Shown here: one piece after another, positions 1 to 64,000 of the stretch
Position numbering within the stretch: position 1 is the stretch's first letter
How the letters are laid out: the number at the start of each line of letters is the position of its first letter
IMG/VR virus record: IMGVR_UViG_3300030451_005868
Coordinates: 18,669-82,668 of that record
Direction: 5' to 3' (one strand)
Source: a virus
Length of the DNA: 64,000 nt
Made by a program: the position numbers and the translations under genes
The notes under the pieces: model-generated
The model's database searches: none
Told to the model about the DNA's origin: nothing
What the model saw: only the letters and a program-made list of their open reading frames with translations

Positions 1-2
1 TT

Positions 3-362
3 GTGCTAGGTATTAATAGAGGTGGATGTATCCCAGGAGTTTATCTAAGTCATCGTTTGAATGTACCACACGAAGTACTTGATATTAGATTGAGAGATCA
101 TACCAACAAACCAAATCTATCTGTGTTAGAAAAGTGCTTTGCTTATCAAAAAAAAATATTGATTGTTGACGACATCAATGACTCAGGGGCCACGTTCCAA
201 TACATATTAGACAACTTTGGTAAACATGAAGATAGAATAAAATTTGCGGCACTGATCAACAACAAGCCATCCAAGGTGGAAATGGATTACCACGGCTATG
301 AAATCAACAAAGATGAGGCGCCGGCTTGGATTGTATTCCCATGGGAAGAATGGGACAAATAA
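3..362 (+). CDS. Type I phosphoribosyltransferase, xanthine/guanine PRTase-like (probably 5'-partial)
   Basis: PRPP-binding motif ILIVDDINDSGAT, N-terminal GINRGG and C-terminal WIVFPWE as in Gpt-type enzymes. Confidence 0.85.
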   Translation: MLGINRGGCIPGVYLSHRLNVPHEVLDIRLRDHTNKPNLSVLEKCFAYQKKILIVDDINDSGATFQYILDNFGKHEDRIKFAALINNKPSKVEMDYHGYEINKDEAPAWIVFPWEEWDK

Positions 363-375
363 CGCCAAAGTTGTA

Positions 376-405
376 TTGACTTTATCACACAAATACTGTT
401 AAAAT
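376..405 (+). promoter_or_regulatory. Sigma70-like promoter for the permease
   Basis: TTGACT-N18-TAAAAT with an extended -10 TG; AAGGAG RBS before ATG 434. Confidence 0.6.
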
Positions 406-433
406 TACATTGAGTTAAACAAAAGGAGATAAC

Positions 434-1726
434 ATGTTAGATAAACTCTTTGGTTTGACAAAAGCCAAGACTTCAGTGAAAACTGAAATCATGGCCGGAG
501 TCGCCACTTTCCTAACAATGGCTTATATCACAGTGGTCAATCCTGCAATACTTTCTACAGAAGGTTCAGGAATGGACTTTGGTGCTGTATTCACAGCAAC
601 AATAATCGCCGCAGTGGTAGGGACATTGATTATGGGGTTATGGGCCAATTGGCCTGTAGCATTAGCACCAGGTATGGGACTGAATGCGTTCTTTACATTT
701 GGTGTGATCTTTGGAATGGGATATACTTTTCAACAGGCACTAGCCGCTGTATTTGTAGCGGGTGTTGTGTTTATTGTTTTGTCAGTAACACCTGCCAGAA
801 AGTATATTATTAATTCTATTCCGAAGAGTATGAAACTTGGAGTTGGAGCCGGTATAGGATTATTCCTTGCCATAATTGGTTTCAAAAATGCAGGCATAGT
901 AGTAGATAATCCTGCAACTCTAGTAGGACTTGGAGATATTTCCAGTTGGCCTGTGCTATTAGCAGGTTTAGGTTTTGCTGTAATGGCAATTCTAGACAAA
1001 AGAAAGATTCCAGGTGCAATCATAATCGGAATACTAGCAGTCAGTGTCATTGCTTGGGTATTTGGAGTGTCTGATCTAAATGGAGTTGCTGGTGCTATAC
1101 CTAGTCCGGCTCATGCTTTCAGTTTAGATTTCAGTCTGATTGCAACAGCAGGATTTATTGGTACAGCATTTGCATTCTTGTTTGTGGACTTTATGGACAC
1201 AGCAGGTACTTTGACTTCAGTTGCTAACCTTACAGGCAAAGTCAACAAAAACGGAGAAGTGGAAGGTATTGACAGAGCGTTGCTTTCGGATTCCGTTGCA
1301 ACATCTGTTGGTGCACTTGCGGGAACATCAAACACTACATCATATATTGAGAGTGGTGCTGGTATCAAAGAAGGTGGAAAAACTGGATTGACGGCAGTGA
1401 CAGTTGCAGTGCTATTTTTGGCCTGTCTGTTCTTTGCTCCGTTGGCCCAAAGTATTCCAGCGTTCGCAACTGCTCCGGCATTGATATTCATCGCGACATA
1501 TTTCTTGAGAAATCTTAAGGACATCGATTGGGATGATGTAAGTGAATACGCACCGGCCGTACTAGCGGCTGTGATAATGCCTTTGACATTTAGTATTGCC
1601 TACGGTATTGCGTTAGGATTTATTGCTTATGTGGTCATCAAGGCTCTAAGTGGTAAACACGCTGAATTGAACGGCGGCAGTCTTGCAATCGCGGCAGTAA
1701 GTTTATTATACTTCATAGCCGTATAA
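434..1726 (+). CDS. NCS2 family AzgA-type purine permease
   Basis: 430-aa polytopic membrane protein with TEIMAGVATFLTMAYI, ALAPGMGLNAFF, DFMDTAGT and TSYIESGAGI..GGKTGLTA signatures. Confidence 0.93.
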   Translation: MLDKLFGLTKAKTSVKTEIMAGVATFLTMAYITVVNPAILSTEGSGMDFGAVFTATIIAAVVGTLIMGLWANWPVALAPGMGLNAFFTFGVIFGMGYTFQQALAAVFVAGVVFIVLSVTPARKYIINSIPKSMKLGVGAGIGLFLAIIGFKNAGIVVDNPATLVGLGDISSWPVLLAGLGFAVMAILDKRKIPGAIIIGILAVSVIAWVFGVSDLNGVAGAIPSPAHAFSLDFSLIATAGFIGTAFAFLFVDFMDTAGTLTSVANLTGKVNKNGEVEGIDRALLSDSVATSVGALAGTSNTTSYIESGAGIKEGGKTGLTAVTVAVLFLACLFFAPLAQSIPAFATAPALIFIATYFLRNLKDIDWDDVSEYAPAVLAAVIMPLTFSIAYGIALGFIAYVVIKALSGKHAELNGGSLAIAAVSLLYFIAV

Positions 1727-1731
1727 GTTAC

Positions 1732-1755
1732 ATGGGGGAATTAATTTTCCCCCAT
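1732..1755 (+). terminator. Stem-loop after the permease, possible terminator
   Basis: ATGGGGGAA-ttaatt-TTCCCCCAT, 9-bp stem; the U-tail is weak. Confidence 0.5.
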
Positions 1756-1778
1756 TCACAAAATATCTAAATAAAATT

Positions 1779-2471
1779 ATGTTAATCATTCCAGACCTAG
1801 TAAATGTTACTCGTTACTTTAAGGGTATGGATAACCTTGAAAGATGTAAAGATAAAAAACATTGGCTTGATTACAATAAAAAAATTACATACAAATATAA
1901 TTCAAGAGGATTCAGAGATGATGAATGGCCAGCAGATTTGTCAAATGTCATATGGTGTGTAGGTGATAGTTTTACTGTGGGTATAGGACAGCCTTTTAAA
2001 GAAATATGGCCGCGTTTATTACAAACCAAAATTGGAAAACGATGCTTGAATATTTCCCGAGACGGTATGAGCAATGATACAATAGCATTAATGATAAAAG
2101 AAATAGTCAACACTTACAATCCAAAAAATGTTGTGGTCATGTGGAGTTACTTTCATAGAAGAAGAGTAAACGACCTCGATGTACACCATAATAAAAATGA
2201 TTTTGGCGTTAAACAGGATCTTGAAAATTTTTGTAAAAATTACAAATCTGTAGAAAAATTACCTACAAACATAATACATACACTAATTCCAAATGCTTTT
2301 ATGCATGATAGAAACTTTACCAAGTATGCAATTGATAAACAACTTACAAAAAAAACTGAAATTATAGAGTGCCAACAATTAGACAGGGGAAGAGATGGAA
2401 GTCATTTTGATATCAAAACAAGTGAACTTATATCAACAGAGATTACAAAACTTTTGAAAGATGATATATAA
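1779..2471 (+). CDS. SGNH/GDSL-like protein
   Basis: GDSFT block I, VVMWS, C-terminal DGSH; also a YNSRGFRD motif. Confidence 0.65.
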   Translation: MLIIPDLVNVTRYFKGMDNLERCKDKKHWLDYNKKITYKYNSRGFRDDEWPADLSNVIWCVGDSFTVGIGQPFKEIWPRLLQTKIGKRCLNISRDGMSNDTIALMIKEIVNTYNPKNVVVMWSYFHRRRVNDLDVHHNKNDFGVKQDLENFCKNYKSVEKLPTNIIHTLIPNAFMHDRNFTKYAIDKQLTKKTEIIECQQLDRGRDGSHFDIKTSELISTEITKLLKDDI

Positions 2472-2472
2472 T

Positions 2473-2501
2473 TTGACAAAACATCTAAATAATTATATAA
2501 T
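2473..2501 (+). promoter_or_regulatory. Consensus sigma70 promoter
   Basis: Exact TTGACA-N17-TATAAT; a late-type TAAATA lies in the spacer. Confidence 0.8.
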
Positions 2502-2512
2502 AAGATTACATT

Positions 2513-2911
2513 ATGGGAAACATAGCAGGAAAAATTTGGGGACAAACAGAACTTATTTTAGCAAATAGTTCTTGTGAATTTCACAGAATAGATTTTGTAA
2601 AAGGTGGTGTGTGTTCCAAACACAAACACGAATGGAAATGGAATGGTTTCTACGTAATGGAAGGCGAGATGAAAATCCGTGTATGGCAAAAAGACTACGA
2701 CTTAATAGACGAAACCATACTTAAAGCCGGTGACTTCACAGCAGTAAAACCAGGACTATATCATTCTTTTGAAGGATTGGAGTCGGGAGTTGCGTTTGAA
2801 TTATACTGGGCGGAATTCAGACACAACGATATAGTTAGAGAATCAGTAGGTCATTTAAAATCCAGTAACGTAGTAAGACTAGATAAAAAAAATGACAAAT
2901 CAAGAAAATAA
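2513..2911 (+). CDS. Cupin-domain protein (sugar isomerase/epimerase-like)
   Basis: SKHKH...FYVMEG and VKPGLYHSF cupin motifs. Confidence 0.75.
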   Translation: MGNIAGKIWGQTELILANSSCEFHRIDFVKGGVCSKHKHEWKWNGFYVMEGEMKIRVWQKDYDLIDETILKAGDFTAVKPGLYHSFEGLESGVAFELYWAEFRHNDIVRESVGHLKSSNVVRLDKKNDKSRK

Positions 2912-2943
2912 AATTTTAAACCACAACAAACTGGAGTTTTGTT

Positions 2944-3369
2944 TTGGCTGACATCTATACAATTTACGCAGATCACAAAGAAGACATCAGTGCTCAAGAT
3001 TTTGTTGCCAAGATGACTTTATTCTTGGACAAATTAGTGCAACACAAAAAAATGATTTGTTATAGGATCACAAGAATGAAATTAGGTTTTAGATCTATGG
3101 ATCTGCCAGAGTTTAGGATAGACATGGAATTTGAAAACATGCAACAGTTGGATGATGCTATGACCACTACTATTGCTGACAAAGGAATAGACAAGGTTCA
3201 TGTTGGATTCAATCAATATGTAAACACAGACACAATTCAACACTTTTTGTACAGAGATTTTCCAGACAACCTAAATACCAAAAAGTTGACAAAAACACAA
3301 GAAGCATTTACAATAGATGAAGTCGTACAGGCAACAAAAAATATAAAACCAGATTTATGGAAAAATTAA
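2944..3369 (+). CDS. Hypothetical protein, DUF6614-like
   Basis: TTG start after GGAG; YRITRMKLGF..LPEFRIDMEF..QLDDA pattern recalled from that family, not searched. Confidence 0.5.
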   Translation: MADIYTIYADHKEDISAQDFVAKMTLFLDKLVQHKKMICYRITRMKLGFRSMDLPEFRIDMEFENMQQLDDAMTTTIADKGIDKVHVGFNQYVNTDTIQHFLYRDFPDNLNTKKLTKTQEAFTIDEVVQATKNIKPDLWKN

Positions 3370-4244
3370 GATATTCAGAGATATTTTATTCTGTGCAGGG
3401 CGAAGGCAGATTTGTGGGTGTGCCAAGTGTGTTCTTTAGAGTGTTTGGTTGCAACTTCAATTGTCATGGGTTTGGACAGGGCAGAGACAAAAGCAAATGG
3501 TTAAAGCCTGAAGAGATGCCTTACATGACACAGGACTTGTCACATGTCAAGCACGTGAGAGATCTGCCTGTAGTAGAAATAGGTTGTGATGCTTCAGCCA
3601 GTTGGGCATCAAGATACAAACATCTTGTTAGTTGGGACAGTGTGGAAAAGATAGCCACTGACGTAACAGCATACACGCCTGAGAATCGATGGACATGTAG
3701 CAACGGAAAAGATGTGCATTTCATAATCACCGGAGGCGAGCCTATGCTGTGGCAGAGAGAAACACAACAATTGTTAAGACAACCAGCGTTCAATGACTTG
3801 AAGAATCTCACAATTGAAACCAATTGCACACAGGCCTTCAAAGCAGATTTCCAAAGATTTTTGCATGGACTGGTTGCAGGCGATTACACAAAAGATCCTG
3901 TACACATCACTTGGTCCACTTCGCCAAAACTCACAATATCCGGAGAGGCATGGAACAAGGCCATCAAGCCGGATGTGGCGAGACAGTATGCAGAAATACC
4001 AAACTCACACTTGTATTTTAAATTTGTCATACAAGACGAACAAGATTTGGTAGAAGTAGACAAAGCCAGAGAATTGTATGCTAAAGCAGGTGTAGACGCA
4101 GATATATATTTGATGCCAGTTGGTGCAACACAAGAAGGTCAGGCAAAAACCAGTAGACAAGTGGCAGATATTTGTTTACAATATGGTTACAAATATTCAC
4201 CAAGATTACACGTGGATTTATTTGGAAACAAATGGGGAACATAA
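3357..4244 (+). CDS. queE: 7-carboxy-7-deazaguanine synthase-like radical SAM enzyme
   Basis: SEIFYSVQGEG...GVPSVFFR..GCNFNC, ITGGEP, IETN, SPKL, FKFV and C-terminal SPRLHVDLFG. Confidence 0.85.
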   Translation: MEKLRYSEIFYSVQGEGRFVGVPSVFFRVFGCNFNCHGFGQGRDKSKWLKPEEMPYMTQDLSHVKHVRDLPVVEIGCDASASWASRYKHLVSWDSVEKIATDVTAYTPENRWTCSNGKDVHFIITGGEPMLWQRETQQLLRQPAFNDLKNLTIETNCTQAFKADFQRFLHGLVAGDYTKDPVHITWSTSPKLTISGEAWNKAIKPDVARQYAEIPNSHLYFKFVIQDEQDLVEVDKARELYAKAGVDADIYLMPVGATQEGQAKTSRQVADICLQYGYKYSPRLHVDLFGNKWGT

Positions 4245-4564
4245 TGAAGGTTAAAAAAACAAAAAACAGCAAAGCAAAGTCAAAAAAGGGCACAAAGAAA
4301 AGCGAAGAGCCTATGGTCAAGGTTCTTAATATGAACGTAAATCCAGATAATCCAAGAAATGGATTTTTTGAATTGGATTGGAATGACGAATTTGTTAACA
4401 TGCTCACACAACACGGATATCAAGGAGAGTCGCAGGAAGAGATAGTTGATAGATGGTTCCAAACTCTTTGTAGAACGATTGGCAATGAGCAGGGCATAGA
4501 TGTTACAGGTTCTGGATATGTGCAAGTAAACAGAAGAGAAGACGGCAAAACTGAAATATCCTAG
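4244..4564 (+). CDS. Hypothetical phage protein
   Basis: ATG overlaps the queE stop (TAATG); GFFELDWNDEFV and IVDRWF blocks. Confidence 0.7.
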   Translation: MKVKKTKNSKAKSKKGTKKSEEPMVKVLNMNVNPDNPRNGFFELDWNDEFVNMLTQHGYQGESQEEIVDRWFQTLCRTIGNEQGIDVTGSGYVQVNRREDGKTEIS

Positions 4565-4593
4565 TAGACATATAATCATACCTGTGTTATAAT
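4565..4593 (+). promoter_or_regulatory. Sigma70-like promoter, probably giving a leaderless mRNA
   Basis: TAGACA-N17-TATAAT with ATG 5 nt downstream (4599). Confidence 0.65.
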
Positions 4594-4598
4594 TGCAT

Positions 4599-5585
4599 AT
4601 GACTCATATATTAGTGGACACAGCAAATACATTCTTTAGAGCAAGACATGTGATCAGAGGTGATACTTCTGAAAAAATTGGCATGGCCATACATATTATG
4701 ATGAATTCAATCAAAAAAGCCTGGCAGGACTTTGATGGCACACACGTTATATTTTGCTTAGAAGGACGTAGTTGGCGTAAGGATCATTATGCACCCTACA
4801 AACGCAATAGAAAAGATGCCGTTGATGCCATGACCACACAGGAAAAAGAAGAAAACGAAGTATTTTGGGAATGTTATGATGACTTTTGCAAATTTATTAC
4901 AGAAAAGACTAATGTTACTGTGTTGAGAAATCCAAGAACAGAAGCAGACGACTTGATTGCACGTTGGATTGACAGGCATCCTGATCAATCACATGTGATA
5001 GTCAGCACAGACAAAGACTTGAATCAGTTAGTAAAGCCTGGTGTGAAACAATATAACGGCGTTACAGAACAAACAATGACACATGAAGGATGGTTTGACA
5101 AAAAAGGCAATCCTGTGATAGACAAAAAAACTAAAGCACCAAAGCCTGCACCAGATCCAGAGTGGATCGTGTTTGAAAAAGCCATGAGAGGTGATCCAAG
5201 TGATAATATTTTTAGTGCATATCCTGGTGTAAGAACAAAAGGTACAAAAAACAAAATAGGACTACAAGAAGCCTTTGCTGATCGTAATGAAAAAGGATAC
5301 ACTTGGAACAATTTAATGCTGAGTAAATGGGTTGATCCAGAAGGAAAAGAACATAGAGTGCTAGAAGATTATGAAAGAAATAAATTGCTTGTAGATCTAC
5401 ACGCACAACCAGAAGCAATAGTTGAAGAATTAGATCAAACGATAGATCAAGCCAAGGCAGAAAATAAAAGCATAAGCCAAGTTGGAATCAGATTCATGAA
5501 GTTTTGTGCCAAGTATGATTTAAATAAAATTAGTGAGCAGGCTCAGTTGTATGTTGAGCCATTTAATGCGAGGTTAGGTGTATGA
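4599..5585 (+). CDS. rnh: T4 RNase H-like 5'-3' exonuclease/flap endonuclease
   Basis: ILVDTAN, SWRKDHYAPYKRNR, EADDLIA, STDKDL and GDPSDNI acidic motifs of the FEN/PIN family. Confidence 0.85.
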   Translation: MTHILVDTANTFFRARHVIRGDTSEKIGMAIHIMMNSIKKAWQDFDGTHVIFCLEGRSWRKDHYAPYKRNRKDAVDAMTTQEKEENEVFWECYDDFCKFITEKTNVTVLRNPRTEADDLIARWIDRHPDQSHVIVSTDKDLNQLVKPGVKQYNGVTEQTMTHEGWFDKKGNPVIDKKTKAPKPAPDPEWIVFEKAMRGDPSDNIFSAYPGVRTKGTKNKIGLQEAFADRNEKGYTWNNLMLSKWVDPEGKEHRVLEDYERNKLLVDLHAQPEAIVEELDQTIDQAKAENKSISQVGIRFMKFCAKYDLNKISEQAQLYVEPFNARLGV

Positions 5586-6094
5586 CAGTAAGAGCAAAAA
5601 CACTTGTAAAAGATAAATTTTGGATTGTGGAGCAGAACGGACAAAAGTTAGGCACTCTACAAAAACAAGAAGGCAATGGTTGGATATTTCTTAGCAAAAA
5701 AGATTCAAGACAAGTTTTCCATACAAAAGAAAGTCTTTTTACACGTTTTGGATTTAACATTTTTGACAAAGCAAATGAAGTTAAAAGCGAGGCGTTAGAA
5801 CAGACAGACAACTTTGATGTGCATGGATATCCAAGTAGTCAACATCCATACAATCCAATGTTTGATGTTCAAAAGCAGTTGCCTGTTTACACTAAAACAC
5901 CAAAATCAAAAAGTCAATTTTGTGCAGGTTACTACATAATCTGTTTTGAAAAGGGATGGCGTAAGGCATACTGTCCAAAAATGATAACCTTATCACGATA
6001 TCCATACAAAGGACCAATGAAAACAAAACTAGAAATGCAACAGGTATTAAACAATGCAGTCAAAGAGTTCCAAAATACAAACACGTCCAATTGA
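5582..6094 (+). CDS. Hypothetical phage protein
   Basis: ATGA overlap with the upstream gene; no recognisable motif. Confidence 0.7.
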   Translation: MTVRAKTLVKDKFWIVEQNGQKLGTLQKQEGNGWIFLSKKDSRQVFHTKESLFTRFGFNIFDKANEVKSEALEQTDNFDVHGYPSSQHPYNPMFDVQKQLPVYTKTPKSKSQFCAGYYIICFEKGWRKAYCPKMITLSRYPYKGPMKTKLEMQQVLNNAVKEFQNTNTSN

Positions 6095-6311
6095 AGATTT
6101 TCTTGGCAGAGTTAGAACACTCAGGCAACAAGGACAAAAACAGATTATAATTCAAGCCGCTGAAGCAGATCGGTTGGCAGATAGTCTTAGTCAAGTAATG
6201 ACTAGGTTGGCAGGTATACAAGAGGAAGTCATAGACGCACTAAAGACCGCCCAGCAGGCCCAAACAGTAGACATCGAAATGGACGGTGGCGACTTTAAAA
6301 AAAGCAAGTAA
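6054..6311 (+). CDS. Hypothetical protein
   Basis: Fits the operon tiling; helical, ends in a MDGGDF motif. Confidence 0.6.
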   Translation: MQSKSSKIQTRPIEDFLGRVRTLRQQGQKQIIIQAAEADRLADSLSQVMTRLAGIQEEVIDALKTAQQAQTVDIEMDGGDFKKSK

Positions 6312-6351
6312 TCACTAGCATTAAATTTTTTGGTAAATATAGTTATAAACT

Positions 6352-6639
6352 ATGAGTAGACCAAAACCAACAGTGCTGTTGCAACACAGCAATAAAACCA
6401 CGTTCAAATTGGACGAGGTGTTAGCCGCTGAAGGAATATGGGCAGTGTTCTATGACGGAAAACCCATAAACCTTAAGTCGTCTAGCCTCGTGGCTAATTA
6501 TCCAGGTCCAAAATACAAAAAGGTTAGTTTTTCAAATCCTGGACATGCAGAAAATCTAGCCAAAAAGTTGAACGCTCAACACAACACCGATAAATTTGGT
6601 GTATATCTTTTAAAAACTGGCGATAAATTCTCAAGATAA
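6352..6639 (+). CDS. Hypothetical phage protein
   Basis: TAAATA at 6334-6339 upstream; basic 95-aa ORF. Confidence 0.7.
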   Translation: MSRPKPTVLLQHSNKTTFKLDEVLAAEGIWAVFYDGKPINLKSSSLVANYPGPKYKKVSFSNPGHAENLAKKLNAQHNTDKFGVYLLKTGDKFSR

Positions 6640-6647
6640 TTAAGTGT

Positions 6648-7043
6648 ATGGATGTAAAGACAGCCTACACAAGAACCTTCTTGATGCTGAAAGACCAGCC
6701 AACACATGATGAAAGTGTGAAAGCCAGTTACTTTGCCTGGTGGCAGAATGTGCGTGAAAGTTACCAAGCACGTAGCCTTAGACTTACCAAACTTGGTTTA
6801 GAGTGGATCCAATCCTGTGACATCAAATGTTATGAGATCAAATTTCCTGCAAAAATAATATTCACACCACAAACATATCTATGGTTAGATGAATTTGTTG
6901 ACTGTCCATATTATGTAGACAAAAAAAGAATACTAGTGACCATGGAAAAAATGGCTCTACAGTTGATGATGTTTGCAGGAGATATTACAAAATACGGTCT
7001 AGCACGGGCAATGAGCAAAGCGGACGAACAAAAAAGTCAGTAA
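6648..7043 (+). CDS. Hypothetical phage protein
   Basis: Operon tiling and typical codon usage. Confidence 0.7.
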   Translation: MDVKTAYTRTFLMLKDQPTHDESVKASYFAWWQNVRESYQARSLRLTKLGLEWIQSCDIKCYEIKFPAKIIFTPQTYLWLDEFVDCPYYVDKKRILVTMEKMALQLMMFAGDITKYGLARAMSKADEQKSQ

Positions 7044-7062
7044 AATAGCGACTTTTAAGCGG

Positions 7063-7090
7063 TTGACCTATAACATATTTCTGCTATAAT
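7063..7090 (+). promoter_or_regulatory. Sigma70-like promoter
   Basis: TTGACC-N16-TATAAT with an extended -10 TG. Confidence 0.65.
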
Positions 7091-7124
7091 GATTATATAA
7101 ACATTTAGAACAGGAGTGTACAAA

Positions 7125-8225
7125 ATGGTTAAGAAAAACAAAGAAACAGCAGTTGGTTCGCAGAACAGAACTGTTACACCAAACGAGGCAAAATCAGCAT
7201 TAGAACATTGCATAAAATTACAAAGACCCATAATGATGTGGGGTGCACCAGGTATTGGTAAGTCAGATATTGTTAAGCAGGTTGCAGATGGCGAGAACAG
7301 ACCTGTGATTGACATTAGACTTCCATTATGGGAGCCAACAGACATAAAAGGTATTCCGTATTATAATTCTAAGGAAAATAACATGGTTTGGGCAAGTCCG
7401 GCAGAACTGCCAACAGATCCAAAATCCAATGCGATAGTGTTTTTAGATGAACTTAATTCGGCGGCGCCGGCTGTACAGGCGGCGGCATATCAACTAATAT
7501 TGAATAGAAGAGTTGGACAATATGTGTTGCCAGAAGGAGTAGCAATAGTGGCGGCAGGTAACAGAGACTCAGACAAAGGCGTAACATACAGAATGCCGGC
7601 ACCTTTGGCAAATAGATTTGTACACATTGAACTAAGAGTAGACTATGACGATTGGTTACAATGGGCAACAGACAGAAAAATTCATGCAGATGTAGTAGGA
7701 TACTGCACATTCGCAAAACAGGATTTATATGATTTTGATCCAAAAGGATCAAGTAGATCATTTGCAACTCCAAGATCTTGGAGTTTTGTAAGCCAACTTC
7801 TATCGGATGACCTGCCAGAAAGTACGCTCACTGACCTCGTTGCAGGTTGCGTAGGAGAGGGATTGGCCGTTAAATTTATGAATCATCGTAAAGTTAGCGG
7901 TCAACTTCCAAATCCGTCCGATATATTGAGCGGTAAGGTCAAAGACCTTAAGACAAAAGAAATCTCAGCCATGTACTCACTTACTGTGTCGTTGTGTTAT
8001 GAACTACAACAGGCACACGAAAAGAAAGTGAAGGATTGGAACGCACAGGCAGACAGGTACTTTAATTACATGATGGACAACTTTGAAACTGAGTTGGTTG
8101 TTATGGGTGCCAAAATTGCCTTGACCAACTACAAACTTCCGTTTGATCCTAGCAAGTTGAAATCATTTGATAGGTTCCATAAGAAGTTTGGCAAGTATGT
8201 CATTACTGCTATGGAGTCTAAATAA
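7125..8225 (+). CDS. MoxR-like AAA+ ATPase
   Basis: Walker A GAPGIGKS, Walker B FLDELN, AAGN sensor, LANRF arginine finger, TPRSW; AGGAG RBS favours ATG 7125. Confidence 0.9.
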   Translation: MVKKNKETAVGSQNRTVTPNEAKSALEHCIKLQRPIMMWGAPGIGKSDIVKQVADGENRPVIDIRLPLWEPTDIKGIPYYNSKENNMVWASPAELPTDPKSNAIVFLDELNSAAPAVQAAAYQLILNRRVGQYVLPEGVAIVAAGNRDSDKGVTYRMPAPLANRFVHIELRVDYDDWLQWATDRKIHADVVGYCTFAKQDLYDFDPKGSSRSFATPRSWSFVSQLLSDDLPESTLTDLVAGCVGEGLAVKFMNHRKVSGQLPNPSDILSGKVKDLKTKEISAMYSLTVSLCYELQQAHEKKVKDWNAQADRYFNYMMDNFETELVVMGAKIALTNYKLPFDPSKLKSFDRFHKKFGKYVITAMESK

Positions 8226-9460
8226 TGGTAGATTACAGAGAACAAAAAATCATAGACAAATTAGTCACAGCAAGGATTGCCTTACTACTAAAACATCCGT
8301 TTTTTGGTAACCTTGCCACTAGATTAAAACTGGTCAATGCAGACGATTGGTGTCCAACAGCAGGCACAGATGGTAGACACTTTTTCTACAACACCAAGTT
8401 CATAGATAGTCTATCTCCAAGAGAAGCAGAGTTCTTATTTGGACACGAGGTACTACACAATGTATTTGAACACATGATGGTTAGAATAGGCAGTAGGGAT
8501 CCGCAACTTTGGAACATTGCGGCAGACTTTGCAGTGAATCAAATACTCAAGGATGCCAGCATTGGAGAAATGCCTAAAGGCAAAAAGGGCGAGAACAAAG
8601 GTTTCCAAGATGACAAATACAAGGACTGGCCAGCAGAAAGAATCTATGATGACATAATGAAAAACGCCAAGAAGATAGATATGAGTAAGATGGGCGAACT
8701 GTTGGACGAGCATGTGGACTGGGGCAAAGAAAGTGAAGGACAAGGTTCTGGTAAGAAAAATGGTAAAGGAAAAGAAGGCAAAGGCAAACCTGTTTATACA
8801 AAAGAAGAACTTAAGAAGATCAGAGACGAAGTCAAAGAAGCAATGGTCAGTGCCGCACAGAGCACAGGTGCAGGCAACTTGCCAGGTGCATTACAGAGAT
8901 TGGTTGCAGATCTTACAGAGCCTAAAATGGACTGGAGAGAAATACTGCAACAACAGATCATGAGTACTATTAAGAGTGATTATACTTGGATGAGACCGAG
9001 CAGAAAGGCTTGGCATACATCTGCCATACTGCCCGGACAAAACAACGACGAGATGATTGATATCTGTCTTGCATTGGATGCCAGTGGCAGTATCAGCAAC
9101 GATCAGTGTAAAGAATTTTTGACAGAAGTAAAAAATATAATGGATCAATACAAAGACTTTCGAATACATCTTTGGAGTTTTGACACAGCGGTATTCAATC
9201 CAAAAGTTTTTACTCCTGACAATGCAGATGAACTATTGGACTATACACTAGGTTCTGGGGGTGGTACAGAGTTTGAATGCAATTGGGACTATATGAAAGA
9301 ACAAGGCATAGAACCTAAAAAATTTGTAATGTTTACAGATGGCTGGCCTTTTGATTCTTGGGGAGATGCGGACTACTGTGACACAATATTTCTTATCAAC
9401 AATCCATACGAAAGAGACATAGAAGCGCCTTTTGGAATGACGGTACAGTACAATGATTAA
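8225..9460 (+). CDS. Metallopeptidase-like domain plus vWA domain (DUF2201-like), partner of the AAA+ ATPase
   Basis: HEVLH (HExxH), MIDAS DASGSI, GGGTEF and FTDG. Confidence 0.85.
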   Translation: MVDYREQKIIDKLVTARIALLLKHPFFGNLATRLKLVNADDWCPTAGTDGRHFFYNTKFIDSLSPREAEFLFGHEVLHNVFEHMMVRIGSRDPQLWNIAADFAVNQILKDASIGEMPKGKKGENKGFQDDKYKDWPAERIYDDIMKNAKKIDMSKMGELLDEHVDWGKESEGQGSGKKNGKGKEGKGKPVYTKEELKKIRDEVKEAMVSAAQSTGAGNLPGALQRLVADLTEPKMDWREILQQQIMSTIKSDYTWMRPSRKAWHTSAILPGQNNDEMIDICLALDASGSISNDQCKEFLTEVKNIMDQYKDFRIHLWSFDTAVFNPKVFTPDNADELLDYTLGSGGGTEFECNWDYMKEQGIEPKKFVMFTDGWPFDSWGDADYCDTIFLINNPYERDIEAPFGMTVQYND

Positions 9461-9575
9461 AATGTTTTTTGTTAAGTTAAAAGAACTCATGACAGACTGG
9501 ATGTATCATCCTGTGACTTTAGCCATAGCAGTAGTATTATTTTCACTTTTAATATTCGAGGTAGGTATTGGATAA
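9453..9575 (+). CDS. Small membrane protein, 40 aa (not in the ORF track)
   Basis: MIKMFFVKLKELMTDWMYHPVTLAIAVVLFSLLIFEVGIG; overlaps both neighbours and has one hydrophobic segment. Confidence 0.5.
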   Translation: MIKMFFVKLKELMTDWMYHPVTLAIAVVLFSLLIFEVGIG

Positions 9576-9937
9576 TGATGTTGTTTCCCAACCAAAACCC
9601 GTATTCAGGAAAAATGAATAAAGTTAAGTGTCTACGTAATTGGATGATAGACACTGCAACAGTTTTGTTTGATGACAATCACAACGATTTAAGGTCACTG
9701 CCAAAAACTGTGAGATTACAGATATTAGTAGTCCTAAGTTTTGTTTGGAGCACAGTATTCACAGTGTATTTCTTTTCCATTTACACCATGCTTTGGGGTT
9801 GGGTTGGCTTAGTTATAGGACATTTGGGAGTGATATTTGCGATGTATTACACTTTTAAACAGTTTCATAATAAACCGTACAAAAGAGAACCTGATCGGAA
9901 TGAACCTCCGTTGTATGATGATGTGTGGGGTGCTTAA
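9575..9937 (+). CDS. Membrane protein with two predicted TM segments
   Basis: Two hydrophobic stretches; the start may lie further downstream. Confidence 0.65.
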   Translation: MMLFPNQNPYSGKMNKVKCLRNWMIDTATVLFDDNHNDLRSLPKTVRLQILVVLSFVWSTVFTVYFFSIYTMLWGWVGLVIGHLGVIFAMYYTFKQFHNKPYKREPDRNEPPLYDDVWGA

Positions 9938-10128
9938 TGAACAAGTGGATTGTGTTTATAATGATGGCTGTGGTAATTGCTATGTTTTGGAAGGGCATAG
10001 AAATACTAGGGAGAAGTGACACTAATAAATCTGTATTGTACGAAGGTCCAAAAAAATCAACAGAGCAGAGATGGAACGCCGCTTTTGAATGGATGAAGAA
10101 AAGGCAAAATGAGAATAAATCCAAATAA
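9937..10128 (+). CDS. Small membrane-anchored protein
   Basis: TAATG overlap; N-terminal hydrophobic helix. Confidence 0.55.
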   Translation: MNKWIVFIMMAVVIAMFWKGIEILGRSDTNKSVLYEGPKKSTEQRWNAAFEWMKKRQNENKSK

Positions 10129-10372
10129 TTTTTTTCAAAGAGAATTAAATGTATTACCTCCTCACTTTGTGAACACGGTAGTAAGAGCACACGAGGCAGA
10201 TGTTGAATTGATGCGTAAATGGATATATGAAAATTGTTCTGGTAGATATTCTATCACCAAAGATGTCATATTCAAAGACGGCAACAGTAGAAATGTCACA
10301 GTGCTTGGATTTGAAGATCCAGGCGATCTTACATTGTTCGCTTTATCAGGCGTGTTGCAGACCAGAGATTAA
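10109..10372 (+). CDS. Hypothetical phage protein
   Basis: WIYENCSGRY...LGFEDPGDLTLFAL; fits the operon. Confidence 0.7.
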   Translation: MRINPNNFFQRELNVLPPHFVNTVVRAHEADVELMRKWIYENCSGRYSITKDVIFKDGNSRNVTVLGFEDPGDLTLFALSGVLQTRD

Positions 10373-10379
10373 ATATTTC

Positions 10380-10967
10380 ATGGACACATCAGTATCCAAA
10401 TTAGAAAAAAAATTAGCACGATTTACAGGAGCACCATTTGTTGTCGCCACTGATTGTTGCACACACGCAATTGAATTGTGTTTAAGACTTGACAAAGTCA
10501 AAAAATTATCTTCAACTTGTTACACATATCTCAGTGTGCCCATGACATTTAAAAAGTTGAATATCAAATTTAAGTATACCGCAGAAAAATGGATTGGTGA
10601 ATATCAACTGCACGGCACTAGGATTTGGGACAGTGCTAGATTATTACATCCAAGAATGTACCGAGAAGGTCAATTGCAATGTCTTAGTTTTGGACACGGC
10701 AAACCAATAGACAACAAAAGAGGAGGTGCAATTTTGTGTGGATCAAAGAATGATTACGACCAATTAAAACAAATGAGTTATGATGGACGCGATCTCAAAC
10801 ACAAAAATTGGATTGATCAAAAAGTCTTCAATTTAGGATTTCATTACAATATGCCTTTTGAACACGCAGAGCAAATAATAAAACTACTTGCAATCTACAA
10901 AAATCAATCAAGTCATTTACCAAAAATAATAAATTATCCCGATTGTAGAAAAATCAAGATCAAATAG
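10380..10967 (+). CDS. Short DegT/DnrJ/EryC1/StrS-like PLP aminotransferase
   Basis: LEKKLARFTG..VATDCCTHAIELCL, WDSA, SFGHGKPI..GGAI; ATG 10380 follows TAAATA. Confidence 0.75.
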   Translation: MDTSVSKLEKKLARFTGAPFVVATDCCTHAIELCLRLDKVKKLSSTCYTYLSVPMTFKKLNIKFKYTAEKWIGEYQLHGTRIWDSARLLHPRMYREGQLQCLSFGHGKPIDNKRGGAILCGSKNDYDQLKQMSYDGRDLKHKNWIDQKVFNLGFHYNMPFEHAEQIIKLLAIYKNQSSHLPKIINYPDCRKIKIK

Positions 10968-10990
10968 ATTGGTAATTTTCCATATCCAAG

Positions 10991-11048
10991 TTGACCAACA
11001 TAATTAAATTATAGTATAATATGCGTATATTATATTAATTGCAATTAA
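10991..11048 (+). promoter_or_regulatory. Sigma70-like promoter with adjacent inverted repeats
   Basis: TTGACC-N18-TATAAT, then TATAATAT-gcgt-ATATTATA and TTAATTGCAATTAA. Confidence 0.6.
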
Positions 11049-11060
11049 GGAGAAACTAAA

Positions 11061-11369
11061 ATGGCAACAGATAAAACCGAAGCAACTTCTGATACTCAAG
11101 CGGCCGCGCAACCAACTGAGCAACCAGCAAGTGCTCAAGTTCCACAACAGGACCCTATGGCTTTATCAATTGGAGATCTAAAAAATCTCGCAGTGATAAT
11201 TGATGTGGCATCCAGTAGAGGTTCTTTCAAGGCCGCAGAGATGGCCAACGTTGGAACTTTGTACAACAAACTAACGGCATTTTTAGCCAAAGTGGCACCA
11301 GCAGATGGAAAACCTGCTGAGGCACCAATGAGTGCACCAGCAACCGCAGGTCAAACTCAGGAGAAATAA
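11061..11369 (+). CDS. Hypothetical phage protein
   Basis: AAGGAG RBS; core LSIGDL..IIDVASSRGSFKAAEM..VG.LYNKL with low-complexity ends. Confidence 0.8.
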   Translation: MATDKTEATSDTQAAAQPTEQPASAQVPQQDPMALSIGDLKNLAVIIDVASSRGSFKAAEMANVGTLYNKLTAFLAKVAPADGKPAEAPMSAPATAGQTQEK

Positions 11370-11370
11370 A

Positions 11371-11913
11371 ATGGCAAATTTAATGAACCTTAACCAAATG
11401 GCCATGGGACCAGACGCAGGCAATCAAGAAGGACAAGTTGAAAGAAAATACTTCAAACATGTTGGCGAACTTGCAGACGAATCCAAAGCCAAGGTTGTGG
11501 TGGTATTCAGAGTGGTTCCCGGCGAATCAAACAACTGTCTTGTAGTTGGAACAAAATTCTTACCAGACATGTACCATAACGGATTAATGAAAGCAGTCGA
11601 ATCAGAAGGTGGACAAGCCGCAGAAGAACTTGGCACTTTTCTTGCTAGACAAACATTCGCAGACGGTACAAACATGTTGGCTGTGCTGAACAACGACAAC
11701 TACATCAAGAAGTTCAAAACCAAAGACATTGTGATGACATATGGTCCAACCGAAGAGGGTAAAATTACTCTCAACAAGTTGAACGAATTGATCGCAAAAG
11801 AAAAAGGTGTAAAAGTCAGCGAACTAGCAGTAGAAGACGACACACCAAAAGCAGAGGCACCAGCAAAAAAACCAGCAAAAAAAACTGATGCCAAAGAAGC
11901 CGCCAAAAAATAG
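11371..11913 (+). CDS. Hypothetical phage protein
   Basis: AGGAG RBS favours ATG 11371; K/A/P-rich tail. Confidence 0.75.
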   Translation: MANLMNLNQMAMGPDAGNQEGQVERKYFKHVGELADESKAKVVVVFRVVPGESNNCLVVGTKFLPDMYHNGLMKAVESEGGQAAEELGTFLARQTFADGTNMLAVLNNDNYIKKFKTKDIVMTYGPTEEGKITLNKLNELIAKEKGVKVSELAVEDDTPKAEAPAKKPAKKTDAKEAAKK

Positions 11914-12277
11914 TAACTGGGTACAATTAACAAAAAATTTTGTTAAGGAATGGCCGGAAGTTTTGGAAGGACTAGAATTCCAAAACATGCCGGTCAAATA
12001 CCTAGAAAAAGTAGAACTAATACTTAAAAACTGTGTTACAATTGTGATTGATATACGATCGCAAATGAAATCCACAAAATTTCCTTTAAGTGGACCAACC
12101 AGCATGTCAAAAACTTCCGTTGATAGACAGCAAAAAATTGCTAAATTTTTACAGGACACAATTAAAACAAACTACTACAAGATAAAACATGTAGAGTTAA
12201 AATTTGATATTCCAGCACTTAAAAAAGATATGGAATCAAAAACCAGTGCAATCTTACAAAAAACTTTTCAAAAATAA
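11888..12277 (+). CDS. Hypothetical phage protein
   Basis: Last + strand gene; abuts the convergent gene with no gap. Confidence 0.7.
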   Translation: MPKKPPKNSNWVQLTKNFVKEWPEVLEGLEFQNMPVKYLEKVELILKNCVTIVIDIRSQMKSTKFPLSGPTSMSKTSVDRQQKIAKFLQDTIKTNYYKIKHVELKFDIPALKKDMESKTSAILQKTFQK

Positions 12278-14593
12278 TTATTGATATTTTTGCTTGAACT
12301 GTTCGTTGAGCCAATCTAGTTCAAAACTCTTTTTTAATGCGCTCATATCATGTTTGTGTTGTTGATAATATTCTGTGGCGTCTTTGGCCGCAAGGTATAC
12401 GTAATCTGCGTATTTGTCTGTACCTAATTGCATCCATTTTTTTAATCTATACTTTGACTCCACCGTGGGTGTCATCTGTAATAATTTTAAAACTTCTCTG
12501 AAAGTTGTTCTCCAACTCATAATAGCAGTTTGATTAAAACGATTTACACAACTTAGAATTGGCACATAATCATGAGGAGCGGACAATGTGAAATCCAAAC
12601 CAGGCCTTGCTGTTTCCATGACTAATTTTTTGTTATACAGTAATACTGCTCCATGGCCATATTCTAAACCTGTCACAGGATTACGAGCATTAAAAATATA
12701 GTGGCAAGGATTCTTCATTCTATCAGGTTGGAAGTCAAATTTAAAACTTTCAACAAGATCCTGTTTAGGTGTCACAAAGAAAAAGTAATCTGTTTCACTC
12801 ATTTGAGCCGCAGTGATGTAGGCCAATGATCTCATATTGATGCCTTTGCACCATTTTGCTCTTGGATAACTTTTGCGTAATTTTTCAAATTGACTTTGGG
12901 CATTTGGCTCATCGTAACTAAGAAACACAATGTCCATGGGTTTTACCTCATAATCATAGTCAAAATGCACGTGTCTATCAACATCATAAAACTGTGTGAA
13001 TTTCTGCCTATAAGGAATCAACATGATATCTTTGGTGGGGCCCCATGAATATATTTTTTCATCTTCCCAATAACTAGGAAAAAAATTAGGCATTTTTTCA
13101 ATGTTCAAGTCTTTGTTTACCATCCATCTGTAATACTTAGGCTCATCATTCTGAAATGAACCAATTGGATCTTGTAGATCAAACACAGTCTTTGGCAACC
13201 AATTCTGGAAAAGGTTATCGTGTGCATGATACTTGATGTCTTGATAATCACGTAAATAATTCAACTTGGATATTTGTTGTTTCAATGCCCTTGTTGGAAT
13301 AAGAAATACATTTCCTTCCTTGTTCGTTCCGCCCAACGGATGCGTATTGTACCATACATGTATTTGATCGCTTTCTAGCACATCTGGAATAAAATTTTTA
13401 TCTACAGTCTTTAGATCCATAAAGTTTGCAAAGAACCAAAAATATTCAGTTTTGATATCGTCAATTACGGATTTAAGCACAGTCAAATAACTGTCTACAA
13501 AGGGTACTATTCTAGTATTTTCAAAAGGTGACGGCCATGTTTTTGTATTTTTAAAACGGACTTGCACACTATCAAAATTTTTATCCTTGATGCATATTTC
13601 ACCTCCACTTGAGTTTTCCCAAAAACTAGGATACATCTTTGTGTTGTCAATATTACTCTCCGCATCAACTAACTTGATGTGTAATTTTTTACCTTTGTTG
13701 AAACGCTTATGTATTTCATAGATGTTACTACTGGATTTTTCTTGTAGTGTTTCGTTTTTATGGTAGTTAATCTGTTGGTAATCTCTAAGACATTTAAGTT
13801 TGGGTAGTTGCTGTTTGAAAGACTTTGTGGGTATCAAAAACAGATTACCTTCTTTGTTACTCCCTGGCTTGTACCATGTGTGTATTTGGTCACTTTCAAT
13901 TGCATCTGGCACATAATATATGTCTGCTGTACTCATGTCCACAAAATCTGCAAACATCCAAAAGTATTCTGTCTTTATATCATCTATCACTGTTTTCACA
14001 GTATCTAAATAACTGTTTGTAAAGTCAACATCTCGAGTATTTTTCCAAGGCGATCTACTTGAATCAGTATTGAATCTTACCTGCACAGCATCAAAACTTT
14101 GATCATTTATAAAAACTACTCCGCCATAATCTGCTTCCCAAAAACTGCTGAATTTTCTAGTCATTTTTTTGTCGGTATAATGTATCCTATATTTTTTATT
14201 AGCGTTTACACATGGTGTTTCATTGATGTGTTTTACAGGATGATAATTTACGTGATCGTATTCTCTAAGTGCTTGTAACCTATTGATTTGTTTTTTAAAG
14301 GCGTTGGTTGGTATAAGAAACACGTTTCCTTCTTTACAGGCTACTTGATCTGAATTATTAAACCAAACATGTATTTGATCTTTTTCGTGTTGCTCAGGAA
14401 TAAAATCAAAGTCTAAAAAAGAGATGTCAACGAAATCAGCAAACATCCAAAAGTATTCTGTTTTTATATTGTGTATTTCTTGTTTTAAAACATCTAGATA
14501 ACTTAGATTAAATTGCACCTGCCTAGTGTTGGCAAATGGAGATTCGTAAGTTGTGTTACCAAAGGTTATCTGGATACTGTCGAATCCATTCAT
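12278..14593 (-). CDS. Multi-domain glycosyltransferase-like protein (three repeated domains plus a C-terminal GT-A-like domain)
   Basis: Three FD[SA]xQxxF..SYLxxxK....IKTEYFWxFA...KEGNxFLIPT repeats; C-terminal MDIVFLSYDEPNA domain paralogous to 25670..26566. Confidence 0.6.
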   Translation of the reverse strand: MNGFDSIQITFGNTTYESPFANTRQVQFNLSYLDVLKQEIHNIKTEYFWMFADFVDISFLDFDFIPEQHEKDQIHVWFNNSDQVACKEGNVFLIPTNAFKKQINRLQALREYDHVNYHPVKHINETPCVNANKKYRIHYTDKKMTRKFSSFWEADYGGVVFINDQSFDAVQVRFNTDSSRSPWKNTRDVDFTNSYLDTVKTVIDDIKTEYFWMFADFVDMSTADIYYVPDAIESDQIHTWYKPGSNKEGNLFLIPTKSFKQQLPKLKCLRDYQQINYHKNETLQEKSSSNIYEIHKRFNKGKKLHIKLVDAESNIDNTKMYPSFWENSSGGEICIKDKNFDSVQVRFKNTKTWPSPFENTRIVPFVDSYLTVLKSVIDDIKTEYFWFFANFMDLKTVDKNFIPDVLESDQIHVWYNTHPLGGTNKEGNVFLIPTRALKQQISKLNYLRDYQDIKYHAHDNLFQNWLPKTVFDLQDPIGSFQNDEPKYYRWMVNKDLNIEKMPNFFPSYWEDEKIYSWGPTKDIMLIPYRQKFTQFYDVDRHVHFDYDYEVKPMDIVFLSYDEPNAQSQFEKLRKSYPRAKWCKGINMRSLAYITAAQMSETDYFFFVTPKQDLVESFKFDFQPDRMKNPCHYIFNARNPVTGLEYGHGAVLLYNKKLVMETARPGLDFTLSAPHDYVPILSCVNRFNQTAIMSWRTTFREVLKLLQMTPTVESKYRLKKWMQLGTDKYADYVYLAAKDATEYYQQHKHDMSALKKSFELDWLNEQFKQKYQ

Positions 14594-15518
14594 AATATTT
14601 TTCTAATCCTTGTCGTAAGTTATATTCAGGTTGGTATTTGATTAGATCTTTTGCACGGCTTATATCTAGTGTGCCACGGGCAGGGTACAGACTATGATTA
14701 CCTATGTCTTCAATATCTGACTTACTGCCTGTGATATCGATTATAGTTTCAGCAAGTGTTCTTAGACTTGTAGCATTTCCTGTGGTGATATTAAGACTAA
14801 CATTGGCCACTTTGGATAGTGTGGCTTTTATGATGCCTTGTGCCGCGTCTTCTCTATAGGTGAAATCAACTTTGTTGTTTCCGTTGTGTAGTGTAATTGG
14901 TTCGTCTTTCACTGCATTTGCAAAAAACTTTGACACGACTCTATCAGGCAGATCACCTGGACCATACACTCCGCTGGGTCTCACAATTACATAATTTAAA
15001 TTATCACGTTTTGAAAACAATTTTACTAGACGTTCACCTGCCAACTTGGCCTCTCCGTATATATTCATTGGTTTGGTTTTTGATCCTTCACGTGTGCCGT
15101 CTTTGAAGTTGCCATACACCATTGATGAACTAATGTATACAAATTTTGACACACCAAATTTACTAGAATGCCAAAGCAGATTTGTAGTGGTGTTGATAAC
15201 TTTGGGTATGCCATTGATTGGATCCTTATCAACAATTTTTGCTCTTGGATATGTTGCTAAATGAATCACAGCATCTGGAATATGCGAAAATGCTTTTAAG
15301 CAAACTAACCTGTCCAGCACGTCGCCGTCTATCACATTGATATTTTTATGATTCCAATTACGCATACGCCAATTCATTAAATTTTTCAATTGTTCGTCGT
15401 TCATTAATCCGTATGTGTCTCGGTTATCAACCACAATTACTTTGTTATCTTGTGACAATTCTTCCACAATTTTTGAACCAATAAATCCTTTTCCGCCTGT
15501 GACTAATATTTTTTTCAT
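14556..15518 (-). CDS. NAD-dependent NDP-sugar epimerase/dehydratase
   Basis: ILVTGGKGFIG, VIHLA, YISSSMVYG, YGEAK (YxxxK), RPSGVYGP. Confidence 0.92.
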   Translation of the reverse strand: MKKILVTGGKGFIGSKIVEELSQDNKVIVVDNRDTYGLMNDEQLKNLMNWRMRNWNHKNINVIDGDVLDRLVCLKAFSHIPDAVIHLATYPRAKIVDKDPINGIPKVINTTTNLLWHSSKFGVSKFVYISSSMVYGNFKDGTREGSKTKPMNIYGEAKLAGERLVKLFSKRDNLNYVIVRPSGVYGPGDLPDRVVSKFFANAVKDEPITLHNGNNKVDFTYREDAAQGIIKATLSKVANVSLNITTGNATSLRTLAETIIDITGSKSDIEDIGNHSLYPARGTLDISRAKDLIKYQPEYNLRQGLEKYYEWIRQYPDNLW

Positions 15519-15546
15519 TTATTTGTATAGTTGCCTGTGATACCAA

Positions 15547-17028
15547 TCAACACACTTTTACTCCATACTTTTTGGAAAATGCTTCAGCATCTTCTCTGTC
15601 ATTTACAATTGGCTGTCCCTTTATGTTCAAACTGGTATTCAATAGTATCGGACAACCAGTCTGTTTCTTCCATTCTGTCAGTAGTGCATGAAAGCCTGGA
15701 TTATCTGTTTTTCGCACAGTTTGTACCCTAGAAGTGTTATCATAGTGTATTATGGCAGGAAAGTCTTTACCATGCGTACACGCCGCTGTATATTGCATAT
15801 AAGGGGTGTTTTTAACACCTGTAGGTAGGTCAAAATACTCGTTTACATCTTCTTCTAATATGGCTGGAGCAAACGGTCTAAACTTCTGTCTCTTCTTAAT
15901 TGCATTTACCAAATCCTTAATTTCTTTGCCTCTTGGATCCGCCAACAGCGATCTATTACCAAGTGCCCGTGGCCCAAACTCTGCTCTACCATTTGCAACT
16001 CCCACCATTTTGTTTTCTTTCAATTCTTTAATAATAGCGTCTACAGGATATTCGCCATCTATGTTGTGTCCCAAGAATGGATGTTGCCAATCAATCTGTT
16101 TACTTTCTGATGCCGCTATACATCCTATACTTGAACCTGCATCACCTGGATTGGGAATAATCCAAATATTTTCAAACAATCCTAAATTTGCAAGAGTTCT
16201 GTTTGCGGCACAGTTCAATGCAACACCGCCTGCATAAACTAAATTTTTGTTTCCAAATCCTGCATACTTGCTGGCACGTATCCATAAGTCTGTGAGACAT
16301 TCTTCAGTGACTGCTTGTACACTTGCGGCTAGATCCATTACGTCTGCATTGGGTTTCCAATTGCCTATACCTTTGTGTAGATTACGTTTTAATCTAAATG
16401 GATTACGTGTCACAAAATCTTTGTATATTTCATCTTTGTATATTGGCCGACCATAAGCACTCATACCCATCAAAATATATTCTTCTTCAGCAGGTTTAAG
16501 TCCACATCGTTGTGTAAACGCCGAATACAATATACCTATGCTGTGAGGATATTGTTGTGATTCCATGTGCTGTATTGCTTTCTGATTATAACCTTTTGAA
16601 ATAGATATTGTTTCCCATTCTCCAATTGCATCCACGGTAAGAATTACTGCATCCTTAAATCCAGATGTAAAATATCCTGCGGCGGCATGAGAGGCATGAT
16701 GTTTTACATATTGGTCAATTCTCAAACCAAATTTTTTCATATGATGTTCTGGCATTTCTTTTCTGTCAAAAGCAGTTCTAAATTGTGTGGCATAAAATTG
16801 TCTTGTTTTTTTCAGTATAGGTTTTTCGTAATAGACAACCTTATCAATAGGAACATAAGATACTGCTTCATTTACAATATCCCAATTTAGATAGTGATCA
16901 TTTTTTATTTTTGAATATCTTTCACTATGAGCCGCCCATAATATCTTGCCAGGCGCTTTGTTGTCCTCAAACTCTACCACTGCCATAGCGGCATCGTGGT
17001 TCATACAATTTACCCCTAGTATTCTCAT
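15547..17028 (-). CDS. Carbamoyltransferase, NodU/CmcH/TobZ family
   Basis: HDAA, ERYSKIK, HHASHAA, GGVALNC, EFGPRALGNRS, FRPFAP, LLNTSLN. Confidence 0.95.
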   Translation of the reverse strand: MRILGVNCMNHDAAMAVVEFEDNKAPGKILWAAHSERYSKIKNDHYLNWDIVNEAVSYVPIDKVVYYEKPILKKTRQFYATQFRTAFDRKEMPEHHMKKFGLRIDQYVKHHASHAAAGYFTSGFKDAVILTVDAIGEWETISISKGYNQKAIQHMESQQYPHSIGILYSAFTQRCGLKPAEEEYILMGMSAYGRPIYKDEIYKDFVTRNPFRLKRNLHKGIGNWKPNADVMDLAASVQAVTEECLTDLWIRASKYAGFGNKNLVYAGGVALNCAANRTLANLGLFENIWIIPNPGDAGSSIGCIAASESKQIDWQHPFLGHNIDGEYPVDAIIKELKENKMVGVANGRAEFGPRALGNRSLLADPRGKEIKDLVNAIKKRQKFRPFAPAILEEDVNEYFDLPTGVKNTPYMQYTAACTHGKDFPAIIHYDNTSRVQTVRKTDNPGFHALLTEWKKQTGCPILLNTSLNIKGQPIVNDREDAEAFSKKYGVKVC

Positions 17029-17588
17029 TTAATCTTGAACCAACCCTTTGCACGTTCCAGGTATTTCTCCCATTCTTCTAATTCAATATCATATTCAAAA
17101 TTTTGTGAAGTTTCATTTACTTGTAATTCTTTAGCACCATTTTTAATATGAAAATTACGTGCCATGTCTGTTAATGGACTCAAGGTTACTAATCTGTTTA
17201 GATGATTAGACTTTTTAACCATTTTGTACACTTCATTTACAATAGCACGTCCACCGCCTCTTTTTTTGGCCCATACAGTGTAGGCTATTGCAATCGATCC
17301 TTGAACTCCCGCACGATGTACAGCCTTCATGGCGGCATCCTTACTTAGAACTTCCATTTCTTCAACTGTTTTAGGGACTTCATCAGTGAAAGCAAAACAC
17401 ATTACAGCGGCAATGTCTCCTTCGCTGTCCTTTAGTCCATAAATTTTTCTACCATATGCTTGTCTAAATTCGAGATTAAGTTCAGGACGTACCGGATCCT
17501 CCTCACAATCGATGTATGGTAATTCTATTAATTCATACTTGGGTTTTTTCTCAAGTACTTTTGCAATTTTTTGTTTGATCGTATTCAT
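17025..17588 (-). CDS. GNAT-fold-like protein
   Basis: AIAYTVW..KRGGGRAIV...LVTLSP..ARNFHIKNGA resembles acyl-CoA-binding motifs and the malonyl-CoA decarboxylase TLSP motif. Confidence 0.5.
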   Translation of the reverse strand: MNTIKQKIAKVLEKKPKYELIELPYIDCEEDPVRPELNLEFRQAYGRKIYGLKDSEGDIAAVMCFAFTDEVPKTVEEMEVLSKDAAMKAVHRAGVQGSIAIAYTVWAKKRGGGRAIVNEVYKMVKKSNHLNRLVTLSPLTDMARNFHIKNGAKELQVNETSQNFEYDIELEEWEKYLERAKGWFKIK

Positions 17589-17589
17589 A

Positions 17590-17694
17590 TTATTTGTATA
17601 TAAATGGGTCTTTTTTCTTTAATTCTTTAAGTCTTTTTCTATAGGCCATTTCTTGTTTGATCTTTGTGATCAAGTTTTTAAGCCATGTGATCAT
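17590..17694 (-). CDS. Small basic protein, 34 aa (not in the ORF track)
   Basis: MITWLKNLITKIKQEMAYRKRLKELKKKDPFIYK; GGAGG RBS and ATGA overlap, fills the gap exactly. Confidence 0.7.
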   Translation of the reverse strand: MITWLKNLITKIKQEMAYRKRLKELKKKDPFIYK

Positions 17695-18491
17695 GTTTGT
17701 CCTCCTATTATTCTTTTAAACTCTGGTAACATTAATTTTACAGCATCTTCATGCGATTCGTCAAGTGGATGAGTTGTGCCACGGGCATAGTCATTCATAA
17801 GTGCCCACTGGTTGAATCCCATCATTCTTTCACCAAAACTATACCAATTGGTTATATCAATCTCATTGAACATATTTTCCATCAGAGGATCTAACGACTT
17901 TTTATGATTTAAATTGTCATAAAACACACAGTTGTCTGCTAGAGTAAAAAAATATGGTATTTTTCTTTTTTCCAAAATATTTTGTAACCAAATAATACTC
18001 TTCCAACTTAGATAAGTTTCGTGGTAATCGTTAGCGGCGTATTTGTATAGACTACTTGCAAAAGGTCTTACTCCAGCATCCTGGAAATTTTTTTGTCTAA
18101 TTTTATGTAGTTTCATTTGTACTTGATTATTATGTAACATTGATTCTGCTTCAGCATCTCCGGCTTCTGTCTCCCACGGGGTAATTGACGCCCATCTATT
18201 ATTTTCTAAAATTGCGTGTGGTGGCATGGCCCAGTCATATCTGGAAATAAAAGTCCACATCACTGCAACACATTTGACATCTGTGTTTTTGGTGACAGTT
18301 TCAAATACTTTTCTGGCTATCGCTTGGTTTCCGATACCACCTCTGGCACAGCAAAGATAATTGTCTGCCACTTGGCTTTGTTCGTAAATTTGATAGGCCC
18401 ATGATTTTTTACTAGGGTACCTACTCTCAAAATCATCACTCAATTCGTTTCCAAAAGTGAAACTACAACCGCCTGAAATAAAATTACTCAT
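17691..18491 (-). CDS. SGNH-like protein
   Basis: GGCSFTFG, GIGNQAIAR, VAVMWT and C-terminal THPLDESH; start placed at MSNFISG. Confidence 0.6.
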   Translation of the reverse strand: MSNFISGGCSFTFGNELSDDFESRYPSKKSWAYQIYEQSQVADNYLCCARGGIGNQAIARKVFETVTKNTDVKCVAVMWTFISRYDWAMPPHAILENNRWASITPWETEAGDAEAESMLHNNQVQMKLHKIRQKNFQDAGVRPFASSLYKYAANDYHETYLSWKSIIWLQNILEKRKIPYFFTLADNCVFYDNLNHKKSLDPLMENMFNEIDITNWYSFGERMMGFNQWALMNDYARGTTHPLDESHEDAVKLMLPEFKRIIGGQT

Positions 18492-19686
18492 AAATTTTAA
18501 ACTCCTTATCCAGTTCTGGAAAAGTTTTGGCAAAATTTTCCTTACGAATATAGTCCACAGATTTAATGGAACTTATTAATTTGTTATACCAATTTTCAAC
18601 TTTTTTTCCAGGAGTATCTTTAAGGTAGTCCAAAGCAGACTGTAATTCAGATTTGTATATATCGCATTTTTTTATTTTTTCTAAAACTTTATTTTTGAAC
18701 GAAGTTGGCAATTGCTGAACATCATAAACTTCAGGTTGGTGTAAAACATTTATATACCAAAAATCAGGCTCCCATTCTTTTACAACTTTTGCTAATTCGT
18801 CAAGATAAAAAATGTTGAAAAAATTAATTGTAGTGCAAACCTGAATAGATAAATTTTTTAATCCACTTGCCTTAAATTTTTCAATATTTTTCTTAACTTC
18901 GATCCATTTAGCATTTGTCCTTTGGTATTCAAAACGGTCTCCCACATCATCTATACTAAATGCTACTTCTATTCTTTTGAAATGCGGCCATATGTCCTTT
19001 ATTGCTTTATCAGGATACTGTGTGCCGTTTGTATTGTAATGTACGTCAATTAATTTTGAAGACCCTTTATCTATACACTTTTGTAAAATATCAAATTGTT
19101 CTTTTATCATTAAAGGCTCACCGCCTGTGATTTCAAAAAATCTAATTTGTTCCACATGCTCAGCAATACTATCTAAAAAAGCATTTTTTTCTCTCGGCCA
19201 GGCTCCCTCTTTATTATATTGTTTCCATTGTTTATCTTGGTCTGGATTTAATTTAATCATATCGGATACCCATTGCGAACTTGAATGTGGTGAACATATC
19301 CTACATTTCAAGTTGCAAATATTTCCAAGTTTTAGATCAATAAAATGCGGAGCAACGATGTTTTTCTTAATGGCATACTGACCTAACGTGCCCGCCTTAT
19401 TCCACATGTGCTGTCTTTTTGAAGTTTTACCCACTGCTTCCTCCTTCCAGCAACTGGAACATCCATCTGGCCTTTTTCCATCTAAAAACTCTTGCCTTAA
19501 AGTGTCCATAAAATTTGAATTTTGAACTTCTTTAATTTTGTTTTTTAATGTTGTGTATCTATTGTTATTACTATCTGTAATTGTTCCTTTGTATAGACAA
19601 CACGGCCTATAGTTACCGGTTGCAGTGGTCTCTAGTGAAGTCCACGGAAGATGACACAAATTAGAATCTAAATACTGTGCCACCAT
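18484..19686 (-). CDS. Radical SAM protein with N-terminal twitch/SPASM-like domain (5 of 5)
   Basis: CHLPW..PCC..CSSC, then CNLKCRIC, TGGEP. Confidence 0.9.
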   Translation of the reverse strand: MVAQYLDSNLCHLPWTSLETTATGNYRPCCLYKGTITDSNNNRYTTLKNKIKEVQNSNFMDTLRQEFLDGKRPDGCSSCWKEEAVGKTSKRQHMWNKAGTLGQYAIKKNIVAPHFIDLKLGNICNLKCRICSPHSSSQWVSDMIKLNPDQDKQWKQYNKEGAWPREKNAFLDSIAEHVEQIRFFEITGGEPLMIKEQFDILQKCIDKGSSKLIDVHYNTNGTQYPDKAIKDIWPHFKRIEVAFSIDDVGDRFEYQRTNAKWIEVKKNIEKFKASGLKNLSIQVCTTINFFNIFYLDELAKVVKEWEPDFWYINVLHQPEVYDVQQLPTSFKNKVLEKIKKCDIYKSELQSALDYLKDTPGKKVENWYNKLISSIKSVDYIRKENFAKTFPELDKEFKIYE

Positions 19687-21002
19687 TGCAATACCTCTGG
19701 ATCTCTCGCCAATATTTTTTTAATATCTGTACCTCTTATTCTATCTATTCTTTCACACTCTGCTTTGCCATCTTTCCAACCTTGCCTGCAGGTCTTGTCA
19801 TCATATTTTTCTTCATTTGTAGGAGTATCCAAAATATTTTGTAAATTTGTAAAAAAATTGAAATTTAAAACATTCTGTTTTTCATTTTCATATTTTTTAA
19901 GAGTTTTGTTTATAATTTTGTGTAATAATTTTTTTGGCAAAAAACTTGGACTACTGTAAGTGTCAGGAGAAAAGTTAAAAACTTTTTTACATAATAATGG
20001 AATTTTTAGTGTTTTATGTAAATCATACATTCCTTCTAAATCAAATAGTCCAGGCAAAGTAACTGTGAGATCTAGTTGTAATTGCCTTGGGTGTTTTGTA
20101 AATTTTTTTGCATACTGCATGTTTTCAAACCATTGCTTGTAATTTAAGCCTGTCCTGACATATTCACCTACCTCTCCTGTTCCGTCGATGGAGGCATTGA
20201 TTTGCCAGTCATTAAATTTTGATAAAAGATCGTCAAATAAATTTAAACCAAAAAAGTCTATTCTGCTCATGTTTGAATTATATCTTGCAAAAACTGAATT
20301 GGCATAGCCTAGTTCTACGACTCGTTGCATGGCTGTCCAATGTATTTTCCACATCAATGGCTCTCCCCCACACCAATAAAATTCTTTGATACTTTTATTT
20401 TCAACAGCATTCATAAATTCTTTAACCACATGCTGATCGTGAAATTTTTGTAGATGCTCTTTCACATCTTTTCTTCCCCATATGTGTTTTGTTTCGTAGC
20501 GTTCGGCCCTTCCGTGTTTTTTATTTTCTGCTTCCCAACTGCTTGAAAGCATGTCTCCACACATTCTACAACTAAAATTACAAAGATTTGAAAAACGATA
20601 GTCCCAACTTGTTACTTGCATAGTGGTTGCACCTGTTTCATCTGTGCTCTCAAACGCCTCGTCAATTTGATTTTGATAAAACCTATTGAAATGCTGTCGA
20701 TAAACATTGGCATTTAACAACTTATGATTACATGTTGCACATTGCGATATCTCTTCACCAGCCATAAGTTTCAGTCTAATATCCTTCATGTAAGCACTAT
20801 TCCAATGTTCATCTAAAGTGGTTAACTTTAATTGGTCCGCATTTTTAGTCACAGACTCGGTATCAATATACTGATTAAAATTTTGCGATTGTTCACGACT
20901 AGCACAACACAATCTTCTTTCCATTTGCGGAGAAATAAATGTATGGGTCCACGGAGCCATACAAAACCTTTTGTTGCCTTCGTTTGGTTTAATTCTTTTC
21001 AT
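19668..21002 (-). CDS. Radical SAM protein with N-terminal twitch/SPASM-like domain (4 of 5)
   Basis: CMAPW..LCC..CATC, then CNFSCRMC, GGEP. Confidence 0.9.
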   Translation of the reverse strand: MKRIKPNEGNKRFCMAPWTHTFISPQMERRLCCASREQSQNFNQYIDTESVTKNADQLKLTTLDEHWNSAYMKDIRLKLMAGEEISQCATCNHKLLNANVYRQHFNRFYQNQIDEAFESTDETGATTMQVTSWDYRFSNLCNFSCRMCGDMLSSSWEAENKKHGRAERYETKHIWGRKDVKEHLQKFHDQHVVKEFMNAVENKSIKEFYWCGGEPLMWKIHWTAMQRVVELGYANSVFARYNSNMSRIDFFGLNLFDDLLSKFNDWQINASIDGTGEVGEYVRTGLNYKQWFENMQYAKKFTKHPRQLQLDLTVTLPGLFDLEGMYDLHKTLKIPLLCKKVFNFSPDTYSSPSFLPKKLLHKIINKTLKKYENEKQNVLNFNFFTNLQNILDTPTNEEKYDDKTCRQGWKDGKAECERIDRIRGTDIKKILARDPEVLQWWHSI

Positions 21003-22281
21003 ATTTGTCAAATAAATCTTTCCATTCTGGAAATATATCTATAAAGTTTTCATCTCTTATTTTGTCATATCTTCTAGTTTGAGAGAAGAAATTATCAAGA
21101 TGTTTTTGATTATCAGTTTTAAACATCCAATCCAGGGCAGATTGATAACCTTTCGTGGCCCTAGTCAAATGATCTTGTGTTGCAATCCATTTAATGTGTG
21201 TATCGTATTTTTCTTTGACCTGCTGTTTGAATTCAGGTGGCAATATGTCCATTCTTTGCCATGTTGGATGTTGTAATAAATTAAAATTAAAATCTTGAGG
21301 TTTGATCAATCCTTGTTCGACCCAACTTTTATGAAAATCACATACATGTAGACTGTTGGCTAAACCAACCGTAGAACTAATATAAAAATCAACTTGTGGA
21401 CAAACTTGCATCATTCTTTTTCTATTTTCCACAGTCTCTTCCCACTTGGTGCCTTTTCGCATAAGTTCTGCCCTATCCCATTCAGCGTCCAGACTGGCTC
21501 CAACAGATACAGAATCAAATTTATTCCAAAGTTCAAACACATCAATATCCTTAAATTTAGTACGACTGAAATTGGTGTTATAAATTAGTCTCACATGATA
21601 CATTTTACGTTTGTCTAATTCTTTTAGAATTCTATAATGCTCCTCCATTATTATAGGTTCACCACCTGCAAAATAAAACTGCTCAGTATGATCAAATGAC
21701 TCCAACATCTGTTCCCATAAGTCATTGGTGTGCCTTCCTACTTTCATTACCTTAGCATGTGGCGGTGGAGAACCTGTGAGTTTTTTATGGTCTTCATACC
21801 AATTAGAACTGAACCAAGTTCCACAACTTCTACAAGCCATATTACATAGATTGGAAAAACGTATATCCCAATATTTCATTACAAAATCTGCAGTGCCGTC
21901 AGGCTTGGTTGAATCCACTAAGCCTATGTTGTGTCCAAAGTGTTTGTTAGAACTAAGACGCAGACTAAAAAAACCAGATTTCTCTTGATCATAACACTTT
22001 AAACATTCACGAGATTTTTTGTTGTTTAGCATTCGAAGTCTCATCTCCTTCATTTTGTCACCATTGAAAACTTCTTTCAAACTGTTTTTGTTAAGATTCC
22101 CAACATCATAAGGGTCAAAAGCAAAACAGCAAGGATATGCCCTACCATCTGGATACGCATGAAGATGCATCCAAGGAAGCATACAAAAAGATTCTGATTC
22201 TATCAATAACTCCTTCTGTCTAGGAGTCATATCTTTTATTTTTAATTTTTCAGGCTCTTTGGCCCCGTACTCATATGCCAT
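20989..22281 (-). CDS. Radical SAM protein with N-terminal twitch/SPASM-like domain (3 of 5)
   Basis: CMLPW..PCC..CLKC, then CNMACRSC, AGGEP. Confidence 0.9.
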   Translation of the reverse strand: MAYEYGAKEPEKLKIKDMTPRQKELLIESESFCMLPWMHLHAYPDGRAYPCCFAFDPYDVGNLNKNSLKEVFNGDKMKEMRLRMLNNKKSRECLKCYDQEKSGFFSLRLSSNKHFGHNIGLVDSTKPDGTADFVMKYWDIRFSNLCNMACRSCGTWFSSNWYEDHKKLTGSPPPHAKVMKVGRHTNDLWEQMLESFDHTEQFYFAGGEPIIMEEHYRILKELDKRKMYHVRLIYNTNFSRTKFKDIDVFELWNKFDSVSVGASLDAEWDRAELMRKGTKWEETVENRKRMMQVCPQVDFYISSTVGLANSLHVCDFHKSWVEQGLIKPQDFNFNLLQHPTWQRMDILPPEFKQQVKEKYDTHIKWIATQDHLTRATKGYQSALDWMFKTDNQKHLDNFFSQTRRYDKIRDENFIDIFPEWKDLFDKYEKN

Positions 22282-24316
22282 TGTACCATTCTCCTATTAT
22301 TGGAAAAGTTTTTTCAAAACTCTTGCCTCTACGTGTATCGTATTGACTGTAGAAAACTTTAAAGTCTTTTTGTAATTTATCTTGTGTAGCCGCACCAGCG
22401 TGTGGAGTTTTAACCACATCCAAATAATCTATCAGCCTTTTTGTGTGTTCTATTTCCATGCCCTCTAACCATTTCTCATTATTAGTTAAGAACTTTTCAA
22501 TATCACCCTTAAATTTATTTCTAAGATCATCTGGTAGCACTAAAGGCGATTGAAAACTAGGAAACCTAAGTATATTCAACGTAAAGTTAATTGATCTTTT
22601 ATGATGTTTCATGCCTACAAGTATTTCTAAAAATTTTGATAATGACTCTAAACATAGTGCGTTAATTGTACACATATTATGGACACTGTTTGGCACTCCA
22701 GATAAAATTATATCATTTAAATTTTCGTACCAGTATTCAAAATCCATGCCATCCCTGATATATTCTGCCTGTTGAAATACTGATTCATTTGAGGTATATA
22801 AATCCACTGCATGAAAATTCCAAAGTTTTTTCTTAAATCTTTCTATTATTTCCTTTTTGGCACCAAGATTTGTGTTAATTGCTAGTCGCATATTTGGATT
22901 AATTTTATCACCTTGCGTTTCAATCCAATCTAAGAGACGCCATAAATTAGGAGACATCATTGGCTCTCCCCCAGTAATTCTTAATTCATCTAAAGTTTTA
23001 TGAAGATCACTTTCCCACCATTTGTAAAATGCCTCCACATATGGATTGGTTTCATCTTTTTTATATGGCTCTGCAGATTCATGACTATGAGTAAAATGAT
23101 TACGACCGTCTGATTGTAGTCCAGTATATGGTCCTTTTTGCTTGATGTCATTTGCCCAGGTTGTACTAAAAGCAGGATTACAATATGTGCAGGCAAATTG
23201 ACAAGTTCTGTCAAACGCAATTTCTAAAGTTTTCAAGTTGTGATTTGCTTGATGATTGGTTGCAAAAGCAGTATGCAAATCTTCATTAGTAAAAATTTTA
23301 CTTTTATATACTCTATCACTAATTGCATTACGACCCATGTCCTCAATTTTCCAACAATATTCGCAACCAGCAGGTCTTTCGCCGCACTGCATCTGCCTAC
23401 GCTGTTCTTTTTTTTGTTTGGTATTGTGTATTGCACTTGGGTTAGTTTTTATCTCTTCTAGATCAATTTTGTGTGGCAATGGATGATGACAACTTGTAGT
23501 CATACCTGAACCTAGCCATATAGTGGCATTATACCATTTGGCTCCGCAAAAACTTGCTGACTTTGTATCTAATACTTGTTTTTTATAATCTATATCATTC
23601 ATGGTATTTTGCACATGGTCATCTTTTTTAAATAATTTTTCAAACTTATCATTTGGCAAAAAATTTTCTGTCTTCAAAATAATGTTTTTTGCCCAATAGT
23701 ACTGTGCCAACCTAGATGCATCATGTTCACTTTGACTGTTTTTATTTGCATAATCTGTAGTGAATTCTTTTATTCCTTTCTTGCCATCATAAAAAATAAA
23801 CTTACTCCAATCAATTTCGTTGTATAATCTTTTTTCACTTATACTTGAGAATGTATTTCTTAACACATCTTTATGCTCAATCATCATTGTAAAACTAATG
23901 CTTTGACTAGTGAGAAATTGTTGTGTGCGTAAAATGTGTTCTAGTGTTCTATAATATTGTCTGTCTAAATTGAAAAAATGTTTATTATAAAACTCATGTT
24001 TCTCTTTCTGTGGGTGTTGTCCATAAGCAACCTTAAAATTAGTGTTTTGATCTTTAACAACTAATGATTCACTTCCTAAAACATAATCTTTTTGTACAAC
24101 TTCATATTTCTCTGGTCCAGTCCACATCACATAAAGATGACTTATTAAAGATCTTAATTCTAAAACGCTATCAATTACTTTCCTGCTGATTGTCTCATTA
24201 CTTGCATTTTTAAAAGAAAAGGTTTCATAGTCTTTTCCTTGTAATTCTGCCAAATACCTTGGCCATGACCAACCAGTATTTTTGTACCCACCCCATCCGT
24301 GACAAACTATTTTCAT
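22271..24316 (-). CDS. Degenerate SGNH-like domain fused to a radical SAM protein (2 of 5)
   Basis: N-terminal ~238 aa with ASNETISR and YVMWT; then CGAKW..SCHH..CEYC, CQFACTYC, TGGEP. Confidence 0.8.
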   Translation of the reverse strand: MKIVCHGWGGYKNTGWSWPRYLAELQGKDYETFSFKNASNETISRKVIDSVLELRSLISHLYVMWTGPEKYEVVQKDYVLGSESLVVKDQNTNFKVAYGQHPQKEKHEFYNKHFFNLDRQYYRTLEHILRTQQFLTSQSISFTMMIEHKDVLRNTFSSISEKRLYNEIDWSKFIFYDGKKGIKEFTTDYANKNSQSEHDASRLAQYYWAKNIILKTENFLPNDKFEKLFKKDDHVQNTMNDIDYKKQVLDTKSASFCGAKWYNATIWLGSGMTTSCHHPLPHKIDLEEIKTNPSAIHNTKQKKEQRRQMQCGERPAGCEYCWKIEDMGRNAISDRVYKSKIFTNEDLHTAFATNHQANHNLKTLEIAFDRTCQFACTYCNPAFSTTWANDIKQKGPYTGLQSDGRNHFTHSHESAEPYKKDETNPYVEAFYKWWESDLHKTLDELRITGGEPMMSPNLWRLLDWIETQGDKINPNMRLAINTNLGAKKEIIERFKKKLWNFHAVDLYTSNESVFQQAEYIRDGMDFEYWYENLNDIILSGVPNSVHNMCTINALCLESLSKFLEILVGMKHHKRSINFTLNILRFPSFQSPLVLPDDLRNKFKGDIEKFLTNNEKWLEGMEIEHTKRLIDYLDVVKTPHAGAATQDKLQKDFKVFYSQYDTRRGKSFEKTFPIIGEWYNGI

Positions 24317-25683
24317 GCGTTTTTACACTCCTGCCAAAATTCTATCATTTCTGGAAATGTGTTTTGAAAATTAGTGTTGCGTCTGCGATCGTGTTCGTTA
24401 AAAAATGCGTAAAAGTTCTTTTTTAGCATAGCACTTGCGTTTGCGTTTTTTTTCCAGTAAGCAAGATTGCGAAGCATTTTTTGAATCTCAAAGTCCTTGA
24501 ACTTGTCAAACCCTTTGCCCTCTCCAGAATTTTGCCTCATGTATTCTATGTTGTCCTCGTGAATGCTCATATATGACTCAGGTAACAGAGTGATCTGTTG
24601 CCACACCGGTTGTCTCAACAGGGGCACATCAAACCACACACGTTGATACTCCTTGCTGTATTTCTGTCTAAGATCCAATATCTTTTCCAGTAGTTTGTCC
24701 ATGCTGGTTATACTGAGGTTGTTGTATGTGCAAATAAACGTTATGCTGTTTCTGTAGGGTATTCGGTACAGAAATTCCTCCACATTGTCCATCATGCGAT
24801 TGAAGTCCAGTCCGTTACGTATGTACTCAGCACGTTTGCCATAAGCATCCACACTCACAAACTGCATCACGTGTTCAACTTTTTTTTGCAGGCATATCTC
24901 CTGCAACATGTTGAAATATCTAGTTTTCAACTTCACATCCGGTGGACACATGTTGCTGGTGATGTTCAAATGCAGATCCTGTTTGGGATGATCTATTATG
25001 TATTGAAACACCTTGTATGTGTTTTTGTCCATCATGGGTTCACCTCCGGTCATACGAAAGTGTTTTAGATTTTTGTATAGGTCAGGCCACCACTTCCAGA
25101 ATGCTTCCACGTAAGGATTTGATTCACGTTGTGGTATGGGTCTCTTCCTGCCTTGAAAGTGTTCTGGAGCGTTGTGTGGTGGCGATGTGGGAAACTCACC
25201 GTAAAGGTCTGTTTCTTTGCCCCAGGCAGTGGAAAACTGTGGCGAACAGTAACTACACTTGAAATTACAAGCATGGTTAAAATTGACTTCCACGTACCTG
25301 GGAGTCCAACTTGTGGTCATTGGATTTTGTTTGATGGCCTCAAAGTCCTGCATGGCCCATGGTTCACCTGATCTATAATGTCTGTCTGACATTTCACCGG
25401 TGTCTTCCATTTTCCAGCAGTAGGAACATCCGTCTGGACGTTCGCCTTGTAGCATCTTGAATCTTTGATCTAGTTTTTCTGCGGTGTTGTGCAGTGCCGC
25501 AGGATTGGTTTTCACTGCTTCTGCATCTATTTCGTGCAAGGGAGGGTGATAACAACTGTTGGTCAAACCAGTGGGCAGATGGAAACTGACTTGATTCCAC
25601 TTGGCCAAACACATGGTAGGCGACACTTCCTGTAATTTTATCTGTGCCCGATGTGCATCTGCTTTATAATCACTGGTACTCAC
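24313..25683 (-). CDS. Radical SAM protein with N-terminal twitch/SPASM-like domain (1 of 5)
   Basis: CLAKW..SCYH..CSYC, then CNFKCSYC, TGGEP. Confidence 0.9.
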   Translation of the reverse strand: MSTSDYKADAHRAQIKLQEVSPTMCLAKWNQVSFHLPTGLTNSCYHPPLHEIDAEAVKTNPAALHNTAEKLDQRFKMLQGERPDGCSYCWKMEDTGEMSDRHYRSGEPWAMQDFEAIKQNPMTTSWTPRYVEVNFNHACNFKCSYCSPQFSTAWGKETDLYGEFPTSPPHNAPEHFQGRKRPIPQRESNPYVEAFWKWWPDLYKNLKHFRMTGGEPMMDKNTYKVFQYIIDHPKQDLHLNITSNMCPPDVKLKTRYFNMLQEICLQKKVEHVMQFVSVDAYGKRAEYIRNGLDFNRMMDNVEEFLYRIPYRNSITFICTYNNLSITSMDKLLEKILDLRQKYSKEYQRVWFDVPLLRQPVWQQITLLPESYMSIHEDNIEYMRQNSGEGKGFDKFKDFEIQKMLRNLAYWKKNANASAMLKKNFYAFFNEHDRRRNTNFQNTFPEMIEFWQECKNA

Positions 25684-26566
25684 GATCTTGCACTCCTCTG
25701 TTGATGTGTGGTGGCATCACAAACCTATAAAACACACTTTCACTATCATTGTATTCTGCTATGGGCATGGCCAGTTGCTGTCTAAGACTGTTGCCAAACA
25801 ATTGAAGTTCTTCGTCTATGTCATTGTCTTTGACTTCCTGAAAATATTTCGCCAACTCTGACAGATCTCTCACACTGAATATGTCATGTTTTTTTTCCAA
25901 CACTGTGTAAAAGCAACCCATTCTTGCACCCAACATTGCCCACTTGCCATAAGATTGGTCCGCACCAATTGTACACCATGTGCTCAGTATCCGCAAGTTA
26001 TTGGGCCACATTTTTTTGAAATCACCTGCAGGAATAGGCTTGCCTTTGTCTGTGCTCATTTTTACACCTTCTCTCCATCCGGCCACAAATGCCTGCTCTG
26101 CGGAGGAATTGATCACAGTGGTTGAATAACAATTGTGTAAATTTTCATGTGGAACTCCCCAACAAAAGTCAATTTGATTTTCTTCCGAGTCTGCGTTTTC
26201 GTGTGTTCTCATACCAAGGCAAGTCTGCTTGTCCCAACCCACGATGCCACCATTGCCGTACACCAATCCATTCACACTGTTACGGCCTCTCCATCTATGC
26301 ACTGCTTTTCGATTGGTTTTGCTCCAGTCCAGTGTTTCAAGTAAGAATTTTTCGTCCAATATATTATCACCGTCTATGCTGATAAAAAAATCAGTCTGTG
26401 CCAGTTCCGCGGCGGCCTTGTGTGCAGAATCAAATCCCACAACACCGTCCACACGTTTTGCCCATGGCACTTTGTTTTTGAGGTCTGCCCAATTTTGTTC
26501 TTTGTTGGGTTCACGAAAACTTATAAAAACAAAATCTAAATCACTTACTCTGATTCTATCAGCCAT
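25670..26566 (-). CDS. GT-A-fold glycosyltransferase-like protein
   Basis: DFVFISFREPN, GFDSAHKAAA, DxD-type IDGDN, NGLVYGNGG. Confidence 0.65.
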   Translation of the reverse strand: MADRIRVSDLDFVFISFREPNKEQNWADLKNKVPWAKRVDGVVGFDSAHKAAAELAQTDFFISIDGDNILDEKFLLETLDWSKTNRKAVHRWRGRNSVNGLVYGNGGIVGWDKQTCLGMRTHENADSEENQIDFCWGVPHENLHNCYSTTVINSSAEQAFVAGWREGVKMSTDKGKPIPAGDFKKMWPNNLRILSTWCTIGADQSYGKWAMLGARMGCFYTVLEKKHDIFSVRDLSELAKYFQEVKDNDIDEELQLFGNSLRQQLAMPIAEYNDSESVFYRFVMPPHINRGVQDREYQ

Positions 26567-26850
26567 GTGTCTCCTCCATCAACCACTGCGTTGGGCCAGT
26601 GAATATCACCCTGTTCAAAACTATACCCTCGTGTAGAACTTTGTAATACTGAATATTGTGTTTTGCGTTTTTGTTTTGTTCTTAAAGCAGGTCCAAATTT
26701 AGTCCATGCATAGTTTTCTTCACCTTGCTTGATTATTTCTAATTTTTTCTGTAAACTAACTTCACACTTTTTGCCTTGAATCATAACAAAATGTTTTTTC
26801 TCCCTCACAGGCGGCAAGTTACGTATGGCGTCCAGCAAACTATCTGACAT
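26545..26850 (-). CDS. Hypothetical protein
   Basis: Operon tiling; start placed at MSDSLL. Confidence 0.6.
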   Translation of the reverse strand: MSDSLLDAIRNLPPVREKKHFVMIQGKKCEVSLQKKLEIIKQGEENYAWTKFGPALRTKQKRKTQYSVLQSSTRGYSFEQGDIHWPNAVVDGGDTWLIESE

Positions 26851-27628
26851 ACAAATCCTTTTCATGATAGTGCCACACACGTGTGATACGACTGTCACCT
26901 AAATATATGTTTTCTCCTGATCTGTTGGGATAGAGATACTCGTTTTGATTTTTGACATGCTGTAGATTGTTGACGGCTGGTTTGTGATGTAAAAATTTAA
27001 ACCATTCATAGTCTATGAGATACTGATTTGTTGGGTCAATCAGTCTATAGGCCAAAGCATAAACCACATCTGTGCTTGGATATGTATCATGACAGTCAAT
27101 CAACATGGTGGTTCTTACATATTTCCAGTTTTTGGTGATATATTCAGCCGTTTTAAAAAACTTTTGTGCCCATGTGCTTTTTCTAAAGTACATCAATCCA
27201 TTGTAGATATTGGGCAATTGGTTTGTTTGCCATAACTTTCTATATGGTGTATCTATGACCAGTTCGTCTTTGTAGTTTCTACAATTAACACTGAACACCA
27301 AGTTGTGTTGCCATAAGTGATACCACCACCAATCAGTATTTGTGCTCCATAACATGTCACTTTCCAGTTTTATGGTGTGAGTAAAAGGTGAAACTGCAAA
27401 TGCTTTGTATTCGTTTGCCCATTTTGTACTGTGTTCAGCACTTTCGTCGTTGTGCATCACTTTGACTAGATCAACAGCCGGATGTTCAAAAGCACTGGCC
27501 TTATCTGTAACCACGCAAATTTTGTTTTCTTTGTTGCAATATTTTATACTCTTGGCCAATTTGATACTGAGTTCAACATAATCTGTAGTTTCGTTATTTT
27601 GTGCAAACCATAAAAAACCCTTATGCAT
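26840..27628 (-). CDS. Glycosyltransferase-like protein (GT8-like nucleotide-diphospho-sugar transferase)
   Basis: KGFLWFA...SIK, SPFTHTIKLESDML, STDVVYALA. Confidence 0.6.
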   Translation of the reverse strand: MHKGFLWFAQNNETTDYVELSIKLAKSIKYCNKENKICVVTDKASAFEHPAVDLVKVMHNDESAEHSTKWANEYKAFAVSPFTHTIKLESDMLWSTNTDWWWYHLWQHNLVFSVNCRNYKDELVIDTPYRKLWQTNQLPNIYNGLMYFRKSTWAQKFFKTAEYITKNWKYVRTTMLIDCHDTYPSTDVVYALAYRLIDPTNQYLIDYEWFKFLHHKPAVNNLQHVKNQNEYLYPNRSGENIYLGDSRITRVWHYHEKDLYVR

Positions 27629-28370
27629 TGGCCATCTCCTTGTTTAACACATGCACGTCTTGATTTTCTACATAATTTATTTCATCATTGTATTGCCATG
27701 CTATGCCCGTGTCTGACATTTTAACAATTTGACAATCTGGCGGCAGTGTTGGCAACTTTAACGGGAGTGTGAAATACGGCATGAACCCATTAGACTGTTG
27801 TAGTGCAATGGCAAATGCATAGTCGTTACGAAATTTTTTATCATATATTCTGTACATGTCTGTGAAATAAGCATAGAATGATTTTACATATTTTAAAGTA
27901 TCAAAAACTCGTCTTGCACGTTTGCCTTTGCGGAAAATAAACACCGTGGCCCATACCATATCAATCATGCTGTATTTTCGGAAGTCAAAACTGTTCCTAC
28001 CAGATAGGTCATGTGCTTGTTTACTGATTAAAAAATCGTAATCTGTGTCCAAAAATTGTTTTAGATTGTCAGTATAGACAAAATAATCTATATCCATAAC
28101 CAATGTCACATCGTAGGGTGACAGTTCATACGCAAGATGTCTATCCACATTCAACCATTGTTCGCCATTTCTTGTGTTACCGTGTTCAGGTTCTACAAAT
28201 TTGTAATTGATTAGGCCCAACGGCTTTAATTTTTTGAATGTATCAAAATTTGTAACAACTGTGATCTCTAATTGTAGATTTTTTTTGATTAGATACACAC
28301 AGCGTTCTAATATTTTGTGATAATTTATTTTTTCTGTGTTAAAACAGAATAAAAGTACACCTTTTGTCAT
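27621..28370 (-). CDS. Glycosyltransferase-like protein, paralogue of the preceding gene
   Basis: KGVLLF, SPYDVTLVMDIDY (DxD), RNDYAFAIA, HVLNK. Confidence 0.65.
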   Translation of the reverse strand: MTKGVLLFCFNTEKINYHKILERCVYLIKKNLQLEITVVTNFDTFKKLKPLGLINYKFVEPEHGNTRNGEQWLNVDRHLAYELSPYDVTLVMDIDYFVYTDNLKQFLDTDYDFLISKQAHDLSGRNSFDFRKYSMIDMVWATVFIFRKGKRARRVFDTLKYVKSFYAYFTDMYRIYDKKFRNDYAFAIALQQSNGFMPYFTLPLKLPTLPPDCQIVKMSDTGIAWQYNDEINYVENQDVHVLNKEMANA

Positions 28371-28687
28371 TAGCCTTCTCGTTTTGCAAATGTTTTAGAC
28401 ATTTGGTGATACGAACTAATGGCTTCTTGATTTCTTTGTATTAATGTTTGTATAAATTCTGTAGGACTATCGATTTCTACAGGATTTTGATTGGTATCTA
28501 AAATAAAAAACTTGTCATTTGTTTCTGCAAGTGTTTTAGCCAAACAGATTGTTTCCGCATCTGCACGAAAGATATGTTCCTTGTATACCACAACAAGTCG
28601 CGAGTGTGCTTTCTCAATGGCATTGCGTTTTGCCACAGCCACATTGTATGAAAGATCTGATTGTTTTTTTAGTTCGCCAATGTCCAT
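28370..28687 (-). CDS. Hypothetical phage protein, first gene of the modification operon
   Basis: LDTNQNPVEI motif; TAATG overlap with the next gene. Confidence 0.7.
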   Translation of the reverse strand: MDIGELKKQSDLSYNVAVAKRNAIEKAHSRLVVVYKEHIFRADAETICLAKTLAETNDKFFILDTNQNPVEIDSPTEFIQTLIQRNQEAISSYHQMSKTFAKREG

Positions 28688-28693
28688 ACCACA

Positions 28694-28722
28694 ATTATAT
28701 TGTAATTATGGATGTAAATCAA
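28694..28722 (-). promoter_or_regulatory. Sigma70-like promoter heading the 16-kb modification operon
   Basis: Minus strand TTGATT-N17-TATAAT with ATG 6 nt downstream. Confidence 0.65.
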
Positions 28723-28737
28723 CCTGGATAAAATAAA

Positions 28738-29697
28738 TTATGATACTGAGTTGCTGACTTCTGCGTTTGAAGACGACTGAATTGCGGCGGCTAAACCTTG
28801 TGCATCTGTTGGATGTACTTCAATTAAGGCCATTGTCATGATAGGCGCTTCGTTGGGATTTGTCGGTACACCGGCAGTGTTACCAGCAGTGAATGTATCA
28901 TCCCCAGCGGCATCAGTTGATACCATTTTGACTGTCATTACCGTAGCACTGCCAACCGCGGCGTCTAATTTTGCTGAGATCTCCACCGTGTTTGAAGTGT
29001 AGCCTGAGTTGTCAGATGTCAATTTGATAATTGTTGTATAGCCTGTTCCTAAATCATGAAAGCCATTTGCTAGACCGTTAGTGGTCAATGTTTCACCTGA
29101 TCCTGATCTTGTGCTGGCTTGAGACCCAATATCTAAGTTTCCTATTGCTGTGGTGGTTAGATCATCAAAAACTGTGTCTTTGTCTCCGTCAATACCTGTT
29201 GTAGCACTAGGATCAACTCTTATTTTTCCACCTGCATTGAAAAAATGTCTCATAGCATCTGCACTGGCAAAGGTAACTGATCGTTCAATAGTAGATGTGT
29301 TATTCCATGTACTTGCATTTGAACTTGAACCTACAGCGTTAGTTCCAAGTGCTGTTGCATTTGGTGAACCTGCCGCAACCGATGCCGCCAATGTGGCCAA
29401 ATCCGCCTCTACTGCTGATTTGATTTCTATTGTTTGGCCTGCCGCAACTGAAGTTCTTGCTGTGAGTGAATCATTTGTGTGATTGGCAATGTTGTCCATT
29501 CCTGTTAGAAGTGAGTTCCATTGTGATGCATTGATTGTGCCTGCTCCTGCTGTCACTGTGGCTATGTGAGTCTGTCCTAATCCGTATTCTCCTGATCCTG
29601 TACCAGCAAAGTGGTTGTATCCAAACGGACTTGAACTGTTGTTCACAAACGTGTTATACGTGTCTGCTGTAATTGTATCACCTGATGCGTATGCCAT
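28738..29697 (-). CDS. Putative virion structural protein
   Basis: T/S/A/G-rich; MAY start, GYNHFAGTG..GLGQ and RHFFNAGG; end of the tail module. Confidence 0.65.
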   Translation of the reverse strand: MAYASGDTITADTYNTFVNNSSSPFGYNHFAGTGSGEYGLGQTHIATVTAGAGTINASQWNSLLTGMDNIANHTNDSLTARTSVAAGQTIEIKSAVEADLATLAASVAAGSPNATALGTNAVGSSSNASTWNNTSTIERSVTFASADAMRHFFNAGGKIRVDPSATTGIDGDKDTVFDDLTTTAIGNLDIGSQASTRSGSGETLTTNGLANGFHDLGTGYTTIIKLTSDNSGYTSNTVEISAKLDAAVGSATVMTVKMVSTDAAGDDTFTAGNTAGVPTNPNEAPIMTMALIEVHPTDAQGLAAAIQSSSNAEVSNSVS

Positions 29698-29698
29698 T

Positions 29699-31345
29699 TT
29701 ACTTAACTCCTATCACACATTCTGTTAAATTTGTTTCTTCGTTATATTTAGCCTTGATCACACGGCCTATGACGTTAAAAGCGGTACATTCGTCCAGTGA
29801 GGCCGCTCGTGCCACTCCGTTTCCAGCACTGATTACTCTGTCGCCTGCTTTTGCTGTGCCTGAAATCTTCACAAACACCCGTCCTTTGAGTGCTATCATT
29901 GGATGTGTATCATTGTTACCTGCCTGTGCGTTCATCAAAACTGCTGGAGTTTCGGACACAACTCCAAACACTGCGTTACATGATTCTGTTATGCATTTGG
30001 TTATTTCTTCCGATCCGCCCAAACATACCAAATCACCAACCTCAACTGGTGTGTCAGTGGCGTATCTCTCAGCCAAGTCCGCGTATTGTGCCGATGTTGA
30101 TGTGGCATGTACCACGTTGGCTCTGATATCTACCAGCGTGGCCGCTGATAATTCTTCACCTACACCTGCGGATTTGAATGCTGTCCAGGCGCCGCCTGCA
30201 TTTCCAAACACAGTAGTGCCGTCGTCTGCAAACGTTTCATCCCATACCCAGAACAAATCTTGTTCAGTGGCAACTGATGTCTCACCTCTGTTTACTTTTA
30301 ATCCTGAAAAATTTGGCATGCCAGACGCACTAGAAATATTTCTATTCAATTCCAAAATGTTATCTTCAACAGACATTGTTGAAGTGTTCATTATCACCTG
30401 TGTGCCATCCACAGTAAGATTTCCTTTGACTCTTATATCTCCAACACTAGGCAGTTCCAAACGCCCTGTATCACCGTCCAGTGTCATCAGTGTTGTGGTT
30501 GTTCCGCCATCGTTGACTGTGAAAATAATATCTTTGTCTTGTGTGGTTTGTGCAATTGTGAGATTATCACTTGATAGACTCATAGTGATGTCTGAACCAG
30601 CACCTAATACCAATCCGTCGTCATTTTGGATTGTGAGTTTACCGGTTGTAGTGTCGTCTTCATTGGCACGTAAAAAGTTTGCCGCGACAACTCCGCCAAG
30701 TGCCTCAGAATCAGTTGCTGTACCTCTGAACTTTGCAGACGAAACAGTAGAAGACAATTGAATACCTTGTGCCACGGTGCTAAATCCTGCAGTGATCAAT
30801 GCCGCTCCGTTTGTTTCTGTCGAACTTGGAGTGAATGCTATGTCAGATACTACGCCAACCACATTGTCGTTGGACACCATTTTAAGAATAGATCTGTTTA
30901 CTCCGGTGTTATCTTGTACTGTGTCTGTTGTAAATTGTGTGACTCCAGATCCTGCAATTGTTGTTGGTCCAATTAGTGTAAAAGCAGATCCGTTATAAAC
31001 ATAAAGTTGTTTATTTGTTGTGTCAAACCACATATCTCCTAACACAGCATTAGTAGGAGCAGTAGTTGAATTTGTAGATGATCCAACAGGTTTGAACTTT
31101 GTGCCTGTGTAAACGTTCAATTGCTTGTTTGTTTGATCATACCAAAGTTGTCCTGTGATCTTGTTGCTAGGTGCTGATGTGTTGTTAAAATTTTCTAGTA
31201 GTTTAACAAGGTTTTCGTTTAATGCTTCCCCAAACCCTGCATAACCTTTGCCTATTAGTGTAAGATCAGTTGCGGCTGTATCGATGGTGCCATCAGCCAA
31301 TGTGACCAATAAGGTTCCAAATGTGTTGTTGATTTTATATGCCAT
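29699..31345 (-). CDS. Tail fibre-like protein with a putative C-terminal chaperone/autocleavage domain (paralogue 3)
   Basis: Shared N-terminal LIGKGYAGFGE..NENLVKLLENF..GQLW and C-terminal ATSTSAQYADLAERY..GVVS..IALKGRV. Confidence 0.75.
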   Translation of the reverse strand: MAYKINNTFGTLLVTLADGTIDTAATDLTLIGKGYAGFGEALNENLVKLLENFNNTSAPSNKITGQLWYDQTNKQLNVYTGTKFKPVGSSTNSTTAPTNAVLGDMWFDTTNKQLYVYNGSAFTLIGPTTIAGSGVTQFTTDTVQDNTGVNRSILKMVSNDNVVGVVSDIAFTPSSTETNGAALITAGFSTVAQGIQLSSTVSSAKFRGTATDSEALGGVVAANFLRANEDDTTTGKLTIQNDDGLVLGAGSDITMSLSSDNLTIAQTTQDKDIIFTVNDGGTTTTLMTLDGDTGRLELPSVGDIRVKGNLTVDGTQVIMNTSTMSVEDNILELNRNISSASGMPNFSGLKVNRGETSVATEQDLFWVWDETFADDGTTVFGNAGGAWTAFKSAGVGEELSAATLVDIRANVVHATSTSAQYADLAERYATDTPVEVGDLVCLGGSEEITKCITESCNAVFGVVSETPAVLMNAQAGNNDTHPMIALKGRVFVKISGTAKAGDRVISAGNGVARAASLDECTAFNVIGRVIKAKYNEETNLTECVIGVK

Positions 31346-31354
31346 TGAACTCCA

Positions 31355-32974
31355 TTAACACCTTCCTACTACCATTTCTATTGTGCCTTCTGATTCTGAG
31401 TGTGAAGATAGTGCCTTGCCAATTACAGATCCAAATGTTGGATTGCTTTCTGCTCTGGCAAACCCGTCACCTGCTGACACTAACATGTCACCTGGTTGTA
31501 CAGTACCTTTTACTTTTACTTTCACTCTTCCCATCAAAGCAACAACTGCCGCGGAATTTGTTAATGAAGCGTTCATTAAGTATGCTGGATTTTCTGATAT
31601 AACACCTGCAACTTTTGTACACATGTCTTGATTACAAATAGTCACTTCTGGTTCGCCACTGAACATCATTACTGTGCCAGGCTCGTACTCAGCATCTGTT
31701 GTGTATTTTTCTGCCAAGTCAGCGTATTGTGCCGAAGTAGATGTGGCATGTACCACATTCGCTCTAATATCAACTAGATCTTTGTTTGTTAAGTCGTTGT
31801 CAGATCTATAAGCAGTCCAGGCACCACCAGCATTTCCAAATGTAGTTGTGCCGTCATCTGAGAATGTTTCGTCCCATACCCAAAATAGATCTTCTTCTGT
31901 TCCTGATGCCGCTTCACCTCTATTGGCTTTGATACCAGTAAAGTCCGGCATACCAGATGCACTTGATACGTTCCTGTTTAATTCTAATATACTGTCTTCT
32001 ATACTAAGGTTTGTTGTGTTAAGAATCACTTGTTCACCAGTGACCTCTAAGTCTTTTACTCTAAGTCTACTAATTGCACCTTGCAATCTCATGACTTCTG
32101 TAGTGACACCTCCGTCATTGACAGTAAAGATCATGTCTTTGTCTTGTTCGGTTTGTGCAAATGTCACATCGTTGCTGGATACTGAAATGGTCAAGTCTTG
32201 TGAATCACCAATTATCACTCCAGTGTCGTTGTCAATGGTTAAAGCGCCTGTTGTGGTATCTGATGCGTCTGCCCGTAAAAAGTTTCCGCCTGCTACTAAA
32301 CTGGCAGAACTATTTGTTGTACCACTGACATCTACAAATGCGGCCGATGTGTTAGTCCCTTCGAATACTGCACTCAATGTTGAATTAAGTGTTAGTCCTG
32401 CCTTGATAGAAGCAAATCCTGTCTGCGATACTGATGGTGTGAATGTTTCTTTTGATAGTATGGCTACTCTTGTGCTATTAGCGTACATTGATGACACAAC
32501 TTTATCACCACCAGAACTAGCAATTGTTTCTATTACAAATCCTGACTCACCTTGTGAAGCAGTATGAACCGGACCTAATAGTTCCCATTTATCATTAATT
32601 TGGTGTGATCTTGAATCTCCTGTGTACACAAACACTTGGTCATTTGTTGAGTCTAACCATAAATCACCTTGCCCTGGTGAAGTTGGTACTGATGTTGAAG
32701 GTTGAGCACCTCCTGCTGGTTCAAACTGTGAACCGTTGTACACTTTCAGTTGTCCTGTGTTTGTATCAAACCATAATTGTCCACGTAACGGAGTTGTGGG
32801 TGCTGATGTTGATGCAGAATTTTCTAATAATTTTACAAGGTTTTCGTTTAAATTTTCACCCCATCCAGAATAACTTTTTCCTATTAGTGTAAGGTTGGTT
32901 GCGGTTGTGTTTATTGTGCCGTCTACTATTGTTGCTAGGATTGTTCCGTCTGTTTTGTTTATTGTGTAAGCCAT
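31355..32974 (-). CDS. Tail fibre-like protein (paralogue 2)
   Basis: Same architecture; SAQYADLAEKY..VALMGRVKVKV..IGKAL. Confidence 0.75.
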   Translation of the reverse strand: MAYTINKTDGTILATIVDGTINTTATNLTLIGKSYSGWGENLNENLVKLLENSASTSAPTTPLRGQLWFDTNTGQLKVYNGSQFEPAGGAQPSTSVPTSPGQGDLWLDSTNDQVFVYTGDSRSHQINDKWELLGPVHTASQGESGFVIETIASSGGDKVVSSMYANSTRVAILSKETFTPSVSQTGFASIKAGLTLNSTLSAVFEGTNTSAAFVDVSGTTNSSASLVAGGNFLRADASDTTTGALTIDNDTGVIIGDSQDLTISVSSNDVTFAQTEQDKDMIFTVNDGGVTTEVMRLQGAISRLRVKDLEVTGEQVILNTTNLSIEDSILELNRNVSSASGMPDFTGIKANRGEAASGTEEDLFWVWDETFSDDGTTTFGNAGGAWTAYRSDNDLTNKDLVDIRANVVHATSTSAQYADLAEKYTTDAEYEPGTVMMFSGEPEVTICNQDMCTKVAGVISENPAYLMNASLTNSAAVVALMGRVKVKVKGTVQPGDMLVSAGDGFARAESNPTFGSVIGKALSSHSESEGTIEMVVGRC

Positions 32975-32984
32975 TTGTGTATAT

Positions 32985-34478
32985 TTAGCACCTTCCCACT
33001 ACAATATTAATCGTGCCAATTTCGCTGGAATCGTAGTCTTCTAATGCTTTTCCTATCACTGAGCCTACTGGTGGATAGTAAGATGATGTTGCACATCCTG
33101 TTTCACCTGATGAGACTAGCAGTGATCCTTTTGTAATTGTACCATGTACCTTGCATTTGACTTTTCCCGCCAAAGCCACCGGCTGTCCCTCAGATTTGCT
33201 GTTCATGATGTAAGCCGGGTTTTCACTGATCACACCTGCTATTCTCGTATCATATTTTTGATCACTTACTGTAATTTCTTTTGCGCCGCCAAATACAACC
33301 ACTGTACCTATTTCGTACTGAGTGTCAGTTTCATAAATCTCAGCCAAGTCAGCGTATTGTGCCGATGTTGCTTTGGCATGAACTGTGCTGTAACCTTTTG
33401 AACTAGTTCCTATATCATAAGTGTCATCTAGATCAGGCTCAATCTCTTGGGTGACCATTTTGTCTGTCATGGTCAATGTGGCCATAGTATTAGCGCCAGT
33501 GCTTGATATATTTCCTGTTACATTACCTGTCAATGGACCTGCAAAAGCAGTTGATGTAGTAGTGCCTGATATGTCAAGTTTAGTGCTAGGTGTTGTTGTT
33601 CCTATTCCAATTCTTGAAGTGCTACCATCTATTGTCATCATAGTAATTGTAGAACCGCCATCATTGACTTTGAATGTAATGTCAGTATCCTGTGTAGCAT
33701 TTGAAATAATTGCTCCTCCAGAATCAACTGAAATTGTTAGATCACTGTCAACTCCAACTATCACTCCACCATCGTTAGCAACTGTCACTGTACCTGATGT
33801 AGTATCATTAGCATTTGATCTAAAATAGTTTGCGGCCGCAACATCACCTAAAGCATCTGCATTAGTCGCTGTACCGTTGAATTTTGTGTCTGATATCGCA
33901 GTGGTTAAAGTGATACCCTTTTTAATTGTGGCAAATCCAGACATAGAAGTTTTTGGTGTAAACTCATCTTCACTTATTATTGCAATCTTATTTCCATCGT
34001 TGAATATATTGGTGACATTCTGAGTAACGTCTGATGTATCAACAATTGAACTGAATGTAAATCCATTTGTTGTACCTGTAGTGCCAGGAGGGCCTACTAA
34101 CACAGACGCTGTTCCGTTGTAAAAAAACATCTGTCCGGTATCTGAGTCTATCCATATATCACCTGCAGACATTCCTGTAGGCGCGGACGATTGGTAAGGT
34201 GCACTACCGCCACTGTTTTGGAAAGTGGTACCTGTGTAGACTTTTAATTTGTTATTTGTACTGTCCCACCACAGTTGTCCAGTAATCGGTTTACTTGGTG
34301 CATCTCCATTTGCAAAATTTTCAAGTAGATGTAAAAAGTTTTCAGCAATCAGTTCACCATAACCTGCGTAACCTTTTCCAATAAAACTCAAATCAGTTTG
34401 TGCGTTGACCACACCATCTTGTACTGTGTACTGATTTGGAGACGCTGAACTATTAGTTTTGTTGACAGTATATGGCAT
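32985..34478 (-). CDS. Tail fibre-like protein (paralogue 1)
   Basis: Same architecture; RIGIGTTTPSTKLDI repeat unit, SAQYADLAEIY. Confidence 0.75.
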   Translation of the reverse strand: MPYTVNKTNSSASPNQYTVQDGVVNAQTDLSFIGKGYAGYGELIAENFLHLLENFANGDAPSKPITGQLWWDSTNNKLKVYTGTTFQNSGGSAPYQSSAPTGMSAGDIWIDSDTGQMFFYNGTASVLVGPPGTTGTTNGFTFSSIVDTSDVTQNVTNIFNDGNKIAIISEDEFTPKTSMSGFATIKKGITLTTAISDTKFNGTATNADALGDVAAANYFRSNANDTTSGTVTVANDGGVIVGVDSDLTISVDSGGAIISNATQDTDITFKVNDGGSTITMMTIDGSTSRIGIGTTTPSTKLDISGTTTSTAFAGPLTGNVTGNISSTGANTMATLTMTDKMVTQEIEPDLDDTYDIGTSSKGYSTVHAKATSAQYADLAEIYETDTQYEIGTVVVFGGAKEITVSDQKYDTRIAGVISENPAYIMNSKSEGQPVALAGKVKCKVHGTITKGSLLVSSGETGCATSSYYPPVGSVIGKALEDYDSSEIGTINIVVGRC

Positions 34479-34480
34479 TT

Positions 34481-35206
34481 TTAATATCCTGTGCTACTAC
34501 CTGAAGAAGTACCGCTGATTGTGTTTGAAGTTGACAACGCAGTTGAACTTGTTTCAGTAAATGTTGTTAAACTTTGTATTCTAAGTGTATAATCAATCTG
34601 TATCAATCTATTCAAAGATTTTTGAACTGGGTGAAATACCACGTGTGTCAACAATTTATTTGTTGATCCGTTTTCTGTACCTTCATAACTTTTTAATCCT
34701 AATTCATCAAAAACAAAGTCGCCATTAAAGTTTGTTGTGTTATCAAATGCTTCTTGTCCAGTAGGCTCACCATAATCTAAAGTACAAGTACAAACTATGT
34801 CTGTGTATTTGTTACCTGCTGTATGACGCACCTCCATTTTGTTTCTAGTTGTGTCTTTGTTTGTGACAGAGTTGTCATCTATCACTTTATAATAAGTTTG
34901 ATTGTAAAGTGTGGCGTTGCTTCCTGTAGAGTTAGGCGTAAGATAAGTTATAATTCCTGTTGGATCCACTGAGGTTCCACCATTACCAAAAGCCATTTCA
35001 TGTATAAATCCTGATGTCTTGTTGGCCAATGAATTTGCAAGAGCCTGTGACATGTTTTCATAATGGATAGCATTTCTTTTATCCACTATCACCTCTCCAG
35101 TCTCAGGATCAAAAATTTTGATGTGACCCTGCATCATCACACCTGACTGATCATTAGGCTTTTTGTTTTCTTCTTGTGATTCTGTGTGTTTATTTTCTTC
35201 TGTCAT
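34481..35206 (-). CDS. Putative baseplate/tail structural protein
   Basis: GHIKIFD..KRNAIHYEN, AFGNGG, FDELGL, THVVFHPVQKS; ATG 35206 follows TAAATA. Confidence 0.7.
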   Translation of the reverse strand: MTEENKHTESQEENKKPNDQSGVMMQGHIKIFDPETGEVIVDKRNAIHYENMSQALANSLANKTSGFIHEMAFGNGGTSVDPTGIITYLTPNSTGSNATLYNQTYYKVIDDNSVTNKDTTRNKMEVRHTAGNKYTDIVCTCTLDYGEPTGQEAFDNTTNFNGDFVFDELGLKSYEGTENGSTNKLLTHVVFHPVQKSLNRLIQIDYTLRIQSLTTFTETSSTALSTSNTISGTSSGSSTGY

Positions 35207-35216
35207 CCTAGTGTAT

Positions 35217-38200
35217 TTATTCAGGTGCATTTGTCGGCTCATCCGCTATGAAACGAGCCTGAACTGTGCTTGATGCTTGTAAACCTTTACCATCTGCAGG
35301 ATTACCATCAGCCGCTGTATACCATACCTGTCCTCTCTTGTGTAGTATTTTGACCTGTGTATCTGCCGCTGGTGCTGTGCTTAATGTCACTGCCGCAGTC
35401 GATCCGTCCACAGAGTAGTTAATAGTTGATCCGTCTTCGCTAGTGAGCAACAATCGTTGGCCACCAATGAATATGTCTAACTCACTAGCAGAAGCGGGTG
35501 TTTGTGATAGATTAAACGTTGCAGTACTACCATCACCAGTAAATGTATTGGTGTATACTGTGTCCGTATAAGGTATAGTTTGAGTACCAGACGCATCTAC
35601 CACTGCTGTGCCTGAACTATGATCCTTAATTCCTGTACCAAGTGTGCCTCGTCTTAGTTGGCCTAAAGTGTCTCCTGACTTGGTAAAATATTCTATTCTT
35701 TCTTTATCAACAAAAATTACACCTGGTATGTTGTTGGCCGCATTTGGCTCCGGCAACACAGTTCCATCCTCAACTTGAATAACGATAGATTCGTCTGTTA
35801 CATCTTGTGCAATTTTTGTTGTGGCATTTTTGTTTATTCGTTTGTAAAAAGTTCTATTCAACATGTCTTTGAATATTCTAAAACCTGTTGCTCCAATTGC
35901 AGATTCAACCGCAAAATACATCACATCCAATCTGTCTGAAGATGTGATACTTGTTTTGTTCAACACAGTTAAAGTATTGCCTGACACTGTGAAGCCAGTA
36001 CCAGGAGTCAACTGTTCTCCATTGAACCATGCAAAAGTGTAACTTGGATTCAAGGTATCAAATCTCAGTTTGAATACATTATTAGTCTTGCCTTCCAATA
36101 CCTCCCTACGTAGTTTCATTCCCAAAGCATTATTAAATGTGGTGACATTTATCACATCACCACTGGATAAAGAATATCCATCTGAAGAAATTTGAGCAGG
36201 TTCTAGTATGACGTCTGTGCCATCAACTGTGTAATGATTATCAACTAATGTTGAAATTGCAATTAGGTCATTTTGTGCTGGTGCTGTAACAAATGAAATT
36301 CTGTCTGGAGATCCAGCCACATCTGTTGTGACTAAAGTAGTGTCCACTGTGTCAGTTTCATCAGCAGTCAGAATAGTGCCTGCAAGATCCACCACATAAT
36401 CTGTGTTCTGTACCTGTTTCACCCCATTGACATGCACAACAATTTGTGATGGATCTGTGATAGTCTTCACAGGATCAATTGTGCTGTCTTCACCTAATGT
36501 GTTTGTAAATGTTGAATCTTCTCCCAAACCTGTCAATGGATTGAATCCATATCTAGTGGTAGTGCCATCTCCAACATAGTAACTGATGTCAGGACCACGT
36601 AACATTTTTCCGCCCACTTCGATCATTGTCAAACCTGATAGAGGACCAATTGCTCCTGGAGGAAACGACAATGTGTATCTTGTTATGGCACTGTTAAATG
36701 TGATTAGTTCATTTCTAATACTTGCAAAACTTCTTGTGGACGTAGTTGATTTGTTGAAACCAGCGATCTGAACAAAAGCGTTTGCCGCTGGTGCACTGTC
36801 AAATGTAACTGTGATTGTGTTTGCAGTGGTTGTAGTTGAAAATAAAGTAGTTGGGCCTCCGTCAATGGTCACGTAGATGTCACTGGCAGTTGAATCCAAA
36901 TTAAATTCTCCTCTGGTGCTTGTGGTGAATGTGGTAGTTGATCCGTCACCTCGGTATTGGTCCAATACTCTGTAGTTTTCACCTGATACAGCAAAAGTTC
37001 TAACACTGATTGCTTTTCCTAGTCCTGGCGCACTTCCAAATGTGATTGTTTTGTCTCCAACATCAACTGTGTAGTCTGTGGTTAATCGTTTGACTGTGCC
37101 GTCTACAGAAACTGTTACTGATGCAAGAGATCCAGGGAAATCTCCTAATGCAAAAGTAGTAGTTACAGCATCTCCTGTATATAAATTTTCAGTTATAAAT
37201 GGAACTCCAGACTCTGGTGATGTATAAACTTTGATATCAACTGTGTCAAACATTTGGCCTGGTACAGCCTCTTCTGGTGCGTAACTTGTTTCTGGTGATA
37301 CAAATTGATCACCGTCGGTAAGTATATCACTGGCCGCTGTGCCTAATGCAGTGTTGAATAGGCCCCCTTTTAATAATGTATCAAGTGTTCTATCATCCGT
37401 TGGTGTCAGCACTCCGTCATCATCAATAGGAATAAACTCTACTAAAGCATTTTCGTCTGGAGTGGTGCTGAGTTGGAAACTGGTTGTGGAGCCATCTCCT
37501 CTAAACACATCTGACAGTTTAGTTCTTGTGCTATCGCCTAAAGTGGTGTATACAGAATATACATCTGACTTGGCAGGAGCAGTTGTGAAAGTATATGTGT
37601 TTGTAGAGCCATCTGCAATAAAGGCTTTGACACGTGTGTCACCAAAATTGTCCCATGGATAATCATACCAATCAGCGTTATCCCATCCTTGTCCTTGACG
37701 GAATAGTAATCCTGTAACCATTGTGCCACCGTAATCTACACCCGCCATTAGTTGGGATAATTCATTACCAGGCATACCTGAACCTGGTGTGTAGAATCCT
37801 GCTGTTCTGTCTGCGGCAGTTAGGCCTGTTTCGTCACCTCGTATTTTATAAACTTTGCCAATGTTGTCATTGAATTTAGTATTTGAAGTGAAATGATCTG
37901 TAGCCTTATACAATTCATTGTTGTATCTAATTAATTGTCCGTAAGCATAGGAAGTGTTTATGGCCCAATCTACCACAGCATGAACTGGATGAACTCTGTC
38001 AAACTTGATAGTGGTATCAATATCTCTCACAAGATCATTCTGTAAATTAGCATATGCTCTCGCAGTGTCACTTGGTGTGGTGCCATCATTTTTTCCGCCA
38101 GTAAGAACCACAGTAGGAGTTGTAGTATAATTTTTTCCGTTACTGACCAATGTAATTTTTGTTACTCGGCCGTCAACAACTGTGGCTGTGGCTGTGGCCG

Positions 38201-41200
38201 CTGTGGTATCAGGCGTTTCGTACATTTTATACACTGTGCTTCTTGAACTTTGACCTGTGTTTGTTGTTGCATCCGGCATCCAAAAAGTGCCTTCATATTC
38301 ATCAAAACTAAATTCTGTTGCAGTTCCGCTACCACCGTTGTTTTGCGTATCCCAAGTTTTTGCCAATCGTTCACTAGTAAACAATGGATAGTAATATCCA
38401 TAGGTGCCTGATGTTGCCCCTCTATTGCTGTTGCCTTGAATTTGGAATGGGCCAGTTGATGCTGTGGTTCCCCCAAGCACTGTAACTGTTGGCGCAGTTT
38501 CGTATCCTGTTCCGCTGTATGATACCGTAATTGATGTCACATATTTTTTATGATTATCGTACCAAATCTGATGAGGATATTCTGTTAACTTATCTGAATC
38601 AGAGGTTACATTTAGATTACGTATTTTACTTTCGGCTGAATCATAAAATGGTGGATTATCAAAATCAGAGAATATACCATCTTGGGTATCTGTTGACTCA
38701 TAACCTAGTTTGTATTCACGTATTTTTGAATGAAATGGCTTGACTTCGTTTATGTAACTTTCTACCCAACTGTCTGTGCCAGCCGTGTAACTCTTTCTTT
38801 GATCTAGTTTTCTAACTGTGTTTGTAACATTAATAAATGAAGTTTTAAACAACCAATCCACATATGTTTGTTCTTGTAAAACTTTTCTCAAACCTATGAA
38901 GAATAAATTGTTGTATTCTACTGCTAGTTCGTTTATAAACAAATCATCTCTTAGTGCTGTCAATATATTTCTAGTTTCTTTTGTTGGTTCCTGGTCAAAG
39001 AAATTATCATCAAAGTTATCTTCACCAGCAAATCCAGTTGCATCTTGCGTGTAGTCATATAATTTTGTGCTTAATCTAATAGTGCCATTCTCTGTTCCTA
39101 CGTTAGTATAACCTTTAGCAGTCTTCATAAACAGTTTCCAACCTCCTGTGTCACCCTGAGTAACTTTGACGTGCTTCCCAACTGCTAGGTCAAGTGAATC
39201 TAACTCATATTCATACGTTACCTGGGCATCAATAGGAGTATTCTCATCATGAATCATCTCATGTACCTCAGGATCAGTGCCATACCAGTCTACGTAACTC
39301 CAATATGCTCCTGTGTTGAAACCTTGTAATTTTGTTCTATTAAATTGTGTGCCATCCCATGTGTAGATTGACCAGAAATTGTTGGCTGTTTCGTCTGCTT
39401 TGACAAGATATTTCACAGCACCTGATAAGTCAGCAGTATTGATGTATGATAATTCTACATGTGTGTCTACAACGGCATCCCACTCGAGACTTGCCGCAGT
39501 TGGCTCAGGATCTGCCTTGTTAAGATTATCAAGTTTGATTGGTCCAGTCAATTGAATCTTTTTAAGAACTGTGTTAGAATAATCAATAATTTCTTTTAGT
39601 GCATTGTAACGATTCACGTACCAACTTTGTCTTGGGCGTATTTCATTTCCGTATCTTTCATTCAATGGCAAATTAATATCTGGAACCATGTCCCCTTCTA
39701 TATTTTTTCCAACTAAACTATCCCACCAGCGTTGTTCAACCTGTGTGCTTGGACGTTGAGCAGGATCTCCTTCTTTGACTAATTTCCAAACAGAATGTGC
39801 TGATGCATCACTGTTATTAGTTCTAATATCAATGTTAAGTTTGATTGTATCATTAGATAGGCCTCTAACATTTGCCAACAACATTTTGTTTGTATCTGTA
39901 GGTGCAAACCATTTGTGTCCTTGTCTCTGTGGATTTTCAATTAAATTTTTAACAAAAGCAACTGTGTTTTTTCTACCAACCACACTGTTGAGAGGTATAG
40001 CATTATCATCTCTTACCCAATAGTAGTAGTATCTAATGGTTCTATCAAGTCTGCCATTGTATCTGTCTTTGATAGTAAGATTGGAGTCGTCTGCATGTAA
40101 AGGAATTCCACCTGTGCCCAATTGTTGATACCTACTTGGAGGAACTGTTGATTCAACCCACTGATAAACATGTATCTGAGATCCAGGGAAAGTTTGTCCC
40201 CAATGATTTGTTTTGTATTCTTGGGTGTCTTGCTCATACCATAGCCACTTGACTTTGGATAGATCCCACCATACTTCACCAATATGTTTTTCTGCCCATG
40301 GGGTTTGTCTGTTAGCGTTGGCTCCAAAATTGTAAACTGCTGGATCCCATGTGGTTTTATATTGTATTTCTCTGTCTGCAATTCCTGGAATACGTCCTTG
40401 AACTGGATTATAAAGTTCATAAAAATCTCTGATCTGTTTGGTGTTTACATTAAAGTCAAATGTTTGTCCTAATTTTGAAACATCCATAAGTGGAGTTTCA
40501 GTTGTAATATTTTTCCAAGCATACTCACCTGATTTGTTCGCATCAAAAATTGTAACTGTTCCGTCATCCGCCACAAGTGAACTGCCGTCAGAGCCAACAT
40601 TACCTTCATCGTCAGGTGCACCTACAAACACACTATTATCAATTACGCACACGCCTCTGCCAAAATCGTCATTTGCAGATACACTAGTTGTGACTAATCT
40701 TTCATCTATAATAAATTTGGTATTGTATTTTGTGGCTGTGTATGCACCGCCTGAACCTGTATTTGAATCAACAAATCTAGTGTCCTGTAAATCGAAAGTT
40801 GTGGCGTCTAAATCAAACAACATCTGTCTGCTATTACCGTTGTTTTCAGCGCCTATCACTAGTCTTGTTGCATCATCGTTTATGTCAATTGAACTTCCAA
40901 ACTTGTTGTTAATCTGTCCGTCAGGAGCATTAATTGTTTGTTGTAATGTATATGCCAGTGTACTGTCACCGTCTGCGTCCCATTTATAATAATAAACTGC
41001 TCCAGCATCTGCTTGGTTGCCAACATCTAAACCAGGAGCCGTGATCATTAGTGTTGTGCCATCCTTGCTCATTGCTATACTGTCACCAAACTGTGTGTTC
41101 ACTGACGATCCATCACTGGATACAGCAGAAAGTGTTTGCACCAGAGTAAAACTGTGATCAACACTGTCGTCGTTGCTCTGAGAAGTTCTTGTAAATATTT

Positions 41201-44200
41201 CTACCATACCTGCCTTGCCAGGTGCTTTTGAACTTACTGCCAGTATGTCTCCGTTGTCGTTGGCCGCTAATGCATGACCAAATCTTTTATTACTGGCTGG
41301 ATCATCTGAACTGATTGTTAAGTTTTGTGTCCATGTGTCGTACGTAGATCCATCAGATCCTACACCCCATTCATACATGTACACTGCTCCAGTGTCTGTG
41401 GATATACCTGGTGCAGACACAAACAAATATTTCACAGGAGTGCTTCTAATAGAATCTATTGTTGGCTCACATATTTTGTGTGCCCATCCAAAATTTTGAC
41501 TTGCTTCATCTGTGGGTGGTAATAATGTGTTAAGTGCTGAATATGTAAAACGAGTAGGATCCCAAACAAAAATTTCAATAAGGCCTGCATCAGCAAATCT
41601 TGTGCTACCATCAGAGCCTATGCTGTTGGCAAAAGGCGCACCTGCTACCACAAAGTTTTCATCTGTACTCATAGTCAGACTGTAACCAAGTCTACCTGTG
41701 TTGTCATTACCAGCAGTTGTGGTCACTGTGGACTGTGTCTGAAATTCAGTGCCAGCGGATGCAGTACGCCTGAATAAAAAGTGTATTTCGCCTTGGCCTT
41801 TTTTAGGAGCAGAAACCACTGCTGTCCTTCCGTCGTTTCTAGCAACTATTTGTGTGCCAAAATCTTGTTGCGTTGTAGTAGTATCTGGTGAAAGTTGTCT
41901 AAACACACTGTAGGCGTTTTGTTTTTCGTATACTCTCCATAGTCCTGTACTGTCTGCATCAGTGAATACTTTGTCTCCGGGAGTATCTAATGCATCATTC
42001 CTATTACGCCAAACATTGTAGGCAATGTTGTCATTGACATTGTCCATTGAATCCATTCTTACAGAAATAAATTTGTATAAACTACCGTATAGATCTGCAG
42101 TGGACTCGTCAGCAAGAGTAGGCACGCCAGCAAGATCTCCATCAAAATCAATAATAACTGACTTGTGATTCACAACAGTTTTGACTTTATATACACCGTT
42201 AAGGTCTGGAATCTGAGCGTTGATTATTGCAAAGAAACTGGCTTCGGTTCTGTTAGTCTGCGCTGACAATCCATGAGAATCATTGAACGTTATAATTATT
42301 TCTAAATTATCATTTATTTTTTGCACAGTTACAATCTGAACTCCTGCACTTGATAGCCGCAATACGTCCCAATCTTTATTTGATTTGTTTGCCACCCAGA
42401 CCAGATCATTCCGTGTAATTGTGCTCACATCTAAATTCACTAAGTCAATTTCGTTAAATGCAGTCAGTTGCACTTGCGCTGGTTGAACATATCCTGCAGT
42501 TTTTAATTTTTGTACAGAGTCTCTGCTAACACCTTGTGTGTCATAATTGTATTTGCTGAAAGTGGTTGCAGTATCATAATCAACTGGATCATGATAAAAA
42601 TCTGTTTTGCTAATACCTAAACTTCTAGCGTAATCTTTTGTAAAATTTGTAGTGCCGTAAAATTCTAAACTTTGTGGATTTGCTAAGATTTCATTTTCAT
42701 TTAGAGTAATTTGAATATTTTCTCTGGCATCAACATTTCCAAATCTTCCTGTTCTAATCATCCACTCGGGATACATGTTCAAGGTAATATCTTGATCTTC
42801 GTATTTGGCTTTTAACAATTTATCAATTGCATTCTGCGTGCCTTTTTCTCTGATATAACCTTGATAAAATTTATACTGTGATACATCATTTACAAATAAA
42901 TTTTCTAAATAATCTCTGCTTTGATAACCAATAAGTCTTTGTGCAAGTTCTTGCTGAGACTCGTCAAAATTATTTGTTTCTAAATTATAAAAGTCGTTAA
43001 ACTGCTGTATCTTGTAATCAAAATTTGGTATCAATTGTGGTTGAGGTTTTTCATCCTTCAATGTCCAATTACTTGCTTCGAATTGATCTGTGCTGGTGTG
43101 ATTGCTTTTGGCCACATAAAACTTACCAGAATATTCAACAGTGTCTCCAATTTTGTAATCTTTGTTGCGTGACCAGTATTTTACTTCTGCACTATCAAAT
43201 ACAAATCCAGGAGCGTAGTAATCACCATTCCAATTTGACGTTTTCCATCCAACTAATTTCAATCTTTCTTGTCTAAAGCCTGTGTAAGGATCATATATCA
43301 CATCACTAAACACAGTTTTGTTATCAAATAGTAATAAATGTTCTTTCTGAACTGTGTTCAGAGATATATTATATAAACCAACGTCAGGCGATTTAATGTT
43401 GAGATCAAATGTTTTTCCTATACGCTTAGTTGATACTTCTCTAATGTCAAGTTTTCTGCCTCCAGCATCCAACATAGAATAATCGCCGGCAATGTTTTTC
43501 AGCCTGCCTACAATAGTGTTGTTGGTGTCAAGTTCAAAACCATCAGCGGCCGGAGACACTGTAACTGCACTTCCTGGCGCCCAATTCTGTTCGGTCCAGT
43601 ATAAAAATTCACTGACTGCGTTTCTCCAATTCAGTGTTTCTTTAATTTCTTTGCTGTATTTGTTGAAACGAAATCCCTGTTGTTCTAAATAATACCCATG
43701 CCCTAACAAGAAGTCAGCCACATCCTGTCTAGTTTCAAACACATATCCATACGGAATAGTTTGCACATCTTGTTGATAGTTGTCGTACACAGCCACTTCT
43801 GCATCAATTACACTAACTTTTTTCGCTGTCAACGTTTTAATAGGATAATTGAATTTGAAGAATGGTTTAGTAGTTGAATAACCTAAAATTTTATAACCGC
43901 CTAACAATGTTGATCCGTCGCTGGATACGTCTGTGTTTTTTTCTATTAAAACACCTGAATAATCAAATGTTTCCACAGGATTGGAAGTTCTAAATAAAAT
44001 TTTGTAGTTCTCATCTGGAATAAATTTTGAGCCTGAAGTTGAACCAGGTGACACTGAATCTGTCAAGACTTTTAAATTGTCTTTGTCTGAAAAGCCTCCC
44101 AACTTGTATGCCAACTGTGTTTTTAGTCCTTTACACTTGTCATAAAAGAATGTTTTTGGATCTAAATTTTGCGATGTTAGATATCCAACCACTAGAGGTT

Positions 44201-47200
44201 GATATCCCGCAGTTGCATATCTGGTCACTGTGCCTGTTGTGTTGTCAGTTTCAGTCTCAAGATGGTACTTGGCTTTAGCGAGATTTTGTCTTACACCTGT
44301 GTCTTTATCTATGTAATTGTTGGCAGTGTTTAAAGTTAATCTACTGTTATCAAAAAATACTGAGAAAAATTTAGCAGGTTTTGTTAAGGCCAAAGTTTTT
44401 ACGACAGTATACGGATAAGCACTGGATCTACGCCAGGCTGTTTCTGCCGGTGCTTGATCACCAAATTTCCAACTTGATCTTCGACCAGGCACATCATAAT
44501 CTTCAACAAGTCCAGCCGCTATAGGATCTAACAGATTTCCTGATGTATCAACTGGCAAATAATTTTTTATATCAGGTTTTCCATATCTACCAGATTCGTT
44601 TGCTATCGCACTCCACAACACATCATTGCCTGCTGTGTATGGTGCGGCACCATACGTGCTGTCCCAGTCACTTGGTTTTTCACTGTGACCCAAAATCTCC
44701 CATGGACGTAAATGCGGAGCATCTGTGTCGTAAAAATATTGATATATGCCTCTCCAATACCCTGGCAGTTTTTCATTATTGAGTCTGTCAGTGGAGTTGC
44801 TGTAATTGTAAGTGAAAGGCGAACCTTCTGTGAACACAGTGTTGTTGATGTATTGCACATTGTTTCTACCTGCCCATACATAAAAGTCAGTGGCCATTAT
44901 GTCATCTATTTCACTTCTAGTGAATTCTGTTGACGTAAATGCACTTGGTTTAACATCGTTGATGTCTAATATGGAAGCGTCATAGGCAGTTTTACAGTTG
45001 TTGTAAATTCTTTTTTCTAATTCAAGAATTAAATCATCTCTTTCATCGCCATATGCTTTTATAATAGATCCATCATGCCTTCTAATCACATCGGTGGTTG
45101 TCAAATAAGTGTCATCAGAAAATAATTCTGGTTTGAATTTAGGATACATTCCTAATTTAGTAGGAGTAGGTGGAATAAAACTGCCAGTTGTGTCTGCATA
45201 GTCTTTGATAATAATTTTGTCTCCGTCTGTCAATGTGGCTGATATGTTAATACTATCGTCTGTGGTACTAAACGTGTAATCGTTGCCTTCAAGCAGTTGG
45301 ACGTCGTTAAGATAAACATACACAGCACGGTTGCTAAGTTCAGTGAGACTATGCTGTTTGTCAATTGCATACTCTGTTTCTAAATCATCACGCACAGTGT
45401 ATGTTCTTGTCGAAACATTTTCTCCATATCCTGCCATGTCTTCATAATAAAAAGGTGAACCAGAATTTTGTCCTTCACTAATTGCTGAAATTATTTCATC
45501 AACCCTATCACGCACGACTCCTTCATATGCAGTGCCTAGTGCTTTGGTTAAAAAACTGCTATACCATTGCTCATATTTTTTACTAGTGTATTCAATTGAT
45601 CTGATCACATTGGCTTTTTGATCAATTAAACCAAAAACGGCTGGCAACAATGATCCTTGATGTTGTAATATTTTTCCGCCTTTTAATCTTGCTTCTGGTT
45701 TGTCTCTTAGATTTGACACACCAGGCACAACCCCTGTTACATCTGAATTTTTGTCTTGAATATCTTGCACATGTTTGGAAATTTGTCCAAGAGTAAATGT
45801 GCCTAGTTGTGTATTTTCAGCATTGATTTCCAAGTTACTTGCAATTTCATAAATGCCTTTTGTATCAACCTTGTCTTCAGCACTATATCCACTCAGTCGA
45901 ATTTGATCTCCCACTTCTAATTCGTCCACAAATCTTACAAATTTGTTTACAGTTCCATCAACAATAGTAAAGTCAGTATCAATACTTTTGTTTACACCGT
46001 TCACTTTGACCGAAATGTCTAGATCAGAAATGTCAATACTGTTGGCATAAAAATCAATTGGAAACAATCTTTTTTCAACACTTGTGGCTTCGAATGTTCT
46101 AATCACTCTCTGTTTACTTTCCGCCAAGCGTTCTATCCATGCACTTCGAGAATTATGTGATGTCAGGCTAGTTGTATAATGCAAGTGCCCTTCGGCCAAA
46201 CTTTTTGTTACAGTTTTTTTATCGCTTTTATAAGTGAATGTGCCATTGGTATGGTCACTGTCAAACACAATGTCTCCCACATTGTTGATAGTTTGATACT
46301 TAACTTTGATGCCAAGGACAGTATCTTCTGTTGCACTGTCACTTGTGGCATATTCAAAAACTTTTGCACCAGCGAATGAACTGTTTGGATAAGTTGTTGC
46401 ATCATCAAAACTCACATGATTGTTATCCCACATGCCAAACAAAGGTTGTTGATTGACTTGAGATTTGTGTTGTGCTTCTTTCCAAGATGTACTAGAACTA
46501 TCATAGTAAAAAGTTTTTCCAATATTTTTTGTGCCAAATTCTACAAAAACTGAGTCTCCGTCGGCTGGTGTACCGTCTGTGGCCTTTGTCAGTGCAATCA
46601 CCTTACTACTGTCAGAGGCAGTGATAAAATTAACCACATAAATGTTGTTCTTGACAAGATTATCTGTGTCAGCCGTGAATATTACTCTGTCTCCTTCTTC
46701 CAATTCAATACCATCAACTGTGTATCCTGTCTGGTTAACCACTGTACTAAAAGCATCTGTGGTCACTGTGTCTATCACTTTCAAAGGATCTTTGGCCACT
46801 GTGCCATGATTGTAAAGTGCTAGGCCAGAGTCAAATTCTATGATTGGTCTCTTTGCTCTATCTGTTTCGTTTAGGTTTGCAGTGTATCCTTCAATCCGTG
46901 CTACTTCTTCTATAATTGATCTATGAAACCATCTGTTGTATCTTGACCACGCATTCCTATCGATAGAATCTCGCTTGATTGTGATGTAATCTAGTGTTTC
47001 AGGTCTGTGTAAGGCTTTAGCATAAGGCTGTTGATCAAATAGAAAACTATCATAACCAACTGTAAATTCTTCAGCGTAACTTCCAGGGTTGATTAATTTG
47101 CTAACATCTGTGAGAGTAATTTTGTCTCCCACACCTTCCACATAATATTCTTTGTTTTGATATTCGGTATCAACTTTTGCATTGGCAAATTTAATTTTCA

Positions 47201-48152
47201 TTCCATTTGATAAATCCAGTGTTCTTAGGCTATAATTTGTTGCTCCAATAATTTCTTTATCTGGCTTAATTTTATCAGTGCTCTGTACTGTGGCAATTTC
47301 CAATGATCCGTTCATGGCATCATGCACACCACATTGATAAAATAAGAAGTTAGGGCCAGTAGTGGGCACAGTAAAGGTCACAGTTCCATAATCTGTTCCG
47401 TTGTTGGTAACTCCTGTGTCGTATATTGTTGACGTTGATCCATCTGCTGAAATCTTGTCTTTGTAAGGTTCAGTCATAATCCAAAAAGGATGACCTTTTG
47501 CGTCTACATTAAATTTGTATGTGTTACCTCTATACAGTTTCAATATTGGATTATTAGTCCCGTCTTGCACACTGAAATTGTATGCTCCTTTAACCACATT
47601 GGTAACTTTTATTTCGATTGTGGCACCAGGTCCAACTGAGTCAATTTCTAAAGCACTAGGCCCTTCTGGCAACCAATAGTATTCTCTGTAATTGATAAGT
47701 TTATCATAATCAATAGCAGGATTCCAACTGTAAACTTTTGCCTTGTTAAGTCTATCATGATTGTTAGTTTTTCCACCAAAGTATTTGATTTGATTAATGT
47801 AATCGTCATAGGTGCCTGTAAATTCAACTTGATCTTCTGGATTGATAGAAGTTGTATCATTCAAAGAATAAGTGACAGCAGGCTCTAACTGATATGCCAA
47901 TCTATCTCTACTTGTCGCTGATAGGTATTTGTCCGACGCCTTTCTAGTGTATGCATCTTGTTTTCCAATAAATGCATCAAGTCTCTCCAAAGATCCTTTT
48001 TGCATCAAAGCATCCATAGTGCTCGCTAAGAATCGTTCATTAGCGTCTGTTCTATAAAATGCTGGTAGATGTTGAACAGTTCTACGTAGTTCCGCAGTGC
48101 CCTGTGTTACAACTTCCTGATTTGTTAGTGAATTAGTGGGTGCGTCTGCCAT
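35217..48152 (-). CDS. Giant 4311-aa virion protein (baseplate wedge/receptor-binding-like)
   Basis: Directly follows the gp6-like gene; has a cupredoxin-like motif, seven FG-GAP-like repeats, YINEVKPFHSKIR and GDGSTTxF repeats. Confidence 0.8.
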   Translation of the reverse strand: MADAPTNSLTNQEVVTQGTAELRRTVQHLPAFYRTDANERFLASTMDALMQKGSLERLDAFIGKQDAYTRKASDKYLSATSRDRLAYQLEPAVTYSLNDTTSINPEDQVEFTGTYDDYINQIKYFGGKTNNHDRLNKAKVYSWNPAIDYDKLINYREYYWLPEGPSALEIDSVGPGATIEIKVTNVVKGAYNFSVQDGTNNPILKLYRGNTYKFNVDAKGHPFWIMTEPYKDKISADGSTSTIYDTGVTNNGTDYGTVTFTVPTTGPNFLFYQCGVHDAMNGSLEIATVQSTDKIKPDKEIIGATNYSLRTLDLSNGMKIKFANAKVDTEYQNKEYYVEGVGDKITLTDVSKLINPGSYAEEFTVGYDSFLFDQQPYAKALHRPETLDYITIKRDSIDRNAWSRYNRWFHRSIIEEVARIEGYTANLNETDRAKRPIIEFDSGLALYNHGTVAKDPLKVIDTVTTDAFSTVVNQTGYTVDGIELEEGDRVIFTADTDNLVKNNIYVVNFITASDSSKVIALTKATDGTPADGDSVFVEFGTKNIGKTFYYDSSSTSWKEAQHKSQVNQQPLFGMWDNNHVSFDDATTYPNSSFAGAKVFEYATSDSATEDTVLGIKVKYQTINNVGDIVFDSDHTNGTFTYKSDKKTVTKSLAEGHLHYTTSLTSHNSRSAWIERLAESKQRVIRTFEATSVEKRLFPIDFYANSIDISDLDISVKVNGVNKSIDTDFTIVDGTVNKFVRFVDELEVGDQIRLSGYSAEDKVDTKGIYEIASNLEINAENTQLGTFTLGQISKHVQDIQDKNSDVTGVVPGVSNLRDKPEARLKGGKILQHQGSLLPAVFGLIDQKANVIRSIEYTSKKYEQWYSSFLTKALGTAYEGVVRDRVDEIISAISEGQNSGSPFYYEDMAGYGENVSTRTYTVRDDLETEYAIDKQHSLTELSNRAVYVYLNDVQLLEGNDYTFSTTDDSINISATLTDGDKIIIKDYADTTGSFIPPTPTKLGMYPKFKPELFSDDTYLTTTDVIRRHDGSIIKAYGDERDDLILELEKRIYNNCKTAYDASILDINDVKPSAFTSTEFTRSEIDDIMATDFYVWAGRNNVQYINNTVFTEGSPFTYNYSNSTDRLNNEKLPGYWRGIYQYFYDTDAPHLRPWEILGHSEKPSDWDSTYGAAPYTAGNDVLWSAIANESGRYGKPDIKNYLPVDTSGNLLDPIAAGLVEDYDVPGRRSSWKFGDQAPAETAWRRSSAYPYTVVKTLALTKPAKFFSVFFDNSRLTLNTANNYIDKDTGVRQNLAKAKYHLETETDNTTGTVTRYATAGYQPLVVGYLTSQNLDPKTFFYDKCKGLKTQLAYKLGGFSDKDNLKVLTDSVSPGSTSGSKFIPDENYKILFRTSNPVETFDYSGVLIEKNTDVSSDGSTLLGGYKILGYSTTKPFFKFNYPIKTLTAKKVSVIDAEVAVYDNYQQDVQTIPYGYVFETRQDVADFLLGHGYYLEQQGFRFNKYSKEIKETLNWRNAVSEFLYWTEQNWAPGSAVTVSPAADGFELDTNNTIVGRLKNIAGDYSMLDAGGRKLDIREVSTKRIGKTFDLNIKSPDVGLYNISLNTVQKEHLLLFDNKTVFSDVIYDPYTGFRQERLKLVGWKTSNWNGDYYAPGFVFDSAEVKYWSRNKDYKIGDTVEYSGKFYVAKSNHTSTDQFEASNWTLKDEKPQPQLIPNFDYKIQQFNDFYNLETNNFDESQQELAQRLIGYQSRDYLENLFVNDVSQYKFYQGYIREKGTQNAIDKLLKAKYEDQDITLNMYPEWMIRTGRFGNVDARENIQITLNENEILANPQSLEFYGTTNFTKDYARSLGISKTDFYHDPVDYDTATTFSKYNYDTQGVSRDSVQKLKTAGYVQPAQVQLTAFNEIDLVNLDVSTITRNDLVWVANKSNKDWDVLRLSSAGVQIVTVQKINDNLEIIITFNDSHGLSAQTNRTEASFFAIINAQIPDLNGVYKVKTVVNHKSVIIDFDGDLAGVPTLADESTADLYGSLYKFISVRMDSMDNVNDNIAYNVWRNRNDALDTPGDKVFTDADSTGLWRVYEKQNAYSVFRQLSPDTTTTQQDFGTQIVARNDGRTAVVSAPKKGQGEIHFLFRRTASAGTEFQTQSTVTTTAGNDNTGRLGYSLTMSTDENFVVAGAPFANSIGSDGSTRFADAGLIEIFVWDPTRFTYSALNTLLPPTDEASQNFGWAHKICEPTIDSIRSTPVKYLFVSAPGISTDTGAVYMYEWGVGSDGSTYDTWTQNLTISSDDPASNKRFGHALAANDNGDILAVSSKAPGKAGMVEIFTRTSQSNDDSVDHSFTLVQTLSAVSSDGSSVNTQFGDSIAMSKDGTTLMITAPGLDVGNQADAGAVYYYKWDADGDSTLAYTLQQTINAPDGQINNKFGSSIDINDDATRLVIGAENNGNSRQMLFDLDATTFDLQDTRFVDSNTGSGGAYTATKYNTKFIIDERLVTTSVSANDDFGRGVCVIDNSVFVGAPDDEGNVGSDGSSLVADDGTVTIFDANKSGEYAWKNITTETPLMDVSKLGQTFDFNVNTKQIRDFYELYNPVQGRIPGIADREIQYKTTWDPAVYNFGANANRQTPWAEKHIGEVWWDLSKVKWLWYEQDTQEYKTNHWGQTFPGSQIHVYQWVESTVPPSRYQQLGTGGIPLHADDSNLTIKDRYNGRLDRTIRYYYYWVRDDNAIPLNSVVGRKNTVAFVKNLIENPQRQGHKWFAPTDTNKMLLANVRGLSNDTIKLNIDIRTNNSDASAHSVWKLVKEGDPAQRPSTQVEQRWWDSLVGKNIEGDMVPDINLPLNERYGNEIRPRQSWYVNRYNALKEIIDYSNTVLKKIQLTGPIKLDNLNKADPEPTAASLEWDAVVDTHVELSYINTADLSGAVKYLVKADETANNFWSIYTWDGTQFNRTKLQGFNTGAYWSYVDWYGTDPEVHEMIHDENTPIDAQVTYEYELDSLDLAVGKHVKVTQGDTGGWKLFMKTAKGYTNVGTENGTIRLSTKLYDYTQDATGFAGEDNFDDNFFDQEPTKETRNILTALRDDLFINELAVEYNNLFFIGLRKVLQEQTYVDWLFKTSFINVTNTVRKLDQRKSYTAGTDSWVESYINEVKPFHSKIREYKLGYESTDTQDGIFSDFDNPPFYDSAESKIRNLNVTSDSDKLTEYPHQIWYDNHKKYVTSITVSYSGTGYETAPTVTVLGGTTASTGPFQIQGNSNRGATSGTYGYYYPLFTSERLAKTWDTQNNGGSGTATEFSFDEYEGTFWMPDATTNTGQSSRSTVYKMYETPDTTAATATATVVDGRVTKITLVSNGKNYTTTPTVVLTGGKNDGTTPSDTARAYANLQNDLVRDIDTTIKFDRVHPVHAVVDWAINTSYAYGQLIRYNNELYKATDHFTSNTKFNDNIGKVYKIRGDETGLTAADRTAGFYTPGSGMPGNELSQLMAGVDYGGTMVTGLLFRQGQGWDNADWYDYPWDNFGDTRVKAFIADGSTNTYTFTTAPAKSDVYSVYTTLGDSTRTKLSDVFRGDGSTTSFQLSTTPDENALVEFIPIDDDGVLTPTDDRTLDTLLKGGLFNTALGTAASDILTDGDQFVSPETSYAPEEAVPGQMFDTVDIKVYTSPESGVPFITENLYTGDAVTTTFALGDFPGSLASVTVSVDGTVKRLTTDYTVDVGDKTITFGSAPGLGKAISVRTFAVSGENYRVLDQYRGDGSTTTFTTSTRGEFNLDSTASDIYVTIDGGPTTLFSTTTTANTITVTFDSAPAANAFVQIAGFNKSTTSTRSFASIRNELITFNSAITRYTLSFPPGAIGPLSGLTMIEVGGKMLRGPDISYYVGDGTTTRYGFNPLTGLGEDSTFTNTLGEDSTIDPVKTITDPSQIVVHVNGVKQVQNTDYVVDLAGTILTADETDTVDTTLVTTDVAGSPDRISFVTAPAQNDLIAISTLVDNHYTVDGTDVILEPAQISSDGYSLSSGDVINVTTFNNALGMKLRREVLEGKTNNVFKLRFDTLNPSYTFAWFNGEQLTPGTGFTVSGNTLTVLNKTSITSSDRLDVMYFAVESAIGATGFRIFKDMLNRTFYKRINKNATTKIAQDVTDESIVIQVEDGTVLPEPNAANNIPGVIFVDKERIEYFTKSGDTLGQLRRGTLGTGIKDHSSGTAVVDASGTQTIPYTDTVYTNTFTGDGSTATFNLSQTPASASELDIFIGGQRLLLTSEDGSTINYSVDGSTAAVTLSTAPAADTQVKILHKRGQVWYTAADGNPADGKGLQASSTVQARFIADEPTNAPE

Positions 48153-51100
48153 TAGTATCCTGATCCACTACTGCCTGAACTTGAACTAGATCCAGAACTT
48201 GTTGTAGTAGAGCCTGACACTGCTGATCCTGACACTGATCCTGATGAAGTGCTTGTAGTATTTGACGATGTTGATGTCACCACTGAACCTGATGCAACCA
48301 ATTGATTGGCACCTACAGCAGAAATAATCGAAACATCATCAACGGTGGCCCCACTGATAAAAATCTCGTCTGCGGCTGAATCTATTTGGAACAAAGACCC
48401 AAAACCTTGTCCAGATTGATTTGGTACTATCAACAGTGTTAGCAAATCAGGTGCCAACTGCTGGTGTACATACGCCGCTAGTTCTGTAAAATAAAAACTG
48501 TCTCCAAAATCCCAATTATCCAAAGCAAAAAATTCATTTATGGCCGCAATAATCCTTGTTTTAATTACAGCATCAGATGTTTTTGTAACTGGATTTTTGA
48601 CAATTTTGAAGGTTGCTTGTAAATTTTCTTCCGCTCTAGTACCAAATAAAATTTTGTATTTTACAGGATGATATATTATTTGATCTGACAAACTTTTTAT
48701 TTTGTCTAATGATGAGGAATAATTGATACGTAACTGATCTCCGGTGGCTGGAGTTGGTTCTGTGCCACCATCCTGTAACCAAATACGGTATAGATTGTCA
48801 TATGATCTTTCCAACAAGTATAGATCAATTATGTTAGACACTGCTGGATCAATACGTGTTTCTTGGCCAGCATGATGTTTGTATTGGAAATTAATACCTG
48901 ATCTACCACGTCTAGCAATATAATCAGTTGATGTTGTTAATGTGTTAGTAGTCGAACTGTATTTTTTAACAACATCTTCTTCTTGATCATAAAAATAAAA
49001 AAGTTGTCCATCTGTATATGCAGTTGTGCTAAGATTTATGTCTGTTTCATTTTCTGACACAATAAAATTTGTTGCCGCGTAAGGTCTAAATCTCTCAATG
49101 TTGTTGTAACTTAAATATTTTTCAAAAAACACAAATTTGTTTGTGATAGAAGTATCAGGTTCAACAAAAATATCAAACAGTTCAGGATTGTCTACAACTC
49201 CGTCGTCGTCACTGTCATAAAATCCAATTTTGATTTTTCTGTTGTCTTGAAATCCATCTGATTCCGTCACTGTGTCAGTAACTGCCCATGTTAATGGATA
49301 TCCAATTGAATTTCCTGTGCTGACAATACTGTTTGTAGAAAGTATTTTTATTGTGTCATATACTACATTACCAGTTTTGTAATCATAAATTTTGTCTTGC
49401 GTGTCATAATGAAATTTATTTTGTCCTTCAGACTCAAACACATACTCAAGACTTCGATATGTCACCGTGTAGGTACTTCCGTCGTTAGTAAGTTTAAACC
49501 ACCAACTAGCGTCTAAGTTACCATCTGACTCATCTCCTGTGTTTGCTAAACTAAAAATATTGCTGGCACTCAGATTAGTGCTGGTAATAACTTTCCAAGT
49601 TTCAGTATCTATATCGTATCTTAAACCAAAATCTTCATATGCTTCAATACGATCGATAATGTTGTCTTTCAATATGTTATTGAATGTTGTGGTTAAATTT
49701 GGAATCACACTGTTTACTACACTTCCATTTGGAATAATTTGCGCCAATGTAACAGGGCCTTCACCAGATTCCAAATTTCCTACTCCTGCATTGGCTCCGT
49801 CCCCTTCGACAGCACCAATTTTTGCCCATGCTCTATCTTCTGCATTTTCTGTGCCTGCCGTTACAAGAATATCATTCAAAAATTCTCTGGTGTCAGGTGA
49901 TGTAAATTTAACCAAAGCACCAGGTTTTGCAAATTTAAAGTTTGAAGTGGCTTGATCGCCAATCGCCAAAGCACCACCTGATGTGAAATATCCTGTGTTA
50001 GTATTAGTGCTCGTGGTTGTGGAGTTCCATGTTGCATTTAGACTAGATAAATCTTTACTTGCATATTTCAAATAATAAAAATGTCTCGAGTAAGGATTTT
50101 TAATTTTTGCTTCAATGTCTGCTGTAATTGTTTCATTTATTGAATTTCTATTATTAAAACTAAATGTAAATTGTTGCGTTGACTCTTCTCTGTAAATTAA
50201 TCCATCATCAGCAAACACATTAACATTAGAATAAGCACCAGTTGGATCCAAAATTTCTTTGGCTCTTGATATGCCTGATGCTGATCTATTAACTGATCTC
50301 ACTTTAATAATTTCTTGTGATGCGTTCAACGGTGCGATTTGATAGTCTTCACCAGTGATCATTCTATTTTGTGTGTAATATACCTGTGCGGCTTTTGTTC
50401 GAATTGAACTGTTGGACTCTGATGCCGCTCCATTGAACACACTATTTTTCAAACTCATAGTTACAGTCAATGTTTGTTGTGATCCATTTAGGTCAATGTA
50501 AGGTACATTTATTTGGACATTTTGTATATCAGAAGGTTGTATGGCAAACTTGGCATTATCACTCTGTCTGTAGTATGTTCTAAATCTACCCAACGGAATG
50601 TTACTGAAGTTTCCGTCCCCAAACACAAGGTCAATTGTGTCTGATGCTTTGGTCACAACATTGTAAATGTTTCTTTCACCTTTGCTAAGACTGTTATAAA
50701 TGGCATTGTTACCTGATAGTGCAGGCACCTGTTTCCATTGTGCAATAAATTGTCCAAATTCATTTACACTGTACAACCAAACGTCTGAATTGTTGATGTT
50801 AGAGGCTGTGATATTTTTTACATAATTTGTAGTAGCAAACGGCACATTGAAATCTTCATAAGAGATTGTACCCTGTTTGAATAGAAAGAAAAATCCTGTA
50901 TTGTTTGAACTGTCGCCGGACCCGTCGTTACGATAACAATATGTTAAACCAGTTCCATTAACTGGTGCAGATTCATAAATTGATTCTGAGTCTGTGATTG
51001 TTGACGGAACAATTTCAAAATTTCTTGTTGGGCCACCAATTGAAGCACTAAAATTAAATATTGGCAAATCCAATTGATTTGAGGCCAGTGTATAAATGTC

Positions 51101-51652
51101 AGTTGCAATTCCACCTATATTGTCTGATTCTCTAGGCTTACCAATTATCTGTCCTGTTTGATTTGCCGCATTCAATATTGCTGTAAATTGTTCATTGTAA
51201 TTTGAATTAGCAGAATCATTCCAAATGATTGTTGAGTTTGCAAGATTCGTTCCTGTCGAATCTAGGACGTCTTGTGTTGTCTGGATTGAGTCTACTTTTA
51301 ACAAGCCAGTTGCAGGTTGATTACGTTTTGAATTGTAACTAACTAATCTGGCCAATCTTAAAATTGAGTTACGTCTTTCTGCGGTTTCCAGGAAATTTTC
51401 TCTGGCATTTAGATCAACTCTAAATGACAGTGCCTGTGCCATGTATGCAATTAGATCAATAAGTGCCACATACTCAGAACTTTCAACAAAATCATTGAAA
51501 TCATCTGGATAATTTTCACGTAGATATGCCACCATTGTTCTACGAAGTGTTTCAAAGTCGTAACTTTTAAAATCTGCCTGTTGGAAAGCCTGATAAATCT
51601 TACGCCAATCCTCGGCTACAAGTAATCTGTTTTGTCTGTCTGTAGTGGCCAT
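48152..51652 (-). CDS. Baseplate wedge subunit, gp6-like
   Basis: YDFETLR, LIDLIAY, RENFLETAERRNSILRLA, FGDGNF, TQNRMITGEDY. Confidence 0.85.
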   Translation of the reverse strand: MATTDRQNRLLVAEDWRKIYQAFQQADFKSYDFETLRRTMVAYLRENYPDDFNDFVESSEYVALIDLIAYMAQALSFRVDLNARENFLETAERRNSILRLARLVSYNSKRNQPATGLLKVDSIQTTQDVLDSTGTNLANSTIIWNDSANSNYNEQFTAILNAANQTGQIIGKPRESDNIGGIATDIYTLASNQLDLPIFNFSASIGGPTRNFEIVPSTITDSESIYESAPVNGTGLTYCYRNDGSGDSSNNTGFFFLFKQGTISYEDFNVPFATTNYVKNITASNINNSDVWLYSVNEFGQFIAQWKQVPALSGNNAIYNSLSKGERNIYNVVTKASDTIDLVFGDGNFSNIPLGRFRTYYRQSDNAKFAIQPSDIQNVQINVPYIDLNGSQQTLTVTMSLKNSVFNGAASESNSSIRTKAAQVYYTQNRMITGEDYQIAPLNASQEIIKVRSVNRSASGISRAKEILDPTGAYSNVNVFADDGLIYREESTQQFTFSFNNRNSINETITADIEAKIKNPYSRHFYYLKYASKDLSSLNATWNSTTTSTNTNTGYFTSGGALAIGDQATSNFKFAKPGALVKFTSPDTREFLNDILVTAGTENAEDRAWAKIGAVEGDGANAGVGNLESGEGPVTLAQIIPNGSVVNSVIPNLTTTFNNILKDNIIDRIEAYEDFGLRYDIDTETWKVITSTNLSASNIFSLANTGDESDGNLDASWWFKLTNDGSTYTVTYRSLEYVFESEGQNKFHYDTQDKIYDYKTGNVVYDTIKILSTNSIVSTGNSIGYPLTWAVTDTVTESDGFQDNRKIKIGFYDSDDDGVVDNPELFDIFVEPDTSITNKFVFFEKYLSYNNIERFRPYAATNFIVSENETDINLSTTAYTDGQLFYFYDQEEDVVKKYSSTTNTLTTSTDYIARRGRSGINFQYKHHAGQETRIDPAVSNIIDLYLLERSYDNLYRIWLQDGGTEPTPATGDQLRINYSSSLDKIKSLSDQIIYHPVKYKILFGTRAEENLQATFKIVKNPVTKTSDAVIKTRIIAAINEFFALDNWDFGDSFYFTELAAYVHQQLAPDLLTLLIVPNQSGQGFGSLFQIDSAADEIFISGATVDDVSIISAVGANQLVASGSVVTSTSSNTTSTSSGSVSGSAVSGSTTTSSGSSSSSGSSGSGY

Positions 51653-51666
51653 ACTGTTTGTATGGA

Positions 51667-51674
51667 TATTTATA
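51667..51674 (-). promoter_or_regulatory. T4-type late promoter
   Basis: Exact TATAAATA on the minus strand, 14 nt before the gp6-like ATG. Confidence 0.7.
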
Positions 51675-51694
51675 TATTAAATTAACGGCGTATA

Positions 51695-52108
51695 TTAAGA
51701 TAGACGCAGAAGTGCGTTTTCGTCAAAAGAGAAGCGTAATTTTTCAGTGATATCTAGTGGTAGATAACGTATACTGGCCTGTATTGATATGCCTCGATCT
51801 GCTTCTGTGAGTGTGATATCGTCTGTGGCAATACGTGGATCTGCATTCAAATTCTGTGTTACGTCCTCTACTATGGCTTCCTTTAGTTCTTCTGTGAGAG
51901 GTTCAAACAGAACATCATAGATTATCGTACCAAATTCTGGATTTTCAACCCTTTCGCCCTTACGCACAGACAGTCTGTTGATTAAATCTTGCTTGGCACA
52001 TTCAAAGTCATATACTTTGAAATTCTGCTTGTCTGCTCGAGATGAAAATCCCTTGAATGTAACCTGACCGTTACCTGTACCTTCGCCTGTGTTTGATTCG
52101 TATGCCAT
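51695..52108 (-). CDS. Baseplate wedge subunit, gp25-like
   Basis: KQDLIN..RKGERVENPEFGTIIYDVLFEP..DPRI. Confidence 0.9.
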   Translation of the reverse strand: MAYESNTGEGTGNGQVTFKGFSSRADKQNFKVYDFECAKQDLINRLSVRKGERVENPEFGTIIYDVLFEPLTEELKEAIVEDVTQNLNADPRIATDDITLTEADRGISIQASIRYLPLDITEKLRFSFDENALLRLS

Positions 52109-52118
52109 ATACTATTAA

Positions 52119-54281
52119 TTATCCTGATATAACCGGACGCTGGTCATCATCATTTCTTTTTTCCAATACCTGTTGTCTGGCTTCATAACTCATACTTTGA
52201 AACCTTTGCTGTCTTTGTTTTAGTTCTTTGTAGAATTTGGCTTTGGCTTCGTTCCATCCCGGAAAACTGCCTGGGAAATTTGGATCAACTTTCAATCCAA
52301 ACTTGTTTAACAATTGGTTACGACGTTGATCAACCACTACACTTCCAGATGCCGCTACGCCTCCATATAAATTTCCTTCCAATTCTAGCCACTCATTGTC
52401 ATAGAGTTCTGTGTATAGATCACCTCTGTCCTGGCCAGATTCTCGAAGTTTTGGTTGCATGTAGAAAGGATCAAAATTAAATCTAACAGGTTGAGCACTC
52501 TCACTTTGAAAGCCATACCGTTTCCATGGTTCATGTGTAACAAATGCCGCACCTGCTTGATCAGGTTTGTTGTACAACTGTCTTTTTCTCAGACCTTCAT
52601 AAAATTCTTTCTTCTTTTGTTCAATATTACCCACACCAAATTCTTTGTCCATAAAAGGAGTTTGTAGTCCCAATGATTTTATTATTTGATTGACACGTAA
52701 TTCATATTGTGGCTGACTAAGATCACTGCTGGCTCCCAAGCCTGCTCCAGGACTAACAACACTTGGATTTAATTGTTCCAATTCGTCCCAGATATTTTCT
52801 GCCTTGAATGATTGTCCTGAGGGTTGCACATAAGTTGGATCAAGATCGCCTGGCCATGATCCTCTTTGTAGCGTGGTATCAGCCACTGATGTTTTGTTTT
52901 CAACTTCGTTGCGTTCACCTGTTGTTGCATCTATTCCGCCAAATGATTCAATGTCTATCAATCCTTCTTTAATTACAATATTGATTTTTTCGTGTTCGGG
53001 CACCATCCAACCAGGACCCCATGTTTCTTGTGCGGCCACACTGTTGAAGTGTACCTGTTCTCCTGCAAGATCAATTCTGCCGTCTGCTCCGTGCAATTGT
53101 ACTCCTTTGGCAAAACTTGTAATATTTTCTTTGGCAAAATCACTGACGCTTCCGTTCTGTGACGCAGTTAGCACTCCACTATCTCCCATAGCATGAATAA
53201 ATTTTTCTGCGTTCAAGTTGATGTCTTTTTCTGCTGTGAATTTTATAGATTCTCTGGCATGAAAATGTATGTTTTTGTCAGCATGGAGATTGAAGTCTGC
53301 TTCTGTTCTAAGCGCAATGCCTCCTTGAGCATATATGGCAATCCTTCCAGTTTCATCCATTTCTAAAAATGTAAGGCCCGACTTGTTTGCAATGTATATC
53401 ACGCCTTCGTCATCGTTAAGTAACACTTGATGTCCACCACCTGTACGCAGTCTTATCTGTCTATTCTCGCCAAAATCATCACCGTCGTCCATCACAAAAC
53501 TATGTCCTATTTCTCTGTCAGCAGACACCGGTGAACCCGCAACTCCTATGTTGTATGTTCTTGAATCTGCTCTCAATGCTCCAGGAGTACTGACTCCAAA
53601 CACACGACTAGGTGTTTCTCTACGTGCTGAACTACTGGTTGTGCCTCTCACAGTGTCTTGAATTAAACCTTGGTTTAATAATTGTTCTGCAAGATCTTTC
53701 TGAACAGGATATCTAATACTGTTGATTCCGTCATCTAATAGTCTACGATTTTTTTCTGCAACAGGCAAAAAGTCCGTGCCATAATTGATTACATCTCCAG
53801 GTGAACGCCTTGCGGCGGCTCTTGTGCCTGTCTGTTCAGCGGCAACAAACACTTCACTGCTGGAAGCATATCCTGGCACTTGATAATTTGTTTCTGGTTG
53901 TTGTACACAGCCAATCCAAAAAGCATTTCTCCTATTGGCTTCTCCTTTGGCAAAAATTACCAACACTTCTGTGTCCACATCAGGTGGCACAAACCAAAAA
54001 CCATAACTGCTCTGTGTGCCTCTGTGATCTATACTGTCACTTTTTGACACTGTGCCCAGTGGCTTGGCGCCGTAGAAAGGTGAAAGATACTGACACCAAA
54101 TCACTTGCTCCACTGTGGGATCATTTGTTTTTGTGATGTCAGGAATGTTGACACCCAGTCTGCCTTGAAATGTGGGATCGTTGGTAAACTTTACCACACC
54201 CACAAACGGACCGGCATCACTGCCAGCAAATTTTTCTTTGAAATCTTTTCTATTGTCTTGTGTGTCTACAAACCCTGTCAT
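52119..54281 (-). CDS. Baseplate hub/spike, gp5-like with N-terminal OB-fold
   Basis: DPTFQGRLGVNIP, YGFWFVPPDVDTEVLVIF, GHSFVMDDG..IRLRTGGGHQ. Confidence 0.75.
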   Translation of the reverse strand: MTGFVDTQDNRKDFKEKFAGSDAGPFVGVVKFTNDPTFQGRLGVNIPDITKTNDPTVEQVIWCQYLSPFYGAKPLGTVSKSDSIDHRGTQSSYGFWFVPPDVDTEVLVIFAKGEANRRNAFWIGCVQQPETNYQVPGYASSSEVFVAAEQTGTRAAARRSPGDVINYGTDFLPVAEKNRRLLDDGINSIRYPVQKDLAEQLLNQGLIQDTVRGTTSSSARRETPSRVFGVSTPGALRADSRTYNIGVAGSPVSADREIGHSFVMDDGDDFGENRQIRLRTGGGHQVLLNDDEGVIYIANKSGLTFLEMDETGRIAIYAQGGIALRTEADFNLHADKNIHFHARESIKFTAEKDINLNAEKFIHAMGDSGVLTASQNGSVSDFAKENITSFAKGVQLHGADGRIDLAGEQVHFNSVAAQETWGPGWMVPEHEKINIVIKEGLIDIESFGGIDATTGERNEVENKTSVADTTLQRGSWPGDLDPTYVQPSGQSFKAENIWDELEQLNPSVVSPGAGLGASSDLSQPQYELRVNQIIKSLGLQTPFMDKEFGVGNIEQKKKEFYEGLRKRQLYNKPDQAGAAFVTHEPWKRYGFQSESAQPVRFNFDPFYMQPKLRESGQDRGDLYTELYDNEWLELEGNLYGGVAASGSVVVDQRRNQLLNKFGLKVDPNFPGSFPGWNEAKAKFYKELKQRQQRFQSMSYEARQQVLEKRNDDDQRPVISG

Positions 54282-54321
54282 TTTTTTTATTTAAGTGCTA
54301 ATTTAAGTTTCATTTTTAATT

Positions 54322-56967
54322 TTATATTTCCACATTGACATCTACCCCGCCTGGACTCTGCTCGGACTTGTTGCCTTTTCTCATATCAGGCACGCCGTTA
54401 ATGCTCTTCCTAAATTGTTCATTTGCTAAAGGACTTTTATCTTCTGTCCTTTCTTCTGGTGTGCTTAACAATTTTTTATTTGCCGCCTTTACCAACACAG
54501 GAGGTATACCTTCACCGTCTTGATTGTTCAACCTTACACAGGTCAAGGTCTGTAAAAATTGTCCTTGATCAATATTGCTTTCAATTCTTGTGACCTCGTA
54601 CACGCCACTGAAAAATAAATTTCCATCATAGGTTGGATTACTGTCAGAAAATGTAAGACCTTTGTCCTCACGTGGATCTGTTGGCAGTCTATAATTAATC
54701 ATTATTTTTGGAGCGGCTGAATCTGCTCTAAAACTGCCTGTTTGATTGTCAAAATCTGATCTTGCGGAAGGTCTTCTACTTGCTGGAATAAATTGATCTT
54801 GGCAAATAAATGCAGGATCGCCCAATATCTGTAGTTCAACTCTCATCATGTCTTCCTGAGGATTTGTGAGGTAATCAAAAAATTCTTGAGATTTTGTGTC
54901 ATCACCGTCTGCGGTTTCCAGTAGGCTTTTGCCTTTCAATGTGGATGGATATTGTCTCAACGGCAGACGTTTTTCAGGTTGCTTTTCTAGTCCAAACAGA
55001 ACATTTTTGATTTTGTCTTTAAGTATAGGAAAAATTCCCGAGTTGGGTTTTTCAGGTTCATACACGTTACGTTTGTAGAATGCCGCCTTGTAAAATATAC
55101 GCAAGTTTTGAACATCTGTGTTTTCACCAGTGTAGATATAATTGTACACTCTTCTTGCGATTTTTTTTGACTGATCTGTTTTCAACGACATGCCTGGTTT
55201 AACCAACTTCAACACGTGTACCTTATAAGGCACTGCTCTAAAAGTGATTGTTTTTCTATGCATTTTGGTAATTCTATCCAATTTAGATGTGTCAGTCTGT
55301 ATAGATGTTTTGATTTTGAACCAGTCAATGTATTGATTGTCTACGACTGTCTGTTCAAACCCAGGTGCTCCAAGTTGTGCTTTCAACTCATCCTGTGTTT
55401 TGATTTCTTCGTCTTCCCCGATCACATTGGCTCTCCGTAAATATGTGGTCCAAAAATCCTCTGTGATATCTTTATATCCTTTGGCCTGTCTTAGTACATC
55501 TTCAAATATTTTCACTAACGAATGTAGACCTGAGCCATCACCATACACAGCATCTGGAAGTTCTCTTTCAGGCAATTTACGTTCACGTCTTCTTTGACTA
55601 CTTGTGGTTGCGCTTAATTCATCGTCTCCAATTAGTCCAATATCAATATCATCGTCATCACCTGTACGAACACTGTCTAGTATGCCTGCGGCAAAATTTT
55701 TCACTTTTGCTAGAATTCCGTGTTGGCTGGTAACTTCTGATCTAAACTCTTTGGCAAATTTTTCAACTGCTGGATCCATTTCAAACACATAGTGATCAAT
55801 ATACTCTCTGGCATTGTGTTCGTCTCTTTCAGCAACCTGCGAATCATACAACTGCTCGCTGACTTTTCTCATGATGCCTTTGGGTGTACGTCCTTGTAAC
55901 TTCAAAGTGGTACGTGGAAATTTGTAGCGATCATCAAAAGCCATGTCCTGATATCGCACAGCGATTACATCATATGTTGCGCCACCTTCGGTCACATCAA
56001 ATTCAACTCTGGATATCAGTATTGGAATTTTCCTTACGGTACCAAAGCCTTTATATTCTTTTCCGTTCTCATCAAATCCTTTGAATTCAATTGTCAACAA
56101 TAGAGGTGCATCCTGATAATCATCAAAACCGTTTAGTTGCGTGGCCGCTCTTATTTTTTCTGTCAATGTGATTGAAAAAGGCTCAACCATTTTGAATTCC
56201 ATTTTTGAAAAATCTGCTAGACTTCGCTCGGGACTTGGAGAAGTGGTTGATATAATGTTGACATTTTCAAAAAATATATCGTGTCCTCTTTTTAGTATTT
56301 CCACAGATTCATCTATGTCTTTTTTAGTGGCCTCTCTTTGACGTTGTTCGTTGGGATTACCGGTAGGTTCAGATATTTTAAAAGTACTATAAGTGGCGTC
56401 ACCGCCTATACCACTTGATCGCGCCACCACATCATGCACAGGGTTTTTCAAATATGACTGACTGTCTAATTCTCCTTGTGTAATTCCACTAAGTGTGAAT
56501 AGGGTGTTGTAAGACGCAAAATTGTGTAGAACATTTTCGTCCTTGAACGGATGATATTGGTTATATTTTAAGGCACTGCCTTGCCTTACTCTACGAGAAT
56601 CATTTTTAGCAAATCCATAGGCAGTATTTGGCCCAAGATCATCATAGTCGTTGAGATTGGTGTTGTCTATAAAATCATTGTCGTTCAACCCTTCGTAGTC
56701 ATTTAGATTGGTAGGTTGAATGACACCTTCGTAGTCGTTGTTGTTGGTGTTTCTTATGAAGTCGTTTTCGTTTAGTCCTTCGTAGTCATTTTGATTTTTT
56801 GCCTCAACAAATGCAGTTTCTTGTCCTGCATAATCATTTAAATTTGTTCTACCTAGTTGAGTTCTTTTGGCTGTTCTACCATATCTACCTGTTTGAACAA
56901 CTCTGTCTCCCACTCCATTGTTGAACTGCCTTGATGGACGTTTTTTACTGCCTTTTTTGCCTGGCAT
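54322..56967 (-). CDS. Putative baseplate hub protein with N-terminal peptide repeats
   Basis: Between the gp53-like and gp5-like genes; LQILGDPAFI and FSGVYEVTRIES..GQFLQTL..RL are hub-like. Confidence 0.6.
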   Translation of the reverse strand: MPGKKGSKKRPSRQFNNGVGDRVVQTGRYGRTAKRTQLGRTNLNDYAGQETAFVEAKNQNDYEGLNENDFIRNTNNNDYEGVIQPTNLNDYEGLNDNDFIDNTNLNDYDDLGPNTAYGFAKNDSRRVRQGSALKYNQYHPFKDENVLHNFASYNTLFTLSGITQGELDSQSYLKNPVHDVVARSSGIGGDATYSTFKISEPTGNPNEQRQREATKKDIDESVEILKRGHDIFFENVNIISTTSPSPERSLADFSKMEFKMVEPFSITLTEKIRAATQLNGFDDYQDAPLLLTIEFKGFDENGKEYKGFGTVRKIPILISRVEFDVTEGGATYDVIAVRYQDMAFDDRYKFPRTTLKLQGRTPKGIMRKVSEQLYDSQVAERDEHNAREYIDHYVFEMDPAVEKFAKEFRSEVTSQHGILAKVKNFAAGILDSVRTGDDDDIDIGLIGDDELSATTSSQRRRERKLPERELPDAVYGDGSGLHSLVKIFEDVLRQAKGYKDITEDFWTTYLRRANVIGEDEEIKTQDELKAQLGAPGFEQTVVDNQYIDWFKIKTSIQTDTSKLDRITKMHRKTITFRAVPYKVHVLKLVKPGMSLKTDQSKKIARRVYNYIYTGENTDVQNLRIFYKAAFYKRNVYEPEKPNSGIFPILKDKIKNVLFGLEKQPEKRLPLRQYPSTLKGKSLLETADGDDTKSQEFFDYLTNPQEDMMRVELQILGDPAFICQDQFIPASRRPSARSDFDNQTGSFRADSAAPKIMINYRLPTDPREDKGLTFSDSNPTYDGNLFFSGVYEVTRIESNIDQGQFLQTLTCVRLNNQDGEGIPPVLVKAANKKLLSTPEERTEDKSPLANEQFRKSINGVPDMRKGNKSEQSPGGVDVNVEI

Positions 56968-56968
56968 G

Positions 56969-57268
56969 TTATACTCCTAGATCACGAGATATGTTGGCCG
57001 GCTTTGGCAATTTGATAGTTACTCCAGGTCTGAAATCGTAGATAGGATCCTCAATCTCATCTGGATTTCTTTGAGCAAACACCCACCATAATCTCGGTGT
57101 ACCATAAAGGTCAAATGCCAATAGATCTGGCCTATATGCATATGTTCTCTCTATGGTATAGGACTGATCATCTGTTTCGATTGCAAAACTACGTTTGACC
57201 AAAGGCTCCAGTGACAAATTATTTTGTGGTGTTTGAGCATAAGGTGATGTGTTAGAATATTTGGCCAT
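56969..57268 (-). CDS. Baseplate wedge protein, gp53/LysM-like
   Basis: YRPDLLAFDLYGTPRLWWVFAQRN..DPI.DF..G..IKLP. Confidence 0.8.
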   Translation of the reverse strand: MAKYSNTSPYAQTPQNNLSLEPLVKRSFAIETDDQSYTIERTYAYRPDLLAFDLYGTPRLWWVFAQRNPDEIEDPIYDFRPGVTIKLPKPANISRDLGV

Positions 57269-58098
57269 TAGATAAATCCTATAGTTTGATCTTTGCCAGA
57301 GCCAGATAGATTACCTTTTGCAAACTCACTAAGACTAAAGTTTTTGATTGAATTTCTTGAGTATACTGGTGTCACCAACACAGATATAAGTGACATTGTA
57401 GGTGCCCAAGTCTGTGCCTCATAGCCTTCTTCATCAAAATCATTGAATTGTTGTTTGTACACATTTGATTGTTTTGTTGATATGTAATCTATTCCAGATC
57501 TCAGTTCAACGTTGAACGTGTTGACCACCACTGGAACATTAGTAAACATGTGATCACCATAACCATTTAAATGTAGTATTGGTGGTGGATTGCCTTTCAG
57601 ACGTGACTCTTGTCCAAAAAACATTTTTGTGCAGGCACGTAAAAATTGTATCGTGGCTACCCAATGTTGAGCGTCTTTGTAATTTTGTACAGGAAATTCA
57701 CCAACTATGTTCATCTGATCAACTTGTGAATTTTGATATGCTTGAAACGGAAAATTAGAGTGTGTCTGTGCCAACGCATTGTAATTGGCCGAATGCTGTA
57801 TTACCATGGATGGCGTCAAAGGCCAAAACATTCCTCTTGACTCTACAAGTGGTTCCAACAATTTATTAGAACCATCGTCAAAAATTGCATTGTACAATTC
57901 ATCACCCTTGATTGGAATTGTCAAACGCACACGCCAGTCTCGGCTGTCTGCTCTACCACTCCATTTGGCTCGTGCTTCGGTGATACGTGAATCTCCCTGT
58001 ATTCCGGCACCTTTCAACCTAGCAAGTGTTTTGTTTATGGCTCCACCTGCTACTTTTTTAACTGTATTACCTACTTTGTCTATTAATCCTTTAACCAT
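57268..58098 (-). CDS. Putative tail tube initiator/baseplate protein
   Basis: FWPLTP, THSNFP, FLRACTKMFFG..GNPPPILHLNGYG..VPVVV; head of the baseplate module. Confidence 0.55.
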   Translation of the reverse strand: MVKGLIDKVGNTVKKVAGGAINKTLARLKGAGIQGDSRITEARAKWSGRADSRDWRVRLTIPIKGDELYNAIFDDGSNKLLEPLVESRGMFWPLTPSMVIQHSANYNALAQTHSNFPFQAYQNSQVDQMNIVGEFPVQNYKDAQHWVATIQFLRACTKMFFGQESRLKGNPPPILHLNGYGDHMFTNVPVVVNTFNVELRSGIDYISTKQSNVYKQQFNDFDEEGYEAQTWAPTMSLISVLVTPVYSRNSIKNFSLSEFAKGNLSGSGKDQTIGFI

Positions 58099-58145
58099 AA
58101 AATTTTTGGTTGTGTTTCCTTGTTAAATTTTGTATACTGTAACTA

Positions 58146-58153
58146 TATTTATA
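58146..58153 (-). promoter_or_regulatory. T4-type late promoter for the tail operon
   Basis: Exact TATAAATA on the minus strand in the divergent intergenic gap. Confidence 0.7.
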
Positions 58154-58240
58154 GGCACAATTTTAGGCGCACTTAATTACTCATACGGCACGATTCAACA
58201 GACCTGTTTGTGGTCACTTTAACTACATAGAAGGATAATT

Positions 58241-59227
58241 ATGAAACGAGTGAAGTACCTAAACAATCGAGATCTTTTGGCACAGATACATGCCAGTAAA
58301 AACACATACTGTTCATACGTTGCACCAGAGGACGCACAGTATGATTTAATATTGCCAAATCTCAAAAAAATTAATACTAGTGCCATTGCACAGGCACGAA
58401 AAGCCAGAGCCAAACGATTGACACAGGAGGCATGGGAGTCGGCCAAATCCGCCGGCGAGAAAAAAATACGATTGGTTGATTTCACAGTGTCCCCGAGAAA
58501 AATAGACAAAAAAGATCTAGTATTCAGAGTCATGACTTATGATCATATACCCATGGACAGTGAACGTAAAAAGAACCCAAAACAAAAAGCAGATCATCAC
58601 AGCAAGGTAAACTTTCCACCCTTTCAACATTTTAGGATTGATGAAAAAAATCGTCCCAAGTGTGTGGGCAAAAGTCACTGGCAAGGCGGAATGGTCAACG
58701 GTGCTTTCAGTGTTGATCACGGAAAAATCACCAACAGTTTGGCAATGATGTTTATGAAACTGTGTGAACGATACGGTACCAGAGCCAATTGGAGAGGTTA
58801 CACATACAATGACGAGATGCAGTCACAGGCATTGATGCAACTGTCACAGATTGGATTGCAATTTGATGAATCAAAATCTGAAAATCCTTTTGCATACTAC
58901 ACTGCCGCAATCACAAATTCATTCACGAGAATACTGAACATAGAAAAGAAAAATCAAGCAATCAGAGATGACTTGTTGGAAATGCACAATATGAATCCAT
59001 CATTTACAAGACAAAACGAAAACGAAAGAAACACAGCATCCTTTAAAAAACGTATGCAAAATGTTCATGGTGATGTAAAAACTGTAAACAAAACAGGCAT
59101 CGTGAAACTGAATAGACAGTTAAAGAAACAAGGCAAACTGACACAAGACGATTTCGAAGACGTGGGATACAAAAAAGTAGAATTGAAACCTGGACGTAAA
59201 CCTCCAGTGATACAAAAAAAATGGTAA
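58241..59227 (+). CDS. Late-transcription sigma factor, gp55-like
   Basis: YLNNRDL and NWRGYTYNDEM..FDESKSENPFAYYT..NSFTRILNIEKK match gp55 motifs; T4 order 55-47-46 is kept. Confidence 0.8.
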   Translation: MKRVKYLNNRDLLAQIHASKNTYCSYVAPEDAQYDLILPNLKKINTSAIAQARKARAKRLTQEAWESAKSAGEKKIRLVDFTVSPRKIDKKDLVFRVMTYDHIPMDSERKKNPKQKADHHSKVNFPPFQHFRIDEKNRPKCVGKSHWQGGMVNGAFSVDHGKITNSLAMMFMKLCERYGTRANWRGYTYNDEMQSQALMQLSQIGLQFDESKSENPFAYYTAAITNSFTRILNIEKKNQAIRDDLLEMHNMNPSFTRQNENERNTASFKKRMQNVHGDVKTVNKTGIVKLNRQLKKQGKLTQDDFEDVGYKKVELKPGRKPPVIQKKW

Positions 59228-59230
59228 CAT

Positions 59231-60253
59231 ATGTTTTTTAAAAAAGTTGCTTGTTTCACAGACATACACTTTGGATTGAAAGGTAACAGTCGTGTACACA
59301 ACGATGACTGCGAAGCATTTGTGTATTGGTTCATTGAACAGGCCAAGCAACATGGTTGTGAAACTGCAATTTTCCTAGGTGACTGGCATCACCACAGGTC
59401 AGCAACCAATGTGTCCACTATGAATTACACAGTGTCAAACATGGAAAGACTAGGTAAAGCATTTGAACAAGTGTATGTTATAATGGGCAATCATGATCTG
59501 TATTACAGAGACAAACGAGAAATAAACTCTATGGAATACATTAGAAACATTCCCAACATCAACATTGTAAACGACTGGATAGTCAAAGATGATGTTGCAA
59601 TTATTCCATGGGTGGTGGGTGACGAATGGAAAATTATACAAAAAATGAAACAAAAATATGTGTTTGGACACTTTGAACTGCCGTATTTTAAAATGAATGC
59701 AATGGTAGAAATGCCAGATGTGGGTGAACTGAAAGCAGATCATTTTGCAGACTGCGGTATGGTATTCTCAGGACACTTTCACAAACGACAACAAATGAAA
59801 AATGTCACATACATGGGCAATGCCTTTCCACACAACTATGCAGATGCATGGGATGACGACAGAGGTATGATGATATTGGAGTATGGCGGTGAACCAAAAT
59901 ATATCAATTGGCCCGACATGCCAAGATACATCACTATTAAAATCAGTGAGTTGTTGGAAGATCCTGAACAATATCTTAAACCAAAAATGTATGTGAGATG
60001 CACACTGGATATAAAAATCAGTTACGAAGAAGCAAACTTTATAAGAGAAACTTTCATAGACAAATATCAACTGCGTGAACTACAACTGATCCCTGAACAG
60101 GTTGAACAAGCACAACAACCCACTGTGGAAGTGCAAAAGTTTGACAGTGTGGACCAAATTGTGATCAAACAGTTGCAGGGTGTTGACAGTGAAACTTATG
60201 ACAAAAGTATATTAACAGCAATTTACAATGATCTAGATGTCTCGAGTCAGTAA
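59231..60253 (+). CDS. Recombination endonuclease subunit, gp47/Mre11/SbcD-like
   Basis: TDIHFG, LGDW, GNHD, GHFE, SGHFH metallophosphoesterase motifs. Confidence 0.92.
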   Translation: MFFKKVACFTDIHFGLKGNSRVHNDDCEAFVYWFIEQAKQHGCETAIFLGDWHHHRSATNVSTMNYTVSNMERLGKAFEQVYVIMGNHDLYYRDKREINSMEYIRNIPNINIVNDWIVKDDVAIIPWVVGDEWKIIQKMKQKYVFGHFELPYFKMNAMVEMPDVGELKADHFADCGMVFSGHFHKRQQMKNVTYMGNAFPHNYADAWDDDRGMMILEYGGEPKYINWPDMPRYITIKISELLEDPEQYLKPKMYVRCTLDIKISYEEANFIRETFIDKYQLRELQLIPEQVEQAQQPTVEVQKFDSVDQIVIKQLQGVDSETYDKSILTAIYNDLDVSSQ

Positions 60254-60413
60254 AAAGAAATTATTGAAAATATTAAAAGGTGAATATGAGTACAATGACT
60301 CATTGACCATGAACAAACAACAAATTTTTGACATGTTCAAAAATCCACCAACTCAAGAACAATGGTTAACTGGATACAAACAATGGAAAAGAAAACAAAG
60401 TGCTAACAATTAA
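60237..60413 (+). CDS. Small hypothetical protein, 58 aa (not in the ORF track)
   Basis: MSRVSKKKLLKILKGE...WKRKQSANN bridges gp47 and gp46, overlapping both. Confidence 0.5.
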   Translation: MSRVSKKKLLKILKGEYEYNDSLTMNKQQIFDMFKNPPTQEQWLTGYKQWKRKQSANN

Positions 60414-62175
60414 AGAACTAACAGTAAAAAACTTTATGAGTGTGGGCAATGCCGCACAGAGCATAAATTTTGCCAATAAAAATTTAGTTTTGGTTATTGG
60501 CGAAAACATGGACTTGGGTGGCGATGACGCAGGTGCCAGAAACGGCACAGGAAAGACCACCATAGTGAATGCACTCAGTTATGTGCTGTTTGGTGAACCT
60601 TTGACACAGATAAGAAGAGATAATCTTGTCAACAAAACCAACGAAAAAGGCATGATGGTCAGTGTGAAGTTCACAAAAAACAATGTGGAATACACCATTG
60701 AAAGAGGACGTAAACCACAGATATTCAAATTTTATGCCAACAACATTGAACAAGACTTTGAAAGTAACGAAGCACAAGGTGAAAACAGAGAAACACAACA
60801 AGAAATAAACAGTCTGTTGGGCATGACTCATGCCATGTTCAAACACATCTGTGCATTGAACACATACACACAACCATTCCTGGCCACCAAACAGGCAGAA
60901 CAAAGGGAAATAATTGAACAGTTGTTGGGTATAACACTGTTGTCACAAAAAGCAGATTTACTGAAAGAAAAAATGAAAGCGGCCAAACAGGAACTTACAG
61001 AACAAAAATACAAAATTGACAGCCAGATTGCATCTAATGAAAAAATACAAGAAAGCATTGAAAGTTTGAAACTGAGATCCACTGCATGGCAAACACAAAA
61101 AGATCAAGACACAGAAAAATTTTCTGAGGCCATTGCTGAATTGGAGAAAGTGGACATCAAAGCAGAACTGGACGCACACAAACGTCTGCAAAAACACACA
61201 GAAATGCAGACTGCACTCAGAGGACTGCAAAAAGAACGTGCATATCACGAAGATGCTTTGACCAAAGCACAGACCACTGTGGAAAAAACAGAAAATGATC
61301 TGGAATACACTGCACAACAAAAGTGTCCCACATGTGAACAGGAACTAAAAGACGACAAGCACGAACAATTGGTGGGCAAATTGAAAACCACACTGACAGA
61401 ATCCAAAGAATATGCTGACAAACTGCAAAGTGATCTTGCAAAAATACAACAGGGCATTGATGACGTGGGTGATCTGGGTCAAATACCAGACACATACTAT
61501 GACTCCATAGACGAAGCATACAATCACAAAGGATCATTGAAAGATCTCAAACGTCAATTGGAACAAACACAGTCCAAAGAAGATCCATACGCAGAACAGA
61601 TCGAAGACCTAACCAAAAAAGCCATACAAAAAATAGACTACACGCAAGTCAACGAAATGGAAGATCTCTACAGGCATCAAGAGTTTTTATACAAACTGCT
61701 GACAGCAAAAGATTCGTTTATTAGAACAAGAATAATAGAACAGAATCTCACATACTTGAATCAGCGTTTGGCATTTTTCTTGGGCAAGGTGAAACTGCCA
61801 CACACAGTGATTTTCCAACCAGATCTCAGTGTGAGAATTGAAGAGTTGGGCAGAGAACTGGATTTTGATAATCTAAGCAGAGGTGAACGTAACAGATTGA
61901 TATTGAGTTTGAGTTGGGCATTCAGAGATGTGTGGGAAAGTCTTTATCAACAGATCAACTTGCTGTTCATTGACGAGTTGGTGGATGCCGGGATGGACAT
62001 ATCCGGTGTGGAAAGTTCCATGGCAGTGCTGAAAGAGATGAGCAGAACACAAAACAAAAACATTTTCTTGATTTCACACAAAGATGAATTGGTAAGCAGA
62101 GTTAATTCTGTACTGAAAGTAACCAAAGAAAACGGTTTTACCAATTATGCCAACGATGTTGAAATAATTGTATAA
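60400..62175 (+). CDS. Recombination ATPase subunit, gp46/Rad50/SbcC-like
   Basis: KNFMSVG, Walker A NGTGKT, zinc hook CPTC, signature LSRGE, Walker B FIDE, ISH. Confidence 0.93.
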   Translation: MLTIKELTVKNFMSVGNAAQSINFANKNLVLVIGENMDLGGDDAGARNGTGKTTIVNALSYVLFGEPLTQIRRDNLVNKTNEKGMMVSVKFTKNNVEYTIERGRKPQIFKFYANNIEQDFESNEAQGENRETQQEINSLLGMTHAMFKHICALNTYTQPFLATKQAEQREIIEQLLGITLLSQKADLLKEKMKAAKQELTEQKYKIDSQIASNEKIQESIESLKLRSTAWQTQKDQDTEKFSEAIAELEKVDIKAELDAHKRLQKHTEMQTALRGLQKERAYHEDALTKAQTTVEKTENDLEYTAQQKCPTCEQELKDDKHEQLVGKLKTTLTESKEYADKLQSDLAKIQQGIDDVGDLGQIPDTYYDSIDEAYNHKGSLKDLKRQLEQTQSKEDPYAEQIEDLTKKAIQKIDYTQVNEMEDLYRHQEFLYKLLTAKDSFIRTRIIEQNLTYLNQRLAFFLGKVKLPHTVIFQPDLSVRIEELGRELDFDNLSRGERNRLILSLSWAFRDVWESLYQQINLLFIDELVDAGMDISGVESSMAVLKEMSRTQNKNIFLISHKDELVSRVNSVLKVTKENGFTNYANDVEIIV

Positions 62176-62182
62176 TTTTCTA

Positions 62183-62212
62183 TTGACAAAACCACTTCTT
62201 ACGTGCTTTAAT
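62183..62212 (+). promoter_or_regulatory. Sigma70-like promoter for the H1-like gene
   Basis: TTGACA-N18-TTTAAT with an extended -10 TG. Confidence 0.5.
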
Positions 62213-62262
62213 AACACATATGTTAATTAATAATATCGTACGATAAAGGAAGGACGTAAATT

Positions 62263-62457
62263 ATGTCTAACACACACGAACAGATCATGACAGAGATTCA
62301 AGCATACTCTGAAGAGAACGGTAAGTTCACAGAGAAAGGTGTCAAGGCTTCTGCAACAAGAGCCAGAAAAGCACTTGCTAATCTTTCTAAATTGATCAAA
62401 GCAAGAAGAAAAGAAATTCAAGAGGCAAAAAACGCGGCATCAACGCCGGCGGCATAA
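62263..62457 (+). CDS. Histone H1-like (Hc1-type) DNA-binding protein
   Basis: KFTEKGVKASATRARKAL..LSKLIK.RRKEIQ matches the Hc1 core; AGGA RBS. Confidence 0.8.
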   Translation: MSNTHEQIMTEIQAYSEENGKFTEKGVKASATRARKALANLSKLIKARRKEIQEAKNAASTPAA

Positions 62458-62478
62458 TTGCCAATTGGATCCAATTAG

Positions 62479-62506
62479 AGCCTCTACTTTCGAGTAGAGG
62501 CTTTTT
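62479..62506 (+). terminator. Intrinsic terminator between convergent genes
   Basis: AGCCTCTACT-TTCG-AGTAGAGGCT followed by a T-run. Confidence 0.85.
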
Positions 62507-62906
62507 CTTTTAATATACCTTTGCCATGAACACGCACACGAATGTGTCCGTTGTAGTACTGATTTGATTCTAAAACCTTACGAGCAAACTGCTCTCTGGC
62601 CTCCACATAACTTAATTCTGCTTTGGAGTAACAGTAAAAAAGTATTTCTCTGGTAAAATTTTGTTTGCCAATTTTTTTGATGTCCAAAGAAAGTTCGTCA
62701 CTGCTTCCGTAATAGTCTCGCCAGTCCGAATCCACTTTGTATCTTCTTTTGTTTTTTCTCCCTTTCAGTGGTGGACGTGATCTTTTGAATCTGGCTAATT
62801 TTTTACCAATATACATCCTACCATTAGTAACATTGGTTATTTGATACACAAAACCTACCACGTCTTCTGGTAATTCATTCACAGTTTTTTGTTGAAAAGT
62901 CCACAT
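62484..62906 (-). CDS. Stand-alone GIY-YIG endonuclease (Seg-like domain)
   Basis: GFVYQITN..NGRMYIGKK, YYGSS, FTREIL, YYNG; ATG 62906 follows TAAATA. Confidence 0.85.
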   Translation of the reverse strand: MWTFQQKTVNELPEDVVGFVYQITNVTNGRMYIGKKLARFKRSRPPLKGRKNKRRYKVDSDWRDYYGSSDELSLDIKKIGKQNFTREILFYCYSKAELSYVEAREQFARKVLESNQYYNGHIRVRVHGKGILKEKASTRK

Positions 62907-62960
62907 TGACAATATTTAAATCCAAAAAGATTGACCTTCAAATAAAACTCATATAAACAA

Positions 62961-63373
62961 GTGTGATAGGCACACAAACAATTCTTTATAATTCACACAG
63001 GCAAACATAGCATCCAAGTAGTGAGCACGGAAATGCGGCTGAAATGCGACAGGTGAATCCGTTGATGCAAAAGGCAAAATGATGAGGCTCTGAGAAACAG
63101 CAACCTCAGGTCTACCAAAAATTATCATGCAAAGATTTGGTAGGCTCGCGTTGGATGAATAAGCGAATGGGTACAGCACAACCGCCCAGTTACGACAGCG
63201 TTGCATGGTGACTGTGATACTCGCCACAGTGGGTACAAGTCAGTTCGGCTAGAAATAGCCGAATTGTGACTGCTCATCTGCCACAGTAGGCGCTAAAATT
63301 TAAAATTGCGTTTGCGTAAATTAAAAAAGAAACGAGCGTAAGCGAAGTTTCAGATGGTTGTAAACCATCTTTT
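62961..63373 (+). ncRNA. Candidate large structured non-coding element (ncRNA and/or replication origin), family not recognised
   Basis: Largest non-coding gap in the window; at least 8 helices, a GAAA tetraloop, an 11-bp loop-distal pairing and a 3' hairpin plus T-run; weak upstream TTGACC/TATAAA. Confidence 0.55.
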
Positions 63374-63393
63374 CATTGACCTTAAGTAACAGT

Positions 63394-64000
63394 ATGAAAA
63401 CGTTTGTGTACGGAGATTCTTTCAGCAATCATGCATGGTGTCAATGTCCGCAGGATCGCATGTGGTATGCACAATTGGTTCGGGGTGAACTGATTGATCG
63501 CACACGTGTGAGTGCCAGCACACAGGAGATGTTTCTGCTGGCCACCACAGACGCCGTGTCTAACCCCACAGCACGTTTTATTCTGGGCACCGGAGTGATG
63601 TATTCTCGCATGATGTTGTACACAGATCAACTGTACGCCGACGAACAGCGTCCCGACAGCATAGACTCGTGCCTACAGCATTTTGACACACAGCAGTTGG
63701 ACCGAGCACTGCACGTGGGCATATATCATCACACCCTGGTTTGGAGTCAGTATCTGGCCAATGTGATCAGTTTTGGCAGTGTGGCACAGGGACAACAGTG
63801 GTTGATCACTCACATGAACGCACCTGCCAACGAACACATCGCTGTCACACACCCGCTGATACAGCCGTTGCTGAAACGCACCATGTCCATGCCCGGATAC
63901 ATCGATCATCGTCACTCGTGCAGACACCTGTGTGAACAGGCCGGGATACTGCCGCATGATCATGCACAGTACGGTTGGGACGGTCATCACTCTGAGGCGG
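63394..64000 (+). CDS. SGNH/GDSL-like protein, 3'-partial (not in the ORF track)
   Basis: Hand translation MKTFVYGDSFSNH...YGWDGHHSEA stays open to the window end; GDSF and DGH motifs. Confidence 0.75.
   Translation, partial: MKTFVYGDSFSNHAWCQCPQDRMWYAQLVRGELIDRTRVSASTQEMFLLATTDAVSNPTARFILGTGVMYSRMMLYTDQLYADEQRPDSIDSCLQHFDTQQLDRALHVGIYHHTLVWSQYLANVISFGSVAQGQQWLITHMNAPANEHIAVTHPLIQPLLKRTMSMPGYIDHRHSCRHLCEQAGILPHDHAQYGWDGHHSEA

Follow-up and report, generated by a model that had tools for sequence, protein, structure and literature searches.

Near the 3′ end of the window, that is, the whole 64,000-nt stretch of viral DNA analysed here, the plus strand encodes a structured RNA of about 410 nt (62963–63371), and in many phages compensatory mutations have preserved its fold. 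The RNA of the window has a near-invariant 19-mer in the loop of helix H7, a pseudoknot formed by the loop of helix H5 and two modules that end in the same word. The preferred reading, to which we assign a probability of roughly 55%, is a stand-alone non-coding RNA gene whose product acts in trans, the two words gripping two copies of a partner. An earlier note on this DNA, made from the sequence of the window, had proposed a large, pseudoknotted, plus-strand phage non-coding RNA, and both covariation and strand-specific G–U pairs bear out that proposal.

Genomic Setting and Extent of the RNA Gene

The window is the terminal 64 kb of a viral contig from IMG/VR, which is 82,668 bp long and 24% complete according to CheckV. 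The RNA gene is placed between replication and recombination genes and structural genes. Genes of recombination nucleases lie upstream: a gp47-like gene at 59231–60253 and a gp46-like gene at 60400–62175. The best cultured matches of gp46 are found in jumbo phages (PA5oct with 47.5%, followed by Phosso, Atu_ph07 and SCTP-2); the source is therefore taken to be an uncultured giant T4-like phage. A 64-aa gene for a protein similar to the chlamydial histone H1-like protein Hc1 (Pfam E 1.9e-12) is located at 62263–62457; after it there is a strong 12-bp terminator hairpin (62477–62504), overlapping the 3′ end of the convergent GIY-YIG nuclease gene.

The gap at 62913–63375 contains short, non-conserved frames only. 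The absence of a credible ORF, claimed in the earlier note, is upheld: antisense frames of 45–137 aa are present, but they differ in length, and most gap runs in the alignment (780 of 915) have a length not divisible by three and are therefore frame-breaking. The element had been placed at 62961–63300; it is present there, but its true extent is longer and reaches about 63371, with two conserved hairpins at the 3′ side. The features of the gene and its surroundings are listed in Table 1.

Table 1. Features of the RNA gene and the adjacent region (positions in the window)
Feature	Position	Strand	Remarks
Small single-domain GIY-YIG nuclease, 142 aa	62484–62912	−	Pfam SegE_GIY-YIG, E 1.7e-36; divergent from the RNA gene
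Promoter-like site	62931–62957	+	TTGACC 62931–36, 15-nt spacer, TATAAA 62952–57; read from sequence
Variable 5′ leader, then conserved single-stranded AGGCAAACAUA	62963–63009	+	AGGCAAACAUA at 62999–63009; from the alignment, 5′ end putative
5′ domain	63010–63068	+	H1 63010–14/63064–68 encloses H2 63027–31/63058–62 and variable hairpin H3 ~63036–50
H4, UGAGG/CCUCA with inner 2–3 bp	63083–63108	+	Outer pairs 63083–87/63104–08; preceded by invariant AAAUGAUG
H5, 11-bp helix and two closing pairs	63109–63146	+	63109–19/63136–46; 8-nt loop 63124–31 forms the pseudoknot
H7 and tetraloop hairpin H8	63168–63196	+	H7 63168–72/63184–88, invariant 11-nt loop; H8 63189–90/63195–96
PK1, 3′ strand	63202–63209	+	Pairs with 63124–31
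Module 1	63208–63229	+	GUGACUG, 4 nt, ACUC, word 1 GCCACAG 63223–29
H9, 11-bp hairpin with GAAA loop	63241–63266	+	63241–51/63256–66
Module 2	63266–63286	+	GUGACUG, CUC, AUCU, word 2 GCCACAG 63280–86
Variable hairpin and A-rich linker	63287–63328	+	Helix 11 90.8% paired in relatives; window gapped here
3′ hairpins H10 and H11	63329–63371	+	H10 63329–33/63347–51; H11 63352–58/63364–70

The pattern TTGACn-N15-18-TAWAWH, with spacers of 15 to 18 nt, was found in 56 of 71 homologues; the 15-nt spacer of the window is short for sigma-70. Judging by this pattern, the RNA gene probably possesses its own sigma-70-like promoter. The sequence TATTTAAA at 62913–62920 is kept in nearly all homologues. On the minus strand, where it reads TTTAAATA, it lies a few nucleotides upstream of the start of the GIY-YIG gene, and it resembles the T4 late promoter, TATAAATA.

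A check of metatranscriptomes, as suggested in the earlier note, showed that contigs from the RNA libraries of three studies match the element, with DNA carry-over being possible. One such contig, 158 nt long, is identical to 63042–63199; another, of 304 nt, has 11 differences, and several contigs from one metatranscriptome run span 62952–63357. RNA-library contigs start at 62952 and 62965, which are positions of contigs and do not give transcript ends, strand or level; gaps in contig cover carry no weight either way.

Conservation and Distribution

The element is carried by 42 of 80 gp46-anchored loci, at 70–90% identity. A family HMM matches 160 of 204 fetched loci, including 97 full-length copies, 70 of them distinct; these 70 sequences together with the window constitute alignment A1 (n = 71). 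The 19-mer at 63169–87 is nearly invariant and occurs in at least 119 IMG/VR stretches. Seven records matched it in genome_contigs. Four of them are short MAG contigs bearing the whole element; the other three (L200–L202), in which the 19-mer alone matches, were dismissed as chance. A blastn search against 50,697 phage records found no cultured homologue of the element, and the core covariance model R1 gave nothing better than E 0.1 on the PA5oct locus or on the whole genomes of PA5oct and Melnitz. Many uncultured marine phages of the giant T4-like kind carry the RNA, and it is abundant among them.

A distant clade, with gp46 proteins 56–59% identical to those of the marine clade, carries a related RNA. 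R1 matches 21 of 27 loci of this clade, all on the plus strand and in the same place, with E-values, which are rough, of 1e-6 to 0.3; with the filters off, two more distant loci yielded weak top matches. Read by eye, the distant copies share the modules and the 3′ hairpins.

Secondary Structure

The folding-energy check gave minimum-free-energy z-scores of −3.5 for the plus strand and −3.6 for the minus strand relative to shuffles. The energy is thus lower than that of the shuffled controls, as the earlier note would have it, but there is no strand preference, and energy alone says little because it is equally low on both strands. The dense pairing seen in the window is nevertheless real and above chance, the matter being decided by covariation across the 71 sequences: the check on homologous loci revealed compensatory changes in support of the structure. 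RNAalifold predicted 58 pairs on A1, 33 of them with compensatory changes. The curated structure, including the pseudoknot, comprises 76 pairs in 13 helices. Among the 71 sequences, 97.5% of the cells of curated pairs are paired, compared with 87.0% in column shuffles, and none of 500 shuffles reaches the observed value; when the partner columns are slid by 1–3 positions, only 32–38% of cells are paired. Changes on both sides were found in 40 of the 76 pairs and in 602 cells. Seven pairs have G–U or U–G as the commonest form, which would be A–C mismatches on the other strand, and the plus strand is therefore fixed.

From the 5′ end, the body consists of the leader, AGGCAAACAUA, H1 enclosing H2 and H3, H4, H5 with its pseudoknot loop and a weak H6; these are followed by H7, H8, the 3′ strand of PK1, module 1, H9, module 2, the variable hairpin, the A-rich linker, H10 and H11. 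H4, H5, H7 and H8 make up a core held together by PK1. Six of the helices drawn from the window in the earlier note are kept with compensatory changes in the 71 sequences. These include GCATC/GATGC and ACGGA/TCCGT (H1 and H2, three of five pairs with double changes in each), TGAGG/CCTCA with its inner 2–3 bp (H4, double changes in three of five outer and both inner pairs, the inner register being ambiguous) and TGGG/CCCA, now H7, the closing pair of which covaries, as do both pairs of H8. The pairing CTACCAAA/TTTGGTAG is likewise kept and extends to the 11 bp of H5, where double changes affect 11 of 13 pairs. By eye, H3 shows covariation, but its columns in A1 are misaligned. The GAAA hairpin, H9, is kept as well, with 99.1% of cells paired and double changes in 5 of 11 pairs. 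In the 3′ hairpins, double changes were found in three of five pairs of H10 and two of seven pairs of H11. Although H11 of the window is scored as a terminator-like hairpin, just 13 of 71 homologues have a U-rich tail after it.

The pseudoknot had been proposed with 11 bp. Eight of these pairs hold and constitute PK1, with 98.9% of cells paired and double changes in four of the eight (in 35, 14, 11 and 16 sequences), but the remaining three are not among the kept pairs. Four other pairings drawn from the window do not survive comparison. GTGTG/CACAC is paired in only 51% of cells; only CUG/CAG persists of ACTGTG/CACAGT; AGTCA/TGACT, 90.6% paired, has one-sided changes only and competes with the better-supported register of the GAAA hairpin; and the long-range pairing GTAG-TGAGCA/TGCTCA-CTGC, 75% paired, has no compensation and is broken wherever one side changes. 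As a set, these four are paired in 72.9% of cells versus 72.1% in shuffles.

Twin Words

The RNA contains two repeat modules of about 20 nt, both of which close with a 7-nt word. The opening triplet of the word agrees between the two copies in all 71 marine sequences (ACC in 42, GCC in 12, AGC in 10, AGU in 6 and ACU in 1), and, according to the word tallies, most letters beyond the triplet agree too. In the distant clade, the two 7-nt words match each other in all 19 distinct sequences, being AGAUAAU in 10, GGAUAAU in 6, ACAUGAU in 2 and AGAUGAU in 1. At least nine different words exist across the two clades, and the state of the word changes at least 10 times on a quick tree built without the word columns. 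The letters preceding the words (ACUC versus AUCU) stay different in both clades, and this fixed difference argues against simple gene conversion. To our knowledge, no described RNA family has a pattern of non-complementary twin words mutating in step.

No partner of the words was found inside the RNA, where the columns of each word carry mutual information with those of the other word and with nothing else. In the 64-kb window, the complement of the word is present 10 times, a frequency not exceeding that seen for other words, and forms no inverted pair; it has no consistent place in the flanks of about 10 kb of the marine loci or in the flanks of the distant loci. A 6-mer complement present within 350 nt downstream in 13 of 66 marine loci was rejected as a conserved stretch of c1 coding sequence, wrong-word controls being equally frequent. 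A recurrent same-sense 7-mer in the distant gp46 genes was set aside too: it represents K-D-N codons and does not track the word. At 38180–38198, CTGTGG is present in three tandem copies with 6-nt spacing, a short in-frame repeat in which the word complement is contained by coincidence.

The marine triplets ACC, GCC, AGC, AGU and ACU look like Thr, Ala and Ser codons. A codon reading was abandoned, since the distant words AGAUAAU, GGAUAAU, ACAUGAU and AGAUGAU do not fit it. Pairing of the word with an anticodon loop is also unsupported; for the AGC and AGU words, the full loop needs a pyrimidine at position 37.

Neighbouring Genes

In 56 of the 67 marine loci with enough flank, the GIY-YIG gene directly adjoins the RNA gene in divergent orientation. 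In eight of the 67 it lies within 3 kb with other genes between, and in three there is no copy in the available flank. In 23 loci of the distant clade, the nuclease gene adjoins the RNA on the same strand, an inverted arrangement compared with the marine clade. The identity of the nucleases between the clades, 58–65%, is similar to that of gp46, 56–59%. A 61.5%-identical homologue is encoded after nrdB in Methylophilales phage Melnitz, the genome of which has no such RNA, and the nuclease family is therefore not dependent on the RNA; homologues about 40% identical are present in hundreds of cyanophage records. The Melnitz gene (L207, 4001–4441), the closest cultured homologue, is located right after the gene of the ribonucleotide reductase small chain, which is the position of denA in T4. 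This position suggests that the GIY-YIG protein may play an endonuclease II-like role rather than that of a homing nuclease.

A co-directional ORF is located at the 3′ end of the RNA in 48 of 64 loci, encoding c1 in 42 of them; the 16 loci without one count for a stand-alone transcript. The identity of the downstream gene varies among c1, c60, c28 and c62, and in the distant clade an unrelated 384-aa ORF is found. Protein c1 (256 aa; L019:7027–7794 and 41 other loci) is absent from the window. It has no Pfam or NCBIfam match, but its predicted fold (pLDDT 82.4) best matches ATE1, aminoacyl-PG synthases/MprF and FemX, with modest scores (best E 1.5e-6, TM 0.52/0.40); in this model, c1 resembles an aminoacyl-tRNA transferase. 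Searching the PDB with the sequences of c1 and the GIY-YIG protein yielded no useful match. In the window and one other locus, the RNA is followed by c60, an ORF without an assigned family and with no Pfam, NCBIfam or PHROG match. In the window it occupies 63394–63999, truncated by the end of the contig; it has a high content of His and Cys and, by eye, more G+C than its surroundings. In L168, a c60 homologue sits between the RNA and c1.

Relation to Catalogued RNAs

No Rfam family was found in the window at gathering thresholds, nor at E ≤ 10, and ARAGORN found nothing. The models of tmRNA, RNase P RNA, group I and II introns, GOLLD, ROOL, HEARO and other large Rfam RNAs were unmatched in the window, which agrees with the failure of the earlier note to assign the region to tmRNA, RNase P or intron cores. 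A C/D-box small RNA was considered and rejected: the sR5 model reaches 10.8 bits, with a gathering threshold of 40, and in the putative box C the second GA forms covarying Watson–Crick pairs in H4.

The novelty claimed for the element, which a strong Rfam hit would remove, is retained for the window but qualified for the family, since the distant sister clade carries the orphan motif RF01718 (Polynucleobacter-1) as a probable 5′ domain. RF01718 matches four of the six distant loci searched, with 74–111 bits (gathering 37), and ends 6–22 nt before the R1 core. The sites are L079:6474–6606, L080:3854–3989, L059:3618–3759 and L073:6496–6639, directly upstream of the core of an RNA of about 500 nt. 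The motif was not matched in the marine clade, either in the window (even at E ≤ 10) or in L019, L053 and L146. Its position just upstream of the shared core in the distant loci makes it the probable 5′ domain of a homologous long RNA; Polynucleobacter-1 seems to represent just the 5′ third of a longer T4-like phage RNA. The RF01718 model, 141 nt long, lacks the core, pseudoknot, twin-word modules and 3′ hairpins of the phage RNA.

Like the phage RNA, Polynucleobacter-1 is an orphan without a known function. In a table of Weinberg et al. 2010 (PMC2864571), it is listed as a motif of Burkholderiales from fresh water and estuaries, possibly cis-regulatory, and not as a phage RNA; in the searchable literature, its name occurs only in that article. 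Pieces of the RNA may be among the 8,495 unnamed candidates of a 2023 paper on viral csRNAs (PMC10690425). One branch of the family is, accordingly, partly catalogued, while the full RNA, the pseudoknot and the twin words are undescribed in searchable papers, supplements excepted.

Comparison with Known Systems

GOLLD and ROOL are large, intricately folded RNAs without a known function that are often encoded by phages and prophages. The phage RNA differs from them in its smaller size, the lack of an Rfam match and the lack of any sign of self-assembly, and we know of no description of twin covarying words in GOLLD or ROOL. T-box leaders are long structured RNAs that precede genes linked to aminoacyl-tRNA and have a short variable word and a terminal hairpin. 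The phage RNA is similar in being a structured RNA with a variable word and a terminal hairpin, located in most relatives upstream of c1, a gene with a putative link to aminoacyl-tRNA. Unlike a T-box, it has two identical 7-nt words instead of one codon and a UGGN bulge, has no Rfam T-box match at E ≤ 10 and, in a quarter of the loci (16/64), precedes no co-directional gene. Omega RNA and the IS110 bridge RNA consist of a structured scaffold with short programmable single-stranded segments and are encoded beside a nuclease or recombinase gene. A scaffold with short words and an adjoining nuclease gene are shared features; however, the two segments of the phage RNA are identical, and its nuclease family also exists without the RNA.

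Possible Functions

According to the preferred reading, the RNA would be made from its own sigma-70-like promoter and would act in trans, with the folded body as a scaffold on which the two words are displayed. These would recognise a single outside partner, either in two copies or at two equivalent sites. Recognition would most probably take place by base pairing, rather than through a protein reader, given that close relatives differ in the word by single letters. There are points against this: no partner was found in the RNA, the window or the flanks, seven letters are short for specific pairing, and a protein might read both words instead. A narrower version, which we regard as unlikely, is a programmable two-site RNA in which two identical 7-nt guides pair with two equivalent sites, for instance on the two arms of a symmetric DNA target or on two RNA copies, together with the GIY-YIG nuclease or the c1 protein. 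If that version is true, fast word switching between related phages would set target specificity.

The RNA could instead be a cis-acting leader, a riboswitch or T-box-like attenuator, in which the last hairpin forms or melts and controls the downstream gene, perhaps by sensing tRNA for c1. The frequent co-directional ORF at the 3′ end, which is mostly c1, and the resemblance of the predicted c1 fold to aminoacyl-tRNA-dependent transferases speak for a leader, as does the terminator-like H11 of the window, with only a few bases between its end and the next ORF; moreover, CAUCU occurs in both module 2 and H11, making an alternative pairing possible in the marine clade. This pairing is absent, however, from the distant homologues read, the U-rich tail after H11 is rare, a quarter of the loci have no co-directional gene to control, and where there is one its identity varies. 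As no T-box or riboswitch family was matched in Rfam at E ≤ 10 either, a leader seems doubtful. Another possibility is a ribonucleoprotein with the neighbouring GIY-YIG nuclease, the twin words being two short guides for a target of two-fold symmetry. The nuclease is a single 142-aa domain, directly adjoins the RNA gene in most marine loci, keeps this adjacency, inverted, in the distant clade and has diverged about as much as gp46. Yet the inversion of a single gene keeps its neighbours, so that adjacency can be plain synteny; some marine loci have intervening genes or no copy in the available flank, the window has no inverted pair of words, and the homologues in Melnitz, without the RNA, and in cyanophages weigh further against such a complex, which we consider very unlikely.

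The two other explanations do without the words. A ribozyme or a self-assembling ‘ornate’ RNA would act through its invariant core, and the RNA is indeed large and pseudoknotted, with an invariant unpaired 11-nt loop in H7 and invariant AAAUGAUG and GCGUUG; GOLLD and ROOL, too, are phage-borne. No ribozyme or large-RNA family of Rfam was matched, though, no self-complementary loop hints at contacts between oligomers, and the twin words would be left unexplained, which makes this explanation quite unlikely. The region could also be no RNA gene at all, but a DNA-level element (an origin or sites for protein binding) or an antisense gene for a small protein, as might be thought from its place between the gp47 and gp46 genes and the structural genes, from the antisense frames and from a fold energy equally low on both strands. 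Against this stand the compensatory changes that keep the pairs, the G–U pairs that fit the plus strand only, the frame-breaking gap runs and the RNA-library contigs that match the element, and we regard it as extremely improbable.

Significance

Only a small number of large structured RNAs of unknown role have been reported, even fewer of them from phages. The twin words of the trans-acting RNA proposed here provide a handle: what they grip can be sought by changing them. The link to RF01718 would change how an orphan motif from 2010 should be annotated and studied.
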